Origin: a virus | Lineage: Duplodnaviria; Heunggongvirae; Uroviricota; Caudoviricetes | Length of the DNA stretch: 35,430 nucleotides | Reading direction: 5' to 3' (one strand) | IMG/VR virus record: IMGVR_UViG_2923302340_000005 | Coordinates: 1-35,430 of that record | Part shown: positions 1-35,430 of the stretch, one piece after another | Layout of the letters: every line of letters begins with the position of its first letter | Position numbering within the stretch: the first letter of the stretch is position 1 | Translations under genes and position numbers: made by a program | The notes under the pieces: model-generated | Database searches by the model: none | Seen by the model: only the letters and a program-made list of their open reading frames with translations | Told to the model about the DNA's origin: nothing

Positions 1-1023
1 TTATGTGGATGAAATGTGGATGCCTCCTTTTAACGGATTAAGTGAAATTGCATCCTGGAGGAAATCAGGAGCGAGGTGCGCATAGGTCATAGTTTGCTGG
101 ATCGTAGCGTGCCCCATAATTCGCTGGAGCGTAAGTATATTTCCTCCATTAATCATAAAGTGAGCAGCAAAGGTATGGCGTAGAACATGTACAGCCTGTC
201 CTTTTGGTAGGTCTGGCTTAACACTGCGAAGCACCTTGCGATATTCCTCATAATTGACGTCAAACAAAAGGCCGGATTTCTTTGTTTTGATCTCACTAAC
301 AACTTCATCAGAGACAGGAATAATTCGAACTTTTCCGTTTTTAGTTTTGTTAAACGTCACGCGATTATTGATGATGTGTTCCGCGCGCAGATTTTTCGCT
401 TCTCCCCATCTCGCCCCAGTACTGAGACAAAGTAGCGTAATCCGCCGGGCATCACCGCTTACTGCATCCAGTAATTTGGCGATTTCTTCCGTGGTGAGAT
501 ACGTCATTTCGGGTGATTTTCGTTTCAAAGAGGGGAGGGCGCGGAGCGGATTTTCTCCGTGAAATTCCCCGGCATTTGCCAGGAGTGTAAACATTCCTCC
601 GAGATCCGACTCATCACGCCGAACAGTAGACTCTTTTACTCCCAAGGATAAACGGGAGCTTCGATAAGCGGCCATGAAACGAGCATTAATCTGGCTAACC
701 CTTGGATCATTCATTTCTTTGATGATTTTTTTCAACCTGGTTAGAACGCCGTTAGCATATGGCTTATTGCGTCCACCCAATTCCCACCATAACGGAAGCA
801 GATCTGAGAGATGACGTTGCTCTGTTGGCTTTTCAAGCCATTCCTTATCGTGCATGTGGCTGAGAACATAACGCTCAAAGGCCACTGCATCTGCCTTTTT
901 CTTAAAAATCCGCTGAATCCGACGTCCACTTCGGCCACGCGGTCTAACATCCACTTTATACCGTCCACCATCGAGCGCTTTAATTGCCATTGGCAAGCCC
1001 TCCGGTGAAACGAGGAAAGACAT
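1..1023 (-). CDS. int: Tyrosine integrase, P2 Int-like
   Basis: 340-aa ORF; C-terminal catalytic region with conserved R...HxxR...Y pattern (VLRHTFAAH, TMTYAHL) typical of phage tyrosine recombinases; sits next to the immunity repressor as in P2. Stop codon at 1-3, so the adjacent att site is outside the window. Confidence 0.9.
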   Translation of the reverse strand: MSFLVSPEGLPMAIKALDGGRYKVDVRPRGRSGRRIQRIFKKKADAVAFERYVLSHMHDKEWLEKPTEQRHLSDLLPLWWELGGRNKPYANGVLTRLKKIIKEMNDPRVSQINARFMAAYRSSRLSLGVKESTVRRDESDLGGMFTLLANAGEFHGENPLRALPSLKRKSPEMTYLTTEEIAKLLDAVSGDARRITLLCLSTGARWGEAKNLRAEHIINNRVTFNKTKNGKVRIIPVSDEVVSEIKTKKSGLLFDVNYEEYRKVLRSVKPDLPKGQAVHVLRHTFAAHFMINGGNILTLQRIMGHATIQQTMTYAHLAPDFLQDAISLNPLKGGIHISST

Positions 1024-1056
1024 TTCCAGTTTGTAAAACGTAAGAATAATAAAGGG

Positions 1057-1359
1057 TTAGCCAATTTTCCTTTCGGATGGGGGTAAGTCCGTTGGCTCTT
1101 GCCCATAGTGTGCGAGAGCCGGAGCTATCTGCCCGGATTCAGGCGCAATTTTCCCAGTCATAAACCACAACGCATATTTCTCAAATCTGGGGTTGTTTAG
1201 TATTTGCTCAATTACTTCAGCATTAGGGATAGTTTTACCGCTTTCATATCTCCACAGAGCATCACGGTTTAAACCAAGCATTTTTGCTGTATCCGGGAGG
1301 CTAGTAAGTCTCTCGCTTTCACGCATGATTTTTATGCGCTCTCCAATAGTCATACGCAT
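1057..1359 (-). CDS. C: Immunity repressor, P2 C-like
   Basis: About 100 aa; matches P2 C from memory (MTIGERIKIMRESE, WFMTGKIAPESGQIAPALAH). Start placed at first ATG (1357-1359) with GGAG 9 nt upstream; the track ORF starts at an upstream TTG (1374). Confidence 0.8.
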   Translation of the reverse strand: MRMTIGERIKIMRESERLTSLPDTAKMLGLNRDALWRYESGKTIPNAEVIEQILNNPRFEKYALWFMTGKIAPESGQIAPALAHYGQEPTDLPPSERKIG

Positions 1360-1360
1360 G

Positions 1361-1389
1361 TTGCAATTCTCCAACGCCTGTATTAATAT
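1361..1389 (+). promoter_or_regulatory. Candidate early promoter Pe (sigma-70 type) driving the cox-like operon
   Basis: TTGCAA (1361-1366), 17-nt spacer, TAATAT (1384-1389), read directly; position between divergent C and cox-like genes matches the P2 immunity switch layout. Confidence 0.55.
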
Positions 1390-1396
1390 TTATACA
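1379..1396. promoter_or_regulatory. Near-palindromic operator-like site overlapping the Pe -10
   Basis: tgtatTaatattTataca is symmetric at 16 of 18 positions and overlaps the -10 hexamer; candidate repressor or Cox binding site. Confidence 0.4.
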
Positions 1397-1454
1397 AATG
1401 AGTTTGATTTGGGGCATCCGTCGCAAGAAATACCCCAAACAGGGAGATTATCAC

Positions 1455-1781
1455 ATGAATGAAGAACTATTGAGGGCATTGTTTAAGATCCCAGACCCCA
1501 TCACCGTCGATGAGTTTTCCCGCCGCACAGGTAAGACCGAATCAGCCGTAAGAAAGTTGGTAGAGCGTCGACTCATCCCTCTAACTACTGAGCGCGAGGT
1601 TTTAGGCGAGGAAGGGAGTTCGCGCCGTCTTCTCATCCTTTGGAATGAGTGGCTCGAAATGGTCTATGACGCAACGAAACAGCTTCCTCCTGAGCGTAAA
1701 GATTGGCGCAATCACTGGCTTAAGAAAGCCAAGAAGCTGGCGGAAGATTTGGGATTAGGCTTTCTTAATTTTGCTGCATGA
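1455..1781 (+). CDS. Cox/Apl-like small DNA-binding excision and regulatory protein (putative)
   Basis: First gene of the rightward early operon, divergent from C; GGGAG 8 nt upstream of ATG 1455; small basic protein. Track ORF extends to ATG 1398, which lies almost at the predicted transcription start. Confidence 0.55.
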   Translation: MNEELLRALFKIPDPITVDEFSRRTGKTESAVRKLVERRLIPLTTEREVLGEEGSSRRLLILWNEWLEMVYDATKQLPPERKDWRNHWLKKAKKLAEDLGLGFLNFAA

Positions 1782-1799
1782 GATGCAGGGAGTTTTGAT

Positions 1800-2141
1800 A
1801 TGAAACAGCAACGTAATTCACGCTTTCGTAATGGTGCTGAACGCCACGCTAACCGTTTCGCTACCAGTGCATCACGCAGCAACATCCGCTACAGCCTGAG
1901 TGATACACACGCAACGCCGGATGGCTACCCAGTAAAACAAATCGGCGAGCATGCCTGGCTGATTGAGAAAGCTGGAATCGTGGTCCACAAATGCCCACGC
2001 AATCCGTTTACCGGAAACCGCATTTTTGCATTGAGCTGCGGCGACAATCAATTCGGGCAGGATTTCACATTATACGAAGCACTTCGCACGGTTGATCGTC
2101 TGCTTCGTGGGCAAAGTTTTATTAAACAGGCTGATTTATAA
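1800..2141 (+). CDS. Hypothetical early protein
   Basis: 113-aa ORF with AGGGAG-type RBS, in the early operon; no family recognised. Confidence 0.6.
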   Translation: MKQQRNSRFRNGAERHANRFATSASRSNIRYSLSDTHATPDGYPVKQIGEHAWLIEKAGIVVHKCPRNPFTGNRIFALSCGDNQFGQDFTLYEALRTVDRLLRGQSFIKQADL

Positions 2142-2151
2142 CAGGTGCTTT

Positions 2152-2430
2152 ATGACCAAAGAGCATGCACAAGGTGTATTTATCCGTTTTATTGATTTTC
2201 GCGGTGAACTGTTATTACGCGCATCAGCCATTGACGGAGTTGTTCCATCCGAAAAAAACGCAGCTACTTACGTTTATCTGAACGGTACGCGCCTGACTGT
2301 GGAGCTTCCGTACCAGACCGTGCGAGAAATCATTAGCGAAGCTGAAAAGGCACGTCAGGTTAATGGCGATAAACCATATATCGAAATTATTTGTATGGAT
2401 TCAGAAGCTGAAATTCAGAAAGCAGATTAA
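2152..2430 (+). CDS. Hypothetical early protein
   Basis: 92-aa ORF, start ATG 2152 close behind the previous stop; track ORF begins earlier at 2092. Confidence 0.5.
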   Translation: MTKEHAQGVFIRFIDFRGELLLRASAIDGVVPSEKNAATYVYLNGTRLTVELPYQTVREIISEAEKARQVNGDKPYIEIICMDSEAEIQKAD

Positions 2431-2441
2431 AGGGCGTTGCG

Positions 2442-2684
2442 ATGGGCAAAGAATATAAAACTCTCATTAACAAAGCACTTGAACGATTTTATTTTCGCTT
2501 AAGTGCATCAGGCGCTCATGCTGAACGTGCAGCCCGTGACTCATTGACCAGGGCAATCCGGAGTTTGTATGACGTCGCTTTTTACGCTGATGATCTGGAT
2601 GCACTTAACGAACTTTCCGAGCTGATCTGTGCCGCAGAATGCGGGGAACATATTGAACCGTATAAGCTGGGGAATATCGCATGA
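2442..2684 (+). CDS. Hypothetical early protein
   Basis: 80-aa ORF with AAAGGG upstream of the ATG. Confidence 0.55.
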   Translation: MGKEYKTLINKALERFYFRLSASGAHAERAARDSLTRAIRSLYDVAFYADDLDALNELSELICAAECGEHIEPYKLGNIA

Positions 2685-2794
2685 GTATATTTATCTCATG
2701 GCTTGTTCTGATTATTTCGGTGGCCTGCGCCATTGGAATTATGCGAATTATTCATTCAGTAAAAAAGATTGAACGTTTTTTCACTGGTGAATAA
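2681..2794 (+). CDS. Small hydrophobic peptide (37 aa), putative single-pass membrane protein
   Basis: Not in the ORF track (under 60 aa). ATG 2681 overlaps the upstream stop (ATGA), GGGGA 7 nt upstream; translation MSIFISWLVLIISVACAIGIMRIIHSVKKIERFFTGE has one hydrophobic helix. Confidence 0.35.
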   Translation: MSIFISWLVLIISVACAIGIMRIIHSVKKIERFFTGE

Positions 2795-2979
2795 CGATAC
2801 AAATAAAACATCAAATTAAATAAGAAAACGTGAAAACCATCCGTATTAACGGAGGTATTCGCACACGCAAATAACGGAGATACAAAAATGCACGCAAAAG
2901 AAGAAGGTATCATCAGAGCACTGAAAGAAATTTCAAAGACAGAAAACGAAGTAGCGAAAAAGCCATAGCAAATAATCAT

Positions 2980-3297
2980 ATGGACGTCGCAACCCACACA
3001 CTGATAGTCGCAAGAGTCACGGCAGAAGCAGCCGAAATTATCGCAAAACAGGATGCTGAACTGGCGGTTCTCAGAACACAACCAGTCACCGGACTGGATT
3101 TGTCTAACACCGGACGCCTTATTTACACAATTGGCTCGGAGCTACAGCGATACACCATTATCGCCGGGTTACAGGATAAATACCTGATCACTCCTCACCC
3201 CATAAGGGAATCAGAAATTCTGACAAATCTCCGCCTGATAGAGCGCTCTCAAGTCGCATTCATTGATGACGCACAGTGCACCGTATTTAACGCATAG
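2980..3297 (+). CDS. Hypothetical early protein
   Basis: 105-aa ORF following an AT-rich spacer; weak RBS. Confidence 0.5.
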   Translation: MDVATHTLIVARVTAEAAEIIAKQDAELAVLRTQPVTGLDLSNTGRLIYTIGSELQRYTIIAGLQDKYLITPHPIRESEILTNLRLIERSQVAFIDDAQCTVFNA

Positions 3298-3320
3298 AGT
3301 TACTGGACAAAGGGGGCGCA

Positions 3321-3524
3321 ATGGCAATTAAGCATTTTCCCGTCGTTCGCTTTACCTCCAGAGGGCGCGAATACGAGGTCGACGAACGCCTGATTACCAC
3401 TATCGACAAACATCGTTCGGAAAAGGATGCACACCACATCTACCTCACTGACGGCACTTACTTCTGCGCCACTAATGTGGCGCGGGTAAACCTTATCCGA
3501 CAGGTACAGGAGCCACGCAGATGA
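3321..3524 (+). CDS. Hypothetical early protein
   Basis: 67-aa ORF with strong RBS (AAAGGGGG); stop overlaps the next start. Confidence 0.55.
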   Translation: MAIKHFPVVRFTSRGREYEVDERLITTIDKHRSEKDAHHIYLTDGTYFCATNVARVNLIRQVQEPRR

Positions 3525-3787
3525 CCATTCTGGACTACATCGCTACTCATCCGGGGTGTAGCGGCGGAGAGATCGCCGCAGCACTGAATACTCCAACCAC
3601 AGCCATTAATGCTGAGTTACGCCAACTTTGGCGCGGCGGCTTAGTCATCAGAACAAACCGCAGCACAGGTGGTCGCGCTCGCAAAACTGGAGGCCAGGCT
3701 TCTTACCACGTAAACCCGATGCCGTTCGGGTGTAGCAATCCACTTACTCACATGTTTAACCAGCTACTGAAGGAAGCCAGAACATGA
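3521..3787 (+). CDS. Putative winged-helix DNA-binding protein
   Basis: 88-aa ORF coupled to its neighbours; sequence pattern (ILDYIATHPGCSGGEIAAALN...LRQLWRGGLV) resembles a wHTH regulator. Family assignment is by eye only. Confidence 0.45.
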   Translation: MTILDYIATHPGCSGGEIAAALNTPTTAINAELRQLWRGGLVIRTNRSTGGRARKTGGQASYHVNPMPFGCSNPLTHMFNQLLKEART

Positions 3788-4083
3788 GCACCATCAACCA
3801 CCAGAAGCTACGCGAACTGGCATTTGCCCTGCAACGAATGGCAACACCTCAAAAATTACTGGCATTTCGCGCAATGCTCTCGCCGTCTGCTGCGCTGGCA
3901 TTGCTGGATGAGCTGGAGCACGCCAGAACCACGGCTCCTGCCATTCGCCTGACGCTCCATCATGAAATCGCTGATTTCTGCGCGACATTGGAGGTGCCAG
4001 GCGAACCGGAAACGCCGGAAGCAATACAGCAAGAGCTGCTGCAACGTATTGACAAGGTTTTTGATTTTTTTCTGAACCAGTAA
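3784..4083 (+). CDS. Ea22/Ead-like N-terminal domain protein
   Basis: 99 aa; shares the N-terminal signature MSxINxQxLRELA and ALLDELE with the two genes at 9325 and 9921. Confidence 0.5.
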   Translation: MSTINHQKLRELAFALQRMATPQKLLAFRAMLSPSAALALLDELEHARTTAPAIRLTLHHEIADFCATLEVPGEPETPEAIQQELLQRIDKVFDFFLNQ

Positions 4084-4190
4084 GAAACCAGAGCATGCAC
4101 ACACAAAAAAACCGCTTGCCATGCCGCAATCAGTCAGGTTACATTTCCGCTGCACCTCATAAAACGGGTGCCGGGTTTCGCAGCCTGCTG

Positions 4191-4395
4191 ACTACAAGAG
4201 CGCACAACCGCGCCAGCGGTTTTTTTGTGCGTACTGTATTGCCACGTTTTTTTCGCGTCAGAATTATGGCGGGGCGTACGGGGCCGACTTCGGTCGGGCC
4301 GGGATCTCTTGTAGCCGGTACTGCGAACCTCGTACGTCTCGCCACCCACAGTTTCGCAGCTCTGGATGGTGAGTTTTCACAACTTACTACAAGAG
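4191..4395. repeat. Three copies of CTACAAGAG, two direct and one inverted
   Basis: ACTACAAGAG at 4191-4200 and 4386-4395; reverse complement CTCTTGTAG at 4306-4314. The third copy contains the AAGAGG ribosome-binding site of the gene at 4406. Confidence 0.7.
4206..4226 (+). terminator. Rho-independent terminator candidate
   Basis: Stem AACCGC / GCGGTT with GCCA loop, followed by a T-run (4221-4226). Confidence 0.55.
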
Positions 4396-4405
4396 GCCAC
4401 ATATC

Positions 4406-4636
4406 ATGGCAAACCGCAAACAGCACCGCACTATCGCGGAGCGTCGTCACATCCAGACTGAAATCAACCGCAGACTTTCCCGCGCATTCCGCGTCGCTAA
4501 AATCATGCACATCAATATGCTGCATGAGCGTAGCTGCGAACTTTCAAACCTCTATTCATCCGCTGTTTTCAGCTATCTGGCGGATGATCTGCGCGAGCTT
4601 CAACAGCTCATCCAGCAGCAAAACAAACTCCATTAA
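4406..4636 (+). CDS. Hypothetical small basic protein
   Basis: 76-aa ORF, AAGAGG 9 nt upstream; preferred over the overlapping low-complexity 205-aa ORF 4095-4712. Confidence 0.5.
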   Translation: MANRKQHRTIAERRHIQTEINRRLSRAFRVAKIMHINMLHERSCELSNLYSSAVFSYLADDLRELQQLIQQQNKLH

Positions 4637-4708
4637 TTCCTGTTCCGGACCTTTCCTGCACCTTGCGGCGGGAGGCCTTCGCACATCTGTAACAAGAGGA
4701 TTGCCGCA

Positions 4709-5074
4709 ATGATTCTCGCCAACGACTTTCTTGAATACCTGCTCAACACAGAACGTGATCTTGCCGCTCGCGTGCGTGATCGTTATGACATGTACCTGAA
4801 ATCCCTGCCTGTACCGCAGCTCGCTGACGGAAAGATTGTTATTGATGGTCGCTACATGATTGACAGCCACGAGGGAAATTACAGGCTTTACCGCATTGAA
4901 GGTGGCACCCCGTCCGTTATTGGCATTTACCAGCGCCCATCCTCTGCAATTGTCGATGTGATTGCCGACAGCATCCGCATCACACATCGCCATGCCGACA
5001 CAGAAGACACCGTGCTGGAAATTCAGCGGCTGGCTGCCGTCTGCCGCGACACCCTGAATGGCATGACGAAGTAA
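4709..5074 (+). CDS. Hypothetical protein upstream of replication gene A
   Basis: 121-aa ORF with AAGAGG-type RBS. Confidence 0.55.
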   Translation: MILANDFLEYLLNTERDLAARVRDRYDMYLKSLPVPQLADGKIVIDGRYMIDSHEGNYRLYRIEGGTPSVIGIYQRPSSAIVDVIADSIRITHRHADTEDTVLEIQRLAAVCRDTLNGMTK

Positions 5075-5080
5075 ATCACT

Positions 5081-7909
5081 ATGACGGCAGAGTACATCAG
5101 GGACTGGCAACAACCGCGCCACGCAGTGGGACGTGAAGGAACGGGGATCCCCGTTCCTGAATCTGCGCTTTCCTCCTGGCTGGATGCCTACCGGGCAGAG
5201 AACGAGCGCCGCCAGGAAATGGCTGATGCGGCGTTCTCCGCCACGCCGCTGGGCAACCTGATTAATAAAAGCCTGGATGCACAGGAAAAACAGGACAAAA
5301 CCATCACACTGGCAGGAGACGCCAGAAAACAGGCACGCGGCGCGGTGGATGAAGCCATGGCCTCGCTGCGCCTGCTGCCGTCCTATCTGCGCGATCCGCT
5401 TATTCGCCACCTCTCCTTCCTGCGCAAAAAACAGGAAGTCGATCGCCGGAAAGGCAAAAAGAGCTGGCAGGCTGAACGCTACGCGCGCGGAACCCTGCGC
5501 AAAATATTCGAACGTCTGGACCGCACCGACCACCGCTGGCTGACACCGGGTTATCGCTCCCTTGCCGGACGCGAACGCCTGGATGATTTGCTTTACCTGC
5601 CGCAGCTCAACAAGCACCAGATACAGACGCTGGCCACCATGACGGCGGCGATGTTCAGCAGCACCTTCGAAAAACTCTGCGATGGCTTTGGCGCGACTGA
5701 TGGCGAACTGACCATGGATGTAACGCTGAAGGCGTATCAGATGCTGGCCCGCATGGCGTTACACCTGCACGCCATGCCTCCACATTATGACGCACTGACA
5801 ACAGACAAAGACCGGAGGAACGAACCGGACACGGAGCTGCTGCCGGGCGCAATCCTTCGCCTGACCTGTGCGGAATGGTGGAAACGCAAACTGTGGCTGT
5901 TACGTTGCGAGTGGAGAGAAGAACAACTCCGCGCCGCCTGTCTGGTTTCCAGAAAAACATCACCCTATCTGAGCCAGGACGCGTTAAGCGAGTTTCGCGC
6001 ACAGCGCGAGAAAACCCGCGACTTCCTGAAGAGCTTCGAACTGGAAAACGAAGACGGCTTCACGATTGATCTCGAGACAGTGTATTACGCGGGAGTAAGT
6101 AACCCGGTTCACCGTAAGGCAGAAATGATGGCCACCATGAAGGGACTGGAACTTCTGGCCGAAGCCCGTGGCGACAGAGCGGTGTTTCTGACTGTCACCT
6201 GCCCGTCAAAATACCACGCAACAACGGAGAACGGTCATCCGAACCCCAAATGGAACGGGGCCACCATGCGCGACTCCAGCGATTACCTGGTTAACACGTT
6301 TTTTGCGGCGGTCCGCAAGAAACTGAACCGCGACGGCCTGCGCTGGTATGGCATCCGCACGGTGGAGCCTCACCATGACGGCACCGTGCACTGGCATATG
6401 ATGGTCTTTGCTCATCCGGAAGAAATCGACAGCATCGTGGCCATCACCCGCGATATTGCCATTCAGGAAGACCGCCACGAGCTGGGCAATGATATTACTC
6501 CGCGCTTTAAGGTGGAGTATGTCGACGGCTCAAAAGGCACGCCAACCAGCTACATCGCCACCTACATCGGAAAGAACCTGGACAGCCGCGCCGTGGATGG
6601 CATCGACCCGAAAACGGGCAAACCACGCGTTGACCACGAAACCGGAAAATCAATGGCCGAGAGCGTGGAACGCGCCATCGGCTGGGCGCGCCTTCACCGG
6701 GTCCGCCAGTTCCAGTTCTTTGGTATCCCCTCCCGTCAGGTGTGGCGTGAACTGCGTCGCCTTGCCAGCCAGATGGCACGCAACCCCGAAGGCCCGCAAC
6801 GGCTGAAGGATGACGCAATGGATGCGGTTCTTGCTGCCGCTGATGCCGGATGTTTTGCCACCTACATAGAGAAACAGGGCGGCGTACTTGTTCCACGCAA
6901 AGACTACCTGATTCGCACCGCCTACGACCTCGCAGATGAGCTGAACGATTACGGCGAACAGAGCGTACAGATTTACGGGATCTGGTCGCCACTCATCGGG
7001 GAATCCTCCCGTGTGTGCACGCATCCGGATAACTGGAAGCTGGTAAGACGCAAACCGGAAGCGGAAGACAGCGCCCGCGAAAATGGTTTTGACCTTCAGG
7101 GCGGCCCTGCCGCCCCTTGGACTCGTGGCAATAACTGTCCCCGTGTACAGGAAACGGACAACAACGGGATAGAACAGCCGGAAGAACGGCCAGCACCGTG
7201 GCCGCAGCTCCCTGACGGCGTTGAAGTGAACGAATGGATGCGCTCACTGAAACGGCACGAACGCCGGGCGCTGATGCGTTCGCTTCGGCTTCGTGACAAA
7301 CAGGCAAAAAACAGCAGTGATGAAATGCAGAGCTGGACACAGAGCCGCAAACAGCAGCGGCCTTTGCCTGATAACCACGAATTACTCGCTAAAGAATGGC
7401 GGGAATCTGCCGAATCTCTCGGCCTGCATATCGGTGAACAGCAGATGCAGCACCTGTTACGGGGCGGCAGCCTGTACGTTGACGGCAGCATCATTGCACC
7501 GCAGGGATTTGAAATTGTACGCAAACCGGATACCCGCCCGGACAGCCGAATCACGCAGCTCTGGCAGCGCCTGAGCCGTAATCACGGCGTAAGCAGCACA
7601 GAGATCCGCCATAACCCGGTCGCCAGCTATCTGGAACAACTGGGGGCATCAGACCCCGAAGCCGCCGCACGTCTGGCATCCACACTTCAGCAGGACCAGA
7701 ACACCATGAAAACCCCCGTTACCGTGCTTTCTGACATGCTGCGCGCCATCCGTGACACAGAGCACGCACAGAGAATCAGTGAAACCACTGAACGCGCCCA
7801 CCGCAAAGCAGACCTGCTGCGGGGTAGCCTGACCAGTGGAAACAAAAAACAGACAGAAACGGGACTCACAAATCTCGTAAATGAGCAAAAAACGCGCCAT
7901 AAAACATGA
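5081..7909 (+). CDS. A: Rolling-circle replication initiator, P2 gpA-like (HUH endonuclease)
   Basis: 942 aa; HUH-type metal motif HWHMMVF and paired catalytic tyrosines SYIATYIGK, characteristic of P2 A / phiX174 gpA Rep proteins; carries a long charged C-terminal extension relative to P2 A. Confidence 0.85.
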   Translation: MTAEYIRDWQQPRHAVGREGTGIPVPESALSSWLDAYRAENERRQEMADAAFSATPLGNLINKSLDAQEKQDKTITLAGDARKQARGAVDEAMASLRLLPSYLRDPLIRHLSFLRKKQEVDRRKGKKSWQAERYARGTLRKIFERLDRTDHRWLTPGYRSLAGRERLDDLLYLPQLNKHQIQTLATMTAAMFSSTFEKLCDGFGATDGELTMDVTLKAYQMLARMALHLHAMPPHYDALTTDKDRRNEPDTELLPGAILRLTCAEWWKRKLWLLRCEWREEQLRAACLVSRKTSPYLSQDALSEFRAQREKTRDFLKSFELENEDGFTIDLETVYYAGVSNPVHRKAEMMATMKGLELLAEARGDRAVFLTVTCPSKYHATTENGHPNPKWNGATMRDSSDYLVNTFFAAVRKKLNRDGLRWYGIRTVEPHHDGTVHWHMMVFAHPEEIDSIVAITRDIAIQEDRHELGNDITPRFKVEYVDGSKGTPTSYIATYIGKNLDSRAVDGIDPKTGKPRVDHETGKSMAESVERAIGWARLHRVRQFQFFGIPSRQVWRELRRLASQMARNPEGPQRLKDDAMDAVLAAADAGCFATYIEKQGGVLVPRKDYLIRTAYDLADELNDYGEQSVQIYGIWSPLIGESSRVCTHPDNWKLVRRKPEAEDSARENGFDLQGGPAAPWTRGNNCPRVQETDNNGIEQPEERPAPWPQLPDGVEVNEWMRSLKRHERRALMRSLRLRDKQAKNSSDEMQSWTQSRKQQRPLPDNHELLAKEWRESAESLGLHIGEQQMQHLLRGGSLYVDGSIIAPQGFEIVRKPDTRPDSRITQLWQRLSRNHGVSSTEIRHNPVASYLEQLGASDPEAAARLASTLQQDQNTMKTPVTVLSDMLRAIRDTEHAQRISETTERAHRKADLLRGSLTSGNKKQTETGLTNLVNEQKTRHKT

Positions 7910-7958
7910 AGTGCGCACAAAACAGGCAAAAGCGGGATTTGAAAATCCCGTAAACGAT
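7857..7958. promoter_or_regulatory. Imperfect direct repeats straddling the A stop; candidate parC-like site or operator
   Basis: gggactcacaaatctcgtaaatga (7861-7884) and gggatttgaaaatcccgtaaacga (7934-7957) match at 18 of 24 positions; the second contains the perfect palindrome gggattt..aaatccc. Confidence 0.4.
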
Positions 7959-7985
7959 TAATTAATCAACATAAGGAAAAGCGAC

Positions 7986-8945
7986 ATGAAAATTTGTATC
8001 GACGACGGCTCCACCAACATCAAGCTGGCATGGACTGAGAACGGCGAACGCCGCAACGCCATCAGCCCGAACAGTTTCAAGTCGGAATGGTCTGCGCCGT
8101 TCGGTGGCACGCAGCCCGCGAACTACATGCTTGATGGCGTGCGCTATGGTTTTGATCCGGTCAGCGATCGCTTTGTCCAGACGACCGACACGCAATACCA
8201 GTACAGCGATGTGAATGTAATCGCCATTCACCACGCGCTGGTCAAATCAGGCATCACACCACAGGAAGTGGATGTGGTTGTCACCCTGCCACTGAGCGAA
8301 TATTTCGACACAAACGCACAGCCGGACATGGCCAACATCAACCGCAAAAAAGCGAACGTTATGCGCCCGGTGGAGTACCAGAACGGCAAAGCATTCACTA
8401 TCCGTAACGTACGGGTTATGCCTGAATCCATTCCGGCTGGCTTTAAAGCACTGGCTGACATGAGTCCGTTTGAATCCCTGCTGATTGTGGATTTAGGCGG
8501 AACCACGCTGGATGTGGCAAAGGTTCAGGGACAACTGGCAGGTATCAGCCAGGTGTTTTGCGATCCACACGTAGGCGTTTCCCTGATGGCCGATGCCGTA
8601 CTGTCGGTGATGGCTACTAACGGTATGCGTACCAGCCACCACATCGCCAATACCATTATCGAACATCGCCATGATGAAGCCTGGCTGCGCCAGCACATCC
8701 ACAATGACGCGCATTACGCCAGCCTGATGGCGGTTATTCGTGAAAAGGAAGAAACACTGAAACAACGCGTGATCCGCGCACTGGCGGGTTTTTCGGGTTA
8801 CGGGCGGGTGATGGTTGTCGGTGGCGGGGCGGAGATTGTGGCACCCGCTATCCGCGAAGCCTGCGGAGTTAATGCGACTTTCATCGCGGACGGGGTGCCA
8901 CAGTTTGCTCTGGTTAATGGGCTGTACGCAATGGACAAGGAGTAA
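7986..8945 (+). CDS. parM: ParM/StbA-like actin-type segregation ATPase
   Basis: 319 aa; strong resemblance to plasmid R1 ParM as recalled from memory along the whole length (IDDGSTNIKL, ISPNSFK, YSDVNVIAIHHAL, VMPESIPAG, LIVDLGGTTLD, SGY..VMVVGGGAE, LVNGLY). AAGGA RBS. Confidence 0.85.
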   Translation: MKICIDDGSTNIKLAWTENGERRNAISPNSFKSEWSAPFGGTQPANYMLDGVRYGFDPVSDRFVQTTDTQYQYSDVNVIAIHHALVKSGITPQEVDVVVTLPLSEYFDTNAQPDMANINRKKANVMRPVEYQNGKAFTIRNVRVMPESIPAGFKALADMSPFESLLIVDLGGTTLDVAKVQGQLAGISQVFCDPHVGVSLMADAVLSVMATNGMRTSHHIANTIIEHRHDEAWLRQHIHNDAHYASLMAVIREKEETLKQRVIRALAGFSGYGRVMVVGGGAEIVAPAIREACGVNATFIADGVPQFALVNGLYAMDKE

Positions 8946-8949
8946 ACCA

Positions 8950-9261
8950 ATGACGACACCAACCAGACGGATAAGTTTCTATCTGAAGCCCGCCGCCGTC
9001 AAGAACGAAAGCGAAGCATGCGCCTGGCTGGACAGCCTTACACCAGAAGCCCGCAAAAGCGGCCAACGCGTGGCTTTTCTGGCCGGGCTGGCACTTCTGA
9101 AAATGAATCCGGCAGAGGCTTACCGACTGGCTGCATGGGCTGATGGCGAGGCGTTATCAGTGACACAAACCAGGACAGAACGCCCCGTGCCACAGCCAGC
9201 ACCAACCGCACAGATAACCAGTCAGATGGCCGGAAATATCCGGGCGTTATTTCCCGAATAA
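8950..9261 (+). CDS. parR: ParR-like adaptor protein (putative)
   Basis: 103 aa directly downstream of the parM-like gene; AAGGAG 7 nt upstream; resembles R1 ParR (RRISFYLKP..., VAFLAGLAL, C-terminal LFPE). Track ORF starts further upstream inside parM. Confidence 0.65.
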   Translation: MTTPTRRISFYLKPAAVKNESEACAWLDSLTPEARKSGQRVAFLAGLALLKMNPAEAYRLAAWADGEALSVTQTRTERPVPQPAPTAQITSQMAGNIRALFPE

Positions 9262-9268
9262 CACAACG

Positions 9269-9288
9269 TCAGGGCGAGTTCGCCCTGA
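9269..9288. repeat. Perfect palindrome TCAGGGCGA-GT-TCGCCCTGA, left bracket of the Ea22-like pair
   Basis: Read directly; shares its stem sequence with the palindrome at 10474-10499 on the other side of the pair. Confidence 0.6.
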
Positions 9289-9324
9289 TCTCCACCTCAG
9301 AACATAAACAAGGAGACCGACTTA

Positions 9325-9924
9325 ATGAGCGAAATCAACTATCAGGCACTGCGTGAGTTAGCAAAACAGGCAACACAGGGCGAATGGGTCGCATTTATTT
9401 CGCCGGGCAAATACGGCACGTACGCCGTGCACACACCAGGAGATAATCATCACGGAGATATTGTCGACTGGCCTGGATTCGACGAACAGAAAAACGCAGA
9501 GAACAACGCTCGTTATATCGCAGCTTTCAACCCTGAAGTAGTGCAGGCTCTGTTGGATGAACGAGAAGCCCAAAGCAAACGCATTGCAGAGCTGGAGGCT
9601 AATTTCACGGAGCTGGCAGCGGAGAATGCCGCAATGAAGCTGTTTATCAGGGGCAGTTGCTATGTATTTGATGGAGAGCAGGATGAAATATCTGACGCGT
9701 ATATCTGCGCAACAGACGGAGGAATGCCACAAACCCCAGCCACCGACGCTTTTCTGGCTGAAGTACGGGCGCAGGGCGTGGAGATGCTGGCAAAAAATCA
9801 TCAGAGTATCGTCAATGCACTTAAGGGAGATTCTTTATTTTCTGATGATGAATACCGACATGCAGCTATTGTTTCCGCAGCTGTATATTTCGCCGCAGAG
9901 CTTCGCAAAGGAGGCAGCCAGTGA
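9325..9924 (+). CDS. Ea22/Ead-like family protein, paralog 1
   Basis: 199 aa; N-terminus MSEINYQALRELAKQA and ALLDEREAQSKRIAELE coiled-coil motif; AGGAG RBS. Confidence 0.55.
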   Translation: MSEINYQALRELAKQATQGEWVAFISPGKYGTYAVHTPGDNHHGDIVDWPGFDEQKNAENNARYIAAFNPEVVQALLDEREAQSKRIAELEANFTELAAENAAMKLFIRGSCYVFDGEQDEISDAYICATDGGMPQTPATDAFLAEVRAQGVEMLAKNHQSIVNALKGDSLFSDDEYRHAAIVSAAVYFAAELRKGGSQ

Positions 9925-10460
9925 GCAAAATTGACTATCAGGCACTACAAATGGCAGCAGAACGTGCAATTCCGGCAATGGAACGCCTGTTAATATTGCC
10001 AGTTGATGATGATTTGTTAAGCGAACAGGAACTTAAAGATTACGGTGTGGATATTGACGCGATCAACACCTTCAGAATTCTGGCTGGACCGGAAGACATG
10101 CTGGCACTGCTGGATGAACTGGAAACAGCAAAAAAACGCATCGCTGAACTGGAAAAAATCGCCACTGACTATGCACTTAAATTCCAGAAAGCACAGGACG
10201 CATTAAAGTATGCCGCTTTGCTGCATAGCAGGACGGCGCAACAAACAAATAATTTTGCAGTATCGCTTCCGGACATAAGCGAATATTTCATTAATGACGT
10301 ATTTCAGCCCTTGCGATACGAGCGGGATGTTGAAAGAGCCATCATAAAGGCTGGCGGAAAAGCATTGTGGCAGGAGAAGCACGAGGAAAGAACGCATCAG
10401 CTAAGTGATGTAAATAGTGGATGGTTATGCCCACTGACAGAAGGTAAAAAGAACACCTGA
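9921..10460 (+). CDS. Ea22/Ead-like family protein, paralog 2
   Basis: 179 aa; GTG start overlapping the upstream stop (GTGA), AAGGAGG RBS; N-terminus MSKIDYQALQ and ALLDELETAKKRIAELE; divergent C-terminus. Confidence 0.55.
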   Translation: MSKIDYQALQMAAERAIPAMERLLILPVDDDLLSEQELKDYGVDIDAINTFRILAGPEDMLALLDELETAKKRIAELEKIATDYALKFQKAQDALKYAALLHSRTAQQTNNFAVSLPDISEYFINDVFQPLRYERDVERAIIKAGGKALWQEKHEERTHQLSDVNSGWLCPLTEGKKNT

Positions 10461-11026
10461 TTTCCTCTCAAACCAGGGCGATAATCGCGCATCGCCCTGC
10501 TGCACAATAGTGCACAAATTTGCACAATTTTTTTGAACGACTTTTTGCCCTTCCAGCCCGCGTGGCGGCTGGATCCGTCAAGGATCCGTGCGTGCACAAA
10601 AAAACGCGTTTTTTCTGCGCGCAGGTGACGGGGGAACAGCCCGCGCTTCAGGGGGTAAATAGCATTCCCTGAACGATGTCGCAGAGACACAACAGAATGG
10701 CCATATTTCTCACGCTGAGCATGAAAAAGGCGTGAGGGCTTTTGATTTGATGGGGTGAAAGGTAAGGCCGTCAAAATCGCACTGAGGCAGCGAGGACATA
10801 CAGTCAACGTGGTGGGATTGCGTAAGAGTCTGACCGTCGATGGTGGCGATAAACTGGAAGGCGTCGTGAAATTATCTGATTGATACAGGAGCTGGAGAGC
10901 CGGGGCATAAATTTTTTATGCCCCGGCGAAGCAGCAGACAAGCGAAGCGCGTCAGTGATGCGGCACCTTGCCGACCACACTTCATAAGTGCAAAATACGA
11001 GCAAAGAAATCAATGGAGGCTGTTTT
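10461..11026. other. Structured noncoding region; candidate cos packaging site
   Basis: No credible ORF on either strand. Contains palindrome CAGGGCGAT / ATCGCCCTG (10474-10499), TGCACAA three times at exact 10-bp spacing (10501-10527) plus a fourth at 10593, palindromes AAAAAACGCGTTTTTT (10599-10614) and CTGCGCGCAG (10615-10624), a GACGGGGGAA segment (10627-10636) reminiscent of the P2/186 cohesive-end sequence, and a 12-bp perfect stem CCGGGGCATAAA / TTTATGCCCCGG (10900-10926). Confidence 0.4.
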
Positions 11027-11551
11027 ATGGTCATTAATTACAAGCAGTTACGAGAAAAACGAGATCAGGTAAAGGAGAGTTTTCGCCGCAATGAAGACCT
11101 GACCCCACTTGTACGAATTGCCCAGGGAATTGTTGATGCTTATGAAATCTCTCTGGAGCTGCCATCACAGACATGGACGGATAGCGACGGTAATCGCCAG
11201 CATTACGTTTCATGCGGACTGGAAACAACTGAAGGGTTTCGCAGAATGCCTTTATCTCAGATCCCTGCCGCTACCCCCAAAGCAAGGGGCGGCAATGATG
11301 AGCGAAAACTGATTTTCAGCATTGAGACAGTGGTTGACGACACACCTGGCGAAGTCGCCTTCGTGCATACTCCTGTTTCGATCGCAATGTATAACGATGA
11401 AATACAGGTTCGCGTTAATAATAATATCGTGCCACTTAAAGAAGGTAATTCACCATACACCACCGTTTGTGAAGCCATTCAATATTACGTTCTCTCTGAA
11501 ATTGATAATCTCAAGCCTGACGGCACCCAGAAAATGGTTCAACTCTGGTAA
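11027..11551 (+). CDS. Hypothetical accessory protein
   Basis: 174 aa from ATG 11027 with GGAGG 7 nt upstream; no recognisable family; convergent with portal Q. Track ORF starts at GTG 10988. Confidence 0.55.
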   Translation: MVINYKQLREKRDQVKESFRRNEDLTPLVRIAQGIVDAYEISLELPSQTWTDSDGNRQHYVSCGLETTEGFRRMPLSQIPAATPKARGGNDERKLIFSIETVVDDTPGEVAFVHTPVSIAMYNDEIQVRVNNNIVPLKEGNSPYTTVCEAIQYYVLSEIDNLKPDGTQKMVQLW

Positions 11552-11556
11552 AAAGG

Positions 11557-11583
11557 ACAGCCCCAATCACGGGGCTGTTTTTT
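11557..11583. terminator. Hairpin plus T-run between the convergent accessory gene and Q
   Basis: ACAGCCCC-AATCAC-GGGGCTGT followed by TTTTTT on the plus strand; the Q stop codon lies in the loop. Confidence 0.55.
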
Positions 11584-12613
11584 CATCAAGAAGAGCATAA
11601 GAATTAAAACGGATCACCTCTTCGCCAAGCCAGTCATTGATGTGCTTCATGGCCTCCATAACGGGCATCAGCTCGTTAATTGCATAAACCCGCGCGGCCT
11701 TCTCCACATCACCAAACGCACTTTTTTCGCCCGGCATCGCCCCCATCAGTTGCGGTGGAACACGGTGCGCAGCCAGCACATCATCACGGGATGCCGCCTT
11801 AACATTCATGAACTCATCTTTTGCGGTGATCTGCTGGAACGGCAAAATTTGCACCCCCTCTTTCCCCCCGTTGGGCGCATGGATGAGCACGTTTTTAAAC
11901 GCACCACCACCACGCGCACCCTGTAACGTTTCTTTCAGGGAGTCCATGCTTTCGCGGTTTACCTGCGCTGCACCGATATAGATGATGCACCCGGCGTGGG
12001 ATCCATTGTCGTAATACAGTTTTCTGAACATGTCCGCCGAATGAGACAGGCTGGCCGAGAGTAATGCGCCAAGATATTCCGGCATGCCGTAAATTTCCTG
12101 GTTAATGTCCGGATTCATCAGGTGGCACACTTTGCCAGGGCGAAACTGAAACGCATCCTTGCCATCCTGCACATACCACCATGATTCAAGATCGCTTCCG
12201 CGTCGCATGTATTTCGCCAGGGCGTGCCGTAATTTAAGCGGTTCGCCGAGCATATTGCTTCGAAGCTCAAGAAATGCGTTACCGAACACAAACCAGTCCA
12301 GCGCCAGCGCCGAGAAATCCTGCCGGGAAAGCAGCGGGTGCGGAATATAGCAACCGAGCAATACATTGCGCTTAAAGTAAAGCGCAGACTGATGCCAGGA
12401 CGTTTGCCGGGCAGCTCTTGCCAGACCGTACCAGTCCACCGGGGTTTCATACCACCGCCCGTTATCAGCACAGTACATATTGTCCAGCAAATCATGCCCG
12501 GTCAGGCGATAAGGACCATCAAATGTGAATGCACTGAGCGACGATTCTTTCCTGAGCGCATCAGCGAGATCAATGCGTGAACTCATGCGCACTTTTTTAT
12601 TTTTTCTGCTCAT
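11567..12613 (-). CDS. Q: Portal protein, P2 gpQ-like
   Basis: 348 aa; size, position and leftward orientation with P as in P2; start overlaps the P stop by 1 nt. Confidence 0.85.
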   Translation of the reverse strand: MSRKNKKVRMSSRIDLADALRKESSLSAFTFDGPYRLTGHDLLDNMYCADNGRWYETPVDWYGLARAARQTSWHQSALYFKRNVLLGCYIPHPLLSRQDFSALALDWFVFGNAFLELRSNMLGEPLKLRHALAKYMRRGSDLESWWYVQDGKDAFQFRPGKVCHLMNPDINQEIYGMPEYLGALLSASLSHSADMFRKLYYDNGSHAGCIIYIGAAQVNRESMDSLKETLQGARGGGAFKNVLIHAPNGGKEGVQILPFQQITAKDEFMNVKAASRDDVLAAHRVPPQLMGAMPGEKSAFGDVEKAARVYAINELMPVMEAMKHINDWLGEEVIRFNSYALLDEKTAP

Positions 12614-14364
12614 CAGAACTCCATAACCGTAAAACGCTCGTTTTCCCCTTCGCCGCCAATTGGTTCGTTAATGACAGCAAGCATGGTTGCCCACGCAAGG
12701 TCGCCGTGGCTGATCCCCCTCGCACGGTCCGTTTCGTAAGTGATAAAGCCGCCCGGTGTTTTCACCTTACGCACGGCGTTAAAGGCCGCGACCAGCTCGC
12801 GTTCGGCGCGATCGTATTCCCACCGCCCGGCACGCATTATTTGCAGCATTTTCAGTACCAGCGACCGTTTTGATGACAGCGTGAAGGTGTACGGAATAGC
12901 AGCAGGGAAAAACCGTTTCACTATCTGATAAACAGCCTCCCCGTTCCCGCCCGTCACATCAATGCCGATGTGTTCCACGTTGTAGCGACACGTGAACTCT
13001 TCAATGACTCTGGCCTGTTCTTCAAACTCCAGCCCCTGAACGCGTCGCGTCTCCACCGTTCGAAAACGGCCACCAGGAACAGCCGGAGGAACCACCACGG
13101 ACACAGCGCCGCTGTCGCCGTTGCCACTGCTGCCGTTTGCGTCATACCCAATCCATACCGGACGATTCCCCATCGGGCGGGGAGCAAAAGGTTTCCAGTC
13201 TTTCCAGTCGTCGTATCCGTCAACACCGCAGCCAATCAGGATATTCAGGTTAAATGCCGATTCCCCTTCGCGGACAAACTCACACATATAGAGATTGCGG
13301 AACTCGTCTTCGGTGTTTTCATCACGAATTTCGTCAATATCGGTGTGTTTCCAGCCGTGATTAACCACATCTTCCAGCGTGACAATTTGCCGCCACGTCC
13401 GGTCAGGGCAGATAAGCCCGTTATGCAGCGTTTTCCAGTCCACAGAAAAACGCTGGCGTTTATGCGTGGCCTTTTTCTCGTTCCAGCGGTCGCCGTTCCA
13501 GTAGGCGTATGCCTCGTGCGTTTCGGTGGATGGCGTGGAGAAGTAGGTGCGCCGCAGTCCGCTGAGGGTTGCCATAGCGCCAGCCACCTTGCGCAGTTCA
13601 GCAAAGCGACTGACCCAGAAAAATTCATCAAAATAAAAATTGCCCGTATAGGACTGTGCCGACGCAGCAGAAGTGCCGAGAAAATGCAGCTCTGCGCCGT
13701 TGGAGAGGATGATTTTATCGCCCCCTTTCAGCTCCACATCAACTTCAGCCGCGGCCTTCTGAATAATGCTTTTGAACTGGAACGCCTGACGACGCGACGC
13801 AGACAAAAAAATCTGGTTACGCTGGTAAGGTTGCGCCACATCGTCACGCAGCGCCATCATCAGAGCTTCCTGTGCAAAATACCAGGTCGCCCCAATCTGT
13901 CGGGATTTCAGGATCATCCTGTTACGTATCCCGGCTTCCTTGCAAAGTGTCAGGGAGTCAAACCAGCCCCGCTGATGCCACTCCAGCCTGCTGATGATTT
14001 TTTCCCGCAGTGCGACAATCTGTTCCGGCGTGAAATGATTTTTGAGTTTTTTCGCCCGGCCTTTCTTTCCTGCGGCCATCACATCCGGCTGGCCATCATG
14101 CAGCTTTTTAAGCTGCCGGGTCAGTAGGTCTATTTCCTTAAAGTCACCGCCTGTTTTATTCTGTTTTTCAGTAAGCTGGATGAGGCGCGCATCGATGGAC
14201 TGCGTGACACGCTGCACGGGTGGCGTTTCATCCCACTGGTCGCGTTTTTTCCACGCATAAACCGTGTTCGGGTTTATTCCCATCAGACGTGATATTTCTG
14301 CGGGCGGATAACCCTGCCAGTAAAGTTGCCGCGCACGCTGGCGCACAAAAGCGTCCTGAATCAT
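12613..14364 (-). CDS. P: Terminase large (ATPase) subunit, P2 gpP-like
   Basis: 583 aa, same size as P2 gpP; forms the leftward P-Q operon. Confidence 0.85.
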   Translation of the reverse strand: MIQDAFVRQRARQLYWQGYPPAEISRLMGINPNTVYAWKKRDQWDETPPVQRVTQSIDARLIQLTEKQNKTGGDFKEIDLLTRQLKKLHDGQPDVMAAGKKGRAKKLKNHFTPEQIVALREKIISRLEWHQRGWFDSLTLCKEAGIRNRMILKSRQIGATWYFAQEALMMALRDDVAQPYQRNQIFLSASRRQAFQFKSIIQKAAAEVDVELKGGDKIILSNGAELHFLGTSAASAQSYTGNFYFDEFFWVSRFAELRKVAGAMATLSGLRRTYFSTPSTETHEAYAYWNGDRWNEKKATHKRQRFSVDWKTLHNGLICPDRTWRQIVTLEDVVNHGWKHTDIDEIRDENTEDEFRNLYMCEFVREGESAFNLNILIGCGVDGYDDWKDWKPFAPRPMGNRPVWIGYDANGSSGNGDSGAVSVVVPPAVPGGRFRTVETRRVQGLEFEEQARVIEEFTCRYNVEHIGIDVTGGNGEAVYQIVKRFFPAAIPYTFTLSSKRSLVLKMLQIMRAGRWEYDRAERELVAAFNAVRKVKTPGGFITYETDRARGISHGDLAWATMLAVINEPIGGEGENERFTVMEF

Positions 14365-14518
14365 TGCTCCCCCTGAGTAATTACAGGAAGATTACCCGCG
14401 CGCGAAACCGTTCTCCTTAACCCCCTGTTCTGGCCGTTTTCTTACAACAAAAGCCCTTTGTATCAGCCTGTTACGCTTTGCCATCATGACTGAAGAACCA
14501 GTCAGAGGGGCAAAAACT

Positions 14519-15355
14519 ATGGCTAATGAAAAAAAGACATCCCGCAAAAAGTTTCGCGTGGCTGTCTCCGGATCAACTGTTGATGGCCGCGAAATCAGCC
14601 CGGTACATCTGCGTGAAGCCGCCGAGAACTTCAACCCGGATGTTTACGCTGCCCGCGTGAACGTTGAGCACTATCTCTCGCCATGCCCGTCAAGCGAATT
14701 TTCCGCAATGGGCGATGTCACCGCGCTGAGTACGGAAGATATTACGGAAGGCCCGCTGGCCGGACGTACTGCGCTGTATGCAGAAATCGAACCGACCGAG
14801 CGCATGAAGCAGCTTGTCGCTGACGGCAAGAAAATCTATTCCAGTATCGAACTGCACCCGCAGTTCTCCGTTAACGGGCGCGCCTATCTGGTCGGGCTGG
14901 CGATGACCGACACCCCGGCAAGCCTGGGCACTGAGCGCCTGAAATTCACGGCACAGCAACGTCAGGCGGTAATGACGTTCAACAGTGTCCAGGGTGAAGC
15001 GCCGCTTATCTCCGAAGCCATCGAGTCTGAAATCATCGAAATGGCAGAACAACGCCAGGAAGAAGGCATCCAGTGGTTTAACCGCGTAATGGGAATTATT
15101 GGCCGTGGCCGCAAAGCGGATGACGCCAGTTTTTCCCGTATTCAGGAAGCGGTGGAAGGCGTCGCAACGTCACAGGCCGACATTATCGACCGTTTTAATG
15201 TGCTGGAAACCCGCCATCAGCAGGACCGCCAGAAAATTACGTCACTGACCACAGAGCTGACAGCACTGAAGGAAAAACTGCGCACGCAGGACGGCGATCC
15301 GCAGAACCGGTTCACCGCAACGGGCGCAGCCTCCGACCAGCTGGCTGACTTCTGA
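14519..15355 (+). CDS. O: Capsid scaffolding protein, P2 gpO-like
   Basis: Start ATG 14519 with AGAGGGG RBS (track ORF starts at 14486); similar to P2 gpO (FR..V.G.T.DGR.IS, IEP...........YLVGLA.TD.PASLGTE). Confidence 0.85.
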   Translation: MANEKKTSRKKFRVAVSGSTVDGREISPVHLREAAENFNPDVYAARVNVEHYLSPCPSSEFSAMGDVTALSTEDITEGPLAGRTALYAEIEPTERMKQLVADGKKIYSSIELHPQFSVNGRAYLVGLAMTDTPASLGTERLKFTAQQRQAVMTFNSVQGEAPLISEAIESEIIEMAEQRQEEGIQWFNRVMGIIGRGRKADDASFSRIQEAVEGVATSQADIIDRFNVLETRHQQDRQKITSLTTELTALKEKLRTQDGDPQNRFTATGAASDQLADF

Positions 15356-15378
15356 TAAGACAAAGGAGCAAATTTTTT

Positions 15379-16431
15379 ATGAATCTGGTGATGTCAGATA
15401 TTACCCGCAACAAGCTGGGTTGCTATATGGCGCAGCAGGCGTCGCTTAACAATATCCCGGTTTCCGCACTGGTATCGCGATTTACCGTGGAACCCTCGGT
15501 ACAGCAGCGTTTTGAAAACGCCTCAAAGGAAAGCACCGAATTTACAAAAAGAATTAACGTGATCGGCGTGACCGACCAGAAAGGCGAAAAAATCCTCCTG
15601 GATACCACCGGGCCGATTGCGCGCACGAATACCAGTTATGACGGCACAAAACGCCGTAACCCGAATAATGTGGTTGATCTGAAAAACCGCAAATACCAGT
15701 GCGAACAGGTGAACTACGACACGTTTATTTCATATCCGCAGCTTGATGCCTGGGCGGCACACCCTGATTTTCAGTCCCGCATCAGCGCACAGATTGCCCG
15801 ACAGGTGGCACTTGACCGCATCATGATCGGTTTCAACGGCACGTCTCACGCGGATGAGTCCAACTTCAGCACCAACAAGTTGCTTCAGGACGTTAACGTG
15901 GGGTGGCTGGAGCACATCAGAACCGACGCCAGCGAACGCGTTATGAATGACGTGACGCTGACCTCCCGTAACATGGACAACACCGTGGCGCACGCGGGTA
16001 AGTATGCGAACGCTGATGCACTGGTACAGGACGCGCGCTCATCCCTGCTGGATGAATGGCACAAGGAAGCTGACGACCTCGTGGTGATTATGGGGCGCAA
16101 CCTGTTTAACTCGCTGCGTCTGCCCGTGCTGAACAGCATCAGCGGCCAGAATCCTAATGCGGAATTACTCGCCGGGCAGCTCATTCTGTCATCGCGCACC
16201 ATTGGCGGGCTGGGCGTGTTCCTTGCGCCGTTCTTCCCGGATTCAACGATGCTGATCACCTCGTTCAACAACCTGTCGATTTACTGGCAGAAAGGTTCAA
16301 TGCGTCGTCTGATGAAAGACGAACCGGAATACAACCGCATCGCCACCTACCAGTCCATCAATGACGCTTATGTCGTTGAAGACTATGGCAAGTGCGCGAT
16401 GGTCACTGACCTGAAGTTCGCCGACAGCTAA
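15379..16431 (+). CDS. N: Major capsid protein, P2 gpN-like
   Basis: 350 aa; conserved blocks shared with P2 gpN (FTVEPSV, KGEKI, IGFNG, LQDVNVGWL, DALVQDA, LVVIMGR, LSIY, DYVVEDY); AAGGAG RBS. Confidence 0.9.
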   Translation: MNLVMSDITRNKLGCYMAQQASLNNIPVSALVSRFTVEPSVQQRFENASKESTEFTKRINVIGVTDQKGEKILLDTTGPIARTNTSYDGTKRRNPNNVVDLKNRKYQCEQVNYDTFISYPQLDAWAAHPDFQSRISAQIARQVALDRIMIGFNGTSHADESNFSTNKLLQDVNVGWLEHIRTDASERVMNDVTLTSRNMDNTVAHAGKYANADALVQDARSSLLDEWHKEADDLVVIMGRNLFNSLRLPVLNSISGQNPNAELLAGQLILSSRTIGGLGVFLAPFFPDSTMLITSFNNLSIYWQKGSMRRLMKDEPEYNRIATYQSINDAYVVEDYGKCAMVTDLKFADS

Positions 16432-16476
16432 TCAACTCACGGCGGGCATCATGCCCGCCTGTAACGGAGAGAAAAA

Positions 16477-17277
16477 ATGATTACTCCTGCACAGCAACAC
16501 TGGCAGAACGTGATGGCACAGCGCGCAGGCCGGGCGAATGAAGGCGTGGACCATGCCGCGCGTACCGCGCATGAAGAGGTGCTGTATCGTCTGCGTCTGG
16601 CACAGGCCCGGCTTAAGGGCGTACAGGCCAGAAGCGCGAAAGCCGCCATCAAAAAAGAGTTGTTGCCGGATTTTTCCGGCTGGATTGAGGGAACGCTGGA
16701 GGCTGACGGCGGGCAGCAGGATGAAGTGATTGCCACGCTGATGGTGTGGGCGATTGACTGTGGCGATCTTCCGCTTGCGCTGCGTATCGGCGCGTATGTG
16801 GTCCATCACAACCTCATCATGCCGGATAACTTTGGCCGTACTGCTGCCACGGTACTGACCGAAGAAATCTGTAATCCGGTACTGACGCAGGCCGGGACGG
16901 ATGCCGACGCGGATTTGTCCGCCTTTATCGAACCACTGGACACCCTCCGGGAGATTGTCACCGACCAGGACATGCCGGACGAAGTGCGCGCCAAATTATG
17001 CAAAGCGTGCGCCTTTGCCCGCCGTGGCCTGACCGATGCGGACAGCATGGCCTCATCACTGAAGCTGCTGCGCGAAGCGATGCACCTGAACCCGAACGCA
17101 GGTGTGAAACGCGAGATTGCAACCCTTTCCCGCGCCCTGAAAAAAGCCGATTCCGCAGCCGCACCAGAAGATGCCAGCACACCGCAGGCGCAGGACGAAA
17201 GCAGCAAAAGTAAAAAGACAACGCGGAAGCCTGCAACACGAAAAACCACCGCGACGCAGAAGGCGAAGCGCGGTTAA
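16477..17277 (+). CDS. M: Terminase small (endonuclease) subunit, P2 gpM-like
   Basis: 266 aa; matches P2 gpM (KKELLP, MPDEVRAKL, AGVKREI) with basic C-terminal tail. Confidence 0.85.
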   Translation: MITPAQQHWQNVMAQRAGRANEGVDHAARTAHEEVLYRLRLAQARLKGVQARSAKAAIKKELLPDFSGWIEGTLEADGGQQDEVIATLMVWAIDCGDLPLALRIGAYVVHHNLIMPDNFGRTAATVLTEEICNPVLTQAGTDADADLSAFIEPLDTLREIVTDQDMPDEVRAKLCKACAFARRGLTDADSMASSLKLLREAMHLNPNAGVKREIATLSRALKKADSAAAPEDASTPQAQDESSKSKKTTRKPATRKTTATQKAKRG

Positions 17278-17380
17278 CGACTGACCCCGTCAGCGGGCGG
17301 CGTGCGCGGTGTTCCGGTTTGACTCCGTGACCGTTTACACCGCGCACCCACCGCCCGATTTTTTTCAGGAGTGAACCCCC

Positions 17381-17875
17381 ATGAGTATGGTTGCCAGAAC
17401 TGAACCAAGACCCGCAGAGGACGACATCACCGATACCGATGATGGTGATACCCGTATTTCAGCGGGTGCATTCTGGCCGGATATTGTGCTGCGTGAGCTG
17501 CGTCTGGCGATACGACTGCCGGGCCGTGTGACCACCTCCCGCCTGCTGCATACCGCCACCGGGGCAGTGGCACACGTTACCCGCGAGCTGGAAGCGTGGC
17601 AGCAGGAACAGCAGGCGGCTGGCCATCTGACGCTGGCCGATGTTCCGGCACCCGTAATTAACGGAGAAAGCGCCAATCTCTGGCACTGGCGCAATGCTGT
17701 TTATACCGCCACACGCGCCCTGATTCTGGAGCGTTACCGCGATGCGGACACAACGGACAAGGGCGACCGCAGGGCGGACGCACTGGATATACAGACATCG
17801 GATTTGTGGCGTGATGTGAGCTGGGCCATCTCTGACATTCTGTGCCGCCCGCGAATCTTTGCGGAGTTGTGCTGA
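17381..17875 (+). CDS. L: Head completion protein, P2 gpL-like
   Basis: 164 aa, AGGAG RBS, position between M and X. Confidence 0.8.
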   Translation: MSMVARTEPRPAEDDITDTDDGDTRISAGAFWPDIVLRELRLAIRLPGRVTTSRLLHTATGAVAHVTRELEAWQQEQQAAGHLTLADVPAPVINGESANLWHWRNAVYTATRALILERYRDADTTDKGDRRADALDIQTSDLWRDVSWAISDILCRPRIFAELC

Positions 17876-18075
17876 TGAAAGTAAAGGCACTGGAAGGCGA
17901 CACCGTGGATTCGCTCTGTTTCCGGTACTACGGCACGACGCAGGGCGTCACCGAAAAGGTGCTGGATGCCAACCCCGGACTCTGCCAGCAGGTATTTCTG
18001 GACGCCGGGCAGGACGTGGAGATGCCAGAGCCGGAGAAGAAGAAACGAGAAATGATTCAGTTGTGGGGGGAGTAG
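17875..18075 (+). CDS. X: Tail protein X (LysM-like), P2 gpX-like
   Basis: 66 aa from ATG 17875 overlapping the L stop (ATGA); matches P2 gpX (MK..AL.GDT.D..C.RYYG.T.GV.E.VL.ANPGL). Confidence 0.85.
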   Translation: MKVKALEGDTVDSLCFRYYGTTQGVTEKVLDANPGLCQQVFLDAGQDVEMPEPEKKKREMIQLWGE

Positions 18076-18077
18076 CA

Positions 18078-18401
18078 GTGAGCACCATTCAAACAGGGAT
18101 CACAGAGCAGGTTATTGCGTGGCTCTTTGACCACCTGCCAACGGTGTATGCAGTAGGCGCGGCGGTCAGCATTTCCGCGCTGATGAGTCTTTATGACGGA
18201 CGAACACTGGTTCAGACCGTAACGGGATCGCTGGCGTGCGGCGTTCTTGCCATGGCCGTGGCCGGGTCGTTGCGCTTCTTCGGGTTTCCTGAAGATGCCG
18301 TGACGTTTATCGGCGCATCAATCGGTTTTATGGGTGCAGAGAAAGCACGCGACAAGGTTATTGCGGCCTTTAATCGCAGGGTGAAGGAGAAGGACGAATG
18401 A
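18078..18401 (+). CDS. Putative holin
   Basis: GTG start 5 nt after a GGGGGGAG run; 107-aa product with about three hydrophobic helices and a charged C-terminus; first gene of the lysis cassette. Confidence 0.6.
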   Translation: MSTIQTGITEQVIAWLFDHLPTVYAVGAAVSISALMSLYDGRTLVQTVTGSLACGVLAMAVAGSLRFFGFPEDAVTFIGASIGFMGAEKARDKVIAAFNRRVKEKDE

Positions 18402-18790
18402 GCAACACATTTAAATTCAGCAGCCGGAGCGAAAAGAATTTGCAGGGCGTAAATCCTGATCTGGTGAAAGTGACCCGACGGGCACTGGAAATCTCGGAAG
18501 TGGATTTTGGTATCACCGAAGGGTTGCGCAGCCGTTACCGCCAGAAGCAACTGGTGGCCACGGGTAAGAGCCAGACCATGAACAGCCGCCACCTTACGGG
18601 GCATGCCGTGGATGTTGTGGCTTATATCGGCAGCCAGGTGTCATGGGAATGGCCGCTGTACGAAAAAATCGCAGCAGCATTCAGACAGGCCAGCCGGGAA
18701 CTGAATATTCCGGTGGAATGGGGCGGCGACTGGAAGACCCTGAAAGACGGACCGCATTTTCAGTTACCACACGGAGCCTATCCGGCATGA
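18398..18790 (+). CDS. Endolysin, peptidase M15 (L-alanyl-D-glutamate peptidase) type
   Basis: 130 aa; zinc-binding pattern SRHLTGHAVDV and small size typical of M15/VanY-like phage endolysins; AGGAG RBS. Confidence 0.75.
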   Translation: MSNTFKFSSRSEKNLQGVNPDLVKVTRRALEISEVDFGITEGLRSRYRQKQLVATGKSQTMNSRHLTGHAVDVVAYIGSQVSWEWPLYEKIAAAFRQASRELNIPVEWGGDWKTLKDGPHFQLPHGAYPA

Positions 18791-19194
18791 AGCTCTGGCC
18801 CACGCTGGGCGTCGCTTTCCTTCTGATTGCCGCATGGGGAACATCCATGCGTCTGTCGTGGTCGCTGGGCCGGGAGAACGCCAGAAACGAAGCGCAGGCC
18901 AGCACCCTGAAAAGTACCGTCGACACCCTGAATATCATCAGCACCGGGGTACAGGATATGCAGCAGGTGCTGGCGCAACTCCGCGTGGAAAATCAACAGA
19001 GAAATCAGGACGGAGAGGCCAGACGTGAACAGCTACGCAACGATATTGCAAAAGATGAATGCGCCCACGCTTTGCCTGACGCTCGTTTTACTGACAGGTT
19101 GCGCAGGCACGCAGAACGCGCCACTGCCAGCGCCGTCAGTCCGGCTTACACCGCAGACGCTGACCATACCGGTAATGCCTCCTCCCTTCCCTGA
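18787..19194 (+). CDS. Inner-membrane spanin (Rz/LysB-like)
   Basis: N-terminal transmembrane segment (LWPTLGVAFLLIAAW) then coiled-coil-like charged region; overlaps the endolysin stop; contains the embedded outer-membrane spanin gene. Confidence 0.65.
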   Translation: MKLWPTLGVAFLLIAAWGTSMRLSWSLGRENARNEAQASTLKSTVDTLNIISTGVQDMQQVLAQLRVENQQRNQDGEARREQLRNDIAKDECAHALPDARFTDRLRRHAERATASAVSPAYTADADHTGNASSLP

Positions 19195-19345
19195 CACTCC
19201 CACATGGGGAAATCTCGGTATATGGGGCGACCGCCTTCTGGATGCACTGGAAACCTGTAACGCGGATAAACGGGCCATTGAATTACTGGAACAGCGCAGG
19301 CTGCAACGACTGAACAACGAGGATAACAACCATGCTGAAAACTGA
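19025..19345 (+). CDS. Outer-membrane spanin lipoprotein (Rz1/LysC-like)
   Basis: Overlaps the end of the inner spanin gene in another frame; lipobox LLTGC after a hydrophobic signal segment; Pro-rich mature part. GTG 19025 has a GGAGAGG RBS; alternative ATG at 19055. Confidence 0.6.
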   Translation: MNSYATILQKMNAPTLCLTLVLLTGCAGTQNAPLPAPSVRLTPQTLTIPVMPPPFPDTPTWGNLGIWGDRLLDALETCNADKRAIELLEQRRLQRLNNEDNNHAEN

Positions 19346-19799
19346 TTCCCTGCGTGAAGCCATGACCCGTTCATGCCGATGGTGTCAGGCTAACCCGGAA
19401 AAATTCACCATTTTCGTGGAGAGCGGCAACATTGAAACGACCGGAGAAACGCCCTCGTTTGTTTACCGCTATCAGATGGTGATGTTTGTCATGGATTACG
19501 CCGGGGAGCTGGACGACCTCACGCTGCCGCTGCTGGCGTGGTTATCCGAAAATCAGCCACAGTTGTTGCTCAACCCTGAGCGTAATCAGGACATCAAATT
19601 CTCCGCCGTTATCAATGACGATGACAGCGCCGATCTCCTGTTTACGCTCCCCCTGCGGGAACGCGTTCGCATCACGCGCAGCAGTCAGGGCACACCGCAG
19701 GCAGAACACCTGCCGGAGCCAAAACCCCGCCTGCCATCTTCCGAAGGCGACTGGTCGCATGTATTCCAGGATGTGACGTGGGGTGAAAGCGATGGATAA
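19332..19799 (+). CDS. R: Tail completion protein, P2 gpR-like
   Basis: 155 aa, same length as P2 gpR; shared N-terminal motif MLK.DSLR and PLLAWL.EN.P. Confidence 0.8.
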   Translation: MLKTDSLREAMTRSCRWCQANPEKFTIFVESGNIETTGETPSFVYRYQMVMFVMDYAGELDDLTLPLLAWLSENQPQLLLNPERNQDIKFSAVINDDDSADLLFTLPLRERVRITRSSQGTPQAEHLPEPKPRLPSSEGDWSHVFQDVTWGESDG

Positions 19800-20427
19800 G
19801 GCATTCACCCGCGTGGATGAAACCTTTGAGGCCATCCGCGACAGCCTGAATCAGCAGGCCATCAATAACATCGCCAGAAAGCTGGCACAGGATTTACGCC
19901 GCGCCCAGCAGGCGCGTATCCGGTCACAGAAAGCGCCGGACGGGACCGCGTGGACACCACGCAGACGCCGCGTAACCCGGATACAGGAACGCATTCGCTT
20001 TATCTGGAATAACGAAGCACGCACGCTGAAAAACTGGCATCACGACACGGGGAAATACGGGCGAACCATTACCGGGTGGGATGAGGATAAAAACAATATC
20101 CGCACGTTTTACCGGGATGACATCGACCGTTTTCTGGAAATACGCACCCGGCGCATCAACCAGGACAGCACAAAGCGCGTCCCCATGTTCGTAAAACTGC
20201 GCACCGCCCGCTACCTGAAAGCCCGTGCAGATGCTTCCGGTGTGACGGTGGGTTACAGCGGCGTGGCCGCACGTATTGCCCGCGTTCATCAGTTCGGTGA
20301 GCGCGATCAGGTTGCGCCGGGCATTTTCACCGATTACCCGGTACGTGAGCTGTTGGGTATCAGCCAGGCAGATGAGCGCCTGATTTATAACACGGTGCTG
20401 GGCCGGATTGCGGAGGCTGTACGGTGA
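19792..20427 (+). CDS. S: Tail completion / virion morphogenesis protein, P2 gpS-like
   Basis: Position between R and V; start ATG 19792 (track gives 19783). Confidence 0.7.
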   Translation: MDKAFTRVDETFEAIRDSLNQQAINNIARKLAQDLRRAQQARIRSQKAPDGTAWTPRRRRVTRIQERIRFIWNNEARTLKNWHHDTGKYGRTITGWDEDKNNIRTFYRDDIDRFLEIRTRRINQDSTKRVPMFVKLRTARYLKARADASGVTVGYSGVAARIARVHQFGERDQVAPGIFTDYPVRELLGISQADERLIYNTVLGRIAEAVR

Positions 20428-21005
20428 GCGCAGAACTCATGCGACTGCTGAGCAACATCATCCGTACCGGGATCATCTCTGAAGTTGATGAGGAATCCTG
20501 GTGCGTGCGCGTTCGCAGCGGCGAACTGGAAACAGGCTGGCTGCGCTGGAACACCACGCGCGCGGGAGCCTTCAATGTGTGGCTGCCGCCATCACCAGGC
20601 GAACAGGTGGTAATTGCCTGCATTGGCGGCAACCCGGAAACCGCCATGATAATTGGCAGCCTGTGGAGTGATGCCAGTCCGGCCCCCGGCAAAAGCCTGA
20701 ACGAAATCGTGATCAGCGCGCCGGACGGCGCGGTGTTCCGCTACGACGCGGACGCAGGCGCACTGAGCGCCAGCGGCATGAAAACGGCCACCCTGCAGGC
20801 ATCCGTCAGCGTGACACTGGACACGCCCGTCGTGGAATGCACAGACCTTCTGAGAACAGCGACGCTTGACGTCACAAAAGGGGGAAAGATGAGCGGCAAT
20901 ATCACGCACAGCGGCGGCAATTTCACCTCAAACGGCATCACAGTGCATACGCATAAACACGGTGGCGTTAAAGGTGGCAGCGATTCGACAGGAGGCCCGC
21001 AATGA
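20424..21005 (+). CDS. V: Baseplate spike protein, P2 gpV-like
   Basis: 193 aa; matches P2 gpV (IRTGII, VTLDTP.V.CT, KGG.M.GNI.H.GG...SNG...HTHKH); GTG start with GGAGG RBS. Confidence 0.85.
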   Translation: MSAELMRLLSNIIRTGIISEVDEESWCVRVRSGELETGWLRWNTTRAGAFNVWLPPSPGEQVVIACIGGNPETAMIIGSLWSDASPAPGKSLNEIVISAPDGAVFRYDADAGALSASGMKTATLQASVSVTLDTPVVECTDLLRTATLDVTKGGKMSGNITHSGGNFTSNGITVHTHKHGGVKGGSDSTGGPQ

Positions 21006-21352
21006 CAACCCGCTACACAGGAATGAACCCGGACAGAACGGGAAACCTGAACGATACGGAGCACCTGAAACAGTCAGTCAGGGACATCCTGACCACCCCG
21101 CTGGCCAGCCGGGTTATGCGACGGGAATATGGCAGCCTTGTGCCTGATTTGATTGACGAACCCATGAATAACACCACGCGTCTGCAATGCATGAGTGCTG
21201 CCGTGATTGCACTGACGCGATGGGAACCCCGCATTGCCCTGGATGCCATCGACGTTGTCTGGAAGGCAGGAGGCCGCGCCGGGGTGACGCTGTCGGGCAC
21301 TGTTATGCAGACCATGCAGAATGTTGAGTTAACCATCACGCTGAGGGAGTAA
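21002..21352 (+). CDS. W: Baseplate wedge protein, P2 gpW-like (GPW/gp25 family)
   Basis: 116 aa; position and size; start overlaps the V stop. Confidence 0.8.
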   Translation: MTTRYTGMNPDRTGNLNDTEHLKQSVRDILTTPLASRVMRREYGSLVPDLIDEPMNNTTRLQCMSAAVIALTRWEPRIALDAIDVVWKAGGRAGVTLSGTVMQTMQNVELTITLRE

Positions 21353-21355
21353 ATC

Positions 21356-22252
21356 ATGCCTGCTGTTGACCTTTCCCAGTTACCGGAACCCGCCATCATC
21401 GCGGAGCCTGATTTTGAGGCAATTCTGGCTGACACAAAGGCCATGATGATTGCGGCTTATCCCGCCGAACAGCGTGAAGCCGTCTCCGCCGCGCTGGAGC
21501 TGGAATCGGAACCCCTGAACGTTATCGCCCAGACAACAGCGTTTCGTGAAATGCTGTTACGCCAGCGGGTCAATGAGGGGGCACGGGCCTGCATGTTAAG
21601 CCACAGCACCGGGACAGACCTGGACAACCTCGCGGGCAATATGAACACAAAGCGCCTGACCATCACTCCGGCAACGGATACCACCGACGCGGTGATGGAG
21701 AGTGACACCTCGCTGAGACTGCGGGCGCAGCGGGCGTACGACGGCCTGAGTGTTGCTGGCCCGTCAGGTGCATACGAGTATTTTGCCCGCAGCGCCAGCG
21801 GTCTGGTGCGTGATGCGCGGGCTATCAGTCCGTCTCCGGCCAACGTGACGGTTTCCATCCTGTCCACTGAAGGCGACGGCACAGCAACGGAGGCGTTGCT
21901 TAATACCGTTCGTGCCGTTCTGAATGCAGAGGATACCCGCCCGGTGGCCGACCGCCTGACCGTACAGAGTGCCAGAATCGTGACATGGCGGCTGAATGCA
22001 AAACTGTACTTTTATCCCGGCCCGGAATCCGAACCTATTCTGGCTGCGGCTGAATCGTCGTTCAGGAAGTGGCTGGCTGAGCAGGGGCTTATCGGTCAGG
22101 ACGTGGCGTTGTCCGCCATTGCTGCCGCACTGCATGTGCACGGTGTGCAACGCGTGGAGATAATCGAACCCACACAGAATATGGCCATCAGCGACATACA
22201 GGCGGCGCGCTGTGAGTCATTCACCATCAGCGAAGGTGGACGCAATGAGTAA
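21356..22252 (+). CDS. J: Baseplate assembly protein, P2 gpJ-like
   Basis: 298 aa; position between W and I. Confidence 0.8.
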   Translation: MPAVDLSQLPEPAIIAEPDFEAILADTKAMMIAAYPAEQREAVSAALELESEPLNVIAQTTAFREMLLRQRVNEGARACMLSHSTGTDLDNLAGNMNTKRLTITPATDTTDAVMESDTSLRLRAQRAYDGLSVAGPSGAYEYFARSASGLVRDARAISPSPANVTVSILSTEGDGTATEALLNTVRAVLNAEDTRPVADRLTVQSARIVTWRLNAKLYFYPGPESEPILAAAESSFRKWLAEQGLIGQDVALSAIAAALHVHGVQRVEIIEPTQNMAISDIQAARCESFTISEGGRNE

Positions 22253-22772
22253 TTCGTTGTTACCACCATCAGCCAGCAATTTCATGCGTTGTGCCGAAGC
22301 CGTCGGAACACGCATTACAGACATTCCGGTAGACCTCAACACGCTGTGGTCGCCGGACACCTGCCCGGTGCATCTGCTGCCTTATCTCGCCTGGGCGTTT
22401 TCCGTTGACCGCTGGGATCGCAACTGGCCGGAAGAGACAAAGCGACAGGTTATTCGTGATGCATGGCTGACACACCGACACAAAGGGACCATCAGCGCAC
22501 TGCGCCGGGCCATTGAGCCGCTGGGATACCTCATTCGCGTGTCTGAGTGGTGGGAGTTCGGCGGCGAACCCGGAACATTCAAGGTTGATGTTGGCACGCT
22601 GGACAGTGGTGTGACTGAGGAAATGTATCTGGAAATGGAACGGCTGATTGCCGATGCCAAACCCGCAAGTCGCCACCTTATCGGCCTGAACATTATCCAG
22701 GACATTCCCGGCTATCTGTATACAGGCGGTGTGGTCTGTGATGGTGATGTTATTACTGTTTATCCCGGATAA
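22245..22772 (+). CDS. I: Baseplate protein, P2 gpI-like
   Basis: Start ATG 22245 overlapping the J stop; 175 aa; position before tail fibre gene H. Confidence 0.75.
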   Translation: MSNSLLPPSASNFMRCAEAVGTRITDIPVDLNTLWSPDTCPVHLLPYLAWAFSVDRWDRNWPEETKRQVIRDAWLTHRHKGTISALRRAIEPLGYLIRVSEWWEFGGEPGTFKVDVGTLDSGVTEEMYLEMERLIADAKPASRHLIGLNIIQDIPGYLYTGGVVCDGDVITVYPG

Positions 22773-22782
22773 GTGAGAAACA

Positions 22783-25440
22783 ATGAGCACGAAATTTAAA
22801 ACCGTTATCACTACTGCCGGAGCCGCGAAGCTGGCAGCCGCCACCGTCCCCGGCGGGAAAAAAGTAAACCTGTCTGCAATGGCCGTGGGTGACGGTAATG
22901 GCAAATTGCCGGTGCCGGATGCCGGTCAGACGAAACTGGTGCATGAGGTCTGGCGTCACGCTCTGAATAAAGTCAGCGTGGATAACAAGAATAAAAACTA
23001 TATCGTGGCTGAACTGGTTGTACCGCCCGAAGTGGGCGGCTTCTGGATGCGTGAGCTTGGTCTGTATGACGATGCCGGAACACTGATTGCGGTATCCAAC
23101 ATGGCAGAAAGCTATAAGCCAGAACTGGCTGAAGGCTCCGGACGTGCGCAGACCTGCCGCATGGTTATTATTGTCAGCAACGTGGCGTCCGTTGAGCTGA
23201 GTATTGATGCCAGCACAGTGATGGCGACGCAGGATTACGTCGATGATAAAATCGCAGAGCATGAGCAATCCCGCCGCCATCCTGACGCCACGCTGACAGA
23301 AAAAGGTTTTACTCAGTTAAGCAGTGCAACAAACAGCACCAGTGAAAAGCTGGCGGCAACGCCAAAAGCGGTCAAGGCAGCAAATGACAACGCAAATTCA
23401 CGTCTGGCGAAAAATCAGAACGGTGCAGATATCCAGGATAAATCAGCTTTTCTGGACAATATTGGTGTTACCAGCCTGACGTTTATGAAAAACAACGGCG
23501 AAATGCCGCTTGATGCTGACTTGAATACATTTGGTCCCGTTAAGGCTTATCTTGGCATCTGGTCTAAAGCAACATCCACCAACGCAACACTGGAGAAAAA
23601 TTTCCCGGAAGATAATGCTGTCGGTGTGCTTGAGGTTTTTGCAGCTGGCAATTTTGCAGGCACACAACGTTTTATCACGAGAGACGGCAATGTATACATG
23701 CGTAAACTCGTCAATAAGTGGAATGGCACTGATGGTCCGTGGGGCGTATGGCGTCACACTCAATCAGCTACCCGCCCTTTGAGTACGACTATAGACCTGA
23801 ATACGCTTGGAGCCGCTGAGCATCTTGGTTTATGGCGTAACAGTAGCTCGGCTATAGCTTCATATGAACGCAATTATCCAGAGGAAGGCGGCTTTGCTCA
23901 GGGGACGCTTGAGATCCTCGAAGGCGGGAATTATGGAAGAACGCAACGTTATACCACTCGTCGTGGGAATATGTACGTTCGCTGCCTTGCGGCAAGCTGG
24001 GATGCATCAAATCCGCAGTGGGAACCGTGGTTAAGAGTCGGTCATCAGTCAGAGAGCCGTTATTACGAAGGTGATTTGAATGTTCTAACCGACCCCGGTA
24101 TTTACAGTGTTACAGGAAAGGCGACAAACGGTCCGATTCTGGACGCTGCTGGGGCGACATTGCTTGGGATACTGGAAGTAATCAGGCGTTTTGATGGTGT
24201 ATCTGTCTGGCAGCGTTACACAACAACAGGGAGATCAAAAACCACACAGGGGCGCACTTTTGAGCGCGTCTACGCCGGGAGCACATGGACCGAATGGCGA
24301 GAAGTGTATAACTCCTTTTCGTTGCCCCTGAATATGGGGATCGGTGGCGCAGTGGCAAAACTCACCAGCCTGGACTGGCAGACCTACGATTTTGTGCCGG
24401 GCAGTCTGATAACCGTTCAGCTTGATAACATGACCAATATTCCCGACGGTATGGACTGGGGCGTCATTGATGGCAACCTGATAAACATCGCAGTTGGTCC
24501 GAGTGATGATTCCGGTACGGGGCGCTCAATGCATGTATGGCGCAGCACTGTAAGTAAAGCGAATTACCGCTTTTTTATGGTTCGCATTTCAGGAAATCCG
24601 GGAAGCCGCACGATTACGACAAGACGTGTGCCAATTATCGACGAAGCTCAGACATGGGCGGCGAAACAGACATTCAGCGGTGGTCTTTCAGGCGAACTAT
24701 CCGGCAATGCTGCTACAGCAACAAAGCTGAAAACGGCAAGGACAATTAACGGCGTAAAATTTGACGGCTCGGCAAATATTGAAGCGTTTCCGCCAGGTGT
24801 TCCGCTGCCGTGGCCATCAGATACACCACCTGCAGGTTATGCAATCATGCAGGGGCAGACGTTTGATAAGGCAGCATATCCGAAACTGGCTATTGCCTAT
24901 CCTTCTGGTGTTATTCCAGATATGCGCGGCTGGACAATCAAGGGCAAACCCGCCAGTGGTCGGGCCGTATTGTCTCAGGAACAGGATGGCATTAAATCGC
25001 ACACCCACAGTGCCAGCGCATCCAATACGGATTTGGGTACGAAAACCACATCGTCGTTTGATTACGGTACTAAATCAACGAATAACACAGGTGCACATAC
25101 CCATAATGTATCTGGTACTGCAAATAGTGCTGGCGCACATACTCATACCGTTCCATTAAGGAGACCAAACAGTGGCGGTATGAATTTCGACTGGCTGGAT
25201 GGTTCATCAAGTGGCACGGTGGTGGGGAATGGAACTGTGCCTTCTTCTGGCGCACATACCCACTCAGTATCAGGTACCGCTACAAGTGCTGGGGCACATG
25301 CACACACTGTTGGTATTGGCGCTCATACGCACTCTGTTGCGATTGGTTCACATGGACACACCATCACCGTTAACGCTGCTGGTAACGCGGAAAACACCGT
25401 TAAAAACATCGCATTTAATTATATTGTGAGGCTTGCATAA
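22783..25440 (+). CDS. H: Tail fibre protein, P2 gpH-like with His-box C-terminal repeats
   Basis: 885 aa; conserved P2 H-type N-terminus ([18 protein letters not shown]); C-terminal 150 aa carries repeated GAHTHxVSGTAxSAGAHxHTV modules. Confidence 0.85.
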
Positions 25441-26057
25441 TGGCATTCAGAATGAGTGAACAATCACGTACCGTAAAAATTTATAACCTGCTGGCCGGAA
25501 CTAATGAGTTTATTGGTGAAGGTGACGCATATATTCCACCTCATACAGGGCTGCCAGCTAATTCTACAGATATCGCCCCACCGGAAATTCCTGCTGGCTT
25601 TGTGGCAGTTTTTAACAGTGAAAATGAATCGTGGAATATTGTTGAAGACCATCGTGGTAAAACGGTCTATGACGTGGCGTCGGGGGACGCATTGTTTATT
25701 TCTGAACTCGGACCGCTATCAGAGAATGTCACCTGGTTGTCGCCAGCAGGGGAGTATCAGAAGTGGGACGGCGTATCCTGGGTGAAGGATGAGGAAGCAG
25801 AAAAACTGTTTCGGATACGGGAAGCGGAAGAGAAAAAGGCAAGGTTGATCCAGGAAGCAACAGATAACATCGCAATTCTGCAGGATGCAGTTAATCTTGA
25901 AATAGCAACAAACGAGGAAAATTCACAACTGGATTCCTGGAGAAAATACAGAGTATTAGTGAGTAGAATTGACACCAGTACAGCTCCGGATATCGTATGG
26001 CCAGAGCTGATGAATCAGGGTTATGTTCGGGAGGACGAGCAGATAACTTCAGACTGA
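25440..26057 (+). CDS. G: Tail fibre assembly chaperone, P2 gpG-like
   Basis: 205 aa; start overlaps the H stop (TAATG); typical Tfa N-terminus ([34 protein letters not shown]). Confidence 0.8.
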
Positions 26058-26584
26058 AATTTAGTGATGAATGTTGAATCATCAGGAATATCATGCAATA
26101 CCAATGCATGAGCACCTATTGTGACATTGTTTCCTATACGCACTTTGCCACCAAGAATGGTGGCATTACAACCAATGGTCACATTATGCCCTATAACAAT
26201 ATCCATATCATTAAATTCCCCGCGAAGTCCAATAGTTACTCCGGGCTTAATTGAACAATTTTCACCGATTGTTACTTTGTGACCGATAACAACACTGTTG
26301 AGATAAGAAATATCAAAGCCTTTCCCTATATTTACAGTTAAAGGGACTGTTACATTATATTTATCAAGAATGAAACGTTCTATTTTTCCCGCAATCTTCC
26401 GACAGTATCCGCCTTTATCAAAAAGGTATTTGGCTATGCGCCACCAAAATAAATAACGAAGTCTTCTATGTTTTATTGCGCGAACAATTGCCTTTCGCCA
26501 GGAGAAAGGACGCTCGCTACCGATTACTTCATAGTGAATACAGTCTTTAAGTTCATTAATATTCATATCTCTATTATTCAGCAT
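26021..26584 (-). CDS. Hexapeptide-repeat (left-handed beta-helix) O-acetyltransferase, WcaB/CysE-like; cargo gene at the Z/fun position
   Basis: 187 aa; N-terminal helical segment then tandem hexapeptide repeats ([43 protein letters not shown]); visibly AT-rich against its neighbours; weak RBS; 3' end overlaps the G stop by 37 bp. Confidence 0.7.
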
Positions 26585-26754
26585 AAGATAATCATGTGAC
26601 CAATTATTGTAATAATTTTAATGGTATGTTTCTACTGGCTATCCAGCGTGTCTGATACCCAGTAACAAATCGTTAATACGGGGGCAATCAAATGGTGAGT
26701 GTTAAGACTGGCCACTTATTACCAGGTATGAGGGTATGAGTGGCCAGCATTAAA

Positions 26755-27249
26755 TCAGAACAGTCCTTTAACTGAACTGGCCGCGCTGTTAAGGGATGAT
26801 GTCACTTTATCTTTGAAGCCGGACAGCATATCGCTGAACGATGAGGATTGCAGGCGCTCCCGCAAATCCTCATCACAGCGTTCAAGGGTCAGTGAAAATT
26901 CTATCTTTTTCGCCTTACCGTAGCGATCAAACTCGGAGCGGGTCGTATTCGTTTCAGTCAGTACATACATGCCGTAAATCTGCCCGACACCATCAATCAG
27001 AGGCCAGGGGCGTCCTGTATACGCCTGCGTGGTCAGCAACGAAAGCGACACTTCGCCACCTGTAATTTCAGGATAAAGCACGCCGGAAAGCACGATGCGA
27101 TCATCACCTGCACCGATATACTGCCAGCTTGCTGAGCAGTTAACGCGTTCATTTTTCACATGCCGCCAGCTTTTGTTTTGCTGTAACTGCTGATGCGGCA
27201 GCGTGCGCAGCTCAAAAACAAACATGCCGTAGATCATCATCATGGCCAT
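26755..27249 (-). CDS. U: Tail protein, P2 gpU-like
   Basis: 164 aa; close match to P2 gpU (GMFVF.LRT.P.QQLQ, LSGVL.PEITGG, KIEFSL). Confidence 0.85.
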   Translation of the reverse strand: MAMMMIYGMFVFELRTLPHQQLQQNKSWRHVKNERVNCSASWQYIGAGDDRIVLSGVLYPEITGGEVSLSLLTTQAYTGRPWPLIDGVGQIYGMYVLTETNTTRSEFDRYGKAKKIEFSLTLERCDEDLRERLQSSSFSDMLSGFKDKVTSSLNSAASSVKGLF

Positions 27250-27255
27250 GACTCC

Positions 27256-30099
27256 TCAATCTTTATCGTAAAAACTGCCACGCCCGGCACGGGCGCGCCG
27301 TTCCATTTCTGCCCTGACCATTTCACCGACCAGTTTCGCCAGTTCGCGGGGATTCTGTGTAACAACGTTATGCAGATGAACATGAATTTCACCGCCAAAT
27401 CCGGAGGCAACAGGCTCCCGGTTACGGGAAGTTGCAGGAACTGATGCCACTGGCGATCGTATGGCCTCCGCCACCGGGCGGGAACTGGCCGCAACAACAG
27501 GGACCAGCGCCGGAGGCAGCGGAGCCGGGACCACGGGTGTGATATTAATTGCGGGGGCAGGCTTACTGACCTGCGCAATCTTCCGCTCCTGCCACTCTCC
27601 ACGAACAGCAAGTGCGCGGGGCAGGTTCTTAAAGACAATATCGCCGGGGCCAATGCGTTTTTTCGTCTCATCAACCAGCTTACCTGTGTTATCAGCAATT
27701 TTGCTGAGTCTGCGTAGCGTCCCGGTATTGCTGTCTGTGAGCGGTTTGTTGTCTTTGGGTTTATTACCTCCGGTGCCATTGCCATTTTCCACAGGCTTCG
27801 GCGGATTGATTTTCGCCAGGTCACCCTGAAGCAAGGCAACCTTGTCCTGAAGAATGGCCGCACGCTGTGCGTCTTCGATTTTCTTGCGCGCCCTTTCCGC
27901 TTCATCCGGAAGGACGCCAAGTTTTTCAAGTATCCACGCCAGCGTATCCAGTAGCATTTTTGCAGGTGTCAGAACAAGCTGTAACGCACCGCCAAGAACG
28001 TTACCGAATATCTCGCCAGCACTGGTACATTTATCCAGCGTTTCCTTGCTGGACTCCATCGGTGACAGCAGCGATTTAAACCAGTTAAACACCTGGCTGA
28101 TCCCGCTTCCGATTGTGTCAAAAACAGGACCAAACCGTTCAAAGGTTTCGCGCAACGGGGTCAGCCTTTCCATAATCCCGCTGAACACCCCGGCAAAAAA
28201 TGCCCTGATGGGATCCCAGTATTTCCAGATAAGAACGGCAGCTCCGGCAAGCGCAGCCACGATAAGACCAACCGGACTGAACAGCGCCCCGATAGCGCCT
28301 CCCAGTAAAGAAACGGAACCCGTCACCATTCCCCACAGCGCAGGCAACACCCTGACGACATTCATTGACCGGGTAAGAATGTCAAAACCAAGACGCAGGG
28401 TGGCCAGCTTCCCGTAAAGCACCCCAATAACCAGCGACAACGAGCCAATCGTTGCAGTCATTGCCAGCAACGCACCGCCTGCTATCAGTAGCTGGCGCGT
28501 CAGTACCGGATGGGCCTGCGCCAGCGAGGTGATTTTTTCAAGCACCCGCGTGAGCCACTGCGTGACAGAACGCAGCGGACCGTCAACCAGATCACTGATG
28601 CGAATACGAAGACCTTCCCATGCGCTGTCGAGATTTTTCAGGTCCCCATCAAGATTATCGGCCATTACTTTTGCGACGCGATCGGCCTCTCCCCTTGCCC
28701 CCTGCAATTCTCTGGTCAGTTTTTGCAGCTCTCCTGAACCAGCCGCCGCAACAAGCGTCTGCAAACCAACGAACGCCTCTTCTCCGGCGATGTCCTTGAA
28801 GAAGGAAACCTGGTCCACCTGTCCGTATTTTTGTGTCGCCTTATAGAGATCAAGCAGCACATCCTCCATCGGGCGCATTTTGCCTCTGGCGTCAGCAACT
28901 GACACCCCCAGCTCTTTCAGTGCATCAGCCGCAGCTTTTGGCGGTGATGCAAGGCGGGACAGACTTGCGCGCATGGCCGTACCAGCATCGCTTCCGCGAA
29001 GACCATTATTGGCAAGCATCCCGGCCATGGCTGCCGCTTCTTCAAGACTGATACCAAGTTTTGCGGCAACCGGACCGGTATACTTCATGGTTTCGCCCAG
29101 CGCGCGTAAATCAGTATTGGTCCGGGTGAATGCTGCTGTCAGCGTATCGCCAACACGGTCCATTTGATCGGCTGTCAGGTTGAACTGTGTGAGGATATTG
29201 GAGCCTATATCAGCCGTCTCGCCGAGTTCGACGCCACCTGCCAGCGCCATATTAAGAACACCGGGCAATGCGGCCTGAATGGCCTGCGGAGTAAAACCAG
29301 CCATTGCCAGAAAGCTCTGCCCACTGGCGGCATCACTCGCAGTAAACTGTGTTTCAGAGCCAAGTTTTAACGCCTGCTCACGCAGCGCCTTAAACTGTGG
29401 GCTGTTTTTGTCGATTCGCGTCAGTGCCTGAACGCGGGACATCTCTTTGCCGAACCCGATCGCAGGCTGCAAAAAACGCCCGGCAGCATAGCCGCCCGCC
29501 GTTGCCGCACCAATTGCCAGCGCACCACCTGTTTTCAGTTTTCCCGCTGTTTCCTGCGCGCGCGAATACCGCTCACGCGCCCGTGTTACACGCGCAAGCG
29601 CCTGCCGTTCGCGTTCAAGCTGGTTGTTGTACTGTTCGGTGCGTCTGATGGCCTGCTGGATGGTGTTATCGCTGCCTGTCAGGGAAATGCCGTGGCGTTT
29701 CAGCTCTCCGCCAAGCTCCCGCATTTTCTGAATTTCCCGTGTGCGCGATTCATTCAGGCGTTCAAGCCGGGTGCTTAACTGCTGCATCAGCTTTTGTTGT
29801 TTTTCGCTGAGCACTGTACCCGTGCGTTGTAACTGATTAAGGGCGTTAAGCTGGCGTCGTGCTTTCAATATGCCAGCATCCGCTTTACCGACAGCGTCAC
29901 GGGCGCGCTCAAATGAACGCGCCTGACGCTCGAGATTTTTGATCGCCCCCTGCGTTCGCTGGATGGAGTCACCAAACTGCCCCATCAGGCGGCGGGCGTT
30001 TTCGGCAGGCCGGGTCAGCCTGTCAACGGCGCTGAAAGCGACCCGGATGTCAAGAGTCTTCATTGTCTGCATTCCCGCTGCGAAGTGCCGCCCGCTCAC
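27256..30099 (-). CDS. T: Tail tape measure protein, P2 gpT-like
   Basis: 947 aa, long helical N-terminal part and hydrophobic central segments typical of tape measure proteins; immediately follows E/E'. Alternative start at internal ATG 30069. Confidence 0.85.
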   Translation of the reverse strand: MSGRHFAAGMQTMKTLDIRVAFSAVDRLTRPAENARRLMGQFGDSIQRTQGAIKNLERQARSFERARDAVGKADAGILKARRQLNALNQLQRTGTVLSEKQQKLMQQLSTRLERLNESRTREIQKMRELGGELKRHGISLTGSDNTIQQAIRRTEQYNNQLERERQALARVTRARERYSRAQETAGKLKTGGALAIGAATAGGYAAGRFLQPAIGFGKEMSRVQALTRIDKNSPQFKALREQALKLGSETQFTASDAASGQSFLAMAGFTPQAIQAALPGVLNMALAGGVELGETADIGSNILTQFNLTADQMDRVGDTLTAAFTRTNTDLRALGETMKYTGPVAAKLGISLEEAAAMAGMLANNGLRGSDAGTAMRASLSRLASPPKAAADALKELGVSVADARGKMRPMEDVLLDLYKATQKYGQVDQVSFFKDIAGEEAFVGLQTLVAAAGSGELQKLTRELQGARGEADRVAKVMADNLDGDLKNLDSAWEGLRIRISDLVDGPLRSVTQWLTRVLEKITSLAQAHPVLTRQLLIAGGALLAMTATIGSLSLVIGVLYGKLATLRLGFDILTRSMNVVRVLPALWGMVTGSVSLLGGAIGALFSPVGLIVAALAGAAVLIWKYWDPIRAFFAGVFSGIMERLTPLRETFERFGPVFDTIGSGISQVFNWFKSLLSPMESSKETLDKCTSAGEIFGNVLGGALQLVLTPAKMLLDTLAWILEKLGVLPDEAERARKKIEDAQRAAILQDKVALLQGDLAKINPPKPVENGNGTGGNKPKDNKPLTDSNTGTLRRLSKIADNTGKLVDETKKRIGPGDIVFKNLPRALAVRGEWQERKIAQVSKPAPAINITPVVPAPLPPALVPVVAASSRPVAEAIRSPVASVPATSRNREPVASGFGGEIHVHLHNVVTQNPRELAKLVGEMVRAEMERRARAGRGSFYDKD

Positions 30100-30579
30100 G
30101 CCAGCTAACCACTTCGCCGGGCGTCATCATGAAGATTTCGGCGGGCGACCAGTTAAAAATGGCGGCAATATCCGCCACCAGATCTTCGATGTGCTCAAAG
30201 CACACCAGGGTGATTACGCTGCCGTCTCCTGCACGCTCTTCGCGCCAGAGTCTGGCTCGCTCATAAAATTTACAGCCACAGCGCACAACTGAATAAAATC
30301 GCGTGACGACATTTTTTTAATCATCACTTCATCCAGTCGTGGCGAGGTCACGCGAGGCAACAGCGTGAACATGGTATCCGCTTTCAGATTCAGCACATCA
30401 GACAGCGACAGACCACGCAGGGATCCAGCCTGCTCAATAGCCCCGGTGATCTCCACATACGTGATTTTTTCGCCACCACGCTCAATTGGTCGGGTCAGTT
30501 TTACGCCACGCTCGCTGGTTTCTTTCACAGTGTCAGCAACGACCGTATTTTCGGTATCGATGTTTTTCGTCTCTTTCAT
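30050..30579 (-). CDS. E+E' fusion made by programmed -1 frameshift
   Basis: Plus-strand T7 run at 30312-30318 (AAAAAAA on the coding strand, in codons AUU AAA AAA AUG); the -1 frame is open from this site to the stop at 30050 and overlaps the T start. Confidence 0.65.
30214..30579 (-). CDS. E: Tail assembly chaperone, P2 gpE-like (unshifted product)
   Basis: 121 aa between tail tube and tape measure genes; contains an A7 slippery run. Confidence 0.8.
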   Translation of the reverse strand: MKETKNIDTENTVVADTVKETSERGVKLTRPIERGGEKITYVEITGAIEQAGSLRGLSLSDVLNLKADTMFTLLPRVTSPRLDEVMIKKMSSRDFIQLCAVAVNFMSEPDSGAKSVQETAA

Positions 30580-30633
30580 CAGGAAACTCCTTTCAGTCAG
30601 AGGCGACGCACTGCGCCGCCTGCATATTACTTA

Positions 30634-31146
30634 TCAGCCAAGCCCGAGCGCGGAACGGATGCGATCGGGCACAATGTCCTTGCCGTCCTTCCGGTAAATG
30701 AAGTTCAGCAGGTCAATCTCCCACAACGGGCGATCGTTAACACTCAGCTTGTAGTAGGTGTTTTTAATGGCGTAAGTGTGTGATGTGGCTTCGCCCTGTT
30801 TGGCTTCCCCCATATCAATTTCCGTCACACGTCCGCGCATTTCGACTTCATACAGGTCGCTTTCATCATCGGTGTAGTATTCACCCGCAAAACGCAGCAG
30901 CGTGCCGTCAATCGTGCCGCCATACTTCAGGAACAGCTCACGAACTGCGCCCCCCATGACAAAGCTCGCATCAAGCGCGGAGTCGTCCAGACCGAGATCA
31001 ATACTTACCGCCCCCATCATGCCACCACCCCGGTAGCTGTCGGTTTTGCGCGTCAGTTTAGGCAGGGTGACGGACGTCACCTTACCCACTTCGTTTTCAC
31101 CATCCACAAACAGCGTAAAAAAGCGAAGATGTTTTGGTACAGCCAT
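30634..31146 (-). CDS. FII: Tail tube protein, P2 gpFII-like
   Basis: 170 aa; size and position downstream of the sheath gene. Confidence 0.85.
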   Translation of the reverse strand: MAVPKHLRFFTLFVDGENEVGKVTSVTLPKLTRKTDSYRGGGMMGAVSIDLGLDDSALDASFVMGGAVRELFLKYGGTIDGTLLRFAGEYYTDDESDLYEVEMRGRVTEIDMGEAKQGEATSHTYAIKNTYYKLSVNDRPLWEIDLLNFIYRKDGKDIVPDRIRSALGLG

Positions 31147-32330
31147 CAGGCACCTCCCAGCACCGCAAATGCGGGACCAAAGAATTCATCAGTAAACGAC
31201 TGGTAAAGCTCCATGTCTTCCAGCGGAGGAACGGGCGTATATTTGTAGCGAATACGCACACGCCCCTGACGTAAATTCGTGGTGCTGTTATCCACGATGT
31301 CATACCAGCACTCCGCGCCAATCAGTTTCCCGGCAGTAACCAGTGAATCCAGTTTTGCCCTGATGGCACTGATAACATCCTTCACGTTCGCAGGCGTCAG
31401 TGGACTGTCGATGGTTTCAAACTGCGCTTCCGCAATTGAATCAGCCAGCACCTGTGCAGTTCGGGTATACACCTCAAAGATGTAGGCGTTCGTTTCCGGT
31501 GTGCGGTTGCCCCAGAAGCGGAACCCGTTGCGACGAATAATGGTCGTGATTTCTTTGTTGTTGAGGCTGTTGGCATCGCTGTCTTCGGCCTGCAACGACC
31601 AGAACACATGCCTCGACATCCCCAGCACATTTTTAACCGGAACGTTGGACAGCGATTTGTGCCAGCCCTGCTCATGGTCAATGTACGCACGAAGGCCGCA
31701 CGCATAAGCAGGCGCGGGGAACGTTTCGTTTTCGCCACTTTTCGGGTTGTAGGCGATGAAGTCCGGCCATAAGAGCATCACTTCACGTTCGTTGAATTTC
31801 TGGCGGTAGGTAATCGCTTCAGCCATCGTGTTACAGCCGTGACATGAGGCATACACAAATGCGCGCAGTTTACCCGCAATCACGCACAGGGATTTTGTCA
31901 CCGCCTCCGTGTCCAGCTCCGGCGCGGCCAGAATACGCGGACGGTATCCGATGCTTTCATCCTGCTCTGCAACAAGCAGCGCATACATCCCCGTATAGCT
32001 GCCGTCATCCTCAGAACCACCGATAACCAGTTGATCCTGCGTCTTTTCGTCTTCTTCTTTGTGTTCAGCCACGCGAACGACGATCACCTTTGTGCTCACC
32101 TGGTCTGCGATGGCCTTAAGCGCACGATAAAGCGTCCCCGTTGTTCCGCATTTTCCCAGCACGTCATTGACGCGGGTCAGCAGTGTGGGCTTGTTCAGCG
32201 GGAACAGCTTCGCGTCCGCATCATCCGCCGTTGCCACGATACCGATAACGCTGGAATCAACATCGTTAATCGCTGTTACCAGGTCGGTATTTTCCGTAAC
32301 ACGGGCACCATGAAAACGAGTTTCACTCAT
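31146..32330 (-). CDS. FI: Tail sheath protein, P2 gpFI-like
   Basis: 394 aa; AAGGGG RBS; first gene of the leftward sheath-tube-E-T-U block. Confidence 0.85.
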   Translation of the reverse strand: MSETRFHGARVTENTDLVTAINDVDSSVIGIVATADDADAKLFPLNKPTLLTRVNDVLGKCGTTGTLYRALKAIADQVSTKVIVVRVAEHKEEDEKTQDQLVIGGSEDDGSYTGMYALLVAEQDESIGYRPRILAAPELDTEAVTKSLCVIAGKLRAFVYASCHGCNTMAEAITYRQKFNEREVMLLWPDFIAYNPKSGENETFPAPAYACGLRAYIDHEQGWHKSLSNVPVKNVLGMSRHVFWSLQAEDSDANSLNNKEITTIIRRNGFRFWGNRTPETNAYIFEVYTRTAQVLADSIAEAQFETIDSPLTPANVKDVISAIRAKLDSLVTAGKLIGAECWYDIVDNSTTNLRQGRVRIRYKYTPVPPLEDMELYQSFTDEFFGPAFAVLGGA

Positions 32331-32487
32331 AGCTTCAGCCCCTTGTATCCGTTAAATGATTCGGCAACAATCATCACCCACCACGCGCGTAATCTCACCC
32401 CTGCGCCGTTCTCCCGCCACGGCGACAACAAAAAGCAGTAACCCCCTCCGCACGCACATGCGACCATGCCACACAAGGAGGGAGCAG

Positions 32488-33597
32488 ATGACCGACACCA
32501 CCATGCAATTGCTCAGTCAGGGCACAGACCCCGTGAAAATGCCGGATTTTGATATTCTCGCGGAGGGTAAAACGCTGTCAGGCGTGGCAGAGCGCCTGAT
32601 GAGCCTGTCACTGACCGACAACCGGGGATTTGAGGCGGACCAGCTCACCATCACGCTGGATGATGCGGATGGTCAGTTGCAGCTACCGCCACGGGGCGCG
32701 CGCCTGACGGTTCTCATTGGCTGGAAAGGCGAACCGCTGACAGAAAAAGGCACTTACATTGTTGATGAAATCGCTCACGAAGGACCGCCGGACAGGCTGA
32801 CTGTTTCAGCCAGAAGCGCAGATTTTCGGGATGAATTTAACGTTAAACGTGAGGTGTCCTGGCATGATGTGACCGTTGAGCGTGTGGTATCCGCCATCGC
32901 TCATCGGTACGGTCTGAAACCGCAAATCAGCGAAATGCTGATGGATATCGAAATCGACCACGCCGACCAGACCGAAGAAAGCGACATGTCCTTTCTTACG
33001 CGCATGGCGGAAATGCTGGGCGCAATCACCACGGTAAAAAGCGGTAATCTGTTATTCATTATGCCAGGCAGTGGCGTGAACGCACAGGGCCAGCCGTTGC
33101 CATCGTTCGCCATCACGCGCAGCAGTGGCGATCGCCATCAGTTCCGCATTGCTGACCGCGAAGCGTATACGGGGGTACGCGCTTACTGGCTTGATCTTAA
33201 TTACGGGAAAAAGAAAAAAGTCAGCGTGAAACGCCGCAAACCGCCAAAAACCAAAAAGGAGAAAAGCAGCAGCCGTGAAGGTGATTATATGGAAGGCGCG
33301 GAAGGCAATGTGTTTGTGTTACGCAAGACTTATCAGAACGAACAGGCAGCAAGACGCGCAGCGGCGGCAAAGTGGCAGCAGCTACAACGCGGAGCCGCAT
33401 CATTCTCCATCACGCTGGCACGTGGTCGTGCAGAACTCTACCCCGAAATGCATGGCACGGTAACAGGATTTAAAAGCGAGATTGATAATCAGGACTGGAT
33501 TATTGCAAAAGCCGAGCACATCATTGATAACAGCGGCTTTACCACGCAGCTTGAGCTTGAGGCAAAAATCCCGGAATGGATAGCAGAAACAGACTGA
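32488..33597 (+). CDS. D: Tail / late control protein, P2 gpD-like
   Basis: Start ATG 32488 behind AAGGAGGGAG (track ORF starts at 32356); matches P2 gpD (LSLTDNRGFEADQL.I.LDD.DGQ..LP.RGA, GWKG). Confidence 0.8.
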   Translation: MTDTTMQLLSQGTDPVKMPDFDILAEGKTLSGVAERLMSLSLTDNRGFEADQLTITLDDADGQLQLPPRGARLTVLIGWKGEPLTEKGTYIVDEIAHEGPPDRLTVSARSADFRDEFNVKREVSWHDVTVERVVSAIAHRYGLKPQISEMLMDIEIDHADQTEESDMSFLTRMAEMLGAITTVKSGNLLFIMPGSGVNAQGQPLPSFAITRSSGDRHQFRIADREAYTGVRAYWLDLNYGKKKKVSVKRRKPPKTKKEKSSSREGDYMEGAEGNVFVLRKTYQNEQAARRAAAAKWQQLQRGAASFSITLARGRAELYPEMHGTVTGFKSEIDNQDWIIAKAEHIIDNSGFTTQLELEAKIPEWIAETD

Positions 33598-33639
33598 ACA
33601 ACTTAGAATAGCGCCAGCACCACGTTAAGGGAGGTCGCT

Positions 33640-33900
33640 ATGTTCCGTTGTCCGCTTTGTGGCGCATCTGCCCGTATCCGCACCAGTCGTCCGGAAAATG
33701 ATTCAAACACCGTGCGGCAAAAGTATTACCAGTGTAACAACCTGGAATGCGGCGTATGCTTCTCAACACTGGAAGCCTTCCATAAATTCACATCAAAACA
33801 CGCCTCCGGCGTTCACTCTTCAGAAGGTATCCCGTGGCATGAGCTGCCAGCTTCACACAGGGGAAACAATCAGATGAGTTTGCCTTTACCTCAGAATTAA
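33640..33900 (+). CDS. ogr: Ogr/Delta-family zinc-finger late transcription activator
   Basis: 86 aa; MF.CPLC...AR.RTSR......Y.QC.N..C matches the Ogr CxxC...CxxC zinc finger; last gene of the phage backbone; AAGGGAGG RBS. Confidence 0.8.
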   Translation: MFRCPLCGASARIRTSRPENDSNTVRQKYYQCNNLECGVCFSTLEAFHKFTSKHASGVHSSEGIPWHELPASHRGNNQMSLPLPQN

Positions 33901-33988
33901 CAGGCAGAATTGCCGGAGTAACAAAAAAGCGATAGATTACGCGCGGGTGCCTTTCGGCTGATGGTCGGAGGGAATACCCGAAGGCCAG

Positions 33989-34225
33989 ATGTGGAAAGGC
34001 CCCGGAAAACATTTCTGTTTAACCGAGGCCCTAACACTTCTTACCTTCGCAAGTAGAAGGTTAGCGCCTCTCCTCTCAGGAGACAAGCGTTATGACGCAA
34101 ATTCCGTTAAAAACCCTGTTACTTTGCATAACTGCGGTAGCGATAATCTGGATCCTCCACACATCACCGTGCGAGTTACGATTCAGGTTTGCTGGCACGG
34201 AAATTGCGGCATTCTTACTATGTAA
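33989..34225 (+). CDS. Mok-like overlapping reading frame (putative)
   Basis: 78-aa ORF in a different frame that spans the hok-like gene, as mok does in hok/sok loci; no independent support. Confidence 0.3.
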   Translation: MWKGPGKHFCLTEALTLLTFASRRLAPLLSGDKRYDANSVKNPVTLHNCGSDNLDPPHITVRVTIQVCWHGNCGILTM

Positions 34226-34232
34226 TAAGTAA
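34092..34232 (+). CDS. hok: Hok/Gef-family type I toxin (46 aa)
   Basis: Not in the ORF track. AGGAG 9 nt upstream of ATG 34092; translation MTQIPLKTLLLCITAVAIIWILHTSPCELRFRFAGTEIAAFLLCNK has the Hok signature: hydrophobic helix with CxT, then CE(L/V)R.R....E(I/V)AAF..C. Confidence 0.75.
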   Translation: MTQIPLKTLLLCITAVAIIWILHTSPCELRFRFAGTEIAAFLLCNK

Positions 34233-34319
34233 GATAACCGCGACGGGGGAGTAATCCCCCGTCAATCGGTTGCTAAGGTTGGTCGAAACGGCACCCTATC
34301 TCACAGACATGAACAACAA

Positions 34320-34353
34320 ACCCGCAGCGTAAAAACTGCGGGTTTTCTTTTTG
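34320..34353 (+). terminator. Rho-independent terminator at the 3' end of the hok-like transcript
   Basis: Stem CCCGCAG / CTGCGGG followed by TTTTCTTTTT; a second hairpin GGTGCCCTC / GAGGGCACC lies at 34354-34376. Confidence 0.6.
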
Positions 34354-34481
34354 GTGCCCTCACAAATGAGGGCACCATACATAAGCAATAGGCATAACAG
34401 ATCGATGCAATAAATCCGATCGATAAAAACGATCGATTTGCTATCATATCGGCAGCAGTAACCACACAAGAGGTGCCGCAA

Positions 34482-34679
34482 ATGACGCAAAATGTACGAT
34501 GCAAAAATTGCAACAAACTACTTGCCCGCGCCTCATTTCACTACATTGAAATAAAATGTCCGCGCTGCAAAACACTTAACCAGATAACGAGAGCCATCGA
34601 GCACCCCACACACATGAGGAGTTATGACCGTGGGGATCGCAATCCAGCACCAACCAGCACATACACCGGAACACACTAA
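34482..34679 (+). CDS. com: Com-like zinc-finger protein (Mu Com family)
   Basis: 65 aa from ATG 34482 (track starts at GTG 34473); RCKNCNKLL...HYIEIKCPRCK is nearly identical to the Mu Com zinc finger as I recall it; 3' end overlaps the methyltransferase start by 56 nt. Confidence 0.75.
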   Translation: MTQNVRCKNCNKLLARASFHYIEIKCPRCKTLNQITRAIEHPTHMRSYDRGDRNPAPTSTYTGTH

Positions 34680-35430
34680 GGTTTATCAGACTGACAATGC
34701 CACGCTCTGTCGTGGGAATGCGCTGGAAATATTGCCGCTGATTGAGCCAGAAAGCATTGATGCCTTAATCACTGACCCGCCTTACAGTTCGGGCGCGACA
34801 CACAAGGCCGGACGCACCAACCAGGGCAGCCATGCAAAATATCTGAACGGCGAGAACCTTCACCGCTTTGATGGGTTCGCGGGTGAAAACATGGACGCCC
34901 GTTCGTGGGCTTACTGGACACAATTATGGATGGCACAGGCACACCGCGCAGTCAGGCCGGGCGGTTATGCCCTGGTATTTACTGACTGGCGACAACTACC
35001 AGCTTTAACCGATGCGTTTCAGGCCAGTGGCTTTACATGGCGCGGCATCATTGCGTGGAACAAGGGGAGGGGGTCACGAACACCACATACCGGGTATTTC
35101 CGGCATCAGTGCGAATACATCGTCTGGGGCAGCAAAGGCCATTTAGATAAATCGCCTTCGGGACCGTTCGACGGCTGCATGACGTTCCCAGTTATCCCGT
35201 CAAAGAAAATGCACCCGACCGGAAAACCAGAAGAACTAATGGCGGAACTGGTCAGGACTGTGAATAGTGGCGGAACAGTCCTTGATCCTTTTATGGGGTC
35301 AGGGACAACGGGTGTGGCTGCACTGAAAGCAGGGCGAAAATTTATTGGTATAGAAACCAGTGATCATTATTTTGAGGTAGCAGCGCAGCGGCTTCGGGGG
35401 ACTATTACCACAACCATTTCGGCTACATAA
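34624..35430 (+). CDS. DNA methyltransferase, beta-class amino-methyltransferase (N6-adenine or N4-cytosine)
   Basis: 268 aa, complete (TAA at 35428-35430); motif IV DPPY (ITDPPYSS) precedes motif I (FMGSGTTG), the beta-class order; GAGGA RBS. Confidence 0.8.
   Translation: MTVGIAIQHQPAHTPEHTKVYQTDNATLCRGNALEILPLIEPESIDALITDPPYSSGATHKAGRTNQGSHAKYLNGENLHRFDGFAGENMDARSWAYWTQLWMAQAHRAVRPGGYALVFTDWRQLPALTDAFQASGFTWRGIIAWNKGRGSRTPHTGYFRHQCEYIVWGSKGHLDKSPSGPFDGCMTFPVIPSKKMHPTGKPEELMAELVRTVNSGGTVLDPFMGSGTTGVAALKAGRKFIGIETSDHYFEVAAQRLRGTITTTISAT

Follow-up and report, generated by a model that had tools for sequence, protein, structure and literature searches.

A probable IsrK–C4 antisense-RNA immunity module in front of an anti-repressor-like gene in a P88-like prophage of Escherichia coli

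The 322 bp intergenic gap between the open reading frames (ORFs) at 3784–4083 and 4406–4636 most likely holds an IsrK–C4 antisense-RNA immunity module, as known from P4 (seqA–CI–seqC), from P1 and P7 (immI) and from Gifsy-1 (isrK–'orf45'/STnc1160); we put the probability of this reading at about three in four. The window, by which we mean the whole 35,430 bp stretch of DNA that was analysed, is a P88-like E. coli prophage (Xuanwuvirus, Peduoviridae, P2 family), and the module lies in its early operon, ahead of an anti-repressor-like gene. By Rfam scores and anatomy the window belongs to the families RF01695 C4 and RF01394 isrK. The module is not a strict immI operon, as it is without icd and ant, and it is not a P4 satellite. 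The original prediction for this DNA had placed a three-element translational switch in the gap, which it correctly saw as separating two segments of an early operon.

When the whole window was scanned with Rfam, two matches and no others exceeded the gathering score; both are in the gap, on the plus strand and adjacent to one another (Table 1). The upstream match covers the full isrK model (1–77) with 66.7 bits against a gathering score of 50, terminator hairpin included, and the downstream match covers the full C4 model (1–87) with 81.1 bits against 45. The isrK family also matches P4, P88, Gifsy-1 and one lambdoid phage. A further family, RF03163 c4-a1b1, stays below threshold in the window (20.5 bits against a gathering score of 46.7); P1 (51 bits) and Gifsy-1 (48.1 bits) pass it, and P4 scores 44.1. 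Judged by sequence, the upstream element is homologous to the c4-a1b1 region, yet isrK describes it better. A search for tRNA and tmRNA found none.

The IsrK-like RNA is laid out as two 5' hairpins, a single-stranded linker and an intrinsic terminator, with a1 and b1 just 5' of the terminator. This terminator, already part of the original prediction, was recovered by a terminator scan; it corresponds to the last hairpin of the isrK model, and none of 21 relatives shows a change in it. The candidate promoter of the module matches 9 of the 12 consensus positions, and its predicted start, at about 4152, is the first base of the isrK model. All of 21 P88-like variants have both of its hexamers unchanged, including those that differ in the spacer and the upstream flank. 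Its location with respect to the first hairpin is that of the annotated P1c4/P51b promoter in P1, and promoter-like hexamers can be read at the equivalent position in P4 and Gifsy-1.

Table 1. Features of the gap and of the genes that follow it (window coordinates)
Feature	Position	Strand	Sequence, basis or equivalent
Candidate sigma-70 promoter of the module	4116–4145	+	−35 TTGCCA, 18-nt spacer, −10 TACATT
IsrK-like (P4 seqA-like) short RNA	4152–4226	+	Rfam RF01394 isrK
a1	4175–4184	+	GTTTCGCAGC, core TTCGCAG at 4177–4183; complementary to a'; equivalent of annotated P1 a1
b1	4192–4200	+	CTACAAGAG, first 9-mer copy; equivalent of annotated P1 b1
Intrinsic terminator of the IsrK-like RNA	4206–4228	+	AACCGC-GCCA-GCGGTT stem at 4206–4221, then T7 run
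C4-family antisense RNA	4262–4349	+	Rfam RF01695
b'	4306–4314	+	CUCUUGUAG, middle 9-mer copy; loop of C4 hairpin 2
a'	4321–4327	+	CUGCGAA, single-stranded C4 junction; positional equivalent of P1 a' CUGUCAA
a2 target	4351–4360	+	~5 nt past the predicted C4 3' end; offset as P1 a2
b2 target	4387–4396	+	Third 9-mer copy, over the Shine–Dalgarno sequence; ends 11 nt before the ATG, as in P1
Regulated gene: 76-aa P4-epsilon-related protein, putative anti-repressor of the prophage C repressor	4406–4636	+	Pfam, BLASTP
orf121 and replication gene A	4709–7909	+	Gene order, Pfam Phage_GPA

The first point to note about the repeated sequences is how tightly they are confined. The 9-mer CTACAAGAG occurs exactly three times in the window, twice on the plus strand (4192–4200 and 4387–4395) and once on the minus strand (4306–4314), where 0.14 occurrences are expected, and none of 100 shuffles reached three. 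No further copy was found anywhere in the window outside the gap; the motif is thus not common along the genome, whereas a similar frequency throughout was what the original prediction had named as speaking against it. As predicted there, the third copy overlaps the ribosome-binding site AAGAGG (4390–4395), 10 nt ahead of the ATG at 4406.

A second set of elements is co-located with the 9-mers. A repeat search found GTTTCGCAGC as an exact 10-nt direct repeat, the copies at 4175–4184 and 4351–4360 lying ∼17 and ∼36 nt, respectively, 5' of a copy of the 9-mer, and CTGCGAA, the complement of the TTCGCAG core, lies 7 nt past the middle 9-mer. By itself the 7-mer core is not rarer than chance would have it (nine occurrences in the window, 6.7 expected), and the significance of the set stems from its position and from its covariation in relatives rather than from rarity. 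In P1 nomenclature the first, middle and third copies of the 9-mer are b1, b' and b2, and the second set is a1, a' and a2. The a1/a'/a2 recognition set was missing from the original prediction.

Alignment to the annotated 77-nt C4 of P1, whose mature ends are those given in the P1 record, predicts a mature C4-like RNA of 79 nt at ∼4268–4346. Folded alone, C4 reaches a minimum free energy of −47 kcal/mol and forms a 17-bp basal stem and two hairpins. In the consensus fold of 40 homologues (RNAalifold), 17 of the 27 pairs show compensatory changes on both sides. Within the C4 fold, b' has a mean per-base unpaired probability of 0.83, the whole 9-mer being open with a probability of 0.26 at an opening cost of 0.8 kcal/mol, and the whole a' segment is unpaired with a probability of 0.97. 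The duplexes of a'/b' with the downstream elements (b2/a2) and with the upstream elements (b1/a1) are all predicted at −11 to −14 kcal/mol and, with opening costs counted, the IsrK-like RNA is predicted to be at least as good a partner for C4 as the mRNA. The original prediction had the middle copy sequester the ribosome-binding site. It is right that this copy is the antisense partner of the copy at the ribosome-binding site; it is, however, not a simple cis-acting segment but the loop of a C4 RNA (81 bits). C4-type RNAs are excised from a transcript and act as diffusible antisense RNAs in P1, P4 and Gifsy-1.

A scan of viral contigs with a C4-core DNA pattern gave 120 stretches which, together with loci found earlier, comprise 67 distinct loop/junction combinations; a scan of genome contigs with the 76-aa protein yielded three loci only, and the diversity came from the C4-core pattern scan. 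For the loop (b), a cognate complement of at least 7 nt is present upstream in 76% of the 67 variants (5% for non-cognate pairings) and downstream in 73% (3%). For the junction (a), the corresponding values are 94% upstream (8% non-cognate) and 88% downstream (5%). The complements lie at fixed offsets; 88% of the variants have a2 near position +32 from the hairpin. A b2 match and a following ORF could both be called in 49 loci; in nearly all of these, b2 is directly adjacent to a GAGG- or GGAGG-like motif, and a start codon lies no more than ∼12 nt away.

The same pattern is apparent at closer range. When 21 distinct P88-like sequences are compared, identity is 93.5% for the backbone but only 63–71% for the six elements, which change in concert. 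Independent assortment of the a and b cassettes is evident from a b' loop that is found with three different a' sequences. Judging from these comparisons, the concerted change of loop, junction and targets marks an antisense system that determines specificity, as is known for P1 and P7 (PMC12197685). None of the combined a and b specificities in the sample was common to P88-like and P4-like loci, and the comparison thus provides no evidence for RNA cross-talk between helper and satellite.

The gene that follows b2 encodes a 76-aa protein which scores 30.1 bits, just above the cutoff of 27, with Pfam PF25738, Derepression protein (P4 epsilon). BLASTP aligns it to P4 epsilon with 30% identity over 66 aa (E 2e-9), and it shows no similarity to P1 Icd. 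P4 epsilon derepresses a P2 helper prophage by inactivating the P2 C repressor. Genes of the 4406 type are labelled 'derepression protein' in RefSeq and P88 records. A P2-type integrase, gpA and a Cox-like protein are encoded in the prophage, together with a C repressor that shares 52% identity with P2 C, and the element matches complete P88-like phage genomes. Positions 4084–4640, that is, the gap and gene 4406, are 90–95% identical to phages P88, vB_EcoM-569R5 and P884B11. Of 5426 complete E. coli genomes, 1401 contain a match to the 1.7 kb from 3500 to 5200, and 844 of these 1401 hold at least 80% of the stretch. The one RefSeq record inspected has no RNA gene annotated in the gap, and in the P88 record a minus-strand CDS for a hypothetical protein spans the RNA region; this annotated protein is probably spurious.

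The accessible C4 surfaces, the duplex energies and the promoter candidate lead us to propose a model of competition between the IsrK-like RNA and C4. Transcription would start near 4152 from the candidate promoter, and most transcripts would end at the intrinsic terminator, giving an IsrK-like RNA of ∼75 nt that displays a1 and b1 and is present in excess. Read-through transcripts, and early-operon transcripts arriving from upstream, would contain the C4 fold and thus serve as C4 precursor. From this precursor the ∼79-nt RNA would be cut, as in P1, where RNase P makes the C4 5' end. Pairing of b' and a' of C4 with b2 and a2 on the mRNA would then cover the Shine–Dalgarno sequence of gene 4406 and block its translation. 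The block would probably also lower transcription into orf121 and gene A by polarity, for which P1 and P4 provide precedents, and the two genes are possibly silenced in this way when 4406 is not translated. RNase P processing and Rho polarity were reportedly described by Citron and Schuster in 1990/1992, Biere et al. in 1992, Hartmann et al. in 1995 and Forti et al. in 2002. The a1 and b1 sites of the abundant short RNA would pair with the same surfaces of C4 and so determine the amount of free C4, and an excess of this RNA may act as a decoy that switches translation on, as IsrK does in trans in Gifsy-1. Because the product resembles an inactivator of P2 C, the module most likely keeps the anti-repressor silent in the lysogen, and it is probably a second, RNA-based layer of immunity.

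Published measurements on Gifsy-1 bear on how such a module works (PMC4825925). The read-through transcript is transcribed (280 Miller units) and scarcely translated (4 Miller units). Translation rises to 484 and 926 Miller units in a' mutants, that is, they are derepressed, and to 93 and 218 Miller units when a1 is mutated in cis; the 'compensated' double mutants give 224 and 327 Miller units. Short IsrK supplied in trans activates translation 100–170 fold (PMC4825925).

The alternative that survives best, although we consider it unlikely, is a P4-style variant, in which the main output is premature Rho-dependent termination before 4406, orf121 and A, and in which a1b1 and a2b2 are both targets, with no decoy. 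The gene order is indeed closest to that of P4, with isrK/seqA and C4/CI followed by epsilon and a replication gene, Barquist et al. describe an IsrK-like element as needed for P4-like lysogeny (PMC3632133), and the derepression of the Gifsy-1 a1 mutants in cis is consistent with a1 being a co-target. Activation by IsrK in trans in Gifsy-1 argues against it (PMC4825925). In addition, b2 lies exactly on the Shine–Dalgarno sequence, both in the window and in almost every one of the 49 called loci, and this points to ribosome exclusion, rather than termination, as the first event. In P1 and P4, termination reportedly follows the loss of translation (Biere 1992, Forti 2002); the termination and translational views would then be layers of one mechanism and not alternatives.

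The cis-only switch of the original prediction is very unlikely. There, the first copy of the 9-mer captures the second, freeing the ribosome-binding site on read-through transcripts, and transcripts from a promoter within the gap silence themselves. Folding offers slight encouragement, and only as an equilibrium prediction: the fold of 4152–4436 pairs a1b1 with a'b' at −106.2 kcal/mol, compared with −92.3 kcal/mol for the domains folded independently, and the unpaired probability of the Shine–Dalgarno sequence is 0.55 with the upstream part and 0.32 without it. The Gifsy-1 data contradict the expectation that read-through transcripts are translatable, since the read-through is transcribed yet untranslated, and breaking a1:a' raises translation instead of lowering it (PMC4825925). 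What remains of the proposed competition between the first and middle copies is its trans form, given the activation by IsrK; the cis form is not supported in Gifsy-1 (PMC4825925). The proposed gap promoter, TTGCCA-N17-AATTAT at 4239–4267, is present as a 9/12 match, but we regard it as unlikely to be real. Its −35 is not conserved in 21 relatives (TCGCCA, TTGCTA and TTGCCG occur), its −10 is the conserved 5' leader of C4, which P1 and other phages share, and a transcript beginning there would lack half of the C4 basal stem. The switch also leaves out the C4 structure and the a elements.

That the region simply codes for protein, through the plus-strand ORF 4095–4712 (or from 4266) or the minus-strand ORF of P88, with the repeats incidental, is hardly credible: in 17 of 21 variants the frame from the ATG at 4266 has no stop for 148 codons, the Gifsy-1 authors detected translation of 'orf45', its homologue (PMC4825925), and P88 has its annotated minus-strand CDS, yet the frame from 4266 is broken in 4 of the 21 close relatives, 48% of synonymous permutations of the overlapping gene are likewise stop-free, the variation sits in complementary patches and in stems with compensatory changes and not in codon patterns, and a review finds the orf45 nucleotide sequence conserved and its amino-acid sequence variable (PMC12197685). 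Given the broken relatives and the stop-free permutations, the long ORF 4266–4712, in frame with 4095–4712, is probably not coding.

Two further candidate elements were considered and set aside. The sequence CTGCGAAC at 4534–4541, inside ORF 4406 and complementary to a2, does not covary: some relatives have it although their a' is different, and others lack it although their a' is the same. Targeting of the orf121 ribosome-binding site by C4, through ACAAGAGG at 4692–4699 (7–8 nt in common with b2), was rejected as well, the ribosome-binding site being the same despite differing b' loops; ACAAGAGG may pair weakly with C4 in this variant alone.

The class of mechanism has been known since about 1990, from P1 c4 and later from P4 CI and Gifsy-1 IsrK. 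The module therefore opens no new principle, and its value lies in annotation and context. No description of such a module in P2-family phages was found in the literature searched, and according to a survey of P4-like satellites, P2-like phages have clear homologues of just one P4-specific gene, delta/ogr (PMC8628076). What is added is the P2-family setting, the epsilon-like target and the diversified specificities in a very common E. coli prophage. Six hypervariable patches on a 93.5% identical backbone amount to a natural library of orthogonal antisense specificities, and the patches suggest heteroimmunity groups among otherwise near-identical prophages. A more speculative extension, to which we give rather low odds, is that the P88-like phages, near to the helpers of P4, own a P4-type cassette (C4/CI RNA and an epsilon-type anti-repressor) as a second, RNA-based layer of immunity whose combinatorial a/b specificities diversify rapidly. 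If so, the balance of C4 and the IsrK-like decoy, without repressor cleavage, would govern induction and heteroimmunity of the P88-like prophages, which have matches in roughly one in four complete E. coli genomes. Another possibility is that the cassette mediates RNA-level cross-talk between these prophages and co-resident P4-like satellites, or that the immunity and derepression genes of P4 evolved from it.

Among the known systems, P1 and P7 provide the closest match in anatomy. Their immI order is P51a/b–a1 b1–c4–a2 b2–icd–ant1/2, and the order a1, b1, C4 RNA, a2, b2 in the window agrees with P1 almost to the nucleotide, with a1 and b1 ∼15 nt apart in both. The P1 record annotates the promoters P2c4 and P1c4, a1 as TTGACAG and b1 as GTTAGTGC, and its 77-nt C4 has the loop CACUAAC and the junction CUGUCAA. 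P1 a2 begins 4 nt after C4, compared with ∼5 nt past the predicted C4 end in the window, and P1 b2 (GTTAGTGA) runs into GAGG and ends 11 nt before the icd ATG, the same distance as in the window. In P1 the module controls an anti-repressor, and in the window it would control a putative one. The systems differ in their outputs: the first regulated gene in the window is not icd, Ant1/2 are missing, and orf121 and gpA lie downstream. They also differ in the upstream element, which scores as isrK and not as c4-a1b1 in the window and the reverse in P1. P1 is a plasmid prophage, and its c4 is also under C1 control. In P1 and P7, specificity resides in the loop and the junction and is the basis of heteroimmunity, and c4 RNA blocks the ribosome-binding site of the ant operon (PMC12197685).

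P4 is closest in gene order. Its immunity region runs PLE–seqA–CI RNA–seqC–kil/eta–epsilon–orf151–alpha, and it too scores with isrK (60.8 bits) and then C4 (74.9 bits). Elements a and b lie upstream of, within and downstream of the RNA, b2 falls on the Shine–Dalgarno sequence of the next ORF, and an epsilon-family protein and then a replication gene follow. The window thus has a P4-like order of IsrK/seqA, C4/CI, epsilon-like gene, small ORF and replication gene inside a full P2-type phage. The P4 sequence reads a1 (GTGAGAA), b1 (TTCACAGG), CI RNA, a2 and b2, and its a and b sequences are wholly unlike those of the window. The b2 of P4 extends into the GGAGG ahead of a small ORF that starts at L004 8366, and epsilon follows ∼190 nt later; we take this small ORF to be the kil/eta of the P4 literature. 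In the window, by contrast, b2 directly precedes the epsilon-like gene with no small ORF between. The replication gene of the window is a P2-type gpA and not the alpha primase, orf121 has no significant similarity to P4 orf151, and the element is a complete P2-family phage, not a satellite. N15 presumably has a comparable arrangement, its anti-immunity locus being a small processed RNA controlling an anti-repressor. The name 'IsrK-C4 immunity system' has been given to the RNA system carried by P4, P1, P7, N15 and some lambdoid prophages, N15 being grouped with P1 and P7 as users of a structurally similar RNA system (PMC3632133).

The isrK–orf45/STnc1160–anrP locus of Gifsy-1 in Salmonella has an isrK match (79 bits) followed by a C4-family match (69 bits), with a spacer of 25 nt between them, compared with 35 nt in the window. 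Here too b2 (AUCACCG and GAGG) lies over the ribosome-binding site of an anti-repressor-like gene, anrP, and a short terminated RNA is made alongside read-through, as we infer for the window. The context is lambdoid, unlike that of the window, and the output is AnrP and then AntQ. The role of a1/b1 differs between the systems, being a second target needed for immunity in P4 and an activator in trans in Gifsy-1; the increase in translation caused by Gifsy-1 a1 mutations in cis is not predicted by a pure decoy model. The Gifsy-1 authors read the C4 region as a translated ORF of 45 codons ending at the anrP start, whereas in the window the ORF in the same frame extends as far as 4712 and lacks conservation. 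When numbering begins at the first base of the isrK match, G28 and G31 of Hershko-Shalev et al. 2016 map into Gifsy-1 a1 (UUGGCGU, 26–32), C159 and C162 map into a' (ACGCCAA, 158–164), and the first 'orf45' AUG (A107) coincides with the AUG conserved at the C4 5' end. Mapping the 'orf45' mutations onto the C4 elements in this way joins two literatures that have described one RNA differently.

The IsrK-like RNA, which carries its own terminator, is bracketed by a 21-nt inverted repeat (see table). In transcripts initiated upstream, base-pairing of the left arm with the terminator's 3′ half could, on the folding model, suppress termination. This pairing is present in the MFE fold of 4084–4436, and the left arm is absent from transcripts starting at ∼4152. 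Alternatively, the A-run in the left arm may be merely a UP-like element of the candidate sigma-70 promoter at 4116–4145. Among the P88-like relatives compared, no covariation between the arms was found for either reading, because both arms are nearly invariant.

Features within and around the IsrK/C4 region and in related records
Feature	Record	Coordinates	Strand	Description
Inverted repeat	window	4099–4119 ACACACAAAAAAACCGCTTGC / 4212–4232 GCCAGCGGTTTTTTTGTGCGT		21 nt, arms 90% complementary; brackets IsrK-like element
ORF	window	4266–4712		148 codons; in frame with ORF 4095–4712; starts at conserved AUG at C4 5′ end
Variable central segment of gene 4406	window	4520–4545		codons 39–50
gpA homologue	window	5081–7909		942 aa
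ParM-type actin-like segregation protein	window	7986–8945		full-length; next after gpA homologue
SF19_gp13	NC_026014 (phage P88)	3056–3244	minus	hypothetical protein; spans IsrK/C4 RNAs
'orf45'/STnc1160 region	NC_010392 (Gifsy-1 isrK locus)	34316–34080	minus	C4-family RNA, 69 bits

The ribosome-binding region of the downstream gene orf121 (ACAAGAGG, 4692–4699) has 7–8 nt in common with b2, the C4 target over the Shine–Dalgarno of gene 4406, and on the strength of this shared stretch the C4 variant of the window could, from its sequence, also pair weakly there. No covariation of this site with b′, the corresponding C4 element, was seen in the relatives compared.

The 148-codon ORF traverses the epsilon-like gene (gene 4406) in a different frame, and its TGA stop overlaps the orf121 ATG (ATGA, 4709–4712). 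It is open in 17 of the 21 relatives and broken in the other four; 48% of synonymous permutations were also stop-free. The central segment of the epsilon-like protein exists in three or more versions (LHERSCELSNLY, LHERSHALSNIY and LHRLNSTISADY) across P88-like phages that are otherwise similar. These versions do not track RNA specificity among the relatives, and different C repressors may be their partners.

The SF19_gp13 annotation is probably spurious, and the one RefSeq E. coli record inspected has no annotated features in the gap (4085–4407 in that sequence). A P88-like enterobacterial module, with isrK and C4 matches and an epsilon-like protein at 83% identity, is also found on NZ_JBQPOM010000071.1, labelled as Gram-positive Vagococcus sp. 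WN89Y; contamination or mislabelling of this contig seems likely.

The gpA homologue is longer than its P2 counterpart, where the A CDS is 2,286 nt (∼761 aa). For an integrated prophage of the P2 family, the ParM-type protein encoded next to it represents unusual cargo.

By position, ORF 4266–4712 is the counterpart of Gifsy-1 'orf45', and the 'orf45'/STnc1160 region is itself a C4-family RNA. When the published Gifsy-1 mutations are mapped onto the sequence, G28/G31 fall exactly within a1, the IsrK element, and C159/C162 exactly within a′, its C4 partner. The 'compensated' double mutants were still derepressed (Hershko-Shalev et al. 2016, PMC4825925), which would fit a putative pairing of a′ with the mRNA element a2.

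Follow-up and report, generated by a model that had tools for sequence, protein, structure and literature searches.

Sequence comparison identifies an authentic R1-type ParM/ParR pair immediately downstream of replication gene A in an integrating P2-like prophage. The reading we favor, which we hold to have about an even chance of being right, is that the pair belongs to a functional type II (ParMRC, actin-type) partition module that is core to P88-like (Xuanwuvirus) phages and serves their transient circular genome.

The window, that is the whole stretch of 35,430 nucleotides analyzed, is a P88-like prophage (P2-like, Peduoviridae) and is collinear with phage P88 at 84–97% identity; an integrase (1–1023, minus strand), an HTH repressor and a Cox-like protein support this assignment. 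Replication gene A (5081–7909, plus strand) encodes a 942-residue P2 gpA-family endonuclease of the P88 type (PF05840, E = 1.8e-130), which is 97–98% identical to P88 gpA but only ∼31% identical to P2 gpA. It is the upstream neighbor and probable transcription partner of parMR. A Hok/Gef-family toxin ORF (34092–34232, plus strand; PF01848, E = 2.5e-8, exceeding the curated cut-off), for which P88 and the circular record NZ_CP148288.1 carry the same annotation, is a second plasmid-type stability module of the same prophage.

An R1-type filament protein and its adaptor

The earlier note had read an actin-like ParM and a small ParR-like protein directly downstream of gene A, and profile searches bear out both. 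The parM gene (7986–8945, plus strand) encodes a predicted actin-like filament-forming ATPase of 319 residues that aligns with both ParM Pfam domains over their full length (StbA_N, E = 3.8e-82; ParM C-terminal, E = 1.3e-68) and with the R1 ParM crystal structures over residues 2–316 (E = 2.3e-92). Its nucleotide-binding motifs (IDDGSTNIKL, DLGGTTLD and GGGAE) are exactly those of R1 ParM, and overall identity to any plasmid ParM is 46–52%. Of 87 related loci, 86 (99%) have an unbroken copy of the gene; it is interrupted at one locus (L088) and lies in three pieces in phage record 503458. Third codon positions account for 144 of the 200 polymorphic sites and dN/dS is 0.05 across 68 alleles, which points to strong purifying selection. 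The protein is 98.7–99.7% identical between phages whose DNA is 94–97% identical.

The parR gene (8950–9261, plus strand) starts 4 nt past the parM stop, is preceded by an AAGGAG ribosome-binding site, and encodes a putative 103-residue adaptor (PF10784, Plasmid_stab_B, E = 2.9e-24). The protein comprises a predicted ribbon-helix-helix-type DNA-binding region at the N-terminus (residues ∼6–62), a hypervariable linker (∼64–92) and a conserved C-terminal tail, NIRALFPE. Profile searches with ParR retrieved the ribbon-helix-helix ParR of pB171 (2JD3) at E = 1.2e-12 when plasmid sequences were included and at 0.0018 with phage sequences only. The AlphaFold monomer model is of low confidence (pLDDT 55), so the ribbon-helix-helix fold is assigned by homology. 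Alignment pairs the tail with KKNAMKLIN, the tail of R100 StbB, and the motif KN-I/A-x-x-L/F-F/I is common to phage ParR and plasmid ParRs, R100 StbB included. parR is intact in 81 of 84 loci (96%), and a few truncated proteins occur. It is also under purifying selection, with dN/dS of 0.20 in the N-terminal part versus 0.84 in the linker. An invariant N-terminal strand (RRISFYLKP), a near-neutral linker and a conserved tail fit the role of an adaptor.

A candidate centromere upstream of parM

An A-rich array (46% A) with A-tracts phased at 10.6 bp occupies positions 7836–7965 (plus strand), covering the 3′ end of gene A and the spacer before parM. The periodicity power of this segment ranks 1–3 among 7061 windows of the 35-kb sequence and was reached by 6 of 2000 shuffles. 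The repeats that the earlier note had placed at 7857–7958 are real, with limits better set at 7843–7884 (unit 1) and 7916–7957 (unit 2), both on the plus strand. These two 42-nt direct repeats are 76% identical, lie 73 nt apart and each carry a palindrome: CGGGACT-CACA-AATCTCG in unit 1 (7860–7877) and the perfect CGGGATT-TGAA-AATCCCG in unit 2 (7933–7950), the latter centered 44 nt upstream of the parM start. Unit 1 lies inside the gene A coding sequence, the last ∼65 nt of the gene overlapping it, and most relatives have the perfectly matching arms CGGGATT/AATCCCG there. Comparison of 56 distinct upstream variants shows conserved palindrome arms around a variable 4-nt spacer; the units are always spaced by 73 bp, and the palindromes of relatives keep to −126 and −53 from the parM start. 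Elsewhere within the 35-kb window no further copy of either palindrome was found.

By its position and by analogy with parC of R1 and R100, the array is a candidate centromere. A two-block geometry, with blocks 72–73 bp apart, also occurs upstream of the R100 and IncL/M parM genes. Against this assignment, the clear repeat units number only two, and a regulatory hallmark of R1 parC is lacking, since no autoregulated promoter was found inside the array. Palindrome 2 also resembles a minus-strand intrinsic terminator, and the array could instead be part of the replication origin of gene A.

The gap between gene A and parM is only 76 nt, and prediction found neither a sigma-70-like promoter nor a plus-strand terminator within it; the cassette is therefore probably transcribed together with gene A and made along with the replication protein. 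A possible weak internal promoter, TTGAAA-16 nt-ATTAAT, was read by eye, and parMR could be expressed in lysogens if it is real. The literature yielded no expression, binding or phenotype results for the P88-type parMR cassette.

The pair is a fixed component of the P88 lineage

About a quarter of complete E. coli genomes, 1306 of 5426, have the pair annotated, compared with 1320 that carry a P88-type gene A. parMR thus accompanies this type of gene A and is all but fixed in the lineage. It occupies the gpA-to-portal interval, where P2 has old and tin (PMC9122126), as the earlier note had placed it. Among 58 related loci, the stretch from parR to the portal gene varies in both length (0.9 to 4.2 kb) and content. 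In the window this stretch (9262–11566) lies outside the cassette and holds two Ead/Ea22-like ORFs and a phrog_5091 ORF. The true variable hotspot starts downstream of parR, and the description of the pair as cargo does not hold.

The claim that no P2 cargo of this kind had been described also fails, as the pair is already annotated and published. It corresponds to PHROG families 691 and 2515, both labelled 'partition protein', and annotations of phage P88, its relatives and RefSeq E. coli genomes name the two products ParM and partition protein. According to Rousset et al. (2022), about a fourth of P2-like phages have a putative plasmid partitioning system between gpA and gpQ, and their hotspot table contains ∼489 listings of the same StbA and Plasmid_stab_B pair (PMC9122126).

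A proposed partition module for the transient circular genome

The proposed model takes protein identity, intactness, selective constraint and repeat architecture as observed, and adds to them a putative centromere, a presumed time of expression and a proposed biological role. ParR dimers would bind the phased repeat array (7836–7965), the conserved ParR tail would capture the ends of ParM-ATP filaments, and the growing filaments would push two circular phage genomes apart. The cassette would be made while the phage genome is extrachromosomal, either between infection and integration or following derepression and excision. Its job would be to ensure that the few circular copies are neither lost nor trapped in one daughter cell, or that they are positioned for efficient replication; the Hok/Gef module of the same phage may serve as a back-up. 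P2-type rolling-circle replication makes many copies in lytic growth, at which stage active partition is less needed.

ParM filaments might instead position or transport replicating phage DNA during lytic development, with no partition between daughter cells. The timing of such a cytoskeletal role overlaps that of the partition model and its purpose differs. The cassette closes the replication operon directly after gene A and has been retained by a lineage demonstrably inducible and lytic in the cases of P88 and phiSM (PMC5285337, PMC6456863); in prophage CGP3, the actin-like AlpC and its adaptor AlpA are induced early and required for efficient phage DNA replication (PMC4446434, PMC5539076). 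However, the ParM encoded here is an orthodox R1-type protein (∼50% identical), the known activity of which is the bipolar pushing of paired centromeres. Moreover, a ParM homologue occurs in only 14 of 382 phage records with a gene A homologue, all 14 being P88-like, so this mode of replication does not in general need ParM. We regard a purely lytic role as unlikely, while giving it some weight.

A partition system, a Hok/Gef toxin and an own replication initiator also make up a plasmid-like toolkit, and together with the gene A replicon they could let P88-like phages persist for many generations as low-copy episomes, for example in hosts whose attachment site is missing or already taken. An episome was also the speculation of Rousset et al. 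(2022) (PMC9122126), and the true phage-plasmid D6 has an R1-type ParM too, 47.8% identical. The complete circular record NZ_CP148288.1 (34.5 kb), labelled a 'plasmid', contains a P88-like genome in full, with int and the methylase gene adjacent, the excised configuration; this lone circular record could, however, be merely induced phage DNA. Of the 1454 copies in complete E. coli genomes, 1452 lie in the chromosome, and matches in PLSDB are confined to 7 of 72,556 plasmids, of which five are replicons of 228 kb to 1.4 Mb with the copy inside a far larger record and one is a linear, IS1-ridden prophage fragment. The integrase is kept in all members, and gene A, probably with parMR, lies within an operon that the prophage repressor would shut off. 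A stable plasmid life of P88-like phages looks rare, and we consider facultative maintenance as a plasmid improbable.

Interference with incoming plasmids, another role raised for the pair, is very unlikely. Prophage ParR or ParM would disturb the ParMRC systems of IncF, IncI or IncL/M plasmids, or the centromere would act as an incompatibility determinant. The gpA–gpQ interval is known as an exclusion-gene hotspot (PMC9122126), and cross-capping of foreign ParM filaments is conceivable because the ParR tail motif is shared. Phage ParR is nevertheless just 16–25% identical to the plasmid ParRs compared, a tblastn search matched no plasmid ParR at E below 1e-3 (phage copies aside), and none of the four plasmid parC regions examined contains the phage palindrome; at the level of DNA binding, the sequences give interference no support. 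ParM does not exceed 52% identity to any plasmid ParM, PADLOC gave zero matches, the pair is fixed, unlike variable defense cargo, and expression in lysogens is improbable. That the pair is a decaying, now functionless relic of past plasmid–phage recombination, as the broken parM at L088 and in record 503458 and the few truncated ParR proteins might suggest, is scarcely credible: the selection analysis argues strongly against it, as do the high proportions of intact genes, the conserved functional motifs, a ParM protein 98.7–99.7% identical across phages with DNA 94–97% identical, and the retention of the cassette in 1306 genomes.

Comparison with known partition systems

Among the closest known systems is ParMRC of plasmids R1 and R100 (parA/stbAB), the type II actin-type partition system. 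The gene order of centromere, parM and parR is the same, and ParM is a full-length match to R1 ParM (E = 2e-92) with the same nucleotide-binding motifs. ParR belongs to the same Pfam family, with related N-terminal strands (RRISFYLKP in the phage and RRTIAFKLNP in the plasmid) and a related C-terminal tail, and an A-rich array with two repeat blocks 72–73 bp apart lies upstream. Whereas the plasmid systems reside on plasmids, the P88-type pair is carried by an integrating phage, and identity to the plasmid counterparts is 46–52% for ParM and 16–25% for ParR, the phage ParR also being shorter (103 versus 117–147 residues). The array has two 42-nt palindrome-bearing units in place of the ten 11-bp direct iterons of R1, half of it lies within the gene A coding sequence, and no promoter was detected inside it. 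The top structural relative of ParR in profile searches, pB171 ParR (PDB 2JD3, deposited as 'StbB protein'), matches the N-terminal DNA-binding region; the relationship is distant, and the phage fold is assigned from homology.

Among 50,697 phage records, the P1-like D6, with its StbA-type ParM, is the sole phage outside the P88 group with an R1-type ParM. D6 lives as a plasmid; P88-like phages, by contrast, encode an integrase, and in >99% of cases they are found in the chromosome. The pair shares the gpA–gpQ interval with old and tin of P2 (PMC9122126), but differs from the variable anti-phage systems of that hotspot in being fixed beside the P88-type gene A and in having zero defense-model matches.

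The partition or positioning role proposed for the P88 cassette is one shown for two systems of integrated elements. The type II system srpMRC of SXT/R391, likewise on a normally integrated element, is expressed only around excision, together with excision and replication functions, and stabilizes excised R391 by reducing loss of the transient circular form, with toxin–antitoxin modules alongside (Carraro et al., 2015; PMC4489591). Its function was shown experimentally, whereas that of the P88-type cassette is proposed by comparison; R391 is a conjugative element, and, unlike the orthodox R1-type phage proteins, SrpM and SrpR are only distant relatives of R1 ParM and ParR. AlpAC/alpS of the Corynebacterium glutamicum prophage CGP3 also combines an actin-like filament protein with a DNA-binding adaptor on an integrated prophage; the adaptor binds repeats upstream of the operon, and the system is induced early and acts on circular phage DNA, and CGP3 depends on it to replicate efficiently (Donovan et al., 2015; PMC4446434). 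The filament protein comes from another actin-like family, the host is Gram-positive and the phage is unrelated, and the role of AlpAC is efficient replication and transport, partition not having been demonstrated (PMC4446434).

A ParM/ParR pair follows replication gene A

The prophage belongs to the P88-like phages (genus Xuanwuvirus, Peduoviridae). The window is bounded by an integrase gene at its start and a DNA methylase gene at its end, and positions 1821–34352 are collinear with P88 at 84–97% identity. Gene A (5081–7909, plus strand) encodes a 942-residue replication endonuclease of the P2 gpA family (PF05840, E 1.8e-130), and parM (7986–8945, plus strand) starts 76 nt past its stop codon. 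The 319-aa parM product matches both ParM Pfam domains over their full extent (E 3.8e-82 and 1.3e-68) and aligns with the crystal structures of R1 ParM over residues 2–316 (E 2.3e-92). The phosphate-1, phosphate-2 and adenosine motifs (IDDGSTNIKL, DLGGTTLD, and GGGAE) are the same in the prophage protein and R1 ParM. Judged by its sequence, the protein is an actin-fold ATPase with the nucleotide-binding motifs of a type II ParMRC system.

The parR gene (8950–9261, plus strand; 103 aa) begins 4 nt past the parM stop, preceded by an AAGGAG site, and its product matches PF10784 (Plasmid_stab_B, E 2.9e-24). A profile combining the prophage ParR with four plasmid ParRs matched the pB171 ParR structure 2JD3 (E 1.2e-12), which still ranked first when the profile contained phage copies only (E 0.0018). 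An AlphaFold2 monomer computed from a 21-sequence alignment reached a pLDDT of only 54.7, the low confidence to be expected of an obligate dimer, and profile-to-PDB sequence searches were therefore used in place of a fold search. This low-confidence monomer has helices at residues 20–29, 32–52, 54–61, and 87–100. Located directly 3′ of parM, parR is predicted to encode the small ribbon-helix-helix adaptor of a type II ParMRC system. The earlier note, which had placed a ParM/ParR pair 3′ of gene A, was correct in this, as the Pfam, R1 ParM structure, PF10784, and 2JD3 matches attest; the ParM match is very strong and the small protein is related to pB171 ParR, the two points on which that assignment had been staked.

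Among ∼84 related loci, the ParR alleles fall into two or more classes (103 and 104 aa) with a mutual identity of only 51–57%. The N-terminal strand RRISFYLKP and the helices that follow it are common to all alleles, and the C-terminal tail (K)NIxxLFPE is invariant despite unrelated linkers; the ∼30 residues between these two parts are almost unrelated among alleles. The dN/dS ratio is 0.20 for residues 1–63 and 0.84 for the linker. The prophage tail aligns with the tails of four plasmid ParR/StbB proteins (R100-type IncF, IncFIA/FIC, IncI, and IncL/M), for example KKNAMKLIN of R100 StbB. R1 ParR contacts ParM through its C-terminal tail. With a predicted DNA-binding domain and a predicted motor-binding tail joined by a floppy linker, the prophage protein is laid out like a working adaptor.

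The pair is a core component of the P88-like lineage

The cassette is 96.9% identical to the P88 copy, which is annotated as ParM and a partition protein, and is present in 1306 of 5426 complete E. coli genomes (∼24%). P88-type gene A, at a coverage of at least 80%, was found in 1320 genomes versus the 1306 with the cassette, so the pair is practically fixed in the P88 lineage. A gene A homologue is present in 382 phage records and ParM only in the 14 P88-like ones; ParM is absent from the Klebsiella phages whose gene A ranks next in identity (43%) and from P2 (31%). Elsewhere among phages, an R1-type ParM occurs only in the phage-plasmid D6. The closest plasmid ParM is at most 52% identical and no plasmid ParR was detectable by tblastn, which points to an old acquisition. 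Searching genome contigs with ParM returned three near-identical loci and no distant phage relatives, and a word-based protein search with ParR likewise recovered only Enterobacteriaceae prophage copies and no distant phage relatives. A ParM 98% identical to the prophage protein is encoded on a contig labelled Vagococcus sp. WN89Y, a Gram-positive (NZ_JBQPOM010000071.1); contamination or wrong labelling of the assembly is the most probable cause.

Both genes are clearly kept by selection. Among related loci, parM is intact in 86 of 87 and parR in 81 of 84. The dN/dS ratio of parM is 0.05 over 68 distinct alleles, third codon positions account for 144 of the 200 polymorphic sites, and the ParM proteins of phages whose DNA is 94–97% identical are themselves 98.7–99.7% identical. 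These selection data exclude the reading of the cassette as a decaying relic. Disrupted copies of parM are rare. In one related locus (L088, match 6001–7380), the parM match is stretched to 1380 nt and the ORF is a mere 411 nt, suggestive of an insertion; in phage 503458 (CP025874.1/NC_049341.1), parM is broken into three pieces.

The pair, which the earlier note had called cargo, is not variable cargo. Variable anti-phage cargo of the old/tin type was ruled out because the pair is near-fixed and is intact in nearly all of ∼85 loci, and no PADLOC defence model matched it. The variable cargo site is the parR–portal gene interval, which measures 0.9–4.2 kb in 58 loci. Here this hotspot is filled, directly 3′ of parR, by two tandem Ead/Ea22-like ORFs (9325–9924 and 9921–10460, plus strand; PF13935, E 2e-25 and 8e-22), for which no defence model matched either. 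Within the same interval, a stretch of ∼460 bp (10501–10963) is 93–97% conserved in almost all related loci and contains no convincing ORF. One possibility is a cis-acting site, for instance cos; a search with a P2 cos sequence gave no match.

The novelty of the pair as P2 cargo had been overstated. RefSeq names the two proteins ‘plasmid segregation protein ParM’ and ‘plasmid partitioning/stability family protein’, and PHROGs has ‘partition protein’ families for both. Rousset et al. (2022) analyzed exactly the gpA–gpQ locus, and their supplementary table holds ∼489 entries for StbA plus Plasmid_stab_B; the presence of the pair in P2-like phages, with the same functional speculation, is already published. 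The paper on the Citrobacter rodentium phage phiSM lists the gene as a ‘fitness’ factor. Our literature search found no experimental study of the cassette and no expression or mutant data. The pair is an already annotated and already published part of P88-like phages with a putative function, and as a discovery its content is modest. The present analysis adds its link with P88-type gene A, evidence of selection, the division of ParR into three parts, a specific candidate for the centromere, a co-resident Hok/Gef module, and an argument that the integrated state is the normal one.

A candidate centromere upstream of parM

Two 42-nt direct repeats (7843–7884 and 7916–7957), offset by 73 nt, lie ahead of parM, the first within the final codons of gene A. 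An 18-bp palindrome, CGGGATT-N4-AATCCCG, is present in each and occurs nowhere else in the 35-kb window. In relatives, the spacing of the two palindrome copies is invariably 73 bp, with positions −126 and −53 relative to the parM start, and across 56 distinct upstream variants the arms are kept while the 4-nt spacer varies. The 125 bp around the repeats are 46% A on the plus strand, and A-tract phasing at 10.6 bp is the strongest of the window here (ranks 1–3 of 7061 windows; a level reached by 6 of 2000 shuffles). A two-block offset of 72–73 bp is also found in R100 parC and in one IncL/M parC. These features of the array at 7836–7965 fit a parC-like site, which stands as an unproven candidate. 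It differs from R1-type sites in having only two clear units, which are palindromic, whereas those consist of direct 11-bp iterons.

Other readings of the array were considered. It may be part of the gene A replication origin. Palindrome 2 (in the second repeat) could alternatively serve as a minus-strand terminator. An RNA-hairpin reading is only partly tenable, since site 2 has a folding energy of −9 to −12 kcal/mol and site 1 of the window does not fold. Covariation between ParR allele class and palindrome sequence was sought and not found; both classes have the same sites, consistent with their identical N-terminal strand. One related locus carries CAGGATT… in both palindrome copies, and in another single locus both copies are altered at the same position, AAAACCCG with AAACCCCG. 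Such paired changes hint at concerted evolution of the two sites, two single loci being too few to interpret.

Gene A itself varies in length from locus to locus. Nothing in the gpA proteins of the Klebsiella phages or of P2 type corresponds to its C-terminal ∼140 residues (∼800–942; window 7480–7909); the matches of those proteins stop near residue 800. It is this lineage-specific extension that overlaps the first repeat.

R1 parC has an autoregulated promoter embedded in it; none is evident in the prophage array. A consensus scan found no sigma-70-type promoter in 7500–9500, the −35 element of the best candidate picked by eye lacks conservation among relatives, and no plus-strand terminator was found between gene A and parM. 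Co-transcription of parMR with gene A is the likelier arrangement. In the simplest reading, the pair would form the tail of the early replication operon and be made when the prophage repressor is not present.

Other features of the prophage

A Hok/Gef-family toxin ORF (34092–34232, plus strand; PF01848, E 2.5e-8) adjoins the Ogr/Delta zinc-finger gene (33640–33900) and is overlapped from upstream by an ORF (33989–34225) in a mok-like position. It is predicted to be a second R1-like plasmid stability module of the prophage. No Sok RNA was found with Rfam at the gathering threshold. Just upstream of gene A, isrK (4152–4226, plus strand; 66.7 bits) and a C4 antisense RNA (4262–4349, plus strand; 81.1 bits) both score above their Rfam gathering thresholds and lie within or overlap an Ash-family ORF (4095–4712). 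The region resembles an immI-type antisense-controlled antirepressor of P1/P7, inside a P2-like phage. At the end opposite the integrase, an N6/N4 DNA methyltransferase is encoded (34624–35430, plus strand; PF01555, E 2.7e-33), with a type II MTase as its best PADLOC model; in a circular related record (L002), a Com-family regulator precedes it.

Possible roles of the cassette

We favour, at about an even chance, a role for parMRC on the transient circular genome that follows infection or excision, because of the analogy with two studied systems and the position of the cassette after gene A. The srpMRC system of SXT/R391 integrative conjugative elements is ParMRC-like and co-expressed with excision functions; it makes loss of the excised circle less frequent and confers stability on a test plasmid (PMC4489591). 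AlpAC of prophage CGP3 comprises an early-induced actin-like protein and its adaptor, and is needed for efficient replication of excised CGP3 DNA (PMC4446434).

A purely lytic role, in which the machinery would position phage DNA, is unlikely, though it is the rival that we take most seriously. Stable plasmid life of P88-like phages, close to the episome maintenance first proposed, seems rather improbable. The location is overwhelmingly chromosomal (1452 of 1454 E. coli copies, with 2 on plasmids), the prophage has an integrase, and PLSDB holds only one phage-sized circular record, of 34.5 kb. P88-like phages are not phage-plasmids in the sense of prophages usually kept as autonomous replicons with no dependence on integration. 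A phage-sized Shigella boydii ‘plasmid’ record was rejected as an episome; it is a linear, IS1-disrupted, degraded prophage fragment.

The tail motif common to phage and plasmid ParRs means that the prophage ParR could affect plasmid ParM filaments. Such cross-talk would have ParR or the chromosomal centromere capping or misdirecting IncF, IncI, or IncL/M plasmid filaments, or the reverse; we consider this a long shot. If true, a prophage carried by ∼24% of complete E. coli genomes would be a widespread hidden determinant of the stable inheritance of resistance plasmids. A less radical variant takes P88-like phages to be facultative integrative phage-plasmids. Plasmid interference by the prophage ParMRC, the other role first suggested, is very improbable, since neither ParR nor the palindrome is related to the plasmid versions that were compared and no matching defence model was found, even if the common tail makes filament-level cross-talk formally possible.

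If action on the transient circle is right, a partition machine regarded as a plasmid hallmark would be a standing part of a very common E. coli prophage lineage and would act in the short free-circle phase of the phage genome. The active guarding of an extrachromosomal form, a principle known from SXT/R391 and CGP3, would then extend to tailed phages. The question is easily testable, since P88 and phiSM are inducible and genetically tractable and no partition machine is better understood than R1 ParMRC.

Among known systems, srpMRC and AlpAC are the close functional models; both have been studied experimentally. The Hok/Gef gene parallels the toxin–antitoxin modules of SXT/R391, and the pairing of partition with post-segregational killing is one that this prophage has in common with R1.

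Follow-up and report, generated by a model that had tools for sequence, protein, structure and literature searches.

Why does a prophage that integrates into the chromosome carry a plasmid-type partition cassette, and what is the function of the two repeats that lie just upstream of its parM gene? Type II partition is known from a handful of plasmids, whose centromeres consist of direct repeats in an array. The DNA analyzed here (35,430 nt, called the window) belongs to a P88-type prophage (Xuanwuvirus, P2-like), whose gene A, parM, and parR follow one another in this order on the plus strand, and a close homologue of the R1/pB171 machinery is found in an integrating prophage very common in E. 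coli. A literature search concerning par function in P88 or Xuanwuvirus, or a defined parC, gave nothing relevant. We also observed that, in the annotation of these prophages, parM and parR frequently have a wrong name ("recombinase" or "peptide transporter") and the cis site lacks an entry.

Two repeat units at the junction of gene A and parM

Gene A (5081-7909, plus strand) encodes a rolling-circle replication endonuclease of 942 aa (Pfam Phage_GPA, E=1.8e-130) and ends with the TGA at 7907-7909. The initial annotation pointed out two imperfect 24-bp repeats that straddle this stop and precede the parM start, and we confirmed both the repeats and their placement: CGGGACTCACAAATCTCGTAAATG at 7860-7883 and CGGGATTTGAAAATCCCGTAAACG at 7933-7956 are identical at 18 of 24 positions and 73 bp apart, copy 1 lying in the last codons of A and copy 2 in the intergenic region, where 35 nt separate its end from the parM ATG at 7986. 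Our repeat search found the repeat to be longer than first described; a distal unit (7843-7884, plus strand) and a proximal unit (7916-7957, plus strand), each of 42 nt and again 73 bp apart, are identical at 32 of 42 positions. This number of matches was reached by none of 2000 shuffles of 7830-7985 (maximum 28), nor by any of the 706 overlapping segments of 156 nt taken from the 35-kb window (maximum 31). Within the window there is no third copy, the sole other match (3 mismatches) being at chance level. The central spacer between the units (7885-7915), which includes the A stop, is variable in sequence and constant in length, and the distal unit and the spacer make up the last approximately 22 codons of gene A.

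The core of each unit is an 18-bp dyad, to which no strand is assigned, with the E. coli form CGGGATT-N4-AATCCCG, and these dyads start at ATG-126 (site 1) and ATG-53 (site 2) in the window. A repeated cis site upstream of parM, one mark of a type II locus, is present here as two 42-nt units with 18-bp dyad cores. Site 2 (CGGGATTTGAAAATCCCG, 7933-7950), which is our proposed main operator, has the perfect symmetry first noted for it, but its arms are 8 bp in length and not 7 bp (CGGGATTT-GA-AAATCCCG). Site 1 (CGGGACTCACAAATCTCG, 7860-7877) is degenerate in the window, which has two arm changes, C at 7865 and T at 7875, while copy 1 in nearly all close relatives is also a palindrome with 7-bp arms (CGGGATTCACAAATCCCG). 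The C at 7865 is a common polymorphism, and the T at 7875 was found in none of about 135 related sequences; single arm polymorphisms (7865, 7949) are frequent in the population. The two arm mismatches of the window's distal dyad are a counterpoint to the reading that we propose below.

Among approximately 116 E. coli-type haplotypes, nucleotide diversity (pi) is 0.03-0.05 in the dyad arms vs 0.066-0.095 at third codon positions, and 0.081 in the spacer, which is approximately the level of synonymous positions. At site 2, pi is 0.031 in the conserved arms and 0.24 in the hypervariable 4-nt center, and such a combination of conserved arms and a hypervariable center is, at the level of sequence, the pattern expected for a dyad bound by a protein. 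The E. coli-type copies also have helically phased A-tracts with a 10.5-bp period (p<0.001), which are present in R1 parC and absent in the Hafnia and Plesiomonas copies described in the next section. The view that 7840-7960 is an R1-like array of approximately 10.5-bp A-tract iterons was rejected because this periodicity is missing in Hafnia and Plesiomonas, and we keep the phasing as a lineage-specific feature only. Its absence there is a further counterpoint to the proposed reading.

Recurrence of the dyad pair and its association with one ParR class

The initial annotation proposed examining repeat conservation in relatives carrying the same cassette, and the result was positive: core, orientation, spacing, and distance to parM are kept in four diverged lineages. 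The dyad pair recurs in P2-like prophages of Hafnia and Plesiomonas, whose ParMs are 62-63% identical to that of the window; the two dyads are 72-73 bp apart there, and the proximal one is 52-60 nt before the parM ATG. Equivalents of site 1 are at 3372-3389 in Hafnia L091, 3369-3386 in Plesiomonas L094, and 725-742 in L183. In every lineage 54-55 bp of DNA lie between the dyads, but this DNA cannot be aligned from one lineage to another. As the upstream ORF, the other lineages have an A tail that is not homologous or an unrelated ORF of 167 aa, the latter separating the sites from A in Hafnia. Because the pair has been kept while the inter-site DNA and the upstream ORF have diverged, we consider that the sites travel with parMR, not with gene A.

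When each locus was scanned for two copies, 72-73 bp apart, of a consensus made from E. coli sequences only (CGGGATTNNNNAATCCCG), the best pair was at ATG-129 in Hafnia L091 (22/28), at ATG-132 in Plesiomonas L094 (20/28), and at ATG-125 in L183 (26/28). In each lineage, this pair tops the whole 8-kb locus and its score was reached by 0 of 2000 dinucleotide shuffles. The dyad consensus across lineages is YGGG-N10-CCCR, and the CGGG and CCC of site 2 are invariant in the 5-lineage alignment. We also searched for further diverged carriers: all relatives returned by a contig search of genomes had a ParM identity of 98% or more, viral contigs queried with the Hafnia or Plesiomonas ParM gave almost no matches and no new dyad-pair lineage, and a metagenome scan gave E. 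coli-type copies or plasmid classes of approximately 50% identity, again with no new dyad-pair lineage.

The diverged lineages are informative on three other explanations of the repeats. As one copy is inside gene A, where P2-family origins are located, and hairpins are typical of single-strand origins, the repeats might belong to phage replication, as part of the ori, as A-protein sites, or as a single-strand origin from which the lagging strand of the rolling-circle replicon is made. However, the nick-site homology by which a P2-family origin is recognized is absent at the repeats, and the homologue of the nick site mapped in P2/186 (GCGCCTCGGAGTCCTGTCAATAACTGT) is at about 7105-7140, approximately 740 bp upstream; moreover, the 167-aa ORF divides the Hafnia sites from A, the A tails bearing site 1 are non-homologous between lineages, and the hairpin is not conserved. 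We therefore regard a role in replication as very improbable.

Even less credible is the view that the repeat has no function and is a scar left at a cargo junction by neutral duplication or recombination, for example the remnant of an alternative 3' end of A. Copy 2, read in the +1 frame, gives TKQAKAGFENPVND followed by a stop, which resembles the KKQTETGLTNLVNE of copy 1, but this peptide likeness is produced automatically by the DNA repeat. The region is also mosaic, the A tail being identical to that of L090 at synonymous sites while parM has a pS of 0.23 against L090. A scar, however, would not preserve the core, the spacing, and the parM distance where the surroundings have diverged, nor site 1 in unrelated ORFs. 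We rejected the idea that copy 2 preserves a former, alternative C-terminus of A, because in other lineages site 1 is in non-homologous ORFs.

The dyads might also act as nucleic-acid hairpins, either as a terminator or attenuator ending the early (A) operon or as leftward (minus-strand) terminators before T-rich runs. A terminator scan flags a minus-strand hairpin at 7950-7933, with a stem of 7 bp and the tail CTTTTGCCTG; the folding energies of the E. coli-type sites are between -10 and -12.5 kcal/mol (z about -2 to -3.5); and conserved arms with a variable loop are also compatible with a hairpin. In Hafnia L091 and Plesiomonas L094, however, only GGG and CCC can pair, so that the stem is reduced to 3 bp around a loop of 10 nt and the U-tail is missing, and the position and spacing are still kept. 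There is no U-run on the plus strand to make an intrinsic terminator, and a minus-strand terminator would have no upstream gene, since the plus strand carries A, parM, and parR alike and no minus-strand gene ends nearby. Two terminators at a constant spacing of 72-73 bp have no rationale, and an Rfam scan matched no family, and we consider the hairpin explanation improbable.

For the question of which protein may bind the dyads, the ParR sequences are instructive. Every carrier of the dyad pair has a ParR with the beta-strand TRR[IV]SFYL. Prophage ParRs with NRKISFYL and the plasmid ParR classes are accompanied by other upstream repeats and give background scores in the paired scan, and each of these other classes examined has its own class-specific repeats upstream of parM. 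Binding of another protein, such as a phage regulator (C repressor, Cox, Ogr-type activator, or A protein) or a host factor controlling the cargo genes downstream of A, may be considered, since the sites are at the junction of the early operon and the cargo, where P2-like phages put genes under independent regulation (in P2, tin and old; in 186, p95, which has a LexA site), and since ParR is only a predicted binder. This appears unlikely to us: the pair is found only where the TRR[IV]SFYL ParR is encoded, P2-like prophages with another ParR class have different repeats although A, ogr, and other phage regulators are present, and the regions downstream of A in P2 and 186 have no such pair.

The predicted operator and minimal parC of the cassette

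The 319-aa ParM (7986-8945, plus strand) is an actin-like ATPase, with Pfam matches to StbA_N (PF06406, 3.8e-82) and the ParM C-terminal domain (PF21523, 1.3e-68), and it matches the R1 ParM structures 1mwk/4a62 over the full length (residues 2-316, E about 1e-92). The gene parR (8950-9261, plus strand), which starts 5 nt past the parM stop, encodes the 103-aa adaptor (Pfam Plasmid_stab_B, PF10784, 2.9e-24). A PDB search with the single ParR sequence gave no match, 2JD3 included, and a profile was needed; the profile of 17 ParRs matches pB171 ParR (2jd3) over the whole protein with E=3.4e-14. In these 17 ParRs, plasmid ones included, R6, F10, P14, and N96 are invariant, F101 is near-invariant, and the C-terminal N..LFP motif is conserved. 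Judging from their sequences, both proteins are intact and look functional, and purifying selection acts on their genes (dN/dS 0.13 for parM vs L090 and 0.10 for parR). A ribbon-helix-helix fold is probable for this ParR from its homology to pB171 ParR and from published descriptions of ParR (PMC9426499, PMC5016525).

On the basis of these results, we think it probable that the repeats are ParR-binding sites acting as the operator and minimal parC of a type II ParMRC cassette. The initial annotation had raised a centromere or operator as a candidate function, and the conservation of the pair in four lineages, together with its occurrence with one ParR class only, supports that reading. The cassette would be complete but unusually built, of plasmid type inside a prophage, with a layout different from the ten 11-bp direct iterons of R1. 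We infer four points in this reading, namely ParR as the binder, its stoichiometry, autorepression, and centromere activity.

The half-sites of each dyad are centered approximately one helical turn apart, and this geometry would suit two ParR dimers side by side, assuming a ribbon-helix-helix ParR like the pB171 homologue. Since 72-73 bp corresponds to seven helical turns, both dyads are on the same face of the DNA, and ParR bound to both could make one phased complex over approximately 115 bp. The conserved C-terminal tails of the bound ParR would then capture the ends of ParM filaments. With inverted repeats as cores and no more than two units, the full ParR ring proposed for R1 and pSK41 may not form.

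A tentative par promoter (7939-7969, plus strand) can be read with a -35-like TTGAAA (7939-7944) inside site 2, a 16-nt spacer, and an ATTAAT (7961-7966) that is invariant in the 5-lineage alignment and belongs to the conserved block ATTAATCAA (7961-7969). Because the proximal dyad overlaps the -35 of this probable parMR promoter, ParR binding would autorepress the operon. A stricter consensus scan called no canonical sigma-70 site here, and the operator role therefore rests on a non-canonical -10 (ATTAAT). Downstream is the Shine-Dalgarno sequence of parM, AAGGAA (7973-7978, plus strand), read from the sequence and conserved as AAGGA/AAGGG in relatives.

The parMR cassette was found in 1289 of 5426 complete E. 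coli genomes, approximately a quarter, and 1463 of the 1789 matching places in these genomes are chromosomal. The plasmid matches listed in this survey are weak and partial ones to plasmid parM genes, and a circular record of 34.5 kb that carries the label of a plasmid proved to be an entire phage genome. The usual ParMRC setting, a low-copy extrachromosomal replicon, is thus not the one found here, P88-type phages encoding an integrase, although that setting is the habitual context of the type II par family and no molecular criterion. Because the matching places are mostly chromosomal and the prophage is an integrating one, no need for a centromere is obvious, which counts against our reading. 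A possible answer, which we hold only tentatively and consider rather doubtful, is that the integrating phage keeps a fully functional, autoregulated ParMRC, with two phased dyads as the centromere and a target other than a resident plasmid. It might segregate or position the excised or replicating phage circle, candidate moments being lysogeny establishment, the carrier state, and rolling-circle replication; alternatively, it might exert partition-type incompatibility against related incoming phages or plasmids. If this is true, the locus would provide a new inverted-repeat, two-site type of type II centromere and a new biological role for ParM filaments.

If ParR binds the predicted sites, the locus would become a compact and easily mutated model for the minimum ParR sites capturing a ParM filament, an example of ParR recognizing inverted instead of direct repeats, and a handle on the reason for which a phage integrated in the chromosome retains the segregation motor of a plasmid. 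The cis site, parM, and parR would also be given their correct annotation in these prophages.

Comparison with known partition systems and operators

In type II loci, the parC/operator upstream of parM, overlapping the promoter region, is the standard layout (PMC2241845, PMC5016525). The 159-bp R1 parC consists of two blocks of five 11-bp direct A/C-rich iterons around a 39-bp promoter core (PMC2241845). The present locus resembles R1/NR1 parMRC (stbAB) in the order of cis site, parM, and parR, in its ParM, which shares 46-52% identity with plasmid ParMs and aligns with R1 ParM over the full length, in a ParR of the same Pfam family, in a bipartite cis element that precedes parM and overlaps the promoter region, and, for the E. 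coli-type copies only, in the helically phased A-tracts. The initial idea of a short version of R1 parC has to be abandoned, since the element is composed of two 18-bp dyads and has neither 11-bp direct iterons flanking the promoter nor similarity to the R1 iterons (sequence in L086). Unlike R1, the window has two 42-nt units around inverted repeats, located upstream of or on the -35; its ParR beta-strand is RRISFYL, whereas that of R1 is RTIAFKL; and its host replicon is an integrated prophage, whereas R1 is a low-copy plasmid.

All characterized ParRs are reported to bind direct repeats, which counts against our reading; a short cis site has a precedent in pB171, whose ParR reportedly binds no more than two repeats of 10 bp located upstream of parM (PMC9426499). 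The par1 system of pB171 (2JD3, parC1) provides the closest solved ParR, and its binding site is short, as the candidate site of our locus is, but its repeats are direct and adjacent whereas the window's dyads are in two units 73 bp apart, and sequence identity between the two ParRs is low.

Operators with dyad symmetry are found among the ribbon-helix-helix proteins Arc, Mnt, and CopG, where a dimer of dimers is bound. Half-sites approximately one helical turn apart, conserved outer arms, and a free center are common to these operators and our dyads; this is an analogy of geometry only, with no membership claimed for the window's ParR, and Arc, Mnt, and CopG are pure repressors without a motor-binding tail.

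Temperate phages with a plasmid-type partition cassette are represented by P1 (parABS), N15 (sopAB), and the phage-plasmid D6, whose StbA/ParM is 48% identical to the window ParM. These phages are kept as plasmids and need partition, whereas P88-type phages encode an integrase and their matching places in complete E. coli genomes are mostly chromosomal.

The par cassette and its repeated upstream units

A P2-like prophage of the P88 type (genus Xuanwuvirus) makes up the window, with 95–97% identity to phage P88 and its relatives over 7400-9400. Downstream of its Phage_GPA replication endonuclease gene A (5081-7909) come parM (7986-8945), with StbA_N and ParM C-terminal domains, parR (8950-9261, PF10784) and two Ead/Ea22-like genes. 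The ParM aligned along its whole length with crystal structures of R1 ParM (E about 1e-92), a profile of 17 ParRs matched pB171 ParR (2JD3; E=3.4e-14), and the ParR alignment conserves both the N-terminal strand and the C-terminal N..LFP tail. With dN/dS of 0.13 for parM and 0.10 for parR against one 93%-identical relative, both proteins are, on sequence grounds, intact and under selection. Eight nt past the parR stop, a G+C-rich hairpin with an 8-bp stem (TCAGGGCGAGTTCGCCCTGA, 9269-9288), lacking a U-run on either strand, may act as a weak terminator or mark a module junction. Comparison with L090, L091, L094, L095 and L096 marks the stretch from parR to the portal gene (9325-11551) as a variable cargo slot, matching tin/old of P2 in position; it holds the two Ead/Ea22-like genes and an unassigned 187-aa ORF here, and a DUF3800 gene, a KAP NTPase, HicAB or a Y1 transposase in relatives.

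Upstream of parM, the two 24-mers that the initial annotation proposed as a candidate centromere or operator were confirmed at 7860-7883 and 7933-7956 (18 of 24 positions identical, 73 bp apart), and the repeat finder lengthened them to a distal and a proximal 42-nt unit (7843-7884 and 7916-7957) identical at 32 positions. This number of matches was reached by none of 2000 shuffles of 7830-7985 (maximum 28), and the best 156-nt window elsewhere in the 35-kb sequence gave 31. The proximal unit contains the perfect palindrome CGGGATTT-GA-AAATCCCG at 7933-7950; the symmetry noticed earlier is therefore right, but the arms are 8 bp, not 7 bp. When the whole window was searched for the dyad with up to 3 mismatches, only these two copies and one chance-level match were obtained. 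The flanks of the two units are also alike within each lineage (for example, 17 nt upstream in E. coli and AAAYG downstream), and given this likeness the functional unit may be larger than 18 bp. Directly 3' of the proximal dyad, the near-palindrome TAAACGATTA (7951-7960), with a central CG, recalls LacI/GalR-family operator cores; this is probably coincidental, because it is not conserved in L183, Hafnia and Plesiomonas.

In a comparison of some 135 E. coli-type copies drawn from IMG/VR and metagenomic data, most had a palindromic distal core as well, CGGGATTCACAAATCCCG. In the distal site of the window (7860-7877), C at 7865 is a common polymorphism and T at 7875 occurs in no other copy; because this site is partly degenerate, the window copy may work less well than those of its relatives. 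Gene A takes its final ~22 codons from the distal unit and the spacer (7843-7909). Both arm changes of the window alter the A protein (F to L, P to L), so site and A tail constrain each other. The proximal core keeps its arms around a variable 4-nt centre (TCAG, TAAA, TGAA). Diversity (pi) is 0.03–0.05 in the dyad arms versus 0.24 in the proximal centre, and 0.066–0.095 at the third positions of parM and A codons; this signal is modest, and single arm changes are tolerated, such as 7949 C to T in about one-fifth of haplotypes.

Distant relatives and ParR classes

ParM homologues of intermediate identity were all found in P2-like prophages, shortly downstream of gene A. The dyad pair is present in Hafnia L091 (ParM 62%; distal TGGGATTGAGGAAACCCA, proximal CGGGTTCATTAAATCCCA, spacing 73 bp), Plesiomonas L094 (ParM 63%; CGGGACAACAAAAACCCG, CGGGACAACACTAACCCA, 72 bp) and the Hafnia MAG L183/L184 (ParM 95%, ParR 74% identical; CGGGATTCATGAATCCCA, CGGGATTTGAAAATCCCA, 73 bp). 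As a guard against post-hoc motif fitting, we looked for the best-scoring pair 72–73 bp apart using nothing but the E. coli consensus, and the scan landed exactly on these dyads, with 22/28 (L091), 20/28 (L094) and 26/28 (L183) matches; none of 2000 dinucleotide shuffles reached these scores, and the pair was top-scoring across each 8-kb locus. With the window included, the distal site starts 125–132 nt and the proximal site 52–60 nt upstream of the parM ATG. The conservation in same-cassette relatives that the initial annotation had proposed checking was thus found, core, spacing and parM distance being kept in L091, L094 and L183, among carriers that comprise four lineages only, two of them close to each other.

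The inter-site DNA is unalignable between lineages, with its length held at 54–55 bp, and in an alignment of five lineages conservation is confined to three islands: GGGA..CC, CGGG..A.CCC and an ATTAAT box 5' of the Shine-Dalgarno sequence. The Plesiomonas A protein is homologous to E. coli A only up to about residue 700, and Hafnia has an unrelated 167-aa ORF separating A from parM. Since the upstream ORF differs between lineages, the dyad sites belong to the par module, into which upstream ORFs just extend as far as the next stop codon. We rejected copy 2 as a coding relic of the A tail: the frame-shifted resemblance is real, but such peptide likeness is an automatic outcome of the DNA repeat, and site 1 lies in unrelated ORFs elsewhere.

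In all carriers of the dyad pair the N-terminal strand of ParR reads TRR[IV]SFYL, both E. coli allele classes included. Serratia and Enterobacter P2-like prophages have NRKISFYL instead, and upstream of their parM (L095 3380-3480, L098, L096, L101) we found as candidate parC a ~20-nt inverted pair, GGGAAC.A.ATAGAAAAAT / ATTTTTCT.TTTC.TTCCC, about 26 nt apart, followed by a GCCGTTTAAACGGC-like palindrome and two repeats of ATTTCATGACC. Plasmid ParR classes likewise each have their own repeats (11-bp A/C-rich iterons in the R1 type, T-rich iterons or other palindromes in others), and the pair scan gave background scores for NRKISFYL prophages and plasmid classes. This correlation, one upstream repeat family per ParR class, is as expected of cognate ParR sites; binding of the dyads by some other protein is less likely, because it is the ParR class, not the remainder of the phage, that the sites follow. 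The two allele classes of E. coli P88-type prophages (L005-L084) are strongly diverged, about 50% identical overall, with identical N-terminal strand and C-terminal NIRALFPE tail and unrelated linker; across both, ParM identity stays at 98% or more and the dyads do not change. The split could come from recombination or from selection against cross-talk between co-resident prophages; up to 4 copies were counted in one genome.

Candidate promoter, proposed assembly and other readings of the dyads

A strict consensus scan called no sigma-70 promoter upstream of parM. We tentatively assign the par promoter to a TTGAAA hexamer inside the proximal dyad and, 16 nt downstream, the invariant ATTAAT box (7961-7966, inside ATTAATCAA), 20 nt 5' of the ATG. 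Because the equivalent -35 position in Hafnia and Plesiomonas likewise falls within the proximal dyad, we infer that this site is an operator, as in R1, whose par promoter is repressed by parC-bound ParR (PMC2241845). Since no terminator intervenes between A and parM, transcripts of the early operon may also read through into parM.

The data establish the anatomy, the conservation, the co-occurrence with one ParR class and the presence of intact proteins under selection. ParR binding, its stoichiometry, repression and centromere activity are inferred, the support for function being entirely comparative. Each 18-bp dyad would consist of two half-sites with centres about 11 bp apart, a geometry used by dimer-of-dimer ribbon-helix-helix operators (Arc, CopG). 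Such an arrangement also fits one ParR dimer every 10–11 bp or so, as in R1 and pSK41 (PMC2241845, PMC5016525). Seven helical turns apart, the units would let ParR complexes sit on one and the same face of a ~115-bp segment, which in E. coli-type copies shares phased A-tracts with the curved R1 parC. Once assembled, the complex would both repress the promoter and offer clustered ParR tails to ParM filament ends.

The dyads could also be read as hairpins or a terminator, since E. coli-type sites fold well (-10 to -12.5 kcal/mol) and T-rich runs follow the hairpins on the minus strand; but the Hafnia/Plesiomonas hairpin keeps only GGG/CCC as a 3-bp stem, around a 10-nt loop, no minus-strand gene ends near the dyads, and Rfam gave no match. 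Against a role as replication origin, the homologue of the nick site mapped in P2/186 (P2 GCGCCTCGGAGTCCTGTCAATAACTGT, window GCCCCTTGGACTCGTGGCAATAACTGT) lies at about 7105-7140, roughly 740 bp upstream of the repeats, and the dyad pair is absent downstream of A in P2 and 186. This homologue, inside gene A, is probably the ori of this phage; roughly 250 A codons downstream of it are not conserved between lineages.

Relation to known partition systems

By proteins and gene order the cassette is a type II ParMRC locus, here not plasmid-borne: the A-end/parM junction occurs in 1289 of 5426 complete E. coli genomes, mostly at chromosomal places, and plasmid ParMs are merely 40–52% identical to that of the window. 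One record, L187 (NZ_CP148288.1, 1-34461), presents a complete P88-type genome (integrase, A, parMR, structural genes) as a 34.5-kb circular E. coli 'plasmid'; it was the one record of its kind seen, and may reflect an excised or replicating circle of the phage picked up during assembly, or else hint at carriage in plasmid-like form. Another, L003 (NZ_JBQPOM010000071.1, 'Vagococcus sp. WN89Y'), a 226-kb Firmicute-labelled contig with a ParM 98% identical to the E. coli type, is probably contaminated or mislabelled.

Our literature search found no paper defining a cis site or parMR role in P88-type phages, and a 2025 study on chromosome-encoded ParMs concerns Firmicute systems, the words phage, prophage and Escherichia being absent. 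The more interesting question is the role of a centromere in an integrating phage. Of the initial proposal of a short version of R1 parC, the repeated site upstream of parM stands and the R1-type architecture does not. Every characterised ParR reportedly binds direct repeats, and that of pB171 just two 10-bp repeats (PMC9426499), so a two-unit site has a precedent, whereas neither the inverted-repeat cores nor the 73-bp separation has one.

Follow-up and report, generated by a model that had tools for sequence, protein, structure and literature searches.

Mosaicism in temperate coliphages and lambdoid phages involves "linker" recombination at gene boundaries. The Ea22 protein of phage lambda and of Stx phages is a prolysogenic tetramer with a variable C-terminal domain (PMC7093339, PMC10834534), and the occurrence of variable C termini on a conserved start and coiled coil has already been published for Ea22 proteins (PMC10834534, PMC7093339). 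In P2-like phages, the cos-proximal slot between gpA and gpQ has been described as a hotspot of variation, enriched in anti-phage genes (Rousset 2022, PMC9122126). In the stretch of 35,430 nucleotides analyzed here (the window), two tandem Ea22-family genes are found in a slot of this kind. Our preferred reading, which we regard as reasonably probable, is that the two genes are cargo of the Ea22 family acting as modulators of the lysis-lysogeny choice, and that the hairpins on their two sides are separate stem-loops at gene ends.

A P88-like prophage and its cargo slot

Judged from its sequence, the window is an integrated P88-like prophage (Xuanwuvirus, P2 family); its flanks match Xuanwuvirus P88_4B11 and P88-like prophages, and the gene order gpA-parM-parR-cargo-cos-portal-terminase is the same in its relatives. 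The interval from parR to cos is a variable cargo slot within the known gpA-gpQ hotspot. In particular, the Ea22 pair lies between gpA (5081 to 7909) and the portal gene (11567 to 12613), proximal to cos, which is the position by which the hotspot of P2-like phages is defined (gpA to the portal gene gpQ, adjacent to cos, in a P2-family phage; PMC9122126). The conserved left neighbor of the slot is parM (7986 to 8945, + strand), coding for an actin-like plasmid segregation ATPase that is annotated as ParM in relatives and whose identical gene in related loci contains the Pfam domain StbA_N/ParM_N. It is followed by parR (8950 to 9261, + strand), annotated as a 312-nt gene in relatives, which encodes a partition adaptor of the parR/stbB type (103 amino acids; PF10784, Plasmid_stab_B; E value, 7e-24) and whose stop codon is the left edge of the variable slot. 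The right border (10501 to 10535, + strand) is invariant and adjoins cos: it consists of three copies of TGCACAA with a 10-bp spacing and a run of seven T residues, and it is the exact slot end in all 84 of the related prophages that made up our comparison set. GTGCAcaaattTGCAC and the T run at this border were flagged as terminator-like, and the P88_4B11 record stops about 24 nt beyond it.

The content of the slot is highly diverse, with 35 length classes among the 84 P88-like slots, and AbiL-like, RmrA-like, and PDC-M04A genes occupy the same slot in sibling prophages. The Ea22-like open reading frames found in the slots are all on the + strand (34 of 34). The locus thus resembles the P2-like hotspot represented by the old/tin locus (PMC9122126) in its gpA-gpQ position, its adjacency to cos, the diversity of its content, and the defense genes of its siblings. 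However, this cargo carries no defense signature, and the pair is closer in appearance to read-through early genes than to an autonomous, constitutively expressed defense module. P88/P88_4B11 (NC_049391) shares with the window the layout gpA-parM-parR-hairpin 1-Ea22-hairpin 2-TGCACAA repeats-cos, with flanks about 93 to 96% identical, but has a single Ea22 gene, whose product of 196 amino acids bears a zinc-ribbon head; in the window, the segment from 9357 to 10101 takes the place of about 200 nt of P88, which accounts for the presence of two genes.

Two coupled genes of the Ea22 family

ORF1 (9325 to 9924, + strand; 199 amino acids) starts with ATG behind the ribosome-binding site AAGGAG (9310 to 9315), and ORF2 (9921 to 10460, + strand; 179 amino acids) starts with GTG downstream of the ribosome-binding site GGAGG (9910 to 9914), with the stop of the former and the start of the latter overlapping in the sequence GTGA (9921 to 9924). 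Both proteins match PF13935 (Ead_Ea22), for which the gathering score is 27 bits, with 90.2 bits for ORF1 (E value, 2e-25) and 78.7 bits for ORF2 (E value, 8e-22); furthermore, ORF1 matches phrog_368 (E value, 1e-54). The alignment of the two proteins is confined to the N-terminal ~98 residues (36% identity; E value, 1e-7), where the motifs MSxI[ND]YQAL, at the start, and ALLDE..RIAELE are common to both, whereas the C-terminal halves do not align with each other. At the DNA level, similarity was found between 9326 to 9373 and 9922 to 9969 (73%) and between 9532 to 9596 and 10089 to 10153 (72%).

Lambda Ea22 aligns with the ORF2 family alignment over residues 1 to 68 only (hhalign probability, 98.2%; E value, 4.6e-14) and with ORF1 over residues 1 to 21 by BLASTP (E value, 4e-6). 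With Ea22 of lambda and Stx phages, the pair has in common the MSEINxQALRE motif at the start and the LLDE at which the central coiled coil is entered; its predicted plan of short head, long helix, and variable C-terminal domain would also correspond to that of Ea22, and, like it, the pair probably belongs to an early operon. Different from it, the pair resides in a P2-family myovirus and not in a lambdoid phage, lies between parR and cos and not in the exo-xis region, consists of two tandem copies accompanied by a truncated third one, and carries C-terminal modules unrelated to the lambda C-terminal domain, with no match in a PDB sequence search.

The third copy of the N-terminal module is found in the early operon (3784 to 4083, + strand; 99 amino acids). 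Its score against PF13935 is 20.7 bits (E value, 6.5e-4), below the cutoff, and its assignment comes from PHROG profiles and hhalign: it belongs to phrog_4144 and also matches phrog_250 (1.3e-7) and phrog_368 (2.2e-5), two profiles that it has in common with ORF1 and ORF2, and its residues 1 to 49 align with the ORF2 family alignment (hhalign probability, 95%; E value, 2.7e-8). The start motif and ALLDELE are present in this copy, and the RIAELE coiled-coil motif is absent. The first-pass annotation had described a translationally coupled pair of Ead/Ea22-like genes with a shared N-terminal module and unrelated C termini, along with a third copy of the module, and the profile searches and alignments reported above confirm this description, with the qualification that the third copy is truncated and stays under the Pfam threshold.

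As for the anatomy of the two proteins, ORF1 is predicted to consist of an N-terminal head (GEWVAF...HTPGD...), a coiled-coil helix at about residues 70 to 111, and a C-terminal module that is helical and has ...AAELRKGGSQ as its end, and its AF2 monomer model has helices at 70 to 111, 138 to 166, and 176 to 194, with a mean pLDDT of only 62. For ORF2, the prediction is a helical head, a coiled-coil helix at about residues 57 to 105, and a small C-terminal module of alpha/beta type followed by a disordered tail; in its monomer model, with a mean pLDDT of only 68, the helix 57 to 105 and the small C-terminal module are seen. Fold searches, run twice against the PDB and once against BFVD, returned generic helical hairpins with best E values of 0.5 to 1.2, and since the models are of low confidence, these failed searches carry little weight; the structure prediction that had been proposed for the C-terminal halves thus yielded no recognizable fold. 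When the modules were searched in isolation against Pfam, the C-terminal ones (60 to 90 residues) gave no match, and only the N-terminal ones matched Ead_Ea22. NCBIfam gave no matches; PADLOC gave none for ORF1 and only CARF3 for ORF2 (E value, 0.041). The PDB sequence search was negative for ORF2 and returned for ORF1 weak matches to class III adenylyl cyclases (E value, 0.018; residues 86 to 159), which we attribute to chance, as ORF1 lacks the metal-binding Asp of the IGD motif (it has RGS instead) and neither Pfam nor fold searches support such an activity. We would expect no catalytic activity of either protein; the pair probably forms coiled-coil oligomers whose exchangeable head and tail modules would bind host or phage partners.

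The two-gene arrangement is rare, being found in 5 of 5,426 complete Escherichia coli genomes and absent from all 69 IMG/VR slots in which both anchors were present, and in one relative (L010) ORF1 is broken next to an intact ORF2, from which it follows that the two genes need not act together. These observations would suit a reading in which recombination among Ea22 genes left the pair behind as a selectively neutral passenger that does nothing of its own in this phage, but we hold it to be very improbable: both frames are intact and their starts are coupled, a public assembly collection indexes the identical ORF2 protein in 152 blocks, with a P88-like context in all 23 of the contigs that were read, and the family is kept in thousands of prophages. 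Related phage-plasmids also have Ea22-like genes, in some cases two, set among runs of small coupled genes, and a Yersinia phage contains a comparable coupled array whose annotation gives hypothetical proteins only.

Module exchange and the flanking hairpins

In a comparison by blastn with CP061244 (L003), homology is limited to 9203 to 9356 and 10102 to 10560, so that the two-gene allele differs from the common single-gene allele of P88 by the replacement of the segment from 9357 to 10101 (+ strand). Both breakpoints fall within conserved motifs, the MSxI[ND]YQAL start and the ALLDE..RIAELE stretch. A third joint, in which the end of one gene (...LRKGGxQ and stop) overlies the GGAGG and GTG of the next, connects an upstream gene to a downstream Ea22 gene; in the window, it extends from 9906 to 9948 (+ strand), where the ORF1 end LRKGGSQ, with its stop, encodes the GGAGG and GTG of ORF2. 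The same joint is found behind an unrelated gene of 174 amino acids in three related loci (L002, L039, and L085), and ...KGGNQ ends are conserved across the family. In homologues, the C-terminal module of ORF2 is fused to at least five different N-terminal modules, and the family alignments, among them that of the 5,320 homologues of ORF1, are patchworks in which the N-terminal globular heads are swapped too and the short joints alone are constant. A conserved N terminus with swappable C termini had been anticipated from the first reading; the modularity is strong, but the N terminus as a whole is not constant. This coincidence of the breakpoints of module exchange with short conserved stretches at the beginnings and ends of genes is reminiscent of linker recombination, although here two of the joints are intragenic and are also conserved protein motifs. 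It is possible to hypothesize that these motifs would double as protein features (the start and the coiled-coil nucleus) and as patches of homology for recombination.

Hairpin 1, TCAGGGCGA-gt-TCGCCCTGA, lies at 9269 to 9288 (RNA fold, -16.4 kcal/mol; z score, -4.3), and hairpin 2, CAGGGCGAT-aatcgcgc-ATCGCCCTG, at 10474 to 10499, with a 9-bp stem that is recovered in the fold of the 91-nt segment from 10455 to 10545 (-22.1 kcal/mol; z score, -3.3). Both are GC-rich and built on the same CAGGGCGA/TCGCCCTG stem, as the first-pass annotation had recorded for the stem. The window contains eight copies of CAGGGCGA, where 1.3 would be expected and no shuffle reached eight, and four of these copies are those of the two hairpins. 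The stems are identical over 8 to 9 nt and the flanks are partly alike (left, CAAC..CAGGGCGA; right, in P88, TCGCCCTGCT), which together exceeds chance. We rejected the idea of REP-like dispersed palindromes: the window has two hairpins, and the exact 20-mer of hairpin 1 is scarce, with seven occurrences in 185,579 species genomes and a single match in a homologous context, that of a Salmonella P88-like prophage. Plain intrinsic terminators of the + strand were rejected as well, since neither hairpin has a U run on that strand; hairpin 1 is terminator-like on the - strand only, and the nearest T run of the + strand (10528 to 10534) lies beyond the TGCACAA repeats. No RNA family was found by Rfam between 7800 and 11700 at an E value of 1 or less.

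Among the 84 slots, the left hairpin alone is present in 54, both in 7, the right one alone in 3, and neither in 20. Hairpin 1 follows parR in 61 of them, together with unrelated cargos, and varies in its loop and, in a compensatory manner, in its stem (CAGGGCAtattTGCCCTG, CCAGGGCGGaaaCCGCCCTGG); it is the 3' end of the parMR unit and not part of the Ea22 cargo. The presence of hairpin 2 is restricted to slots whose last gene carries the 3' module of the ORF2 type, some of which lack hairpin 1, and the other cargos carry other terminators; it is the 3' stem-loop of the ORF2-type C-terminal module. A synthetic query for an empty allele joined hairpin to hairpin found none in the 5,426 E. coli genomes. 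Since the hairpins assort independently and no such allele occurs, they are stem-loops at gene ends and not the ends of a cassette.

The suggestion of a self-contained cassette bracketed by the palindromes was thus not sustained, nor did those genomes include any allele from which the unit is missing as a block. A more specific form of it, in which the hairpins delimit a mobile cassette moved as a block by hairpin-specific recombination of an integron-attC-like or IS200/IS605-like kind, could draw on the identity of the stems with their partly similar flanks, on a recombinant junction located at the hairpin in one locus (L087), and on a near-empty slot produced by a deletion between two copies of CATCAGGGCGC (L006 to L007). 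This reading is largely refuted, and we give it next to no credence: besides the distribution just described, hairpin 1 stays put beside unrelated cargos, the unit with its hairpins was not found elsewhere, no recombinase is present within or adjoining it, and the breakpoints of the sister alleles are inside genes and not at hairpins. The simplest inference is that the shared stem was left by common ancestry or by recombination within the slot, rather than being the site of a dedicated recombinase.

Expression and possible functions

A conserved leader with ribosome-binding site, GAACATAAACAAGGAGA... (9300 to 9324, + strand), is common to different first cargo genes; in particular, GAACATAAACAAGGrGrC precedes first genes of both the Ea22 type and the ClpX-zinc-finger type. 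A promoter scan for the sigma-70 consensus revealed no sigma-70-like site in the interval between parR and ORF1. Given the early-operon strand, the conserved leader and ribosome-binding site, and the lack of a promoter match, the pair is probably read through from parMR or from the early operon.

By analogy, the most likely role of the two proteins would be that of lambda Ea22, as coiled-coil accessory proteins that modulate lysis versus lysogeny, and the pair would bias this decision toward lysogeny and host survival, as Ea22 of lambda and Stx phages does. The analogy is drawn through homology of only the N-terminal ~70 residues. The C-terminal modules, which are not those of lambda, may determine the function.

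The first-pass annotation had put the pair forward as a candidate for defense. A role of this kind is unsupported, and we consider it rather unlikely that ORF1 and ORF2 together form a two-gene unit of anti-phage defense or superinfection exclusion, with an Ea22 scaffold bearing variable sensor or effector modules. In favor of such a unit, the cos-proximal gpA-gpQ hotspot houses old, tin, and many validated systems (PMC9122126), this is where the siblings have their AbiL-like, RmrA-like, and PDC-M04A genes, and the extreme shuffling of modules is compatible with an arms race. The proteins themselves offer no sign of defense: neither matches a PADLOC model, and the short C-terminal modules lack any Pfam domain or fold match. 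Moreover, no promoter of its own was found for the pair, whose leader is common to other cargo genes, whereas the recognizable defense cargos of the siblings show greater autonomy, with two of the three on the opposite strand and the third beginning after a non-coding gap of ~200 nt. The disruption of ORF1 in one relative also speaks against a two-gene unit, the characterized members of the family influence whether their own phage follows lysis or lysogeny (PMC7093339), and Ea22 genes are also common away from any defense hotspot, in the early-gene arrays of lambdoid and P1-like elements.

We regard as decidedly improbable that the proteins are early factors of counter-defense or host takeover, in which a coiled-coil scaffold with swappable heads neutralizes proteins of the host or of competitors. 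The pair lies on the early-operon strand and is probably cotranscribed with that operon, ea22 belongs to the genes that lambda transcribes first (PMC10834534), and the absence of a catalytic domain and the modular diversity would fit such factors; but no family member is known to inhibit a defense system, and two-hybrid screens with lambda Ea22 yielded no partner. A broader proposal, to which we assign a low probability, sees in the Ea22 family a modular coiled-coil platform for phage-phage conflict, by exclusion of competitors or neutralization of host defenses, whose heads and tails are swapped via built-in recombination joints, with the tandem pair in the P2-type defense hotspot as a working two-component case, perhaps joined into a hetero-oligomer by the shared ALLDE..RIAELE coiled coil. 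If the pair acted in phage exclusion or counter-defense, a large family would gain a function; we found no indication of this here.

Modulation of the lysis-lysogeny choice is thus the role that we favor, and the locus represents familiar kinds, the Ea22 family in a known P2-type cargo slot, with nothing out of the ordinary. Ea22-like genes are among the commonest unexplained genes of enterobacterial prophages, with thousands of homologues found, and the locus cleanly illustrates how the family diversifies via short conserved joints. These joints, at the start codon, at the entry into the coiled coil, and at the stop/start overlap, are swap points for modules and even for whole extra genes, and the exchange of modules spans P2-like, lambdoid, and P1-like elements. 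Furthermore, two kinds of cargo can be told apart within the defense hotspot, namely, read-through arrays of small early-type genes and autonomous defense genes, a distinction that is useful for the mining of such hotspots.

Ea22 genes in the cos-adjacent hotspot of a P88-like prophage

In its flanks the window matches Escherichia phage P88_4B11 (Xuanwuvirus, Peduoviridae), as well as many P88-like prophages, with the gene order gpA (5081 to 7909), parM, parR, two Ea22 genes, the cos-side noncoding region and, on the opposite strand, portal/terminase. In P2-like phages the region from gpA to the portal gene gpQ, adjoining cos, is a published hotspot; it houses old and tin in P2, and 1,650 distinct arrangements of genes are described for it in E. 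coli (PMC9122126). The pair is located within it. The prophage, a member of the P2 family, carries both a tyrosine integrase gene (1 to 1023) and, at 7986 to 9261, a complete type II partition pair, ParM and a ParR/StbB-like protein; the 77 nt upstream of parM (7909 to 7986) contain one small hairpin and no obvious iteron array.

The two genes lie head to tail on the plus strand. ORF1 (9325 to 9924, 199 amino acids) starts with ATG, preceded by AAGGAG at 9310 to 9315, and ORF2 (9921 to 10460, 179 amino acids) starts with GTG downstream of GGAGG at 9910 to 9914, the stop of the former and the start of the latter overlapping in GTGA. A first-pass annotation had read them as Ead/Ea22 paralogs with a common N-terminal module and unrelated C termini, and profile searches agreed, with scores of 90.2 bits for ORF1 and 78.7 bits for ORF2 against Pfam PF13935 (Ead_Ea22), both far over the cutoff of 27 bits. 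Protein similarity between them is confined to the N-terminal ~98 residues (36% identity; E value, 1e-7) and appears in the DNA as two direct repeats (9326 to 9373/9922 to 9969 and 9532 to 9596/10089 to 10153), while the C-terminal halves are mutually unrelated and matched no Pfam family. The third copy of the module proposed for the early operon (3784 to 4083, 99 amino acids) stood in part: it retains the start motif and ALLDELE, has PHROG profiles in common with ORF1 and ORF2, and aligns through residues 1 to 49 to the ORF2 family profile (hhalign, 95%; E value, 2.7e-8), but it lacks RIAELE and reaches only 20.7 bits against PF13935, under the cutoff.

We compared the cargo slot between parR and cos in 84 P88-like loci with both flanks, drawn from IMG/VR (via ParR), E. 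coli genomes, plasmids, and loci retrieved via ORF2. Slot lengths fall into 35 classes, from 84 to 2,329 nt, and the cargo may be nearly nothing, one Ea22 gene, an Ea22 gene behind an unrelated 174-amino-acid gene, small genes behind a ClpX-type zinc-finger gene, or a DUF4760 gene on the opposite strand. Ea22-like ORFs number zero in 58 loci, one in 18 and two in 8, seven of these last being the window and loci retrieved through ORF2 and the eighth a single gene with a frameshift. Of 5,426 complete E. coli genomes, 5 have the two-gene allele. A public assembly collection has the exact ORF2 protein indexed in 152 blocks, and in the 23 contigs that we read it has the same context, 3' of the 199-amino-acid ORF1, which is disrupted in one of them. 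In that otherwise identical relative, L010 (GCA_965257435.1, 3405 to 4014), ORF1 is broken into pieces of 48 and 83 amino acids and ORF2 is intact; it follows that ORF1 is dispensable, at least in the prophage state.

Conserved motifs and recombination breakpoints

With respect to the single-gene allele of P88, homology is restricted to 9203 to 9356 and 10102 to 10560. The left breakpoint falls at codon 11 of ORF1, right after MSEINYQALRE, and homology restarts at LLDELE of ORF2, with 745 nt (the rest of ORF1 and the N-terminal head of ORF2) in place of ~200 nt of P88 coding for a zinc-ribbon head. In the comparison with alleles carrying the unrelated 174-amino-acid first gene, homology begins at 9906, corresponding to the KGGxQ-stop/GGAGG/GTG junction. 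Furthermore, family alignments show the ORF2-type C-terminal module fused to no fewer than five different N-terminal heads, in keeping with the modularity first noted, and ORF1-type proteins as patchworks, nearly all of which terminate in ELRKGGNQ; the DNA for this ending doubles as ribosome-binding site and start codon for the gene that follows. At the level of sequence comparison, the coincidence of the family's conserved motifs with the recombination breakpoints is cleanly demonstrated.

Pieces of ORF1 and ORF2 are 84 to 94% identical to genes in phage-plasmids of ~47 and ~96 kb, Stx phages and P1-like phages. The ~96-kb phage-plasmid examined carries two Ea22-like genes within an array of coupled small genes, and the Yersinia phage examined has a matching gene in a similar coupled array, annotated throughout as hypothetical. 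Tandem or multiple Ea22 copies are thus nothing unusual for the family.

Matching hairpins and the borders of the slot

The palindromes reported on either side of the pair lie exactly where first described and fold into stable stem-loops: hairpin 1 (9269 to 9288, 3' of parR) at -16.4 kcal/mol (z, -4.3) and hairpin 2 (10474 to 10499, 3' of ORF2) as a 9-bp stem inside a 91-nt segment folding at -22.1 kcal/mol (z, -3.3). The window contains more CAGGGCGA matches than expected (8 versus 1.3). The idea that they bracket a self-contained cassette did not survive the comparison of relatives. In 61 of the 84 loci, parR is immediately followed by a CAGGGCG...CGCCCTG hairpin, irrespective of cargo. This applies also to opposite-strand cargos, next to which the hairpin stands as a terminator-like element. 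At the right end, a hairpin of this type is restricted to loci whose last gene has the ORF2-type 3' module, among them loci with a quite different left hairpin (L002, L039, L044 and L096). Counted by exact pattern, 54 loci have the left hairpin only, 7 both, 3 the right only and 20 neither, a few more right-end copies having single mismatches. Other cargos carry other terminators, most commonly the textbook intrinsic terminator AAAACGCCCTCTTCCAGGGCGTTTATTT, and in a more distant P2-like phage (L098) an ORF2-like gene precedes an unrelated hairpin.

A synthetic hairpin-to-hairpin query, representing the block-deletion allele, found no one-piece match among the 5,426 E. coli genomes; in 362 of them the two flanks are present but separated by cargo, and the best 30 of these 362 were all single-Ea22 alleles. 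The exact hairpin 1 20-mer is almost absent outside the P88-like slot context among 185,579 species genomes, which excludes a generic REP-like repeat. Because the hairpins occur independently, the block-deletion allele was not found and the 20-mer is nearly absent elsewhere, we regard them neither as REP-like repeats nor as the ends of a mobile unit; the latter was rejected, the left hairpin recurring with unrelated cargos and the right one tied to the ORF2-type 3' module.

Selection appears to act on the structure of hairpin 1: several loop sequences occur (AGTT, AACT, CATC, TATC and TATT), and the stem shows compensatory changes in two lineages (CAGGGCAtattTGCCCTG and CCAGGGCGGaaaCCGCCCTGG). 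Between two DUF4760 alleles, L037 and L004, the loop reads AACT in one and AGTT in the other, making the whole palindrome an exact reverse complement, a difference that could derive from two point changes or from hairpin inversion. Neither hairpin is followed by a U-run on the plus strand, where the sole T-run is the conserved one at 10528 to 10534. As gene-end RNA stem-loops, the hairpins might stabilize the 3' end, act as a partial stop or terminate the opposite strand, with a common terminator possibly lying next to cos.

The stem identity of 8 to 9 nt, together with partly similar flanks, is more than expected by chance. The recombinant L087 combines a CATC-loop hairpin, typical of ClpX-type cargo, with a leader typical of Ea22 cargo, and the DUF4760 allele has a TGCACAA motif, like that of the right border, directly 3' of hairpin 1. 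The near-empty L007 (NZ_CP128931.1), with ~100 nt from parR to the TGCACAA repeats, resembles the 135-amino-acid-gene allele L006 (NZ_CP173472.1) deleted between two CATCAGGGCGC copies, one being the 5' arm of hairpin 1 and the other lying inside the 3' end of the cargo gene. These three cases point to short-homology recombination at the slot. The most economical reading of the matching stems would be a common origin, or the duplication of one hairpin during cargo exchange.

The right border is identical in all 84 relatives and consists of three TGCACAA copies, spaced at exactly 10 bp, and then a T7 run (10501 to 10535). The P88_4B11 record ends (cos) ~24 nt past this border, and a fourth copy is present a further 66 nt along (10593 to 10599). 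The repeats could be a terminase/cos recognition element, a parC centromere for ParR or part of a common terminator (GTGCAcaaattTGCAC plus T7). Beyond cos, a 187-amino-acid ORF (10988 to 11551; phrog_5091), with no Pfam, PADLOC or NCBIfam match, precedes the portal gene. The distance from slot to portal gene is ~490 nt in most relatives; thus, the window holds ~600 nt of extra cargo at a second variable position across cos, occupied in some relatives by another gene of 167 or 174 amino acids. A perfect 13-nt inverted repeat with a 3-nt spacer (10899 to 10927, GCCGGGGCATAAA/TTTATGCCCCGGC) is conserved among relatives, upstream of the genes on the portal side, and probably serves as a bidirectional terminator.

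Putative role of the Ea22 pair

The first 68 residues of lambda Ea22 can be aligned with the ORF2 family (hhalign, 98%; E value, 4.6e-14), so there is real homology, but it extends no further than the head and the entry of the coiled coil. Ea22 is an early protein that forms a tetramer, in which a long coiled coil lies between a short N-terminal part and a C-terminal domain that is variable, and it promotes lysogeny and host survival (PMC7093339, PMC10834534). Low-confidence models (pLDDT, 62 for ORF1 and 68 for ORF2) present long central helices (residues 70 to 111 and 57 to 105, respectively), then small C-terminal modules; fold searches with these models gave no significant match in PDB or BFVD, and the sequences had no PDB relative and no PADLOC or NCBIfam match. 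ORF1 residues 86 to 159 (9580 to 9800) weakly resemble the C1 domain of class III adenylyl cyclase (PDB 1cjk and related entries; E value, ~0.02), including F..LAAEN...I.G.CY; this was dismissed as chance, the catalytic Asp being missing and Pfam and fold support lacking.

All slot Ea22 genes are on the early-operon strand, their leader and ribosome-binding site are common to unrelated first genes, and a scan for sigma-70-like promoters between parR and ORF1 gave no match. On these grounds, and given the published role of Ea22, we favor a read-through, early-type accessory role, in which ORF1 and ORF2 would act via partner binding and bias the lysis-lysogeny decision. The defense or superinfection-exclusion function first suggested for the pair found no support and seems unlikely: recognizable defense candidates do occupy the same slot in sibling IMG/VR contigs (L074, L021 and L016), namely, an AbiLi/AbiLii-like pair (E values, 2e-27 and 6e-5), an RmrA-like gene (E value, 3e-35) and PDC-M04A (E value, 3e-35), but these are more autonomous, two of the three being on the opposite strand and the third after a ~200-nt noncoding gap, and the pair itself has no PADLOC match. 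That the two proteins are counterdefense factors is more doubtful still.

Thus, the original observation is confirmed, and its interpretation holds for the family, its modularity and the hotspot position, not for the cassette bracketing or the defense role. The locus is the Ea22 family in the already known cos-proximal hotspot of P2, and the most useful result is that the conserved motifs of the family coincide, in the sequences compared, with recombination breakpoints and that the matching hairpins are independent gene-end elements.

Follow-up and report, generated by a model that had tools for sequence, protein, structure and literature searches.

The segment at 10500-10666 of the window, the 35,430-nt stretch of viral DNA analysed here, is very probably the cos (cohesive-end, packaging) site of the prophage that the window represents, a P88-like member of the P2 family (Xuanwuvirus). 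An original prediction, made from the letters of the sequence, had read the whole of 10461-11026 as a probable cos site. That reading is borne out for 10500-10666 by four independent comparisons, namely the geometry of the site relative to mapped cos sites, its conservation in distant relatives, a mosaic boundary at its first repeat and its sharing with satellite elements. It does not extend to 10667-11026, which is spacer DNA between cos and the portal gene and is conserved among close relatives only. A cos site at this place is an expected, ordinary feature, and known ideas on cos function are unchanged by it.

The assignment to the P2 family follows from the open reading frame map and from Pfam scans of the window, and the closest deposited phages, P88-type Xuanwuvirus, are 92-96% identical to it across the region of the finding. 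The cos block sits where the original prediction had placed it, with the replication and cargo genes of the right end on one side and the leftward Q-P operon on the other; the order of right-end cargo, cos and portal-terminase operon is that of P2, 186 and P4. Unlike in these, an extra plus-strand gene, absent from the original prediction, lies between cos and Q. Past Q and P the order is gpO, gpN, gpM, gpL. The same genome encodes a cognate terminase, with homologues of both gpP (Pfam Terminase_5, Terminase_6N and Terminase_6C; 44% identical to P2 gpP) and gpM (36% identical to P2 gpM). The cargo at 7986-10460 includes a plasmid-type partition pair, ParM and Plasmid_stab_B, inside an integrating P2-like prophage.

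Table 1. Features of the cos region and its surroundings in the window (strand as +, - or, for features given without one, a point).
Feature	Position	Strand	Remark
Integrase gene	1-1023	-	
Replication protein gpA	5081-7909		
ParM	7986-8945		cargo
Plasmid_stab_B (ParR-like) protein	8815-9261		cargo
Two Ead/Ea22-like proteins	9325-10460		cargo
9-bp hairpin CAGGGCGAT N8 ATCGCCCTG	10474-10499	+	3' end of variable cargo module
Whole cos region (very probable)	10500-10666	+	block common to distant relatives and satellite elements
Distal repeats R1-R3, TGCACAA x3, 10-bp spacing	10501-10527	+	putative terminase recognition array
T-tract after R3	10528-10535	+	conserved (0.80); putative bendable segment
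GC-rich dyad TCCAGCC N8 GGCTGGA	10552-10573	.	sequence varies among relatives
GGATCCGT x2, direct repeat 11 bp apart	10571-10589	+	lineage-specific
R4, proximal TGCACAA and A-tract	10593-10604	+	31 nt left of core
A6CGCGT6 perfect palindrome	10599-10614	.	lineage-specific
Left core flank TGCGCGCA	10616-10623	.	GCGCGC part conserved, column identity 0.82
Predicted cosN (cohesive-end core) GGTGACGGGGGAACAGCCC	10624-10642	+	nicks placed by analogy, to within about 2 nt
Right core flank, GCGC then G-run 10651-10655	10643-10666	+	end of satellite-shared block
Terminator-like hairpin CTCACGC N14 GCGTGAG and T-rich tail	10709-10749	+	
42-codon ORF, GTG start	10755-10883	+	annotated hypothetical in some phage records
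Perfect 13-bp hairpin	10899-10927	.	
Present-or-absent module between cos and Q	10964-11591	+	10964-11026 is its upstream region
ORF in module, 174 aa	11027-11551	+	
Terminator in module	11557-11578	-	
Portal Q	11567-12613	-	
gpP, terminase large subunit	12613-14364	-	N-terminal helix-turn-helix (Terminase_5), ATPase and nuclease domains
gpM, terminase small subunit	16477-17277	+	Pfam Phage_term_smal

The block opens with three TGCACAA units on the plus strand at a spacing of exactly 10 bp (R1, 10501-10507; R2, 10511-10517; R3, 10521-10527). The original prediction had described these three, starting at 10501, 10511 and 10521; a fourth unit that it did not list, R4, starts at 10593 (TGCACAA itself at 10593-10599). 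The word occurs five times in the whole window, against 9.3 expected, and four of the five copies fall within 99 bp on one strand. The core GGTGACGGGGGAACAGCCC occurs once in the window, and the GCGC of its left flank recurs on its right at 10643-10646.

Other elements of the block are less constant. The GC-rich dyad between R3 and R4 has a 7-bp stem in the window (p = 0.008), is individually significant in 5 of 35 relatives, and has a counterpart at the same position in many, not all, relatives and also in 186 and P4. The palindromes that the original prediction stressed are present, A6CGCGT6 at 10599-10614 and CTGCGCGCAG at 10615-10624, but two of those it stressed are lineage-specific and probably incidental. 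Neither the satellite nor the distant relatives have A6CGCGT6, probably an incidental palindrome, or the GGATCCGT pair. The hairpin at 10474-10499 lies outside cos, as homology with relatives begins only at 10500/10501. The segment GCGTGGCGG at 10560-10568 resembles the 186 end; we rejected it as a cohesive end, because it falls within the variable dyad and lacks conservation.

Phages P2 and 186 and the satellite P4 have 19-nt 5' cohesive ends within a 55-bp conserved core, according to Ziermann and Calendar (1990) as cited in PMC3931495 and PMC5694545. For comparison with the window, each of the three genomes was joined across its annotated ends, right end to left end. On the right-end side all three have three distant TGCAT units and one near, TGCATTAAAAC at -29, and GC-rich sequence lies on both sides of the cohesive end. 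Measured from the annotated cohesive end, the TGCAT repeats start at -123, -111, -101 and -29 in P2 and at -124, -111, -101 and -29 in 186 and P4; measured from 10624, the TGCACAA repeats of the window start at -123, -113, -103 and -31. The window thus has the same arrangement, a trio of distal repeats and a single proximal one with A residues after it, at near-identical distances from a G-rich core that lies on the same strand between GC-rich flanks. The repeat-to-core distance is constant to 1-2 nt although the terminase subunits are only 36-44% identical to those of P2. Alignment with the cos regions of P2, 186 and relatives, which the original prediction had proposed as a check, therefore returned the same repeat-to-core geometry.

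A local alignment places 10624-10642 opposite the 19-nt cohesive ends of P2 and 186. This is the segment that had been predicted to resemble those ends, and it is conserved in distant loci. Its ungapped match to the P2 end is 13 of 19, a score of at least 13 that is reached at 11 sites in the window and is not significant alone; the match is convincing only because of the comparative evidence. No canonical P2/186 end occurs elsewhere in the window within 3 mismatches. The best ungapped matches to these ends elsewhere in the window lie inside genes and are at chance level, and were discarded.

The site differs from its mapped counterparts in several respects. The repeat word is TGCACAA here and TGCAT in P2, 186 and P4, and the core is GGTGACGGGGGAACAGCCC here and GGCGAGGCGGGGAAAGCAC in P2 (13 of 19 positions identical). 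The distal units are spaced by 10 + 10 bp here, as opposed to 12-13 + 10 bp. From the core to the first hairpin on the Q side the distance is about 260 nt in the window and about 140 nt in P2. The cohesive ends of P2, 186 and P4 are mapped, whereas those of the window are predicted from sequence. P4 and P2 have almost nothing in common except cos (PMC9122126). That P4 copies the layout while being nearly unrelated to P2 outside cos indicates that the whole layout serves packaging. The window conforms to this pattern too, in that its cos is common to helper phages and satellites.

Conservation over larger distances was assessed in loci found by a portal protein search with one genome per bacterial species, which gave 52 loci. 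The 32 examined have portals 54-78% identical to that of the window and come from other Enterobacterales, with genera including Citrobacter, Edwardsiella, Serratia, Klebsiella, Enterobacter, Pantoea, Erwinia and Morganella. Most of them show the TGCACAA array followed by GGTGACGGGGGAACAGCCC or GGCGAGGCGGGGGAGCAAG, some 200-330 nt from the Q stop. The GGTGACGGGGGAACAGCCC core is found in 17 of 33 sequences (the 32 loci and the window), about 270 nt from the Q stop, and the GGCGAGGCGGGGGAGCAAG core in 15 of the 32 distant loci. In the second type the first 12 nt are identical to the P2 end, while the TGCACAA repeats and the layout are like those of the window, with the repeats 2 nt nearer the core. 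In an alignment of 35 sequences the mean column identity is 0.91, 0.92, 0.98 and 0.91 for R1 to R4, 0.84 for the core and 0.82 for the GCGCGC flank, compared with 0.57-0.64 for the spacers and 0.43 left of R1. The two core types track different clusters of the large terminase subunit (L088-L136). This agreement between core type and gpP clade may reflect recognition by gpP, and would fit linkage alone equally well.

Among close relatives the block has a sharp left edge. In nearly all of 80 viral contigs with portals nearly identical to that of the window, homology to the window starts at 10500/10501, where R1 begins. This is exactly where the variable cargo ends, and 54 different 10-mers precede R1. 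Three units with 10-bp spacing at -123 +/- 1 are present in 102 of 108 distinct upstream sequences; in the other six the first unit is degenerate (five) or the array is missing (one). The latter is the metagenome contig L024 (4850-5050), which lacks R1-R3 and is homologous to the window from 10559 only, where it adjoins unrelated DNA; either this copy is defective or the distal array is not needed. Across 71 distinct close relatives, no invariant run is longer than 10620-10642. In 1149 of 5426 complete E. coli genomes the cos block is present, intergenic and unannotated.

Some individual records deserve mention. A Salmonella enterica genome, strain s1 (CP191473.1; L087), has a portal 100% identical to that of the window and the same left cos flank. 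A contig labelled Vagococcus sp. WN89Y (L112) carries a portal gene 99% identical to that of the window, and is probably a contamination of that assembly. None of the phage records and viral contigs examined starts or ends at the core. The LR595891 record (phage P88_4B11; L002:1-110) starts 79 nt left of the core, at no recognisable feature. It has a 5-nt deletion and substitutions at the equivalent of 10635-10646, exactly at the predicted right nick. Either such variation is tolerated, or the assembly is in error at a physical end. In contig L060 (4377-4424), homology to the window stops at 10622, 2 nt left of the core, and the contig breaks inside an insertion sequence. Judging by its terminal inverted repeat, we take the element that abuts this point to be the end of an IS1, and the break was rejected as a phage end.

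Satellite-like elements delimit the site on both sides. Two of them, L141 (1-9700) and L143 (250-10700), come from two E. coli strains and occupy different sites on the chromosome. L141, the weakest full-length match to the block in E. coli, aligns with the whole window only at 10500-10666 (79% identity), apart from one weak coding match. R1-R3, R4 and CGCGCGCAGGTGACGGGGGAACAGC are almost identical between satellite and window, while the intervening stretches differ. Because the satellite shares essentially nothing but 10500-10666, this comparison delimits the functional site independently of phage ancestry. The satellite genes encode an Icd-like protein, a toprim primase, an integrase, an Ogr/Delta-like protein, a P2-family major capsid protein and MazEF; no terminase or portal gene is in view in L141 or L143. 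In having its own P2-type capsid gene the satellite is unlike classic P4. About 56 of the 5426 complete E. coli genomes have the satellite-type copy; most copies of the phage type escaped detection by megablast. We infer that L141 and L143 are mobilised by P88-type phage.

These comparisons also bear on other readings of the region. The original prediction had allowed for a structured non-coding or defence-associated RNA, of which the repeats and palindromes would be structural elements. Inverted repeats are indeed numerous, and the plus strand of 10660-10965 folds better than its shuffles (z = -3.5), but this low folding energy stems mostly from two simple hairpins. No Rfam family was found up to E = 1 over 7800-12000, the cos block of 35 relatives yields no consensus fold (-3.6 kcal/mol, covariation term -0.4), and the conserved columns are those of the repeats and of the G-rich core rather than paired ones. 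We regard an RNA at this site as highly improbable.

That the phased array is a parC-like centromere of the ParM/ParR-type genes at 7986-9261 is extremely unlikely. Plasmid centromeres typically have phased direct repeats, and the ParM and Plasmid_stab_B genes lie 1.2 kb to the left; yet the array and the ParM-bearing cargo lie on opposite sides of the homology boundary, and the array is kept beside unrelated left flanks (the 54 different 10-mers) and in L141, L142 and L143, whose annotation shows no partition genes. An equivalent TGCAT array, moreover, lies at the same distances from the mapped ends of P2, 186 and P4. The repeats might instead be an operator for a late activator or repressor beside cos, with only the core and its flanks serving packaging. 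This would suit the satellites, in which a gene for an Ogr/Delta-like activator follows immediately to the right of the shared block. We nevertheless consider an operator very unlikely: no sigma-70-like promoter was found near the repeats, the satellite-shared block begins exactly at R1, and the repeat-to-core distance is fixed within 1-2 nt across phages with diverged terminases, which fits one machine reading both.

For a cos site of this layout, the binding protein, the nick positions and the bending of the DNA can be proposed by analogy with P2, 186, P4 and lambda. Terminase (gpM and gpP) would recognise the four TGCACAA units, as suggested by P2, 186 and P4. Three units (10501-10527) would be presented on one helix face, and the fourth would precede the cut site by 31 nt. 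Roughly 120 bp separate the cut site from the distal array, and the conserved T- and A-tracts would probably help this stretch to bend. The gpP nuclease would then introduce staggered nicks around 10624-10642, between the GCGC-type flanks, giving 5' cohesive ends of about 19 nt. It is plausible that gpM reads the repeats; gpP could do so instead because of its N-terminal helix-turn-helix domain. The predicted nick sites carry an uncertainty of about 2 nt: an alignment of the two core types needs indels of 1-2 nt, and if the P2 spacing were applied strictly, the left nick would fall at 10622.

The lambda cos site is organised as cosQ-cosN-cosB and includes an IHF site as well as R sites, which serve the small terminase subunit. 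The site in the window resembles it in having an array of short repeats beside the nicking site and, as predicted, staggered cuts that leave 5' cohesive ends. It differs in that there is no sequence relation and that the array lies on the right-end side of the cut; P2, moreover, is reported to package from monomeric circles. The lambda-type IHF element has no counterpart, as the IHF consensus WATCAANNNNTTR has no match anywhere in the window.

The spacer to the right of cos contains two hairpins and one short reading frame. The terminator-like hairpin at 10709-10749 may end transcription that runs rightward out of the cargo genes and through cos. The original description of the region as free of open reading frames holds in substance: the 42-codon ORF at 10755-10883 is present, but it has no PHROG match and no coding signature, with variable sites distributed 21/21/18 by codon position. 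It is intact in 64 of 71 relatives and, judged from these substitutions, is probably not a gene. The perfect hairpin at 10899-10927 is probably the ancestral end of the P-Q operon, because relatives without the gene at 11027-11551 have it immediately after the Q stop.

That gene belongs to a module that is present or absent as a unit. In relatives without it, homology to the window stops at 10963 and resumes at about 11590, and the module replaces the last few codons of Q. The 174-aa protein belongs to PHROG 5091 (function unknown) and has homologues only in E. coli and Salmonella. It gave no Pfam or PADLOC match, and its predicted model, of medium confidence (mean pLDDT 72.5), matched no solved fold. 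The position between cos and Q is known as a hotspot for foreign genes (PMC5694545).

No description of a P88-group cos, with its diverged repeat word and core, was found in the searchable full-text literature. The present assignment locates the genome ends and the packaging signal for a prophage type found in about one fifth of complete E. coli genomes, and the cos block gives the precise boundary of the cargo hotspots that flank it. The conserved repeat-to-cut geometry can serve as a simple guide to cos in P2-family prophages with diverged cohesive ends. That a variant repeat word and core are common to a phage and a satellite family suggests specificity classes of helper and satellite. It is possible, if rather doubtful at present, that the TGCACAA/GGTGACG-type sites and the TGCAT/GGCGAGG-type sites of P2 form two packaging-specificity classes, that the satellite family with its own P2-family capsid gene is dedicated to P88-type helpers, and that gpP, through its N-terminal helix-turn-helix, reads the repeat word in place of gpM. 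If there are two such classes, the cos sequence would decide which satellites a helper mobilises.

Follow-up and report, generated by a model that had tools for sequence, protein, structure and literature searches.

The question raised by this locus is why a tailed phage should carry, between its tail-fibre assembly gene and its tail block, a compositionally foreign gene for a small acyltransferase, and whether that gene would serve the phage, the lysogen or both. Throughout, the window is the whole stretch of viral DNA that was analysed, 35,430 nucleotides long. The reading that we favour, with about even confidence, is that the gene is a prophage moron whose product would modify an envelope glycan of the lysogen and lower phage adsorption, plausibly including adsorption through the phage's own linked fibre. 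The features around the gene are as follows.

23297 to 25440, plus strand: distal two-thirds of the tail fibre, the left part of a mobile cassette as delimited by blastn
25440 to 26057, plus strand: tail-fibre assembly protein Tfa (the P2 gpG analogue), 205 aa, part of the cassette (Pfam Caudo_TAP, E=3.5e-39)
26021 to 26057, no strand assigned: convergent 3′ overlap of the Tfa and acetyltransferase genes, 37 bp
26021 to 26566, minus strand: acetyltransferase-like coding sequence, 181 aa, a hexapeptide-repeat transferase
26567 to 26754, minus strand: non-coding region upstream of the acetyltransferase gene, reaching to the gpU stop codon, GC 0.378
26702 to 26753, no strand assigned: inverted repeat found by repeat search directly after the gpU stop, with 18-nt arms (83% complementary) and a 16-nt spacer
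26755 to 27249, minus strand: tail protein gpU, with which the backbone resumes on the right of the cassette (Pfam Phage_P2_GpU, E=4.9e-38)

The gene has a GC content of 0.375, against 0.529 for the whole window, and a GC3 of 0.297, against 0.57–0.68 in backbone genes. The first-pass annotation had called it visibly AT-rich cargo whose 3′ end overlaps the G stop by 37 bp, and these points were borne out: GC is 37.5% against 53% for the window, GC3 is 30%, the overlap lies at 26021–26057, and the composition is foreign to the backbone. An upstream in-frame ATG at 26584 would give a longer reading frame of 187 aa. On one side the gene is flanked by Tfa and on the other by gpU and the tape-measure gene, the gpU region being 97% identical to P88 from 26750 onward. 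It is missing from the nearest sequenced relatives (P88, 503458, 500465-2 and Shae_phiSM), and so is not a gene common to all relatives; foreign composition and absence from close relatives are both what a moron would show. Its place was originally given as the Z/fun position of P2, which did not hold up. Gene order follows the P88 type (Xuanwuvirus): H and G read along the plus strand, followed by FI-FII-E-T-U on the minus strand and then by D, again on the plus strand. Since the tail block is turned around compared with P2, one can speak of a Z/fun position only by loose analogy. The right neighbour of the acetyltransferase gene is gpU, on the strand opposite Tfa, an order of the P88 type rather than the G-to-FI junction of P2. 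In the four sampled relatives named above the same slot holds an invertible alternative-fibre segment with a DNA invertase, and no Z/fun.

Nor is the gene an isolated piece of cargo. It closes a cassette of fibre, Tfa and acetyltransferase found in at least seven different phage backbones. About 3.3 kb long, this cassette comprises the distal tail fibre, Tfa and the acetyltransferase gene, which is preceded by a conserved sigma-70-like promoter element of its own. By blastn, the window from 23297/23467 to 26654/26845 is common to four comparison records (L002–L005) at 93–96% identity, the carriers at this level being P1-like phage-plasmids and a 47-kb phage-plasmid, and Tfa is 98.5% identical to the P1-like plasmid copy. 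P1-like homology stops at 26654 and P88 homology resumes at 26750 (blastn boundaries), so the inverted repeat at 26702–26753 coincides with the cassette boundary. This repeat may form the transcript-end hairpin of the tail operon, but no T-run follows it and it is therefore not a canonical terminator; downstream of the acetyltransferase gene, a search of the minus strand found no terminator-like site. An Rfam search over the region gave only a sub-threshold IS009 match, which is homology to tfa coding sequence, and a chance mir-221 match. In the window phage and the P1-like variants, a fixed fibre plus acetyltransferase replace the invertible switch, and in the P1-like phage JL22 the acetyltransferase lies inside the cin segment. 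More divergent acetyltransferase alleles (36–89% identity), found in lambdoid phages, another myovirus, and Hafnia and Citrobacter phages, keep the convergent layout with Tfa.

The window-type allele is present in 184 of 5426 complete E. coli genomes, and the JL22/O157-type allele in 530, including the O157:H7, O111 and O103 lineages. For the window type, the acetyltransferase count of 184 genomes stands against 173 for its fibre tip, which supports a near one-to-one pairing, whereas for the JL22 type 530 genomes stand against 213, and one-to-one pairing is not supported, partly because O157 prophage remnants have lost the fibre to an IS3-family element. Co-variation of acetyltransferase and fibre-tip alleles is thus suggestive only, and the tight co-occurrence of the two could reflect recent spread of a single 3.3-kb block. 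Furthermore, phages generally accumulate cargo downstream of their tail-fibre genes, and neighbours in such a hotspot need not be coupled in function.

As first proposed, profile and structure matches assign the product to the left-handed beta-helix acyltransferases and, within them, to the structural branch of CysE and WcaB. Its hexapeptide repeats pass Pfam PF00132 (47.5 bits against a cutoff of 27, E=1.1e-12), it matches PHROG 2154 over its full length (E=1.1e-78, residues 5–186 to profile positions 2–184 of 185), and the left-handed parallel beta-helix fold was confirmed in a predicted monomer, an AlphaFold model based on 101 sequences that replaced an earlier 25-sequence run with a pLDDT of 72. 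There is an N-terminal subdomain of four helices (residues 1–70), basic with a pI of 10, followed by the beta-helix at residues 71–170; the phage clade has in addition the motifs FSWRK and FWWR and a one-residue insertion (ILGGK). The BFVD viral structure library gave poor matches only (TM < 0.4). Among NCBIfam models the best matches were, in order, EpsC, CysE, WcaB and NeuD, with LacA, Maa, Vat and CatB far below. The EpsC model scored 81.5 bits against a cutoff of 150, and the WcaB models TIGR04016 (60.1 against 194.65) and NF007564 (62.1 against 196) were likewise below cutoff, as were LacA (33.1 against 347) and Maa (30.8 against 314). Length, architecture and most conserved columns fit a short (~160–190 aa) EpsC/WcaB-like group with four-helix subdomain and beta-helix, but Tyr takes the place of the His in the IGKGF...H motif; the short serine-acetyltransferase-like polysaccharide acetyltransferases of ~185 aa are not a curated family. 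On these comparisons the protein appears to belong to a short (~185 aa) branch of the serine-acetyltransferase fold, whose cellular members, like WcaB, are encoded in polysaccharide-synthesis loci, and not to the enzymes of cysteine biosynthesis.

RefSeq and the phage records nevertheless name the protein a serine acetyltransferase, and a true serine O-acetyltransferase would be an auxiliary metabolic gene raising the supply of O-acetylserine and cysteine. The name agrees with the nearest solved structures, all of which are CysE, and with a match to TIGR01172 (cysE) at E=7.5e-20, but that match reaches 71.6 bits against a cutoff of 210.65, and PRK11132 reaches 44.9 against 397. The phage protein has 181 aa against 273 in CysE: the first ~100 aa of the N-domain are missing, there is no Pfam SATase_N match, and only the last four helices of that domain align. 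The catalytic residues Asp143 and His158 of CysE are replaced by Thr and Tyr, and its serine-binding Asp157, Arg192 and His193 by Ser, Met and Asp, and where CysE has a CysK-docking C-terminal tail ending in Ile, the phage protein stops at ...ICSSSRT, a short way past the beta-helix. The protein fails on every tested feature that defines CysE, and identity as a CysE serine acetyltransferase is largely ruled out; we regard this explanation as very improbable indeed, and the label is contradicted for both the window-type and the JL22/O157-type alleles. All four sampled cellular homologues (30–34% identity) lie in polysaccharide-synthesis loci, next to genes for glycosyltransferases, Wzx/Wzy-type proteins, NeuB or UDP-glucose dehydrogenase, and not in cys operons. 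The original proposal of a sugar or serine O-acetyltransferase is thus retained in its first half and dropped in its second, as a sugar-modifying reading fits better than a serine one.

A complication for the acetyltransferase reading is one residue, at the position of the usual catalytic His.

26303 to 26305, minus strand: TAT codon for Tyr88 (181-aa numbering), aligned with the catalytic His158 of CysE and the matching His of WcaB

The alignment was obtained both with HMMER against CysE structures and with MAFFT together with E. coli CysE and WcaB. Across 101 homologues this column holds H in 89, Y in 8, N in 3 and S in 1. As this clade has Tyr in place of the general-base His, canonical O-acetyl transfer is doubtful, and in a search of the Tyr clade for a compensating catalytic His, the candidates His96 and His153 were each missing in some members. 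Even so, dN/dS lies at 0.08–0.13 for window-type comparisons having no fewer than 14 synonymous differences, and reaches at most 0.16 over all comparisons, indicating purifying selection on the protein despite the change from His to Tyr. An alternative explanation could be altered chemistry or a pseudoenzyme, in which Tyr88 ends canonical transfer and the protein either acylates a better nucleophile such as an amino sugar, N-acetyltransferases without the base being known in QdtC and WlbB, or acts by binding or sequestering a lipid-linked intermediate or a host glycan-assembly enzyme. We consider this doubtful, although clearly less so than the serine explanation. Apart from Tyr88 the beta-helix core is intact, as are the motifs IGKGF, GEN and GNNVxIGA, which would be expected of a working CoA-dependent enzyme, and the protein matches 33 of 44 columns conserved in at least 75% of His-type homologues, including almost all of the core. 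In addition, His-type relatives (phiNP, JL22 and P0015–P0022) occupy the same genomic niche, suggesting a role shared with the Tyr clade. The His-to-Tyr clade is, in addition, a cheap and well-defined test case for catalysis in left-handed beta-helix enzymes.

The timing of expression bears on whom the gene serves, and here a further feature is needed.

26606 to 26634, minus strand: predicted sigma-70-like promoter, TAGAAA-17 nt-TACAAT, ~40 nt upstream of the ATG

The -10-type hexamer is TATAAT in four of six alleles, and the promoter-like element is kept in P1-like, lambdoid, yong2 and phiNP contexts, where no late operon lies upstream. Expression in the lysogen, independent of the phage late operons, is probably driven from this predicted promoter. 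It is possible instead that the product serves the phage directly, modifying the receptor on the dying cell or its debris in the lytic phase so that progeny with the linked fibre are freed, or modifying something needed for fibre function. Indeed, Tfa is the strict neighbour however far alleles and fibres have diverged; in the window the gene follows the FI-U tail operon directly and in the same orientation; and in virulent S. thermophilus phages a 31%-identical homologue closes the tail module, encoded on the same strand. Yet the P1-like, lambdoid, yong2 and phiNP copies are not downstream of a late operon and still keep the promoter-like element, the gene is convergent with the fibre operon so that late fibre transcription would oppose its expression, and we know of no enzymes of the left-handed beta-helix fold that modify proteins. 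A role of this kind seems improbable to us. Little better placed is an intracellular role in defence or small-molecule metabolism, in which the enzyme would act on an antibiotic or xenobiotic, as Vat and CatB do, or on a nucleotide-sugar or phage-related metabolite, and protect the lysogen after DNA entry. The site is one of prophage cargo and defence, the gene adjoins a hicAB toxin-antitoxin pair in phiNP and the integrase and attachment site in ESSI2-type prophages, and since the S. thermophilus phages are virulent, lysogenic conversion cannot apply to their homologue. Against this, there was no PADLOC-DB 2.0 defence-model match at E up to 1, the Vat and CatB models score 24–28 bits against cutoffs of 300–475, and the gene's conserved physical linkage is with Tfa and the fibre, not with other defence genes, no other partner gene being conserved.

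Returning to modification of the lysogen envelope, the mechanism that we propose begins with the gene's own sigma-70-type promoter, which would allow expression in the lysogen apart from the late operons. The product would be a soluble, presumably trimeric enzyme at the cytoplasmic face of the inner membrane, a location made plausible by the basic N-terminal subdomain and by the fact that no transmembrane segment is predicted in the 181-aa protein. It would acylate a sugar in the precursor of an envelope glycan, with acyl-CoA (probably acetyl-CoA) as donor, the candidate acceptors being lipid-linked O-unit, enterobacterial common antigen (ECA), colanic acid and LPS core; K-12 product names place WcaB-type acetylation on Und-PP-linked intermediates. 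The surface would change once the product is exported, a case of lysogenic conversion, and phages that depend on the structure in question would adsorb less well. Strains of differing serotypes, e.g. O121, O6 and O166, carry the window-type allele, which argues against an O-antigen-specific acceptor. The C-terminal needle of the linked fibre is of the T4 gp37/lambda Stf type, its last 179 aa being 63% identical to T4 gp37, and the known receptors of such tips are OmpC and LPS core, not O-antigen or capsule. This counts against the proposed reading, as we know of no soluble enzyme that acetylates the E. coli core. If the receptor of the linked fibre is the structure modified, the cassette would be a portable unit of host range and self-exclusion, and it would become clear why the invertible fibre switch was abandoned by some P88-like and P1-like phages. 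A bolder and doubtful extension is that fibre, Tfa and acetyltransferase form a self-matched cassette for receptor binding and receptor masking, which travels whole from one unrelated backbone to another and takes the place of host-range switches driven by an invertase. The Tyr clade, under strong purifying selection, would then stand either for a way of catalysis not described before in the serine-acetyltransferase fold or for a block of a surface-glycan pathway by binding, without catalysis. A change of the lysogen surface as proposed here could affect phage-therapy host ranges and possibly serology.

Several known systems resemble parts of this arrangement. Like the P2 Z/fun, tin and old loci, the cassette ends in a variable slot right after the tail-fibre assembly gene of a P2-related myovirus, and the same slot in relatives, with its alternative fibre, alternative Tfa and invertase, recalls the Gin/Cin/Pin invertible fibre segments. 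Short enzymes of the WcaB/EpsC type are alike in size (162–187 aa) and in joining a short helical subdomain to a left-handed beta-helix. The K-12 colanic-acid fucose O-acetyltransferase WcaB is 38% identical over 98 aa and shares the motifs IG(K/R)(G/R)F and GNNVxxGA, but it keeps the His (TIHHGY) where the phage protein has Tyr, and wcaB lies between wcaA and wcaC, whereas the phage gene lies in a prophage between Tfa and gpU with no glycan cluster. NeuO, which O-acetylates polysialic acid and is encoded by the K1 prophage CUS-3 near the tail-spike gene, is a second phage-borne enzyme with the left-handed beta-helix. It belongs, however, to the LacA/Maa/NodL branch, whose models score 31–33 bits here against cutoffs of 314–347, and its catalytic His is not present in the phage protein. 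There were no NeuO-like heptanucleotide phase-variation repeats, the tandem-repeat search giving only a 2-copy 8-mer in the post-gpU hairpin. A literature search found no functional study of the gene and only label-type mentions of an acetyltransferase; a Klebsiella prophage study mentions putative prophage acetyltransferases in general. The closest named relatives, "sacF"/"sat" of P1-like JL22 and Citrobacter phiNP, are of the same family (PHROG 2154) at 36–40% identity with the same Tfa adjacency and, unlike the window protein, keep the His; the JL22 gene has been listed as a serine acetyltransferase whose reason for presence is not known (PMC9603915), and the phiNP gene has been labelled "fitness" (PMC6456863). 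The lysogenic conversion proposed here would parallel that by classical seroconverting acetyltransferases, among them Oac of Sf6 and GtrC of P22/BTP1, which are prophage cargo at the tail or attachment-site edge that alters surface glycans and blocks superinfection (PMC4413052, PMC3630932). Those proteins are integral-membrane acyltransferase-3 enzymes acting on the periplasmic side, whereas the phage protein has neither a transmembrane segment nor such a Pfam match.

The acetyltransferase gene of the window appears to be a promoter-bearing unit tied to a cassette of tail fibre and tail-fibre assembly protein (Tfa), present on at least seven phage backbones. The ORF listing of the window and profile matches place it as follows:

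25440-26057, plus strand, Tfa gene (Caudo_TAP, E=3.5e-39), flanking the acetyltransferase ORF
26021-26584, minus strand, acetyltransferase ORF of 187 aa
26755-27249, minus strand, gpU (Phage_P2_GpU, E=4.9e-38), on the other flank

That the ORF is a genuine gene is shown by a match to Pfam Hexapep, at 47.5 bits against a cutoff of 27, and by one over full length to PHROG 2154 of unknown function (E=1e-78). Its coding sequence is most likely 26021-26566 (181 aa), since the second ATG (MNINELK...) is the start in RefSeq copies and all homologues and is invariant, and the first is destroyed in two divergent alleles. The first-pass annotation had drawn the gene as 26021-26754; the gene does lie in that span but the remainder is non-coding upstream DNA. 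The 37-bp opposite-strand overlap described there was confirmed as a convergent overlap with the Tfa gene (26021-26057), as was the AT-rich composition: GC is 0.375 and GC3 0.297, against a whole-window GC of 0.529 and GC3 of 0.57-0.68 in capsid, tail and replication genes. An inverted repeat with 18-nt arms (26702-26753) directly follows the gpU stop and contains the P88 homology breakpoint at 26750; it may form a hairpin at the end of a transcript or mark the edge of a recombination event.

By megablast, the flanks belong to the P88 group (Xuanwuvirus, Peduoviridae). The plus strand encodes H, G and D (32356-33597) and the minus strand FI-FII-E-T-U, so the slot is one in which G faces U, and not the Z/fun position previously proposed, which in P2 is the G/FI junction. 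P88, 503458, 500465-2 and Citrobacter Shae_phiSM all have a Gin/Cin-type host-range switch in this slot, made up of a DNA invertase together with alternative versions of the fibre end and Tfa. None of these four relatives carries the acetyltransferase, which makes the gene cargo, as first suggested; it is neither common to all relatives nor of backbone-like composition. Other features of the same backbone were observed:

4152-4226, plus strand, isrK (Rfam, 66.7 bits, above gathering score)
4262-4349, plus strand, C4 antisense RNA (Rfam, 81.1 bits, above gathering score)
7986-8945, plus strand, ParM plasmid-segregation actin (StbA_N, E=3.8e-82, and ParM C-terminal domain), adjoining gpA (5081-7909)
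34624-35430, plus strand, N6/N4 DNA methyltransferase (PF01555, E=2.7e-33; PHROG 67), continuing past the window end

The two RNA matches lie at or within an Ash-like ORF (4095-4712), and the region 4152-4349 resembles a c4/ant immunity module in the style of P1/P7, here within a P88-like prophage. The parM-bearing element is integrated as a prophage and encodes an integrase too (1-1023, minus strand), and parM occurs here alongside a fibre cassette near-identical to one on a 47-kb RepA phage-plasmid. Downstream of a gene for an Ogr-type zinc finger is a Hok/Gef-like ORF of 46 aa, MTQIPLKTLLLCITAVAIIWILHTSPCELRF... (intervals 33640-33900 and 34092-34232, both plus strand), and strain PEC41 has a Hok/Gef annotation at the corresponding place. 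The otherwise similar PEC41 prophage has a hypothetical gene and tRNA genes beyond the corresponding end.

Blastn showed that the stretch from 23297/23467 to 26654/26845, which runs from the distal two-thirds of the fibre through Tfa to the acetyltransferase and the DNA upstream of it, is shared at 93–96% identity with two P1-like elements (the first carried by a 96.6-kb plasmid, the second chromosomal), a 47.5-kb RepA phage-plasmid whose baseplate genes are of P2 type, and phage vB_EcoM-613R2. In the P1-like copies the cassette again replaces the cin-invertible segment, adjoining lydA/lydB/darA. Sequence comparison thus has the cassette taking the place of an invertible host-range switch in both P88-like and P1-like phages. 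Alignment of six upstream contexts revealed a sigma-70-like element, TAGAAA-17 nt-TACAAT, at 26634-26606 (TATAAT in four of six copies), and homology of the most divergent alleles starts at its -35 box, so that the conserved unit is a predicted promoter plus the ORF. A lytic-cycle role, serving the phage's own fibre or virion release, is an alternative that we consider quite unlikely. The convergent layout, with fibre and Tfa facing the acetyltransferase, is also kept by more divergent alleles, in Hafnia phage yong2 (acetyltransferase 53% identical), Citrobacter phiNP (40%), P1-like JL22 and Ro157c2 (36%), and an O157:H7 P2-like prophage remnant whose copy, of JL22 type, occupies the same U/Tfa slot as in the window; the ESSI2-type allele (45%) is instead at a prophage end, adjoining the integrase. 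In JL22 (locus L012, 1773-9140) the gene lies within the cin-invertible segment, between two opposed Tfa genes, and would flip with it. In the O157:H7 E32511 remnant (L031, 4260-7111) an IS3-family element has replaced the fibre gene, with the acetyltransferase in the gpU/Tfa slot. A 31% identical homologue occurs in Streptococcus phage 9874 (L029, 5010-5489), one of the virulent S. thermophilus 987-group phages, directly behind the tail and receptor-binding genes, ahead of the holin and in the same orientation.

Of 5426 complete E. coli genomes, 184 carry the window-type allele and 173 the fibre-tip segment (25080-25330), the two being about 650 bp apart in all nine records among the matches listed for both; generic fibre and Tfa sequence was found in 3928. 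The picture is less tidy for the JL22-type allele, which occurred in 530 of the 5426 against 213 for its fibre tip, a gap partly explained by O157 remnants in which an IS element has removed the fibre. The gene is thus strongly linked to the fibre module, whereas allele-for-allele matching is suggestive only. One window-type copy, on the E. coli E8 chromosome (2069527-2071076), is interrupted by IS1, so at least this lysogen can do without the gene. Within tfa (25783-25981, plus strand) there is a sub-threshold Rfam match to IS009 (80.8 bits, gathering score 117), most likely coding homology to the cryptic-prophage tfa remnant behind that "sRNA" family.

The annotation "serine acetyltransferase" is, as judged from sequence, wrong. 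Curated CysE cutoffs are not reached (71.6 vs 210.65; 44.9 vs 397), no SATase_N domain was found by Pfam in a protein about 90 aa shorter than CysE, the CysK-binding C-terminal tail was not found on comparison with CysE, and CysE Asp143, Asp157/His158 and Arg192/His193 align with Thr, Ser/Tyr and Met/Asp. Every CysE-defining feature tested fails, and the label was rejected; a true serine acetyltransferase is barely credible, even with CysE second in the profile ranking. That ranking ran EpsC, CysE, WcaB, NeuD, with LacA, Maa, Vat and CatB far below. WcaB is 38% identical over the helix, with its cutoffs also missed (60-62 vs 194-196). The order of the profiles settles the subfamily question posed in the first-pass annotation: the CysE/WcaB resemblance is real in that the protein belongs to a short serine-acetyltransferase-like branch, but the protein fits none of the curated equivalogs. 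Homologue searches gave a tight enterobacterial, phage-borne clade (E <= 1e-35) and, beneath it, a large set of ~185-aa proteins at 30–35% identity. All four cellular relatives examined from this set lie inside polysaccharide-synthesis clusters, with glycosyltransferases, Wzx- or EpsG-type genes, NeuB and UDP-glucose dehydrogenase as neighbours.

At the column matching the general-base His of CysE (LDHATG) and WcaB (TIHHGY), 89 of 101 homologues have His, which is retained in phage-borne phiNP, JL22 and P0015-P0022. All eight window-clade members in that alignment, and yong2 as well, have Tyr (Tyr88; codon TAT, a single transition from CAT), and no alternative His conserved across the whole Tyr clade was found. 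Elsewhere the beta-helix core is intact: of 44 columns that at least 75% of the His-type homologues conserve, 33 are matched. For window-type pairs with 14 or more synonymous differences, pairwise dN/dS was 0.08-0.13 (maximum overall 0.16), and on these ratios the gene is clearly maintained by selection, the IS1 interruption being a rare exception. One clade has, at the catalytic position, a His-to-Tyr change that is under selection. Tyr88 may support catalysis, shift it to an easier nucleophile, or mark loss of activity; altered chemistry or a pseudoenzyme is possible and rather unlikely.

On the best-supported reading, to which we give about even odds, the gene is a lysogen-expressed moron whose product would acylate an envelope-glycan precursor sugar. 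Acyl transfer would occur at the cytoplasmic membrane face, and the changed surface would alter what phages meet. The protein has no predicted transmembrane segment and its helical subdomain is strongly basic (pI 10). Intracellular defence or small-molecule acetylation is quite improbable, and PADLOC gave no match. Returning to the envelope-glycan reading, repeated association with Tfa and the fibre suggests a target related to the linked fibre's receptor. The fibre tip is of T4 gp37/lambda Stf type (its final 179 aa are 63% identical to gp37), which favours LPS core or OmpC over O-antigen, and presence of the window-type allele in several serotypes does likewise; together these weaken a simple "O-antigen seroconversion" account. 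A self-matched receptor-masking cassette with non-canonical chemistry is a tentative proposal, and an unlikely one.

Phage-borne soluble acetyltransferases of the same fold that remodel receptors are already known. The gene family itself is present in databases, and two papers mention it and give it no function (PMC9603915, PMC6456863). New here are the mislabel, the putative promoter-bearing cassette across at least seven backbones, the switch replacement and the His-to-Tyr clade. The proposed role would be analogous to that of NeuO of prophage CUS-3 and, more loosely, those of Oac and GtrC.

Follow-up and report, generated by a model that had tools for sequence, protein, structure and literature searches.

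A clade-wide inversion of the sheath-to-U tail genes in P88-like relatives of phage P2, with a predicted activator site shared by two divergent late promoters

In the prophage analyzed here (Caudoviricetes, IMG/VR record IMGVR_UViG_2923302340_000005, positions 1 to 35,430; this whole stretch of 35,430 nucleotides is called the window), the genes running from the tail sheath gene FI to gene U are leftward, whereas the tail gene D and the activator gene ogr are rightward. A preliminary description, made from the letters of the DNA, had read this block as inverted relative to the P2 map, with D cut off from its usual operon and no canonical Ogr-type box in the region between FI and D. We asked whether the arrangement is unusual, how it arose and how D could be transcribed.

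Genes were called from a six-frame list of open reading frames and a Pfam scan of the window, and the identities and strands are those given by the preliminary description. On the minus strand, the tail sheath gene FI (31146..32330, Pfam sheath domains) is the first gene of the leftward unit. It is followed by the tail tube gene FII (30634..31146, Phage_tube, 1.3e-47), the tail assembly chaperone pair E (30214-30579) and E+E' (30050..30579, a weak match to Phage_TAC_7), the tape measure gene T (27256..30099, PhageMin_Tail, 1.6e-56) and, last of the block, the tail gene U (26755..27249, Phage_P2_GpU, 4.9e-38). As read from the frames, E passes by a -1 frameshift at the slippery sequence A_AAT_TTT (30272-30266) into the frame ending at 30050, and the annotation of phage P88 has the same two E and E' pieces. 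The reading frame of T opens at a GTG at 30099 and its likely start is the ATG at 30063, which matches the length of the P88 gene (2808 nt). On the plus strand, the tail/baseplate hub gene D (32488..33597, Phage_GPD) encodes a protein 49-54% identical to D of P2, 186 and Fels-2, and 42 nt downstream of it lies the gene of an ogr-type zinc-finger late activator of 86 amino acids (33640..33900, Ogr_Delta, 5.1e-14). The D reading frame opens at 32356, and its real start is the ATG at 32488, which stands just after the Shine-Dalgarno sequence AAGGAGGG (32475-32482). A start at the upstream ATG at 32356 was rejected, as the 44 codons that it would add fall in a part of the spacer that is not conserved and is rich in indels among relatives, and the ATG at 32488 has a strong Shine-Dalgarno sequence in front of it. 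The divergent spacer between FI and D covers 32331-32487, and the 157 bp announced for it were found.

All seven products of the F operon (FI, FII, E, E', T, U and D) are encoded in the window, on the basis of Pfam and, for E', of the frame read from the sequence. FI to U are on the minus strand and D, divergent from FI, is on the plus strand; D is thus detached from the F unit and lies outside the transcription unit of FI. At the other end of the block, the equivalent of P2 gene G, a tail fibre assembly gene (25440..26057, plus strand, Caudo_TAP, 3.5e-39), is the final gene of the rightward V...G late unit, with a cargo site to its right. Downstream of ogr, 33989-34345 corresponds to the hok/gef gene of P88 ('MokW-like host killing'), a strong bidirectional terminator-like hairpin is found at 34318-34345, and the reading frame of a DNA methylase starting at 34624 runs off the end of the window.

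The P2 map given in the preliminary description proved to be correct. In the RefSeq annotations of P2, 186, PSP3 and Fels-2, FI-FII-E-E'-T-U-D-ogr lie on one strand, the same as V...G, and the P2 annotation gives a single transcription start for the "F operon; encodes FI, FII, E, E', T, U, D". The synteny comparison suggested by the preliminary description was made with these four phages; all are collinear, so that the block is indeed inverted relative to them.

A very different picture emerges from the closest relatives. Positions 1-25000 are about 96% identical to P88-type phages at the nucleotide level over 75-82% of their length (95.8% over 75% for P88), and positions 25400-34300 are 93.7% identical to P88 over 85%. 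The block and its flanks (26750-34300) match P88, 500465-2, P884B11, PhiR44_2 and the Citrobacter phage PhiSM as one collinear piece at 93-96%. These P88-like phages of the genus Xuanwuvirus share with the window the order U-T-E'-E-FII-FI (minus) / D-ogr (plus) and the same 157-bp FI-D spacer, and differ from it in the tail-fibre gene H. By nucleotide identity and gene order, and leaving aside the ICTV genus threshold, the window is a P88-like (Xuanwuvirus) prophage of the P2 family. P88 and PhiSM form plaques (PMC5285337, PMC6456863), and the inverted gene order is therefore fully functional.

Several other features of this prophage can be mentioned here. On the plus strand, 7986-9261 holds the gene of a ParM/StbA actin-like segregation ATPase of plasmid type (Pfam 3.8e-82) and, after it, a Plasmid_stab_B (ParR-like) gene; the ParM cassette is shared with the Xuanwuvirus phages above, parM being annotated in P88 and PhiSM too. 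The same prophage carries an integrase gene (1-1023, minus strand), and the two together raise the question of a plasmid-like persistence of these phages. In the early region, Rfam matches above the gathering score identify the Hfq-binding RNA isrK (4152-4226, plus strand, 66.7 bits) and a C4 antisense RNA (4262-4349, plus strand, 81.1 bits), which make up (4152-4349) an immunity RNA module of the P1/P7 type in a P2-like phage. An accessory region with the replication gene A on one side and the portal gene on the other holds two tandem Ead/Ea22-like genes (9325-10460, plus strand). Lastly, PhiSM virions have been described as siphovirus-like, with non-contractile tails (PMC6456863), whereas the genome of record OR565851 is that of a P88-like member of the Peduoviridae with sheath and tube proteins; the study may have confused virion morphologies.

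How far the inverted order extends was assessed in GTDB species-representative genomes, which were scanned with a D-protein alignment; the best 80 of the 459 genome hits were scored for orientation by tblastn with the J, I, U, T, E, FII, FI, D and ogr products of the window. Among these 80 loci, identity to the D protein of the window separates the two orders cleanly: the 35 loci at 61% or above are all inverted, and the 45 at 54% or below are all collinear. The inverted loci are found in many genera of Enterobacterales, namely Salmonella, Edwardsiella, Kluyvera, Citrobacter, Brenneria, Kosakonia, Serratia, Klebsiella, Xenorhabdus, Photorhabdus, Providencia, Morganella, Rouxiella, Hafnia, Yersinia, Pectobacterium, Pantoea and others, and the named phages of the inverted group belong to at least four ICTV genera, Xuanwuvirus, Senquatrovirus (SEN5), Reginaelenavirus and Reipivirus. 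Neighbour-joining trees, without support values, were built for D, FI, U and FII; each of them groups the 39-40 inverted genomes, and no others, in a single clade. Orientation follows this clade strictly, with 40 inverted genomes out of 40 inside and the other order in 42 out of 42 scored genomes outside. Since the distant relatives phi52237 of Burkholderia and MAR of Vibrio, used as outgroups, are collinear and the clade is exclusive, the collinear order would be ancestral and the inversion would have arisen once and then been inherited. Of 5426 complete Escherichia coli genomes, 1370, about a quarter, carry the FI/D junction itself (32150-32700) at an identity of at least 90%. Altogether, these comparisons of sequences indicate that the inversion is not a new rearrangement: it is old, fixed and typical of its lineage, a large clade of Peduoviridae. 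The preliminary description was thus right that the inversion is real, and the condition that it had itself set against its reading, a lineage-typical arrangement, applies here. The gene order is already visible in published or annotated genomes (P88, SEN4/5 and many RefSeq prophages). We found no explicit description of the inversion in the papers on P88, PhiSM, SEN4/5, Burkholderia P2-like phages and the P2 hotspot (2026), though an earlier one may exist.

We then come to the spacer. The consensus of the P2 late promoters is TGT-N12-ACA (PMC3931495). Exact matches to it occur six times in the whole window, no more than expected by chance, and none of them is in a late control region; its absence from the FI-D spacer had been correctly noted. 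A box with a single mismatch, TCT-N12-ACA, is nevertheless present at 32410-32427 (centre 32418.5). Such candidate boxes were found after relaxing one position, guided by an alignment of the FI-D spacers of 35 distinct clade members. At the aligned position the exact TGT-N12-ACA is found in 27 of the 35 spacers, TCT-N12-ACA in six, including the window, and a symmetric TCT-N12-AGA in two Providencia prophages. The annotated P2 sites for pP/pO and for pF also carry one mismatch each (TGT-N12-CCA). Because a box with at most one mismatch is expected by chance about 0.6 times per 150 bp, the case for the imperfect box of the window rests on its conserved position. Relatives have exact boxes there, and the variant recurs at the P/O region of the same genome (see below); the suggestion of a spacer devoid of an Ogr-type site was thus misleading.

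The dyad is flanked by two putative promoter elements. With the minimal criterion.A...T for a -10 hexamer, a hexamer starting 44 nt from the dyad centre is found on the FI side in 35/35 spacers and on the D side in 31/35, these spacers being related and the counts therefore not independent; at any other offset from 25 to 61 nt it is found in at most 8 of the 35. In the window these are the predicted -10 of a leftward promoter pF, GATGAT (32370..32375, minus strand), and of a rightward promoter pD, GACCAT (32462..32467, plus strand), which are mirror-symmetric about 32418.5, each 44-49 nt from the dyad centre. From their positions, transcription would start near 32363 (minus strand) for pF and near 32474 (plus strand) for pD, the latter just before the Shine-Dalgarno sequence of D. 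Compared with an exact TGT-N12-ACA about 55 nt upstream of a start, the box of the window is one mismatch off and the start is predicted from the -10 only. The FI ATG stands 78-88 nt from the dyad in the clade and 82.5 nt from it in P2, so that the older of the two promoters would seem to be the one on the FI side and the newer the one on the D side. On the D side the distance to the ATG is also narrowly kept, at about 65-83 nt.

The cognate activator is encoded in the same genome, its four cysteines of the Ogr/Delta C4 zinc finger being conserved in the alignment. The Ogr proteins of the inverted clade (the window and loci L006-L040) have 83-86 amino acids and a conserved C-terminal tail (IP..FPxSH[Y/R]G..Q), whereas Ogr, B and Pag of P2, 186 and Fels-2 have 72 and are devoid of this tail. 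In the first zinc-knuckle region, the two Providencia prophages with the TCT-N12-AGA dyad have TYTKTS instead of AKTRTS, and YYQCNN accompanies TCT in the group of the window. This correspondence between Ogr residues and box variants looked suggestive, but it was dropped since one locus, L040, breaks the pattern.

We propose, with a probability of roughly 0.75, that a single ancient and fixed inversion left one Ogr-type dyad to serve two divergent late promoters that depend on the activator, pF and pD, each about 55 nt away from it. The inversion would have set the promoter region of FI directly against D. Ogr would bind the dyad at 32410-32427 and activate pF leftward, towards FI...U, and from the same dyad it would activate pD rightward, towards D. 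Transcription from pD would probably read on into ogr, because the terminator scan found no terminator in the 42-nt gap between D and ogr. Owing to the symmetry of the dyad, inverting FI...U together with its promoter region would automatically bring the activator site to D, and only a -10-like element at the right distance from the dyad would have had to be present or to evolve on the D side.

One could object that the tail module was never inverted in place and is a foreign sheath-tube-tape-measure cassette, inserted in the opposite orientation by horizontal transfer. Phage modules are often exchanged, and the left boundary of the block coincides with a known cargo and recombination hotspot. 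The preliminary description had placed one inversion boundary at the Z/fun cargo site, and this is where it lies: between G and U the window carries, at the position of fun(Z) in P2, a hexapeptide-repeat acyl/acetyltransferase gene (26021..26584, minus strand, Hexapep, 1.1e-12), while P88 has there an invertase and an alternative fibre segment. Part of the fibre genes and the acyltransferase form a segment that matches phage vB_EcoM-613R2 at 98.5% of nucleotides, where the gene is annotated as 'serine acetyltransferase'. The acyltransferase segment has a low GC content (about 41%) and the gene gave no PADLOC defence-family match; its product could be a surface-modifying enzyme involved in lysogenic conversion. 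The homology with P88 ends near 26750, at the stop codon of U, directly downstream of which an inverted-repeat search found a hairpin with 18-nt arms that are 83% complementary (26702..26753, minus strand). It could terminate the leftward F unit, although its T-tract is weak and the terminator scan did not call it. In the tail block itself, FI, FII and U are 43-46% and E 35% identical to their P2 counterparts, and the neighbouring D, V and P 49%, 46% and 44%; since the proteins of the block are as diverged from P2 as those of its flanks, inversion in place is favoured over a foreign replacement. The D, FI, U and FII trees agree on the same exclusive clade, and the history of the block is therefore that of its neighbours. 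Moreover, the geometry of the promoter on the FI side has been kept as in P2. We thus consider such a replacement very improbable. Still harder to sustain is a segment that would be flipped at present by a DNA invertase of the Gin/Cin/Hin type, an idea to which the invertase genes located directly beside U in P88 and beside FI in Fels-2 could lend some credit. In these relatives, however, the invertase serves the tail-fibre segment, and in the window the site holds the acyltransferase and no invertase (Pfam). An inverted-repeat search of the block ends, called for by the preliminary description, gave no repeats, of crossover type or other, pairing 26.6-26.76 kb with 32.33-32.49 kb, a result in keeping with an old inversion. 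With the orientation fixed inside and outside the clade, a present-day invertase switch was rejected.

A different objection concerns the second half of our proposal. The conserved dyad could serve FI only, the promoter of D being independent of Ogr or relying on a site of its own. D is physically uncoupled from the F unit, and a G+C-rich palindrome-like element, conserved across the clade alignment as CGCGCGC..GCG, lies between the dyad and the hexamer of the D side (32448..32462, plus strand), where it could bind another factor. On the other hand, a promoter scan of 32331-32487 gave no sigma-70-like consensus promoter, the D-side hexamer keeps its exact offset of 44 nt in 31 of the 35 spacers and the D ATG its distance from the dyad. 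Besides, pP/pO of P2 shows that one dyad can serve two directions. A separate D promoter is thus unlikely, though less so than a foreign cassette.

The shared dyad between pF and pD, which we prefer, can be compared with the other divergent late control region of the window. Between P and O, a dyad of the same variant, TCT-N12-ACA, followed by ACAAAAGC as at FI/D, is found at 14429..14446; the two boxes are alike down to the extended right half (GTTCT-N12-ACAACAAAAGC at P/O), and within each of the four genomes examined the P/O and F/D boxes use the same variant. The reading frame of the scaffold gene O opens at an ATG at 14486, but its likely start is the ATG at 14519, which has a GAGGGG Shine-Dalgarno sequence and from which the protein aligns with P2 O; with this start, a P2-like spacing to the P/O dyad is restored. 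More generally, callers of reading frames may over-extend O into the late promoter region. Upstream of V, where a third late promoter would be sought, the S-like gene (19783-20427, plus strand) and V (20424-21005, plus strand) overlap by 4 nt and leave no intergenic gap, and the search gave no dyad accompanied by a -10 at the proper distance. The pV promoter of P2 may thus have no counterpart here, O...G being then one long unit. A more speculative extension, to which we give somewhat less than even odds, would be that the inversion of pF created a second bidirectional Ogr node, so that all late transcription in the clade would issue from two mirror-symmetric regions, P<-|->O...G and U...FI<-|->D-ogr, with no separate pV and with the activator gene directly behind a late promoter.

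These results have practical consequences. A flipped sheath-to-U block beside D is a reliable signature of the P88/SEN4/Klebsiella-type branch of P2-like phages, and should not be taken by annotators as a sign of rearrangement, misassembly or prophage degradation. If true, the idea of a second Ogr node would be a documented case of an operon inversion that made a new regulated promoter out of a dyad-symmetric activator site already in place. As a modest example, the putative sharing of one dyad by pF and pD would illustrate that an operon with a symmetric activator site can be inverted successfully with no need for new regulation. This bidirectional reading of pF and pD may not have been spelled out before, but it extends directly what is known of P2.

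A parallel can be drawn with several known systems. The inverted order and the dyad geometry are shared beyond Xuanwuvirus with Senquatrovirus SEN4/SEN5, Reginaelenavirus and Reipivirus, Peduoviridae of Klebsiella and Salmonella, whose D proteins are 63-72% identical to that of the window; unlike the window, SEN5 and Kp4871-3 have the exact TGT-N12-ACA. With the F operon of P2 and its Ogr-dependent pF, the window has in common the same genes, 33-49% identical, the E/E' frameshift, an Ogr-family activator downstream of D and a dyad about 82-88 nt upstream of the FI ATG. It differs by FI...U lying on the strand opposite to D and V...G, by D lying outside the operon and by a dyad that sits between FI and D. 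Other rearrangements of late operons have been reported in a P2-like phage, and phage Smp131 has a single shared box for PP' and PO' (PMC3931495). The closest model remains the pP/pO pair of P2, which already uses the divergent architecture with a shared dyad. There, one annotated activator site stands midway between the two promoters, with -10-like hexamers 44-49 nt from the dyad centre and mapped starts 55.5 nt from it on each side. The pP/pO pair controls other genes, its starts are mapped whereas the FI/D layout is predicted, and the half-site of the window is TCT instead of TGT; the predicted FI/D layout is nonetheless equally symmetric.

Follow-up and report, generated by a model that had tools for sequence, protein, structure and literature searches.

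A likely hok/sok-family toxin–antitoxin module behind ogr in a P2-like prophage, and its doubtful mok frame

Among the closest described systems to the locus reported here is hok/mok/sok (parB) of plasmid R1, which shares with it a Hok-family toxin and a series of elements, in part predicted here, in the same order: promoter, tac, ucb/GAGG hairpin, sok promoter, sequestered hok SD, hok, GC hairpin and fbi. In R1 (PMC9841398), mokB and mokC alike, only a few nucleotides separate the GAGG in the ucb hairpin's 3′ arm from the mok AUG behind it. Among the K-12 relatives, the hok RNAs begin with GGGUGCC (hokB) or GGGUGCU (hokC), and the annotated K-12 Sok RNAs of 57–59 nt map to the equivalent leader segment and served to place Sok in the present locus. 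Members of the family also reside in prophages. hokW-sokW of the Stx2 prophage Sp5 was shown to be a type I toxin–antitoxin system, partly dependent on RNase III and Hfq, that helps the induced phage to lyse the cell and to be released (PMC8621323). Furthermore, a Hok peptide catalogue from 2025–26 found Hok to be enriched in prophages (bioRxiv 10.1101/2025.08.07.668861). The locus examined here resembles hokW-sokW in being a prophage-borne hok/sok (PMC8621323), and differs from R1 in being carried on a prophage rather than a plasmid.

The window, i.e. the whole stretch of DNA that was analysed, spans 35,430 nucleotides of a tailed-virus record (IMGVR_UViG_2923302340_000005). An ORF listing of positions 33400–35430, together with profile searches, gave the following genes around hok:

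up to 33597, plus strand: tail gene resembling gpD of P2
33640–33900, plus strand: ogr, a late-gene activator (PF04606 Ogr_Delta, E=5e-14), upstream neighbor of hok
34092–34232, plus strand: hok coding sequence, 46 aa (PF01848 above the gathering score), product MTQIPLKTLLLCITAVAIIWILHTSPCELRFRFAGTEIAAFLLCNK
34473–34679, plus strand: Com-like zinc-ribbon gene (PF10122)
34624–35430, plus strand: N6/N4 DNA methyltransferase gene (PF01555), overlapping the Com-like gene

An earlier, sequence-only reading had placed a hok-like gene directly after ogr, and the Ogr_Delta match at 33640–33900 bears this position out. RefSeq, where this copy of ogr is named 'ogr/Delta-like zinc finger family protein', gives the order tail genes, gpD, ogr, hok, com and methyltransferase, followed by the host gene raiA; P2-like prophages with the identical ogr-hok-com-methyltransferase order likewise adjoin raiA. 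The carrier is a P2-like E. coli prophage of the P88/Xuanwuvirus type, at whose right end the probable hok/sok module sits as a cargo 'moron' between ogr and the com/methyltransferase pair.

The 46-codon ORF, proposed as Hok from its letters alone, belongs to the Hok family by profile search. Its product scores 33.8 bits (E=2.5e-8) with Pfam PF01848 (HOK_GEF), whose gathering score is 22, over positions 7–42 of a 42-position profile, and PHROG 251 ('MokW-like host killing') agrees (E=2.8e-13). Neither of two NCBIfam models reaches its cut-off on this product (NF007279, Hok family toxin, 25.2 bits against 73; NF007290, HokA, 27.7 bits against 89); the clade of 46-aa Hok proteins falls outside the NCBIfam models and is named via Pfam only. 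At 46 aa, the toxin is shorter than R1 Hok (52 aa), with which it shares 35% identity over 34 aa. The family logo, in catalogue numbering, comprises C16, T18, L30, C31, E32 and E41 behind an N-terminal hydrophobic helix. Read by eye, the product keeps C12, T14, C27, E28 and E37 along with a hydrophobic run, LLLCITAVAIIWIL, and the conserved Leu before Cys (the L30 equivalent) is P26, within SPCEL. The gene also has the ribosome-binding site that had been claimed for it, AGGAGA at 34078–34083, 8 nt 5′ of the ATG.

Selection on the frame can be read from its relatives. Nucleotide diversity at codon positions 1, 2 and 3 of the hok frame is 0.204, 0.105 and 0.315, a coding signature whose contrast between the second and third positions indicates purifying selection; of 69 unique related loci from several phage types, 67 have kept hok intact. 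These data bear on the idea that the ORF arose by chance in a structured spacer or terminator region after ogr and has no toxin function. Its length of only 46 codons and its absence from the annotation of some phage records would fit such an origin, which is nonetheless effectively refuted by the Pfam and PHROG matches above threshold and the codon periodicity in the hok frame; homologous loci moreover occur in unrelated contexts (lambdoid, Stx and P2-like phages). We regard a chance ORF as having next to no probability.

Contrary to what the sequence-only reading had implied, the gene is not new: it is annotated in RefSeq, appears in phage records as 'MokW-like host killing', and its exact peptide stands in the Hok catalogue as sequence '>1818' (bioRxiv 10.1101/2025.08.07.668861). 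The identical RefSeq protein, WP_032140709.1 ('Hok/Gef family protein'), is annotated for at least 25 genomes of E. coli. A search with 500 bp centered on the locus gave 25 records of complete E. coli genomes with no less than 99% identity, and weaker matches in 1,755 of 5,426 complete E. coli genomes. Phage Chuche and the P2-like Xuanwuvirus phages P88, P88_4B11 and Shae_phiSM carry the locus in the equivalent place; RefSeq records of E. coli and those of P88 and Chuche list the hok ORF, which the records of Shae_phiSM and many Stx2 phages leave unannotated. The 46-aa clade, found after ogr in these phages too (P88 gp52, Chuche CDS0012, Xuanwuvirus P88_4B11 gp32; PHROG 251), corresponds to catalogue clusters 72, 79 and 82 plus sequence 1818 (bioRxiv 10.1101/2025.08.07.668861). 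Lambdoid and Stx phages have related loci as well, as do 306 stretches of IMG/VR. A scan of genome contigs returned six loci, three of them in assemblies of implausible hosts. For annotation, the consequence is a small toxin gene and a very likely antisense RNA to be added after ogr in those P2-like prophage records in which they are missing.

Around the hok frame, the plus strand can be read as an R1-like mRNA:

33910–33938, plus strand: predicted hok promoter (-35 TTGCCG 33910–33915, 17-nt spacer, -10 TAGATT 33933–33938)
33945–34352, plus strand: predicted full-length hok mRNA, ~405 nt (fold and comparative pairing)
33945–33956, plus strand: tac element at the 5′ end, GGGUGCCUUUCG, pairing with fbi in the full-length RNA
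33998–34030, plus strand: ucb/GAGG hairpin, GGCCCCGG ... CCGAGGCC, homologous to the anti-SD/mok-SD hairpin of R1
34064–34091, plus strand: hairpin sequestering the hok SD (UCUCCU 34069–34074 with AGGAGA 34078–34083, within an outer stem)
34242–34263, plus strand: GC-rich 3′ hairpin, GACGGGGGA-gtaa-TCCCCCGTC, after the hok stop codon and upstream of fbi
34284–34296, plus strand: fbi element, CGAAACGGCACCC, partner of tac (minimum free energy fold, duplex scan, covariation)
34318–34355, plus strand: intrinsic terminator, AAACCCGCAG-8-CTGCGGGTTT followed by TCTTTTT, hairpin at 34318–34345

Spacing and an alignment with R1, hokB and hokC would put the +1 of this mRNA at about G33945. In that alignment the first and last T of the predicted -10 (T33 and T38) are invariant, and the 6 nt between the -10 and GGGUGCC equal the distance in hokB. 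A consensus promoter scan missed this promoter (8 of 12 matches, below threshold) and likewise the predicted sok promoter (below threshold), so that the placement of both rests solely on homology and conservation.

The earlier description of a hairpin-rich region ending in an intrinsic terminator was accurate. The RNA from 33945 to 34352 folds to -168.2 kcal/mol, with z = -8.7 relative to shuffles, and the terminator hairpin occupies 34318–34345. Matches of this region to the Rfam families BSnc120 and Thr_leader were rejected, being far below their gathering scores and reflecting the terminator hairpin only. The architecture of a hok mRNA around the ORF, likewise proposed beforehand, is seen in the minimum free energy structure as a tac/fbi fold-back, and this fold-back covaries in relatives. 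For the comparative test, this fold was transferred to an alignment comprising hokB and 22 representatives of the clade. Across these 23 sequences the predicted structure was 81.2% paired, a share inflated by the derivation of the structure from the window sequence itself, against 35–44% for slid controls; pairs changed on both sides numbered 34 against 12–18 in the slid controls, and none of 500 shuffles attained the observed pairing values. RNA structure with compensatory changes of this kind points to ongoing selection on the RNA.

Several helices contribute to this signal. The tac-fbi helix (helix 1) is 92.2% paired with five pairs changed on both sides, the hok SD hairpin (helix 8) 99.3% paired with two such pairs, and the GC-rich 3′ hairpin (helix 18) 96.6% paired with five. 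The ucb/GAGG hairpin (helices 5–6) is 85–89% paired, helix 5 at 85.5%, and its minus-strand version would form the terminator stem of the predicted Sok. The fold also joins the hok start region to 34197–34212 by a long-range helix. By analogy with R1 (PMC9841398), the GC-rich 3′ hairpin is likely to act as the stop for 3′ trimming and as a stabilizer of the truncated mRNA.

The fold-back itself had been proposed between GGGTGCC at 33945–33951 and a downstream GGCACC. Two such partners exist, at 34290 and 34371, and the relevant one is at 34290–34296, where pairing with the 5′ end is extended by CGAAA/UUUCG; GGCACC at 34371 was rejected as fbi, lying past the terminator in a hairpin that is unconserved outside close P2-like relatives. 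When the first 14 nt of the RNA were scanned against the window as a duplex (mean -10.0, sd 3.0 kcal/mol), fbi was the best partner among 35,400 positions (-23.6 kcal/mol). Within the clade, three tac-fbi pairs covary (CG 14/GC 9, GC 17/AU 6, UA 12/CG 5). Compensation is also seen between families, with R1 GGCGCUU/AAGCGCC, hokB GGGUGCCUGAG/CUCAUGGCACCC and the window locus GGGUGCCUUUCG/CGAAACGGCACCC; K-12 hokA, whose leader is cut by IS150, and hokE were left out of this comparison. The tac/fbi core of the window differs from that of R1 at five of seven positions, with compensation, while the fbi core of hokB is GGCACCC as in the window. Duplex energies of own and crossed tac/fbi pairs among 21 clade variants (means -30.3 and -29.1 kcal/mol) are uninformative, since tac is nearly invariant within the clade.

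Two other partners of tac are available, and they recall the alternative structures of R1. One is 33963–33979: when the RNA is truncated after the 3′ hairpin, folding predicts that the 5′ end refolds into a local hairpin at 33945–33979, which resembles the metastable/tac stem of R1 (PMC9841398). The other is GAAAGGCCCC on the ucb side (33994–34003), 90% complementary to GGUGCCUUUC and the fifth best distinct duplex site in the window. R1 and the window are alike in that tac-fbi pairing contains a bulge and the tac-ucb alternative is mismatched at position 3. They differ at the 3′ end, where the window has a terminator ~25 nt after fbi, unlike R1. Counting against the reading, the predicted primary transcript runs on for ~55 nt behind fbi, terminator included, and so does not end with it.

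On the minus strand, an antisense RNA and its promoter are predicted as follows:

33989–34050, minus strand: predicted Sok RNA, ~62 nt (ends aligned from annotated K-12 sokB and sokC)
34058–34086, minus strand: predicted sok promoter (-35 TTGTCT 34086→34081, 17-nt spacer, -10 TAACCT 34063→34058)

An antisense RNA is suggested by the leader, which by sequence appears homologous to the region targeted by annotated Sok RNAs. Rfam RF01794 ('sok') aligns over its full length (1–157) with 33945–34103 on the plus strand, at E=3.3e-9, but its 47.4 bits fall short of the gathering score (59); K-12 and R1 controls gave 87–118 bits, the K-12 leaders accounting for 110–118 against the 47 of the window. 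On K-12 and an R1-like plasmid, this model runs in the sense of the hok mRNA leader, and its matches to the hokB and hokC leaders and to the leader studied here share that orientation. In K-12, SokB and SokC as annotated are antisense to model positions ~44–102, and from this homology we infer a Sok RNA at complement(33989..34050). The minus-strand Sok that the sequence-only reading expected over the mok leader can thus be placed by homology, although it would not lie over a mok leader in the R1 sense and would instead cover the first 20 codons of a different, 78-codon frame.

The predicted Sok has a 5′ single-stranded tail, a 10+5-bp hairpin and a UUUCC tail (-29.5 kcal/mol, z = -5.3). With only three U, its terminator tail is weak, comparable to the tails read off SokB and R1 Sok. 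Its predicted promoter equals in position and spacing the TTGCGC-17-TATCCT of the R1-like locus and, like the antisense promoter of R1, would sit just upstream of the hok SD. AGGTTA, the complement of the sok -10, is kept in all eight close relatives compared and in nearly all representatives.

Taken with the family membership of the toxin, these features make it very probable that the locus is a hok/sok-family type I toxin–antitoxin module in a P2-like prophage, and we consider it likely that the module is active. In the mechanism that we propose, an mRNA of ~405 nt starting near 33945 would encode the 46-aa membrane toxin. The full-length form would be inert, with tac clamped to fbi and the hok SD locked in its local hairpin. 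Slow 3′ trimming to the GC hairpin at 34242–34263 would remove fbi and let the 5′ end refold, by analogy with R1 (PMC9841398). A short-lived Sok, made from its own promoter (34086→34058), would then pair with the leader of the refolded mRNA, leading to RNase III decay and to blocked ribosome entry at AUG 33989. Upon loss of the prophage or of Sok transcription, or upon some phage-related signal, the stable mRNA would outlast Sok; once Sok had decayed, Hok would be made and the membrane depolarized, in keeping with the R1 paradigm (PMC9841398). What the sequences themselves show of this scheme is membership of the Hok family, the covarying fold-back and hairpins, and the kinship of the leader with known Sok targets; both promoters, the ends of Sok, trimming from the 3′ end, cleavage by RNase III and toxicity are modeled on the described systems.

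How hok translation is opened is the point at which the locus departs from its models. The leader holds one further ORF:

33989–34225, plus strand: 78-codon 'mok-like' ORF overlapping hok in another frame, with an SD-like GAAGG at 33980–33984

A longer mok-like frame overlapping hok was part of the sequence-only reading. Such a frame does exist, from the ATG at 33989 to 34225; what did not hold up is its standing as a conserved mok, and the canonical AUG is absent. Its product matched no family in Pfam, NCBIfam or PHROG. In an alignment, the mok AUGs of R1, mokB and mokC come no more than ~10 nt into the segment complementary to Sok. The aligned positions in the window, 34037–34043, hold no start codon, either in the window locus or in its relatives, in contrast to the start codon present in R1. 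The 78-codon frame begins ~50 nt upstream of the canonical position, where the predicted Sok duplex has its opposite edge: mokB and mokC start at the 5′ side of Sok, whereas the only long frame of the present leader starts at its 3′ end.

These observations are to be weighed against a canonical three-gene reading, in which the 78-codon frame is the true mok, required for Hok, and Sok acts by blocking mok initiation. Much about the window allele suits it. The frame crosses the hok SD hairpin and ends 7 nt before the hok stop, like R1 mok, and its AUG has the GAAGG 4 nt upstream. Moreover, the predicted Sok duplex (33989–34050) reaches just to this AUG, so that Sok would block it, and it can be argued that a sequestered hok SD needs some upstream translation. 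The start site itself, an AUG or GUG with GAAGG, is found in 19 of 23 clade representatives. Since it crosses the SD hairpin and starts at the edge of the Sok duplex, the frame could, in the window allele, open the hok SD hairpin and act as mok.

The comparison across the clade speaks against this reading, beginning with the shifted start described above. In 36 of 67 analysable unique clade loci, no ORF runs into the region where hok is initiated. The AUG at 33989 is used in 11 (eight of them near-identical to the window), and an overlapping GUG in another frame in ~13. One or the other, AUG(+45) or GUG(+47), is open in ~36% of loci, which is the level expected by chance for two 30-codon frames. 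In seven close relatives, the equivalent of AUG 33989 opens ORFs of 1–24 codons that stop before the hok SD, and six of the seven have no ORF in any frame reading into hok. The closest Hok alleles (L022 and L023) lack the 78-codon frame, and one large sub-clade has AUG-UGA at the start site. Lastly, codon periodicity is absent in the leader part of the frame, with diversities of 0.203, 0.192 and 0.195 at the three codon positions.

Mok coupling is therefore unproven, given the shifted start, the absent canonical AUG and the 36 of 67 loci that have no ORF. Because the 78-codon frame is unconserved in the clade, we lean towards judging it incidental, while granting that it may be a true mok. That Hok translation depends on it seems to us somewhat doubtful, and the full three-gene reading can be entertained only tentatively. 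The window allele, with its long frame from AUG 33989, is set apart from most of the 46-aa clade, which has none; in the clade, Hok is probably expressed without canonical mok coupling. Expression independent of mok might come about through decay triggered by Sok together with a refolding that directly releases the hok SD, or through a variable AUG/GUG start site at +45/+47 serving as a ribosome-loading site that is indifferent to frame.

The missing canonical mok start also invites the opposite conclusion, that the hok SD hairpin, with no mok to open it, stays closed, leaving a decayed, non-expressible and inactive relic in which the toxin ORF and the RNA scaffold persist. Chromosomal hok loci of K-12 offer a precedent, being often inactivated (IS186 adjoins hokC and IS150 sits in the hokA/mokA leader), and the conserved Leu beside Cys has become Pro. 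A relic would not be expected to show the purifying selection on the Hok frame or its integrity in 67 of 69 unique loci, nor the compensatory changes in RNA structure, and 1,755 of the 5,426 complete E. coli genomes still carry the locus. The Pro substitution is countered by experiments on other Hok proteins. R1 Hok with L30 changed to Ala remained toxic. In the catalogue study, the cloned constructs include the relatives 72_1589, 72_1621, 79_1563 and 82_1289, drawn from clusters 72, 79 and 82, one of which is an 'SPCE' type like the 46-aa product; three of 45 constructs were non-toxic, and these four relatives were not among them (bioRxiv 10.1101/2025.08.07.668861). Relatives that include the SPCE type are thus among the constructs reported toxic, and we consider a relic unlikely.

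For the 46-aa phage clade as a whole, we put forward, as a tentative proposal, that canonical mok has been lost, that Hok is controlled independently of mok, and that cassettes are swapped within the RNA scaffold. If upheld experimentally, the loss of mok would mean that the textbook hok/mok/sok model needs qualifying for a good part of the hok loci found in nature. The cassette part of this proposal would have the Sok-recognition segment and the toxin coding sequence exchanged in a conserved scaffold, thereby avoiding cross-talk among the hok copies of one genome. The window locus is itself a mosaic allele. Compared with the copies in P2-like phages, its leader is 100% identical and its terminator 98%, while the central ~190 bp comprising the sok promoter, the hok SD and the hok coding sequence are 62–71% identical to P88-type copies.

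As to what such a module might do for a P2-like prophage, candidate roles are stabilization of the prophage, exclusion of other phages, and tuning of lysis after induction; the part that hokW-sokW plays in lysis makes a biological role for a phage-borne hok plausible (cf. PMC8621323). HokW of Sp5 itself probably belongs to a different subfamily; it is found in a lambdoid phage, 51 aa long and 44% identical to R1 Hok (PMC8621323). With 51 aa against 46, it is probably not the Stx-phage homolog that matches the window toxin at 76%.

The hok locus (window 33905-34352) is a mosaic when its sequence is compared with the other P2-like copies in P88, Chuche and E. coli 2013C-3250, its centre being far more diverged than its flanks. 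Promoter and leader (33905-33988) match these three copies at 100% identity, and the stretch from fbi (the 3′ pairing partner of tac, the 5′ end of the predicted hok mRNA) to the terminator is 98% identical. Identity falls to 66-71% in the segment containing the predicted sok promoter and the hok Shine-Dalgarno sequence, and to 62-63% in the hok coding sequence; the Hok peptides share 48-50% of their residues. From these comparisons, it looks as if the RNA scaffold is conserved, while the toxin coding sequence and the segment with the promoter and 5′ end of Sok (the predicted antisense RNA) are exchanged as a cassette.

At window positions 33989-33994, GAAGGCCNGAUGUGG contains a pair of start codons that overlap but belong to separate frames, an AUG at +45 and a GUG at +47 (counted from the predicted hok mRNA start). 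This AUG/GUG site is kept in 19 of the 23 representatives of the clade of 46-aa phage Hok relatives; the frames downstream of it are not conserved, and in one large sub-clade the site equivalent to 33989 reads AUG-UGA, a start followed directly by a stop. Base pairing in the RNA (tac/ucb, dcb), and not coding, may be what keeps GAAGGCCNGAUGUGG conserved.

An identical hok locus (100%) is found in E. coli 2014EL-1346-6, where an IS100 (IS21-family) insertion interrupts com downstream of hok (L001 4582-6579). In a scan of genome contigs, three loci (L091, L092 and L095) encode Hok peptides identical or near-identical to E. coli phage types, in assemblies labeled as a Planococcaceae MAG, Vagococcus sp. 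and Xanthomonas pisi. Enterobacterial contamination probably accounts for these contigs, and the labeled organisms are probably not their real hosts.

Three further features concern the surroundings of the locus and the window ends:
1-1023, minus strand: tyrosine integrase gene (340 aa), at whose end the window exactly begins
34353-34376: perfect 10-bp hairpin, GGTGCCCTCA-caaa-TGAGGGCACC, directly 3′ of the hok terminator
34420-34447: promoter-like site, TCGATA-16-TATCAT, just downstream of a GATCGAT cluster and before the com/methyltransferase pair

The hairpin holds GGTGCC/GGCACC, hexamers also found in tac and fbi, and is restricted to the closest P2-like relatives. Further downstream, GATCGAT occurs three times within 35 bp (34400, 34418 and 34431); over the whole window, GATC occurs once per 403 bp. 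This cluster (34400-34447 region) lies just 5′ of the promoter-like site and of com and the methyltransferase gene, which overlap each other. The com-mom region of phage Mu is under Dam/OxyR control, and the layout here is reminiscent of it, although the enzyme is an N6/N4 methyltransferase and not Mom. The last base of the methyltransferase stop codon is the last base of the window (35430). Because the window is bounded by this stop codon and the integrase gene end, it contains neither att site; the gene flanking it on the right in complete genomes is raiA.
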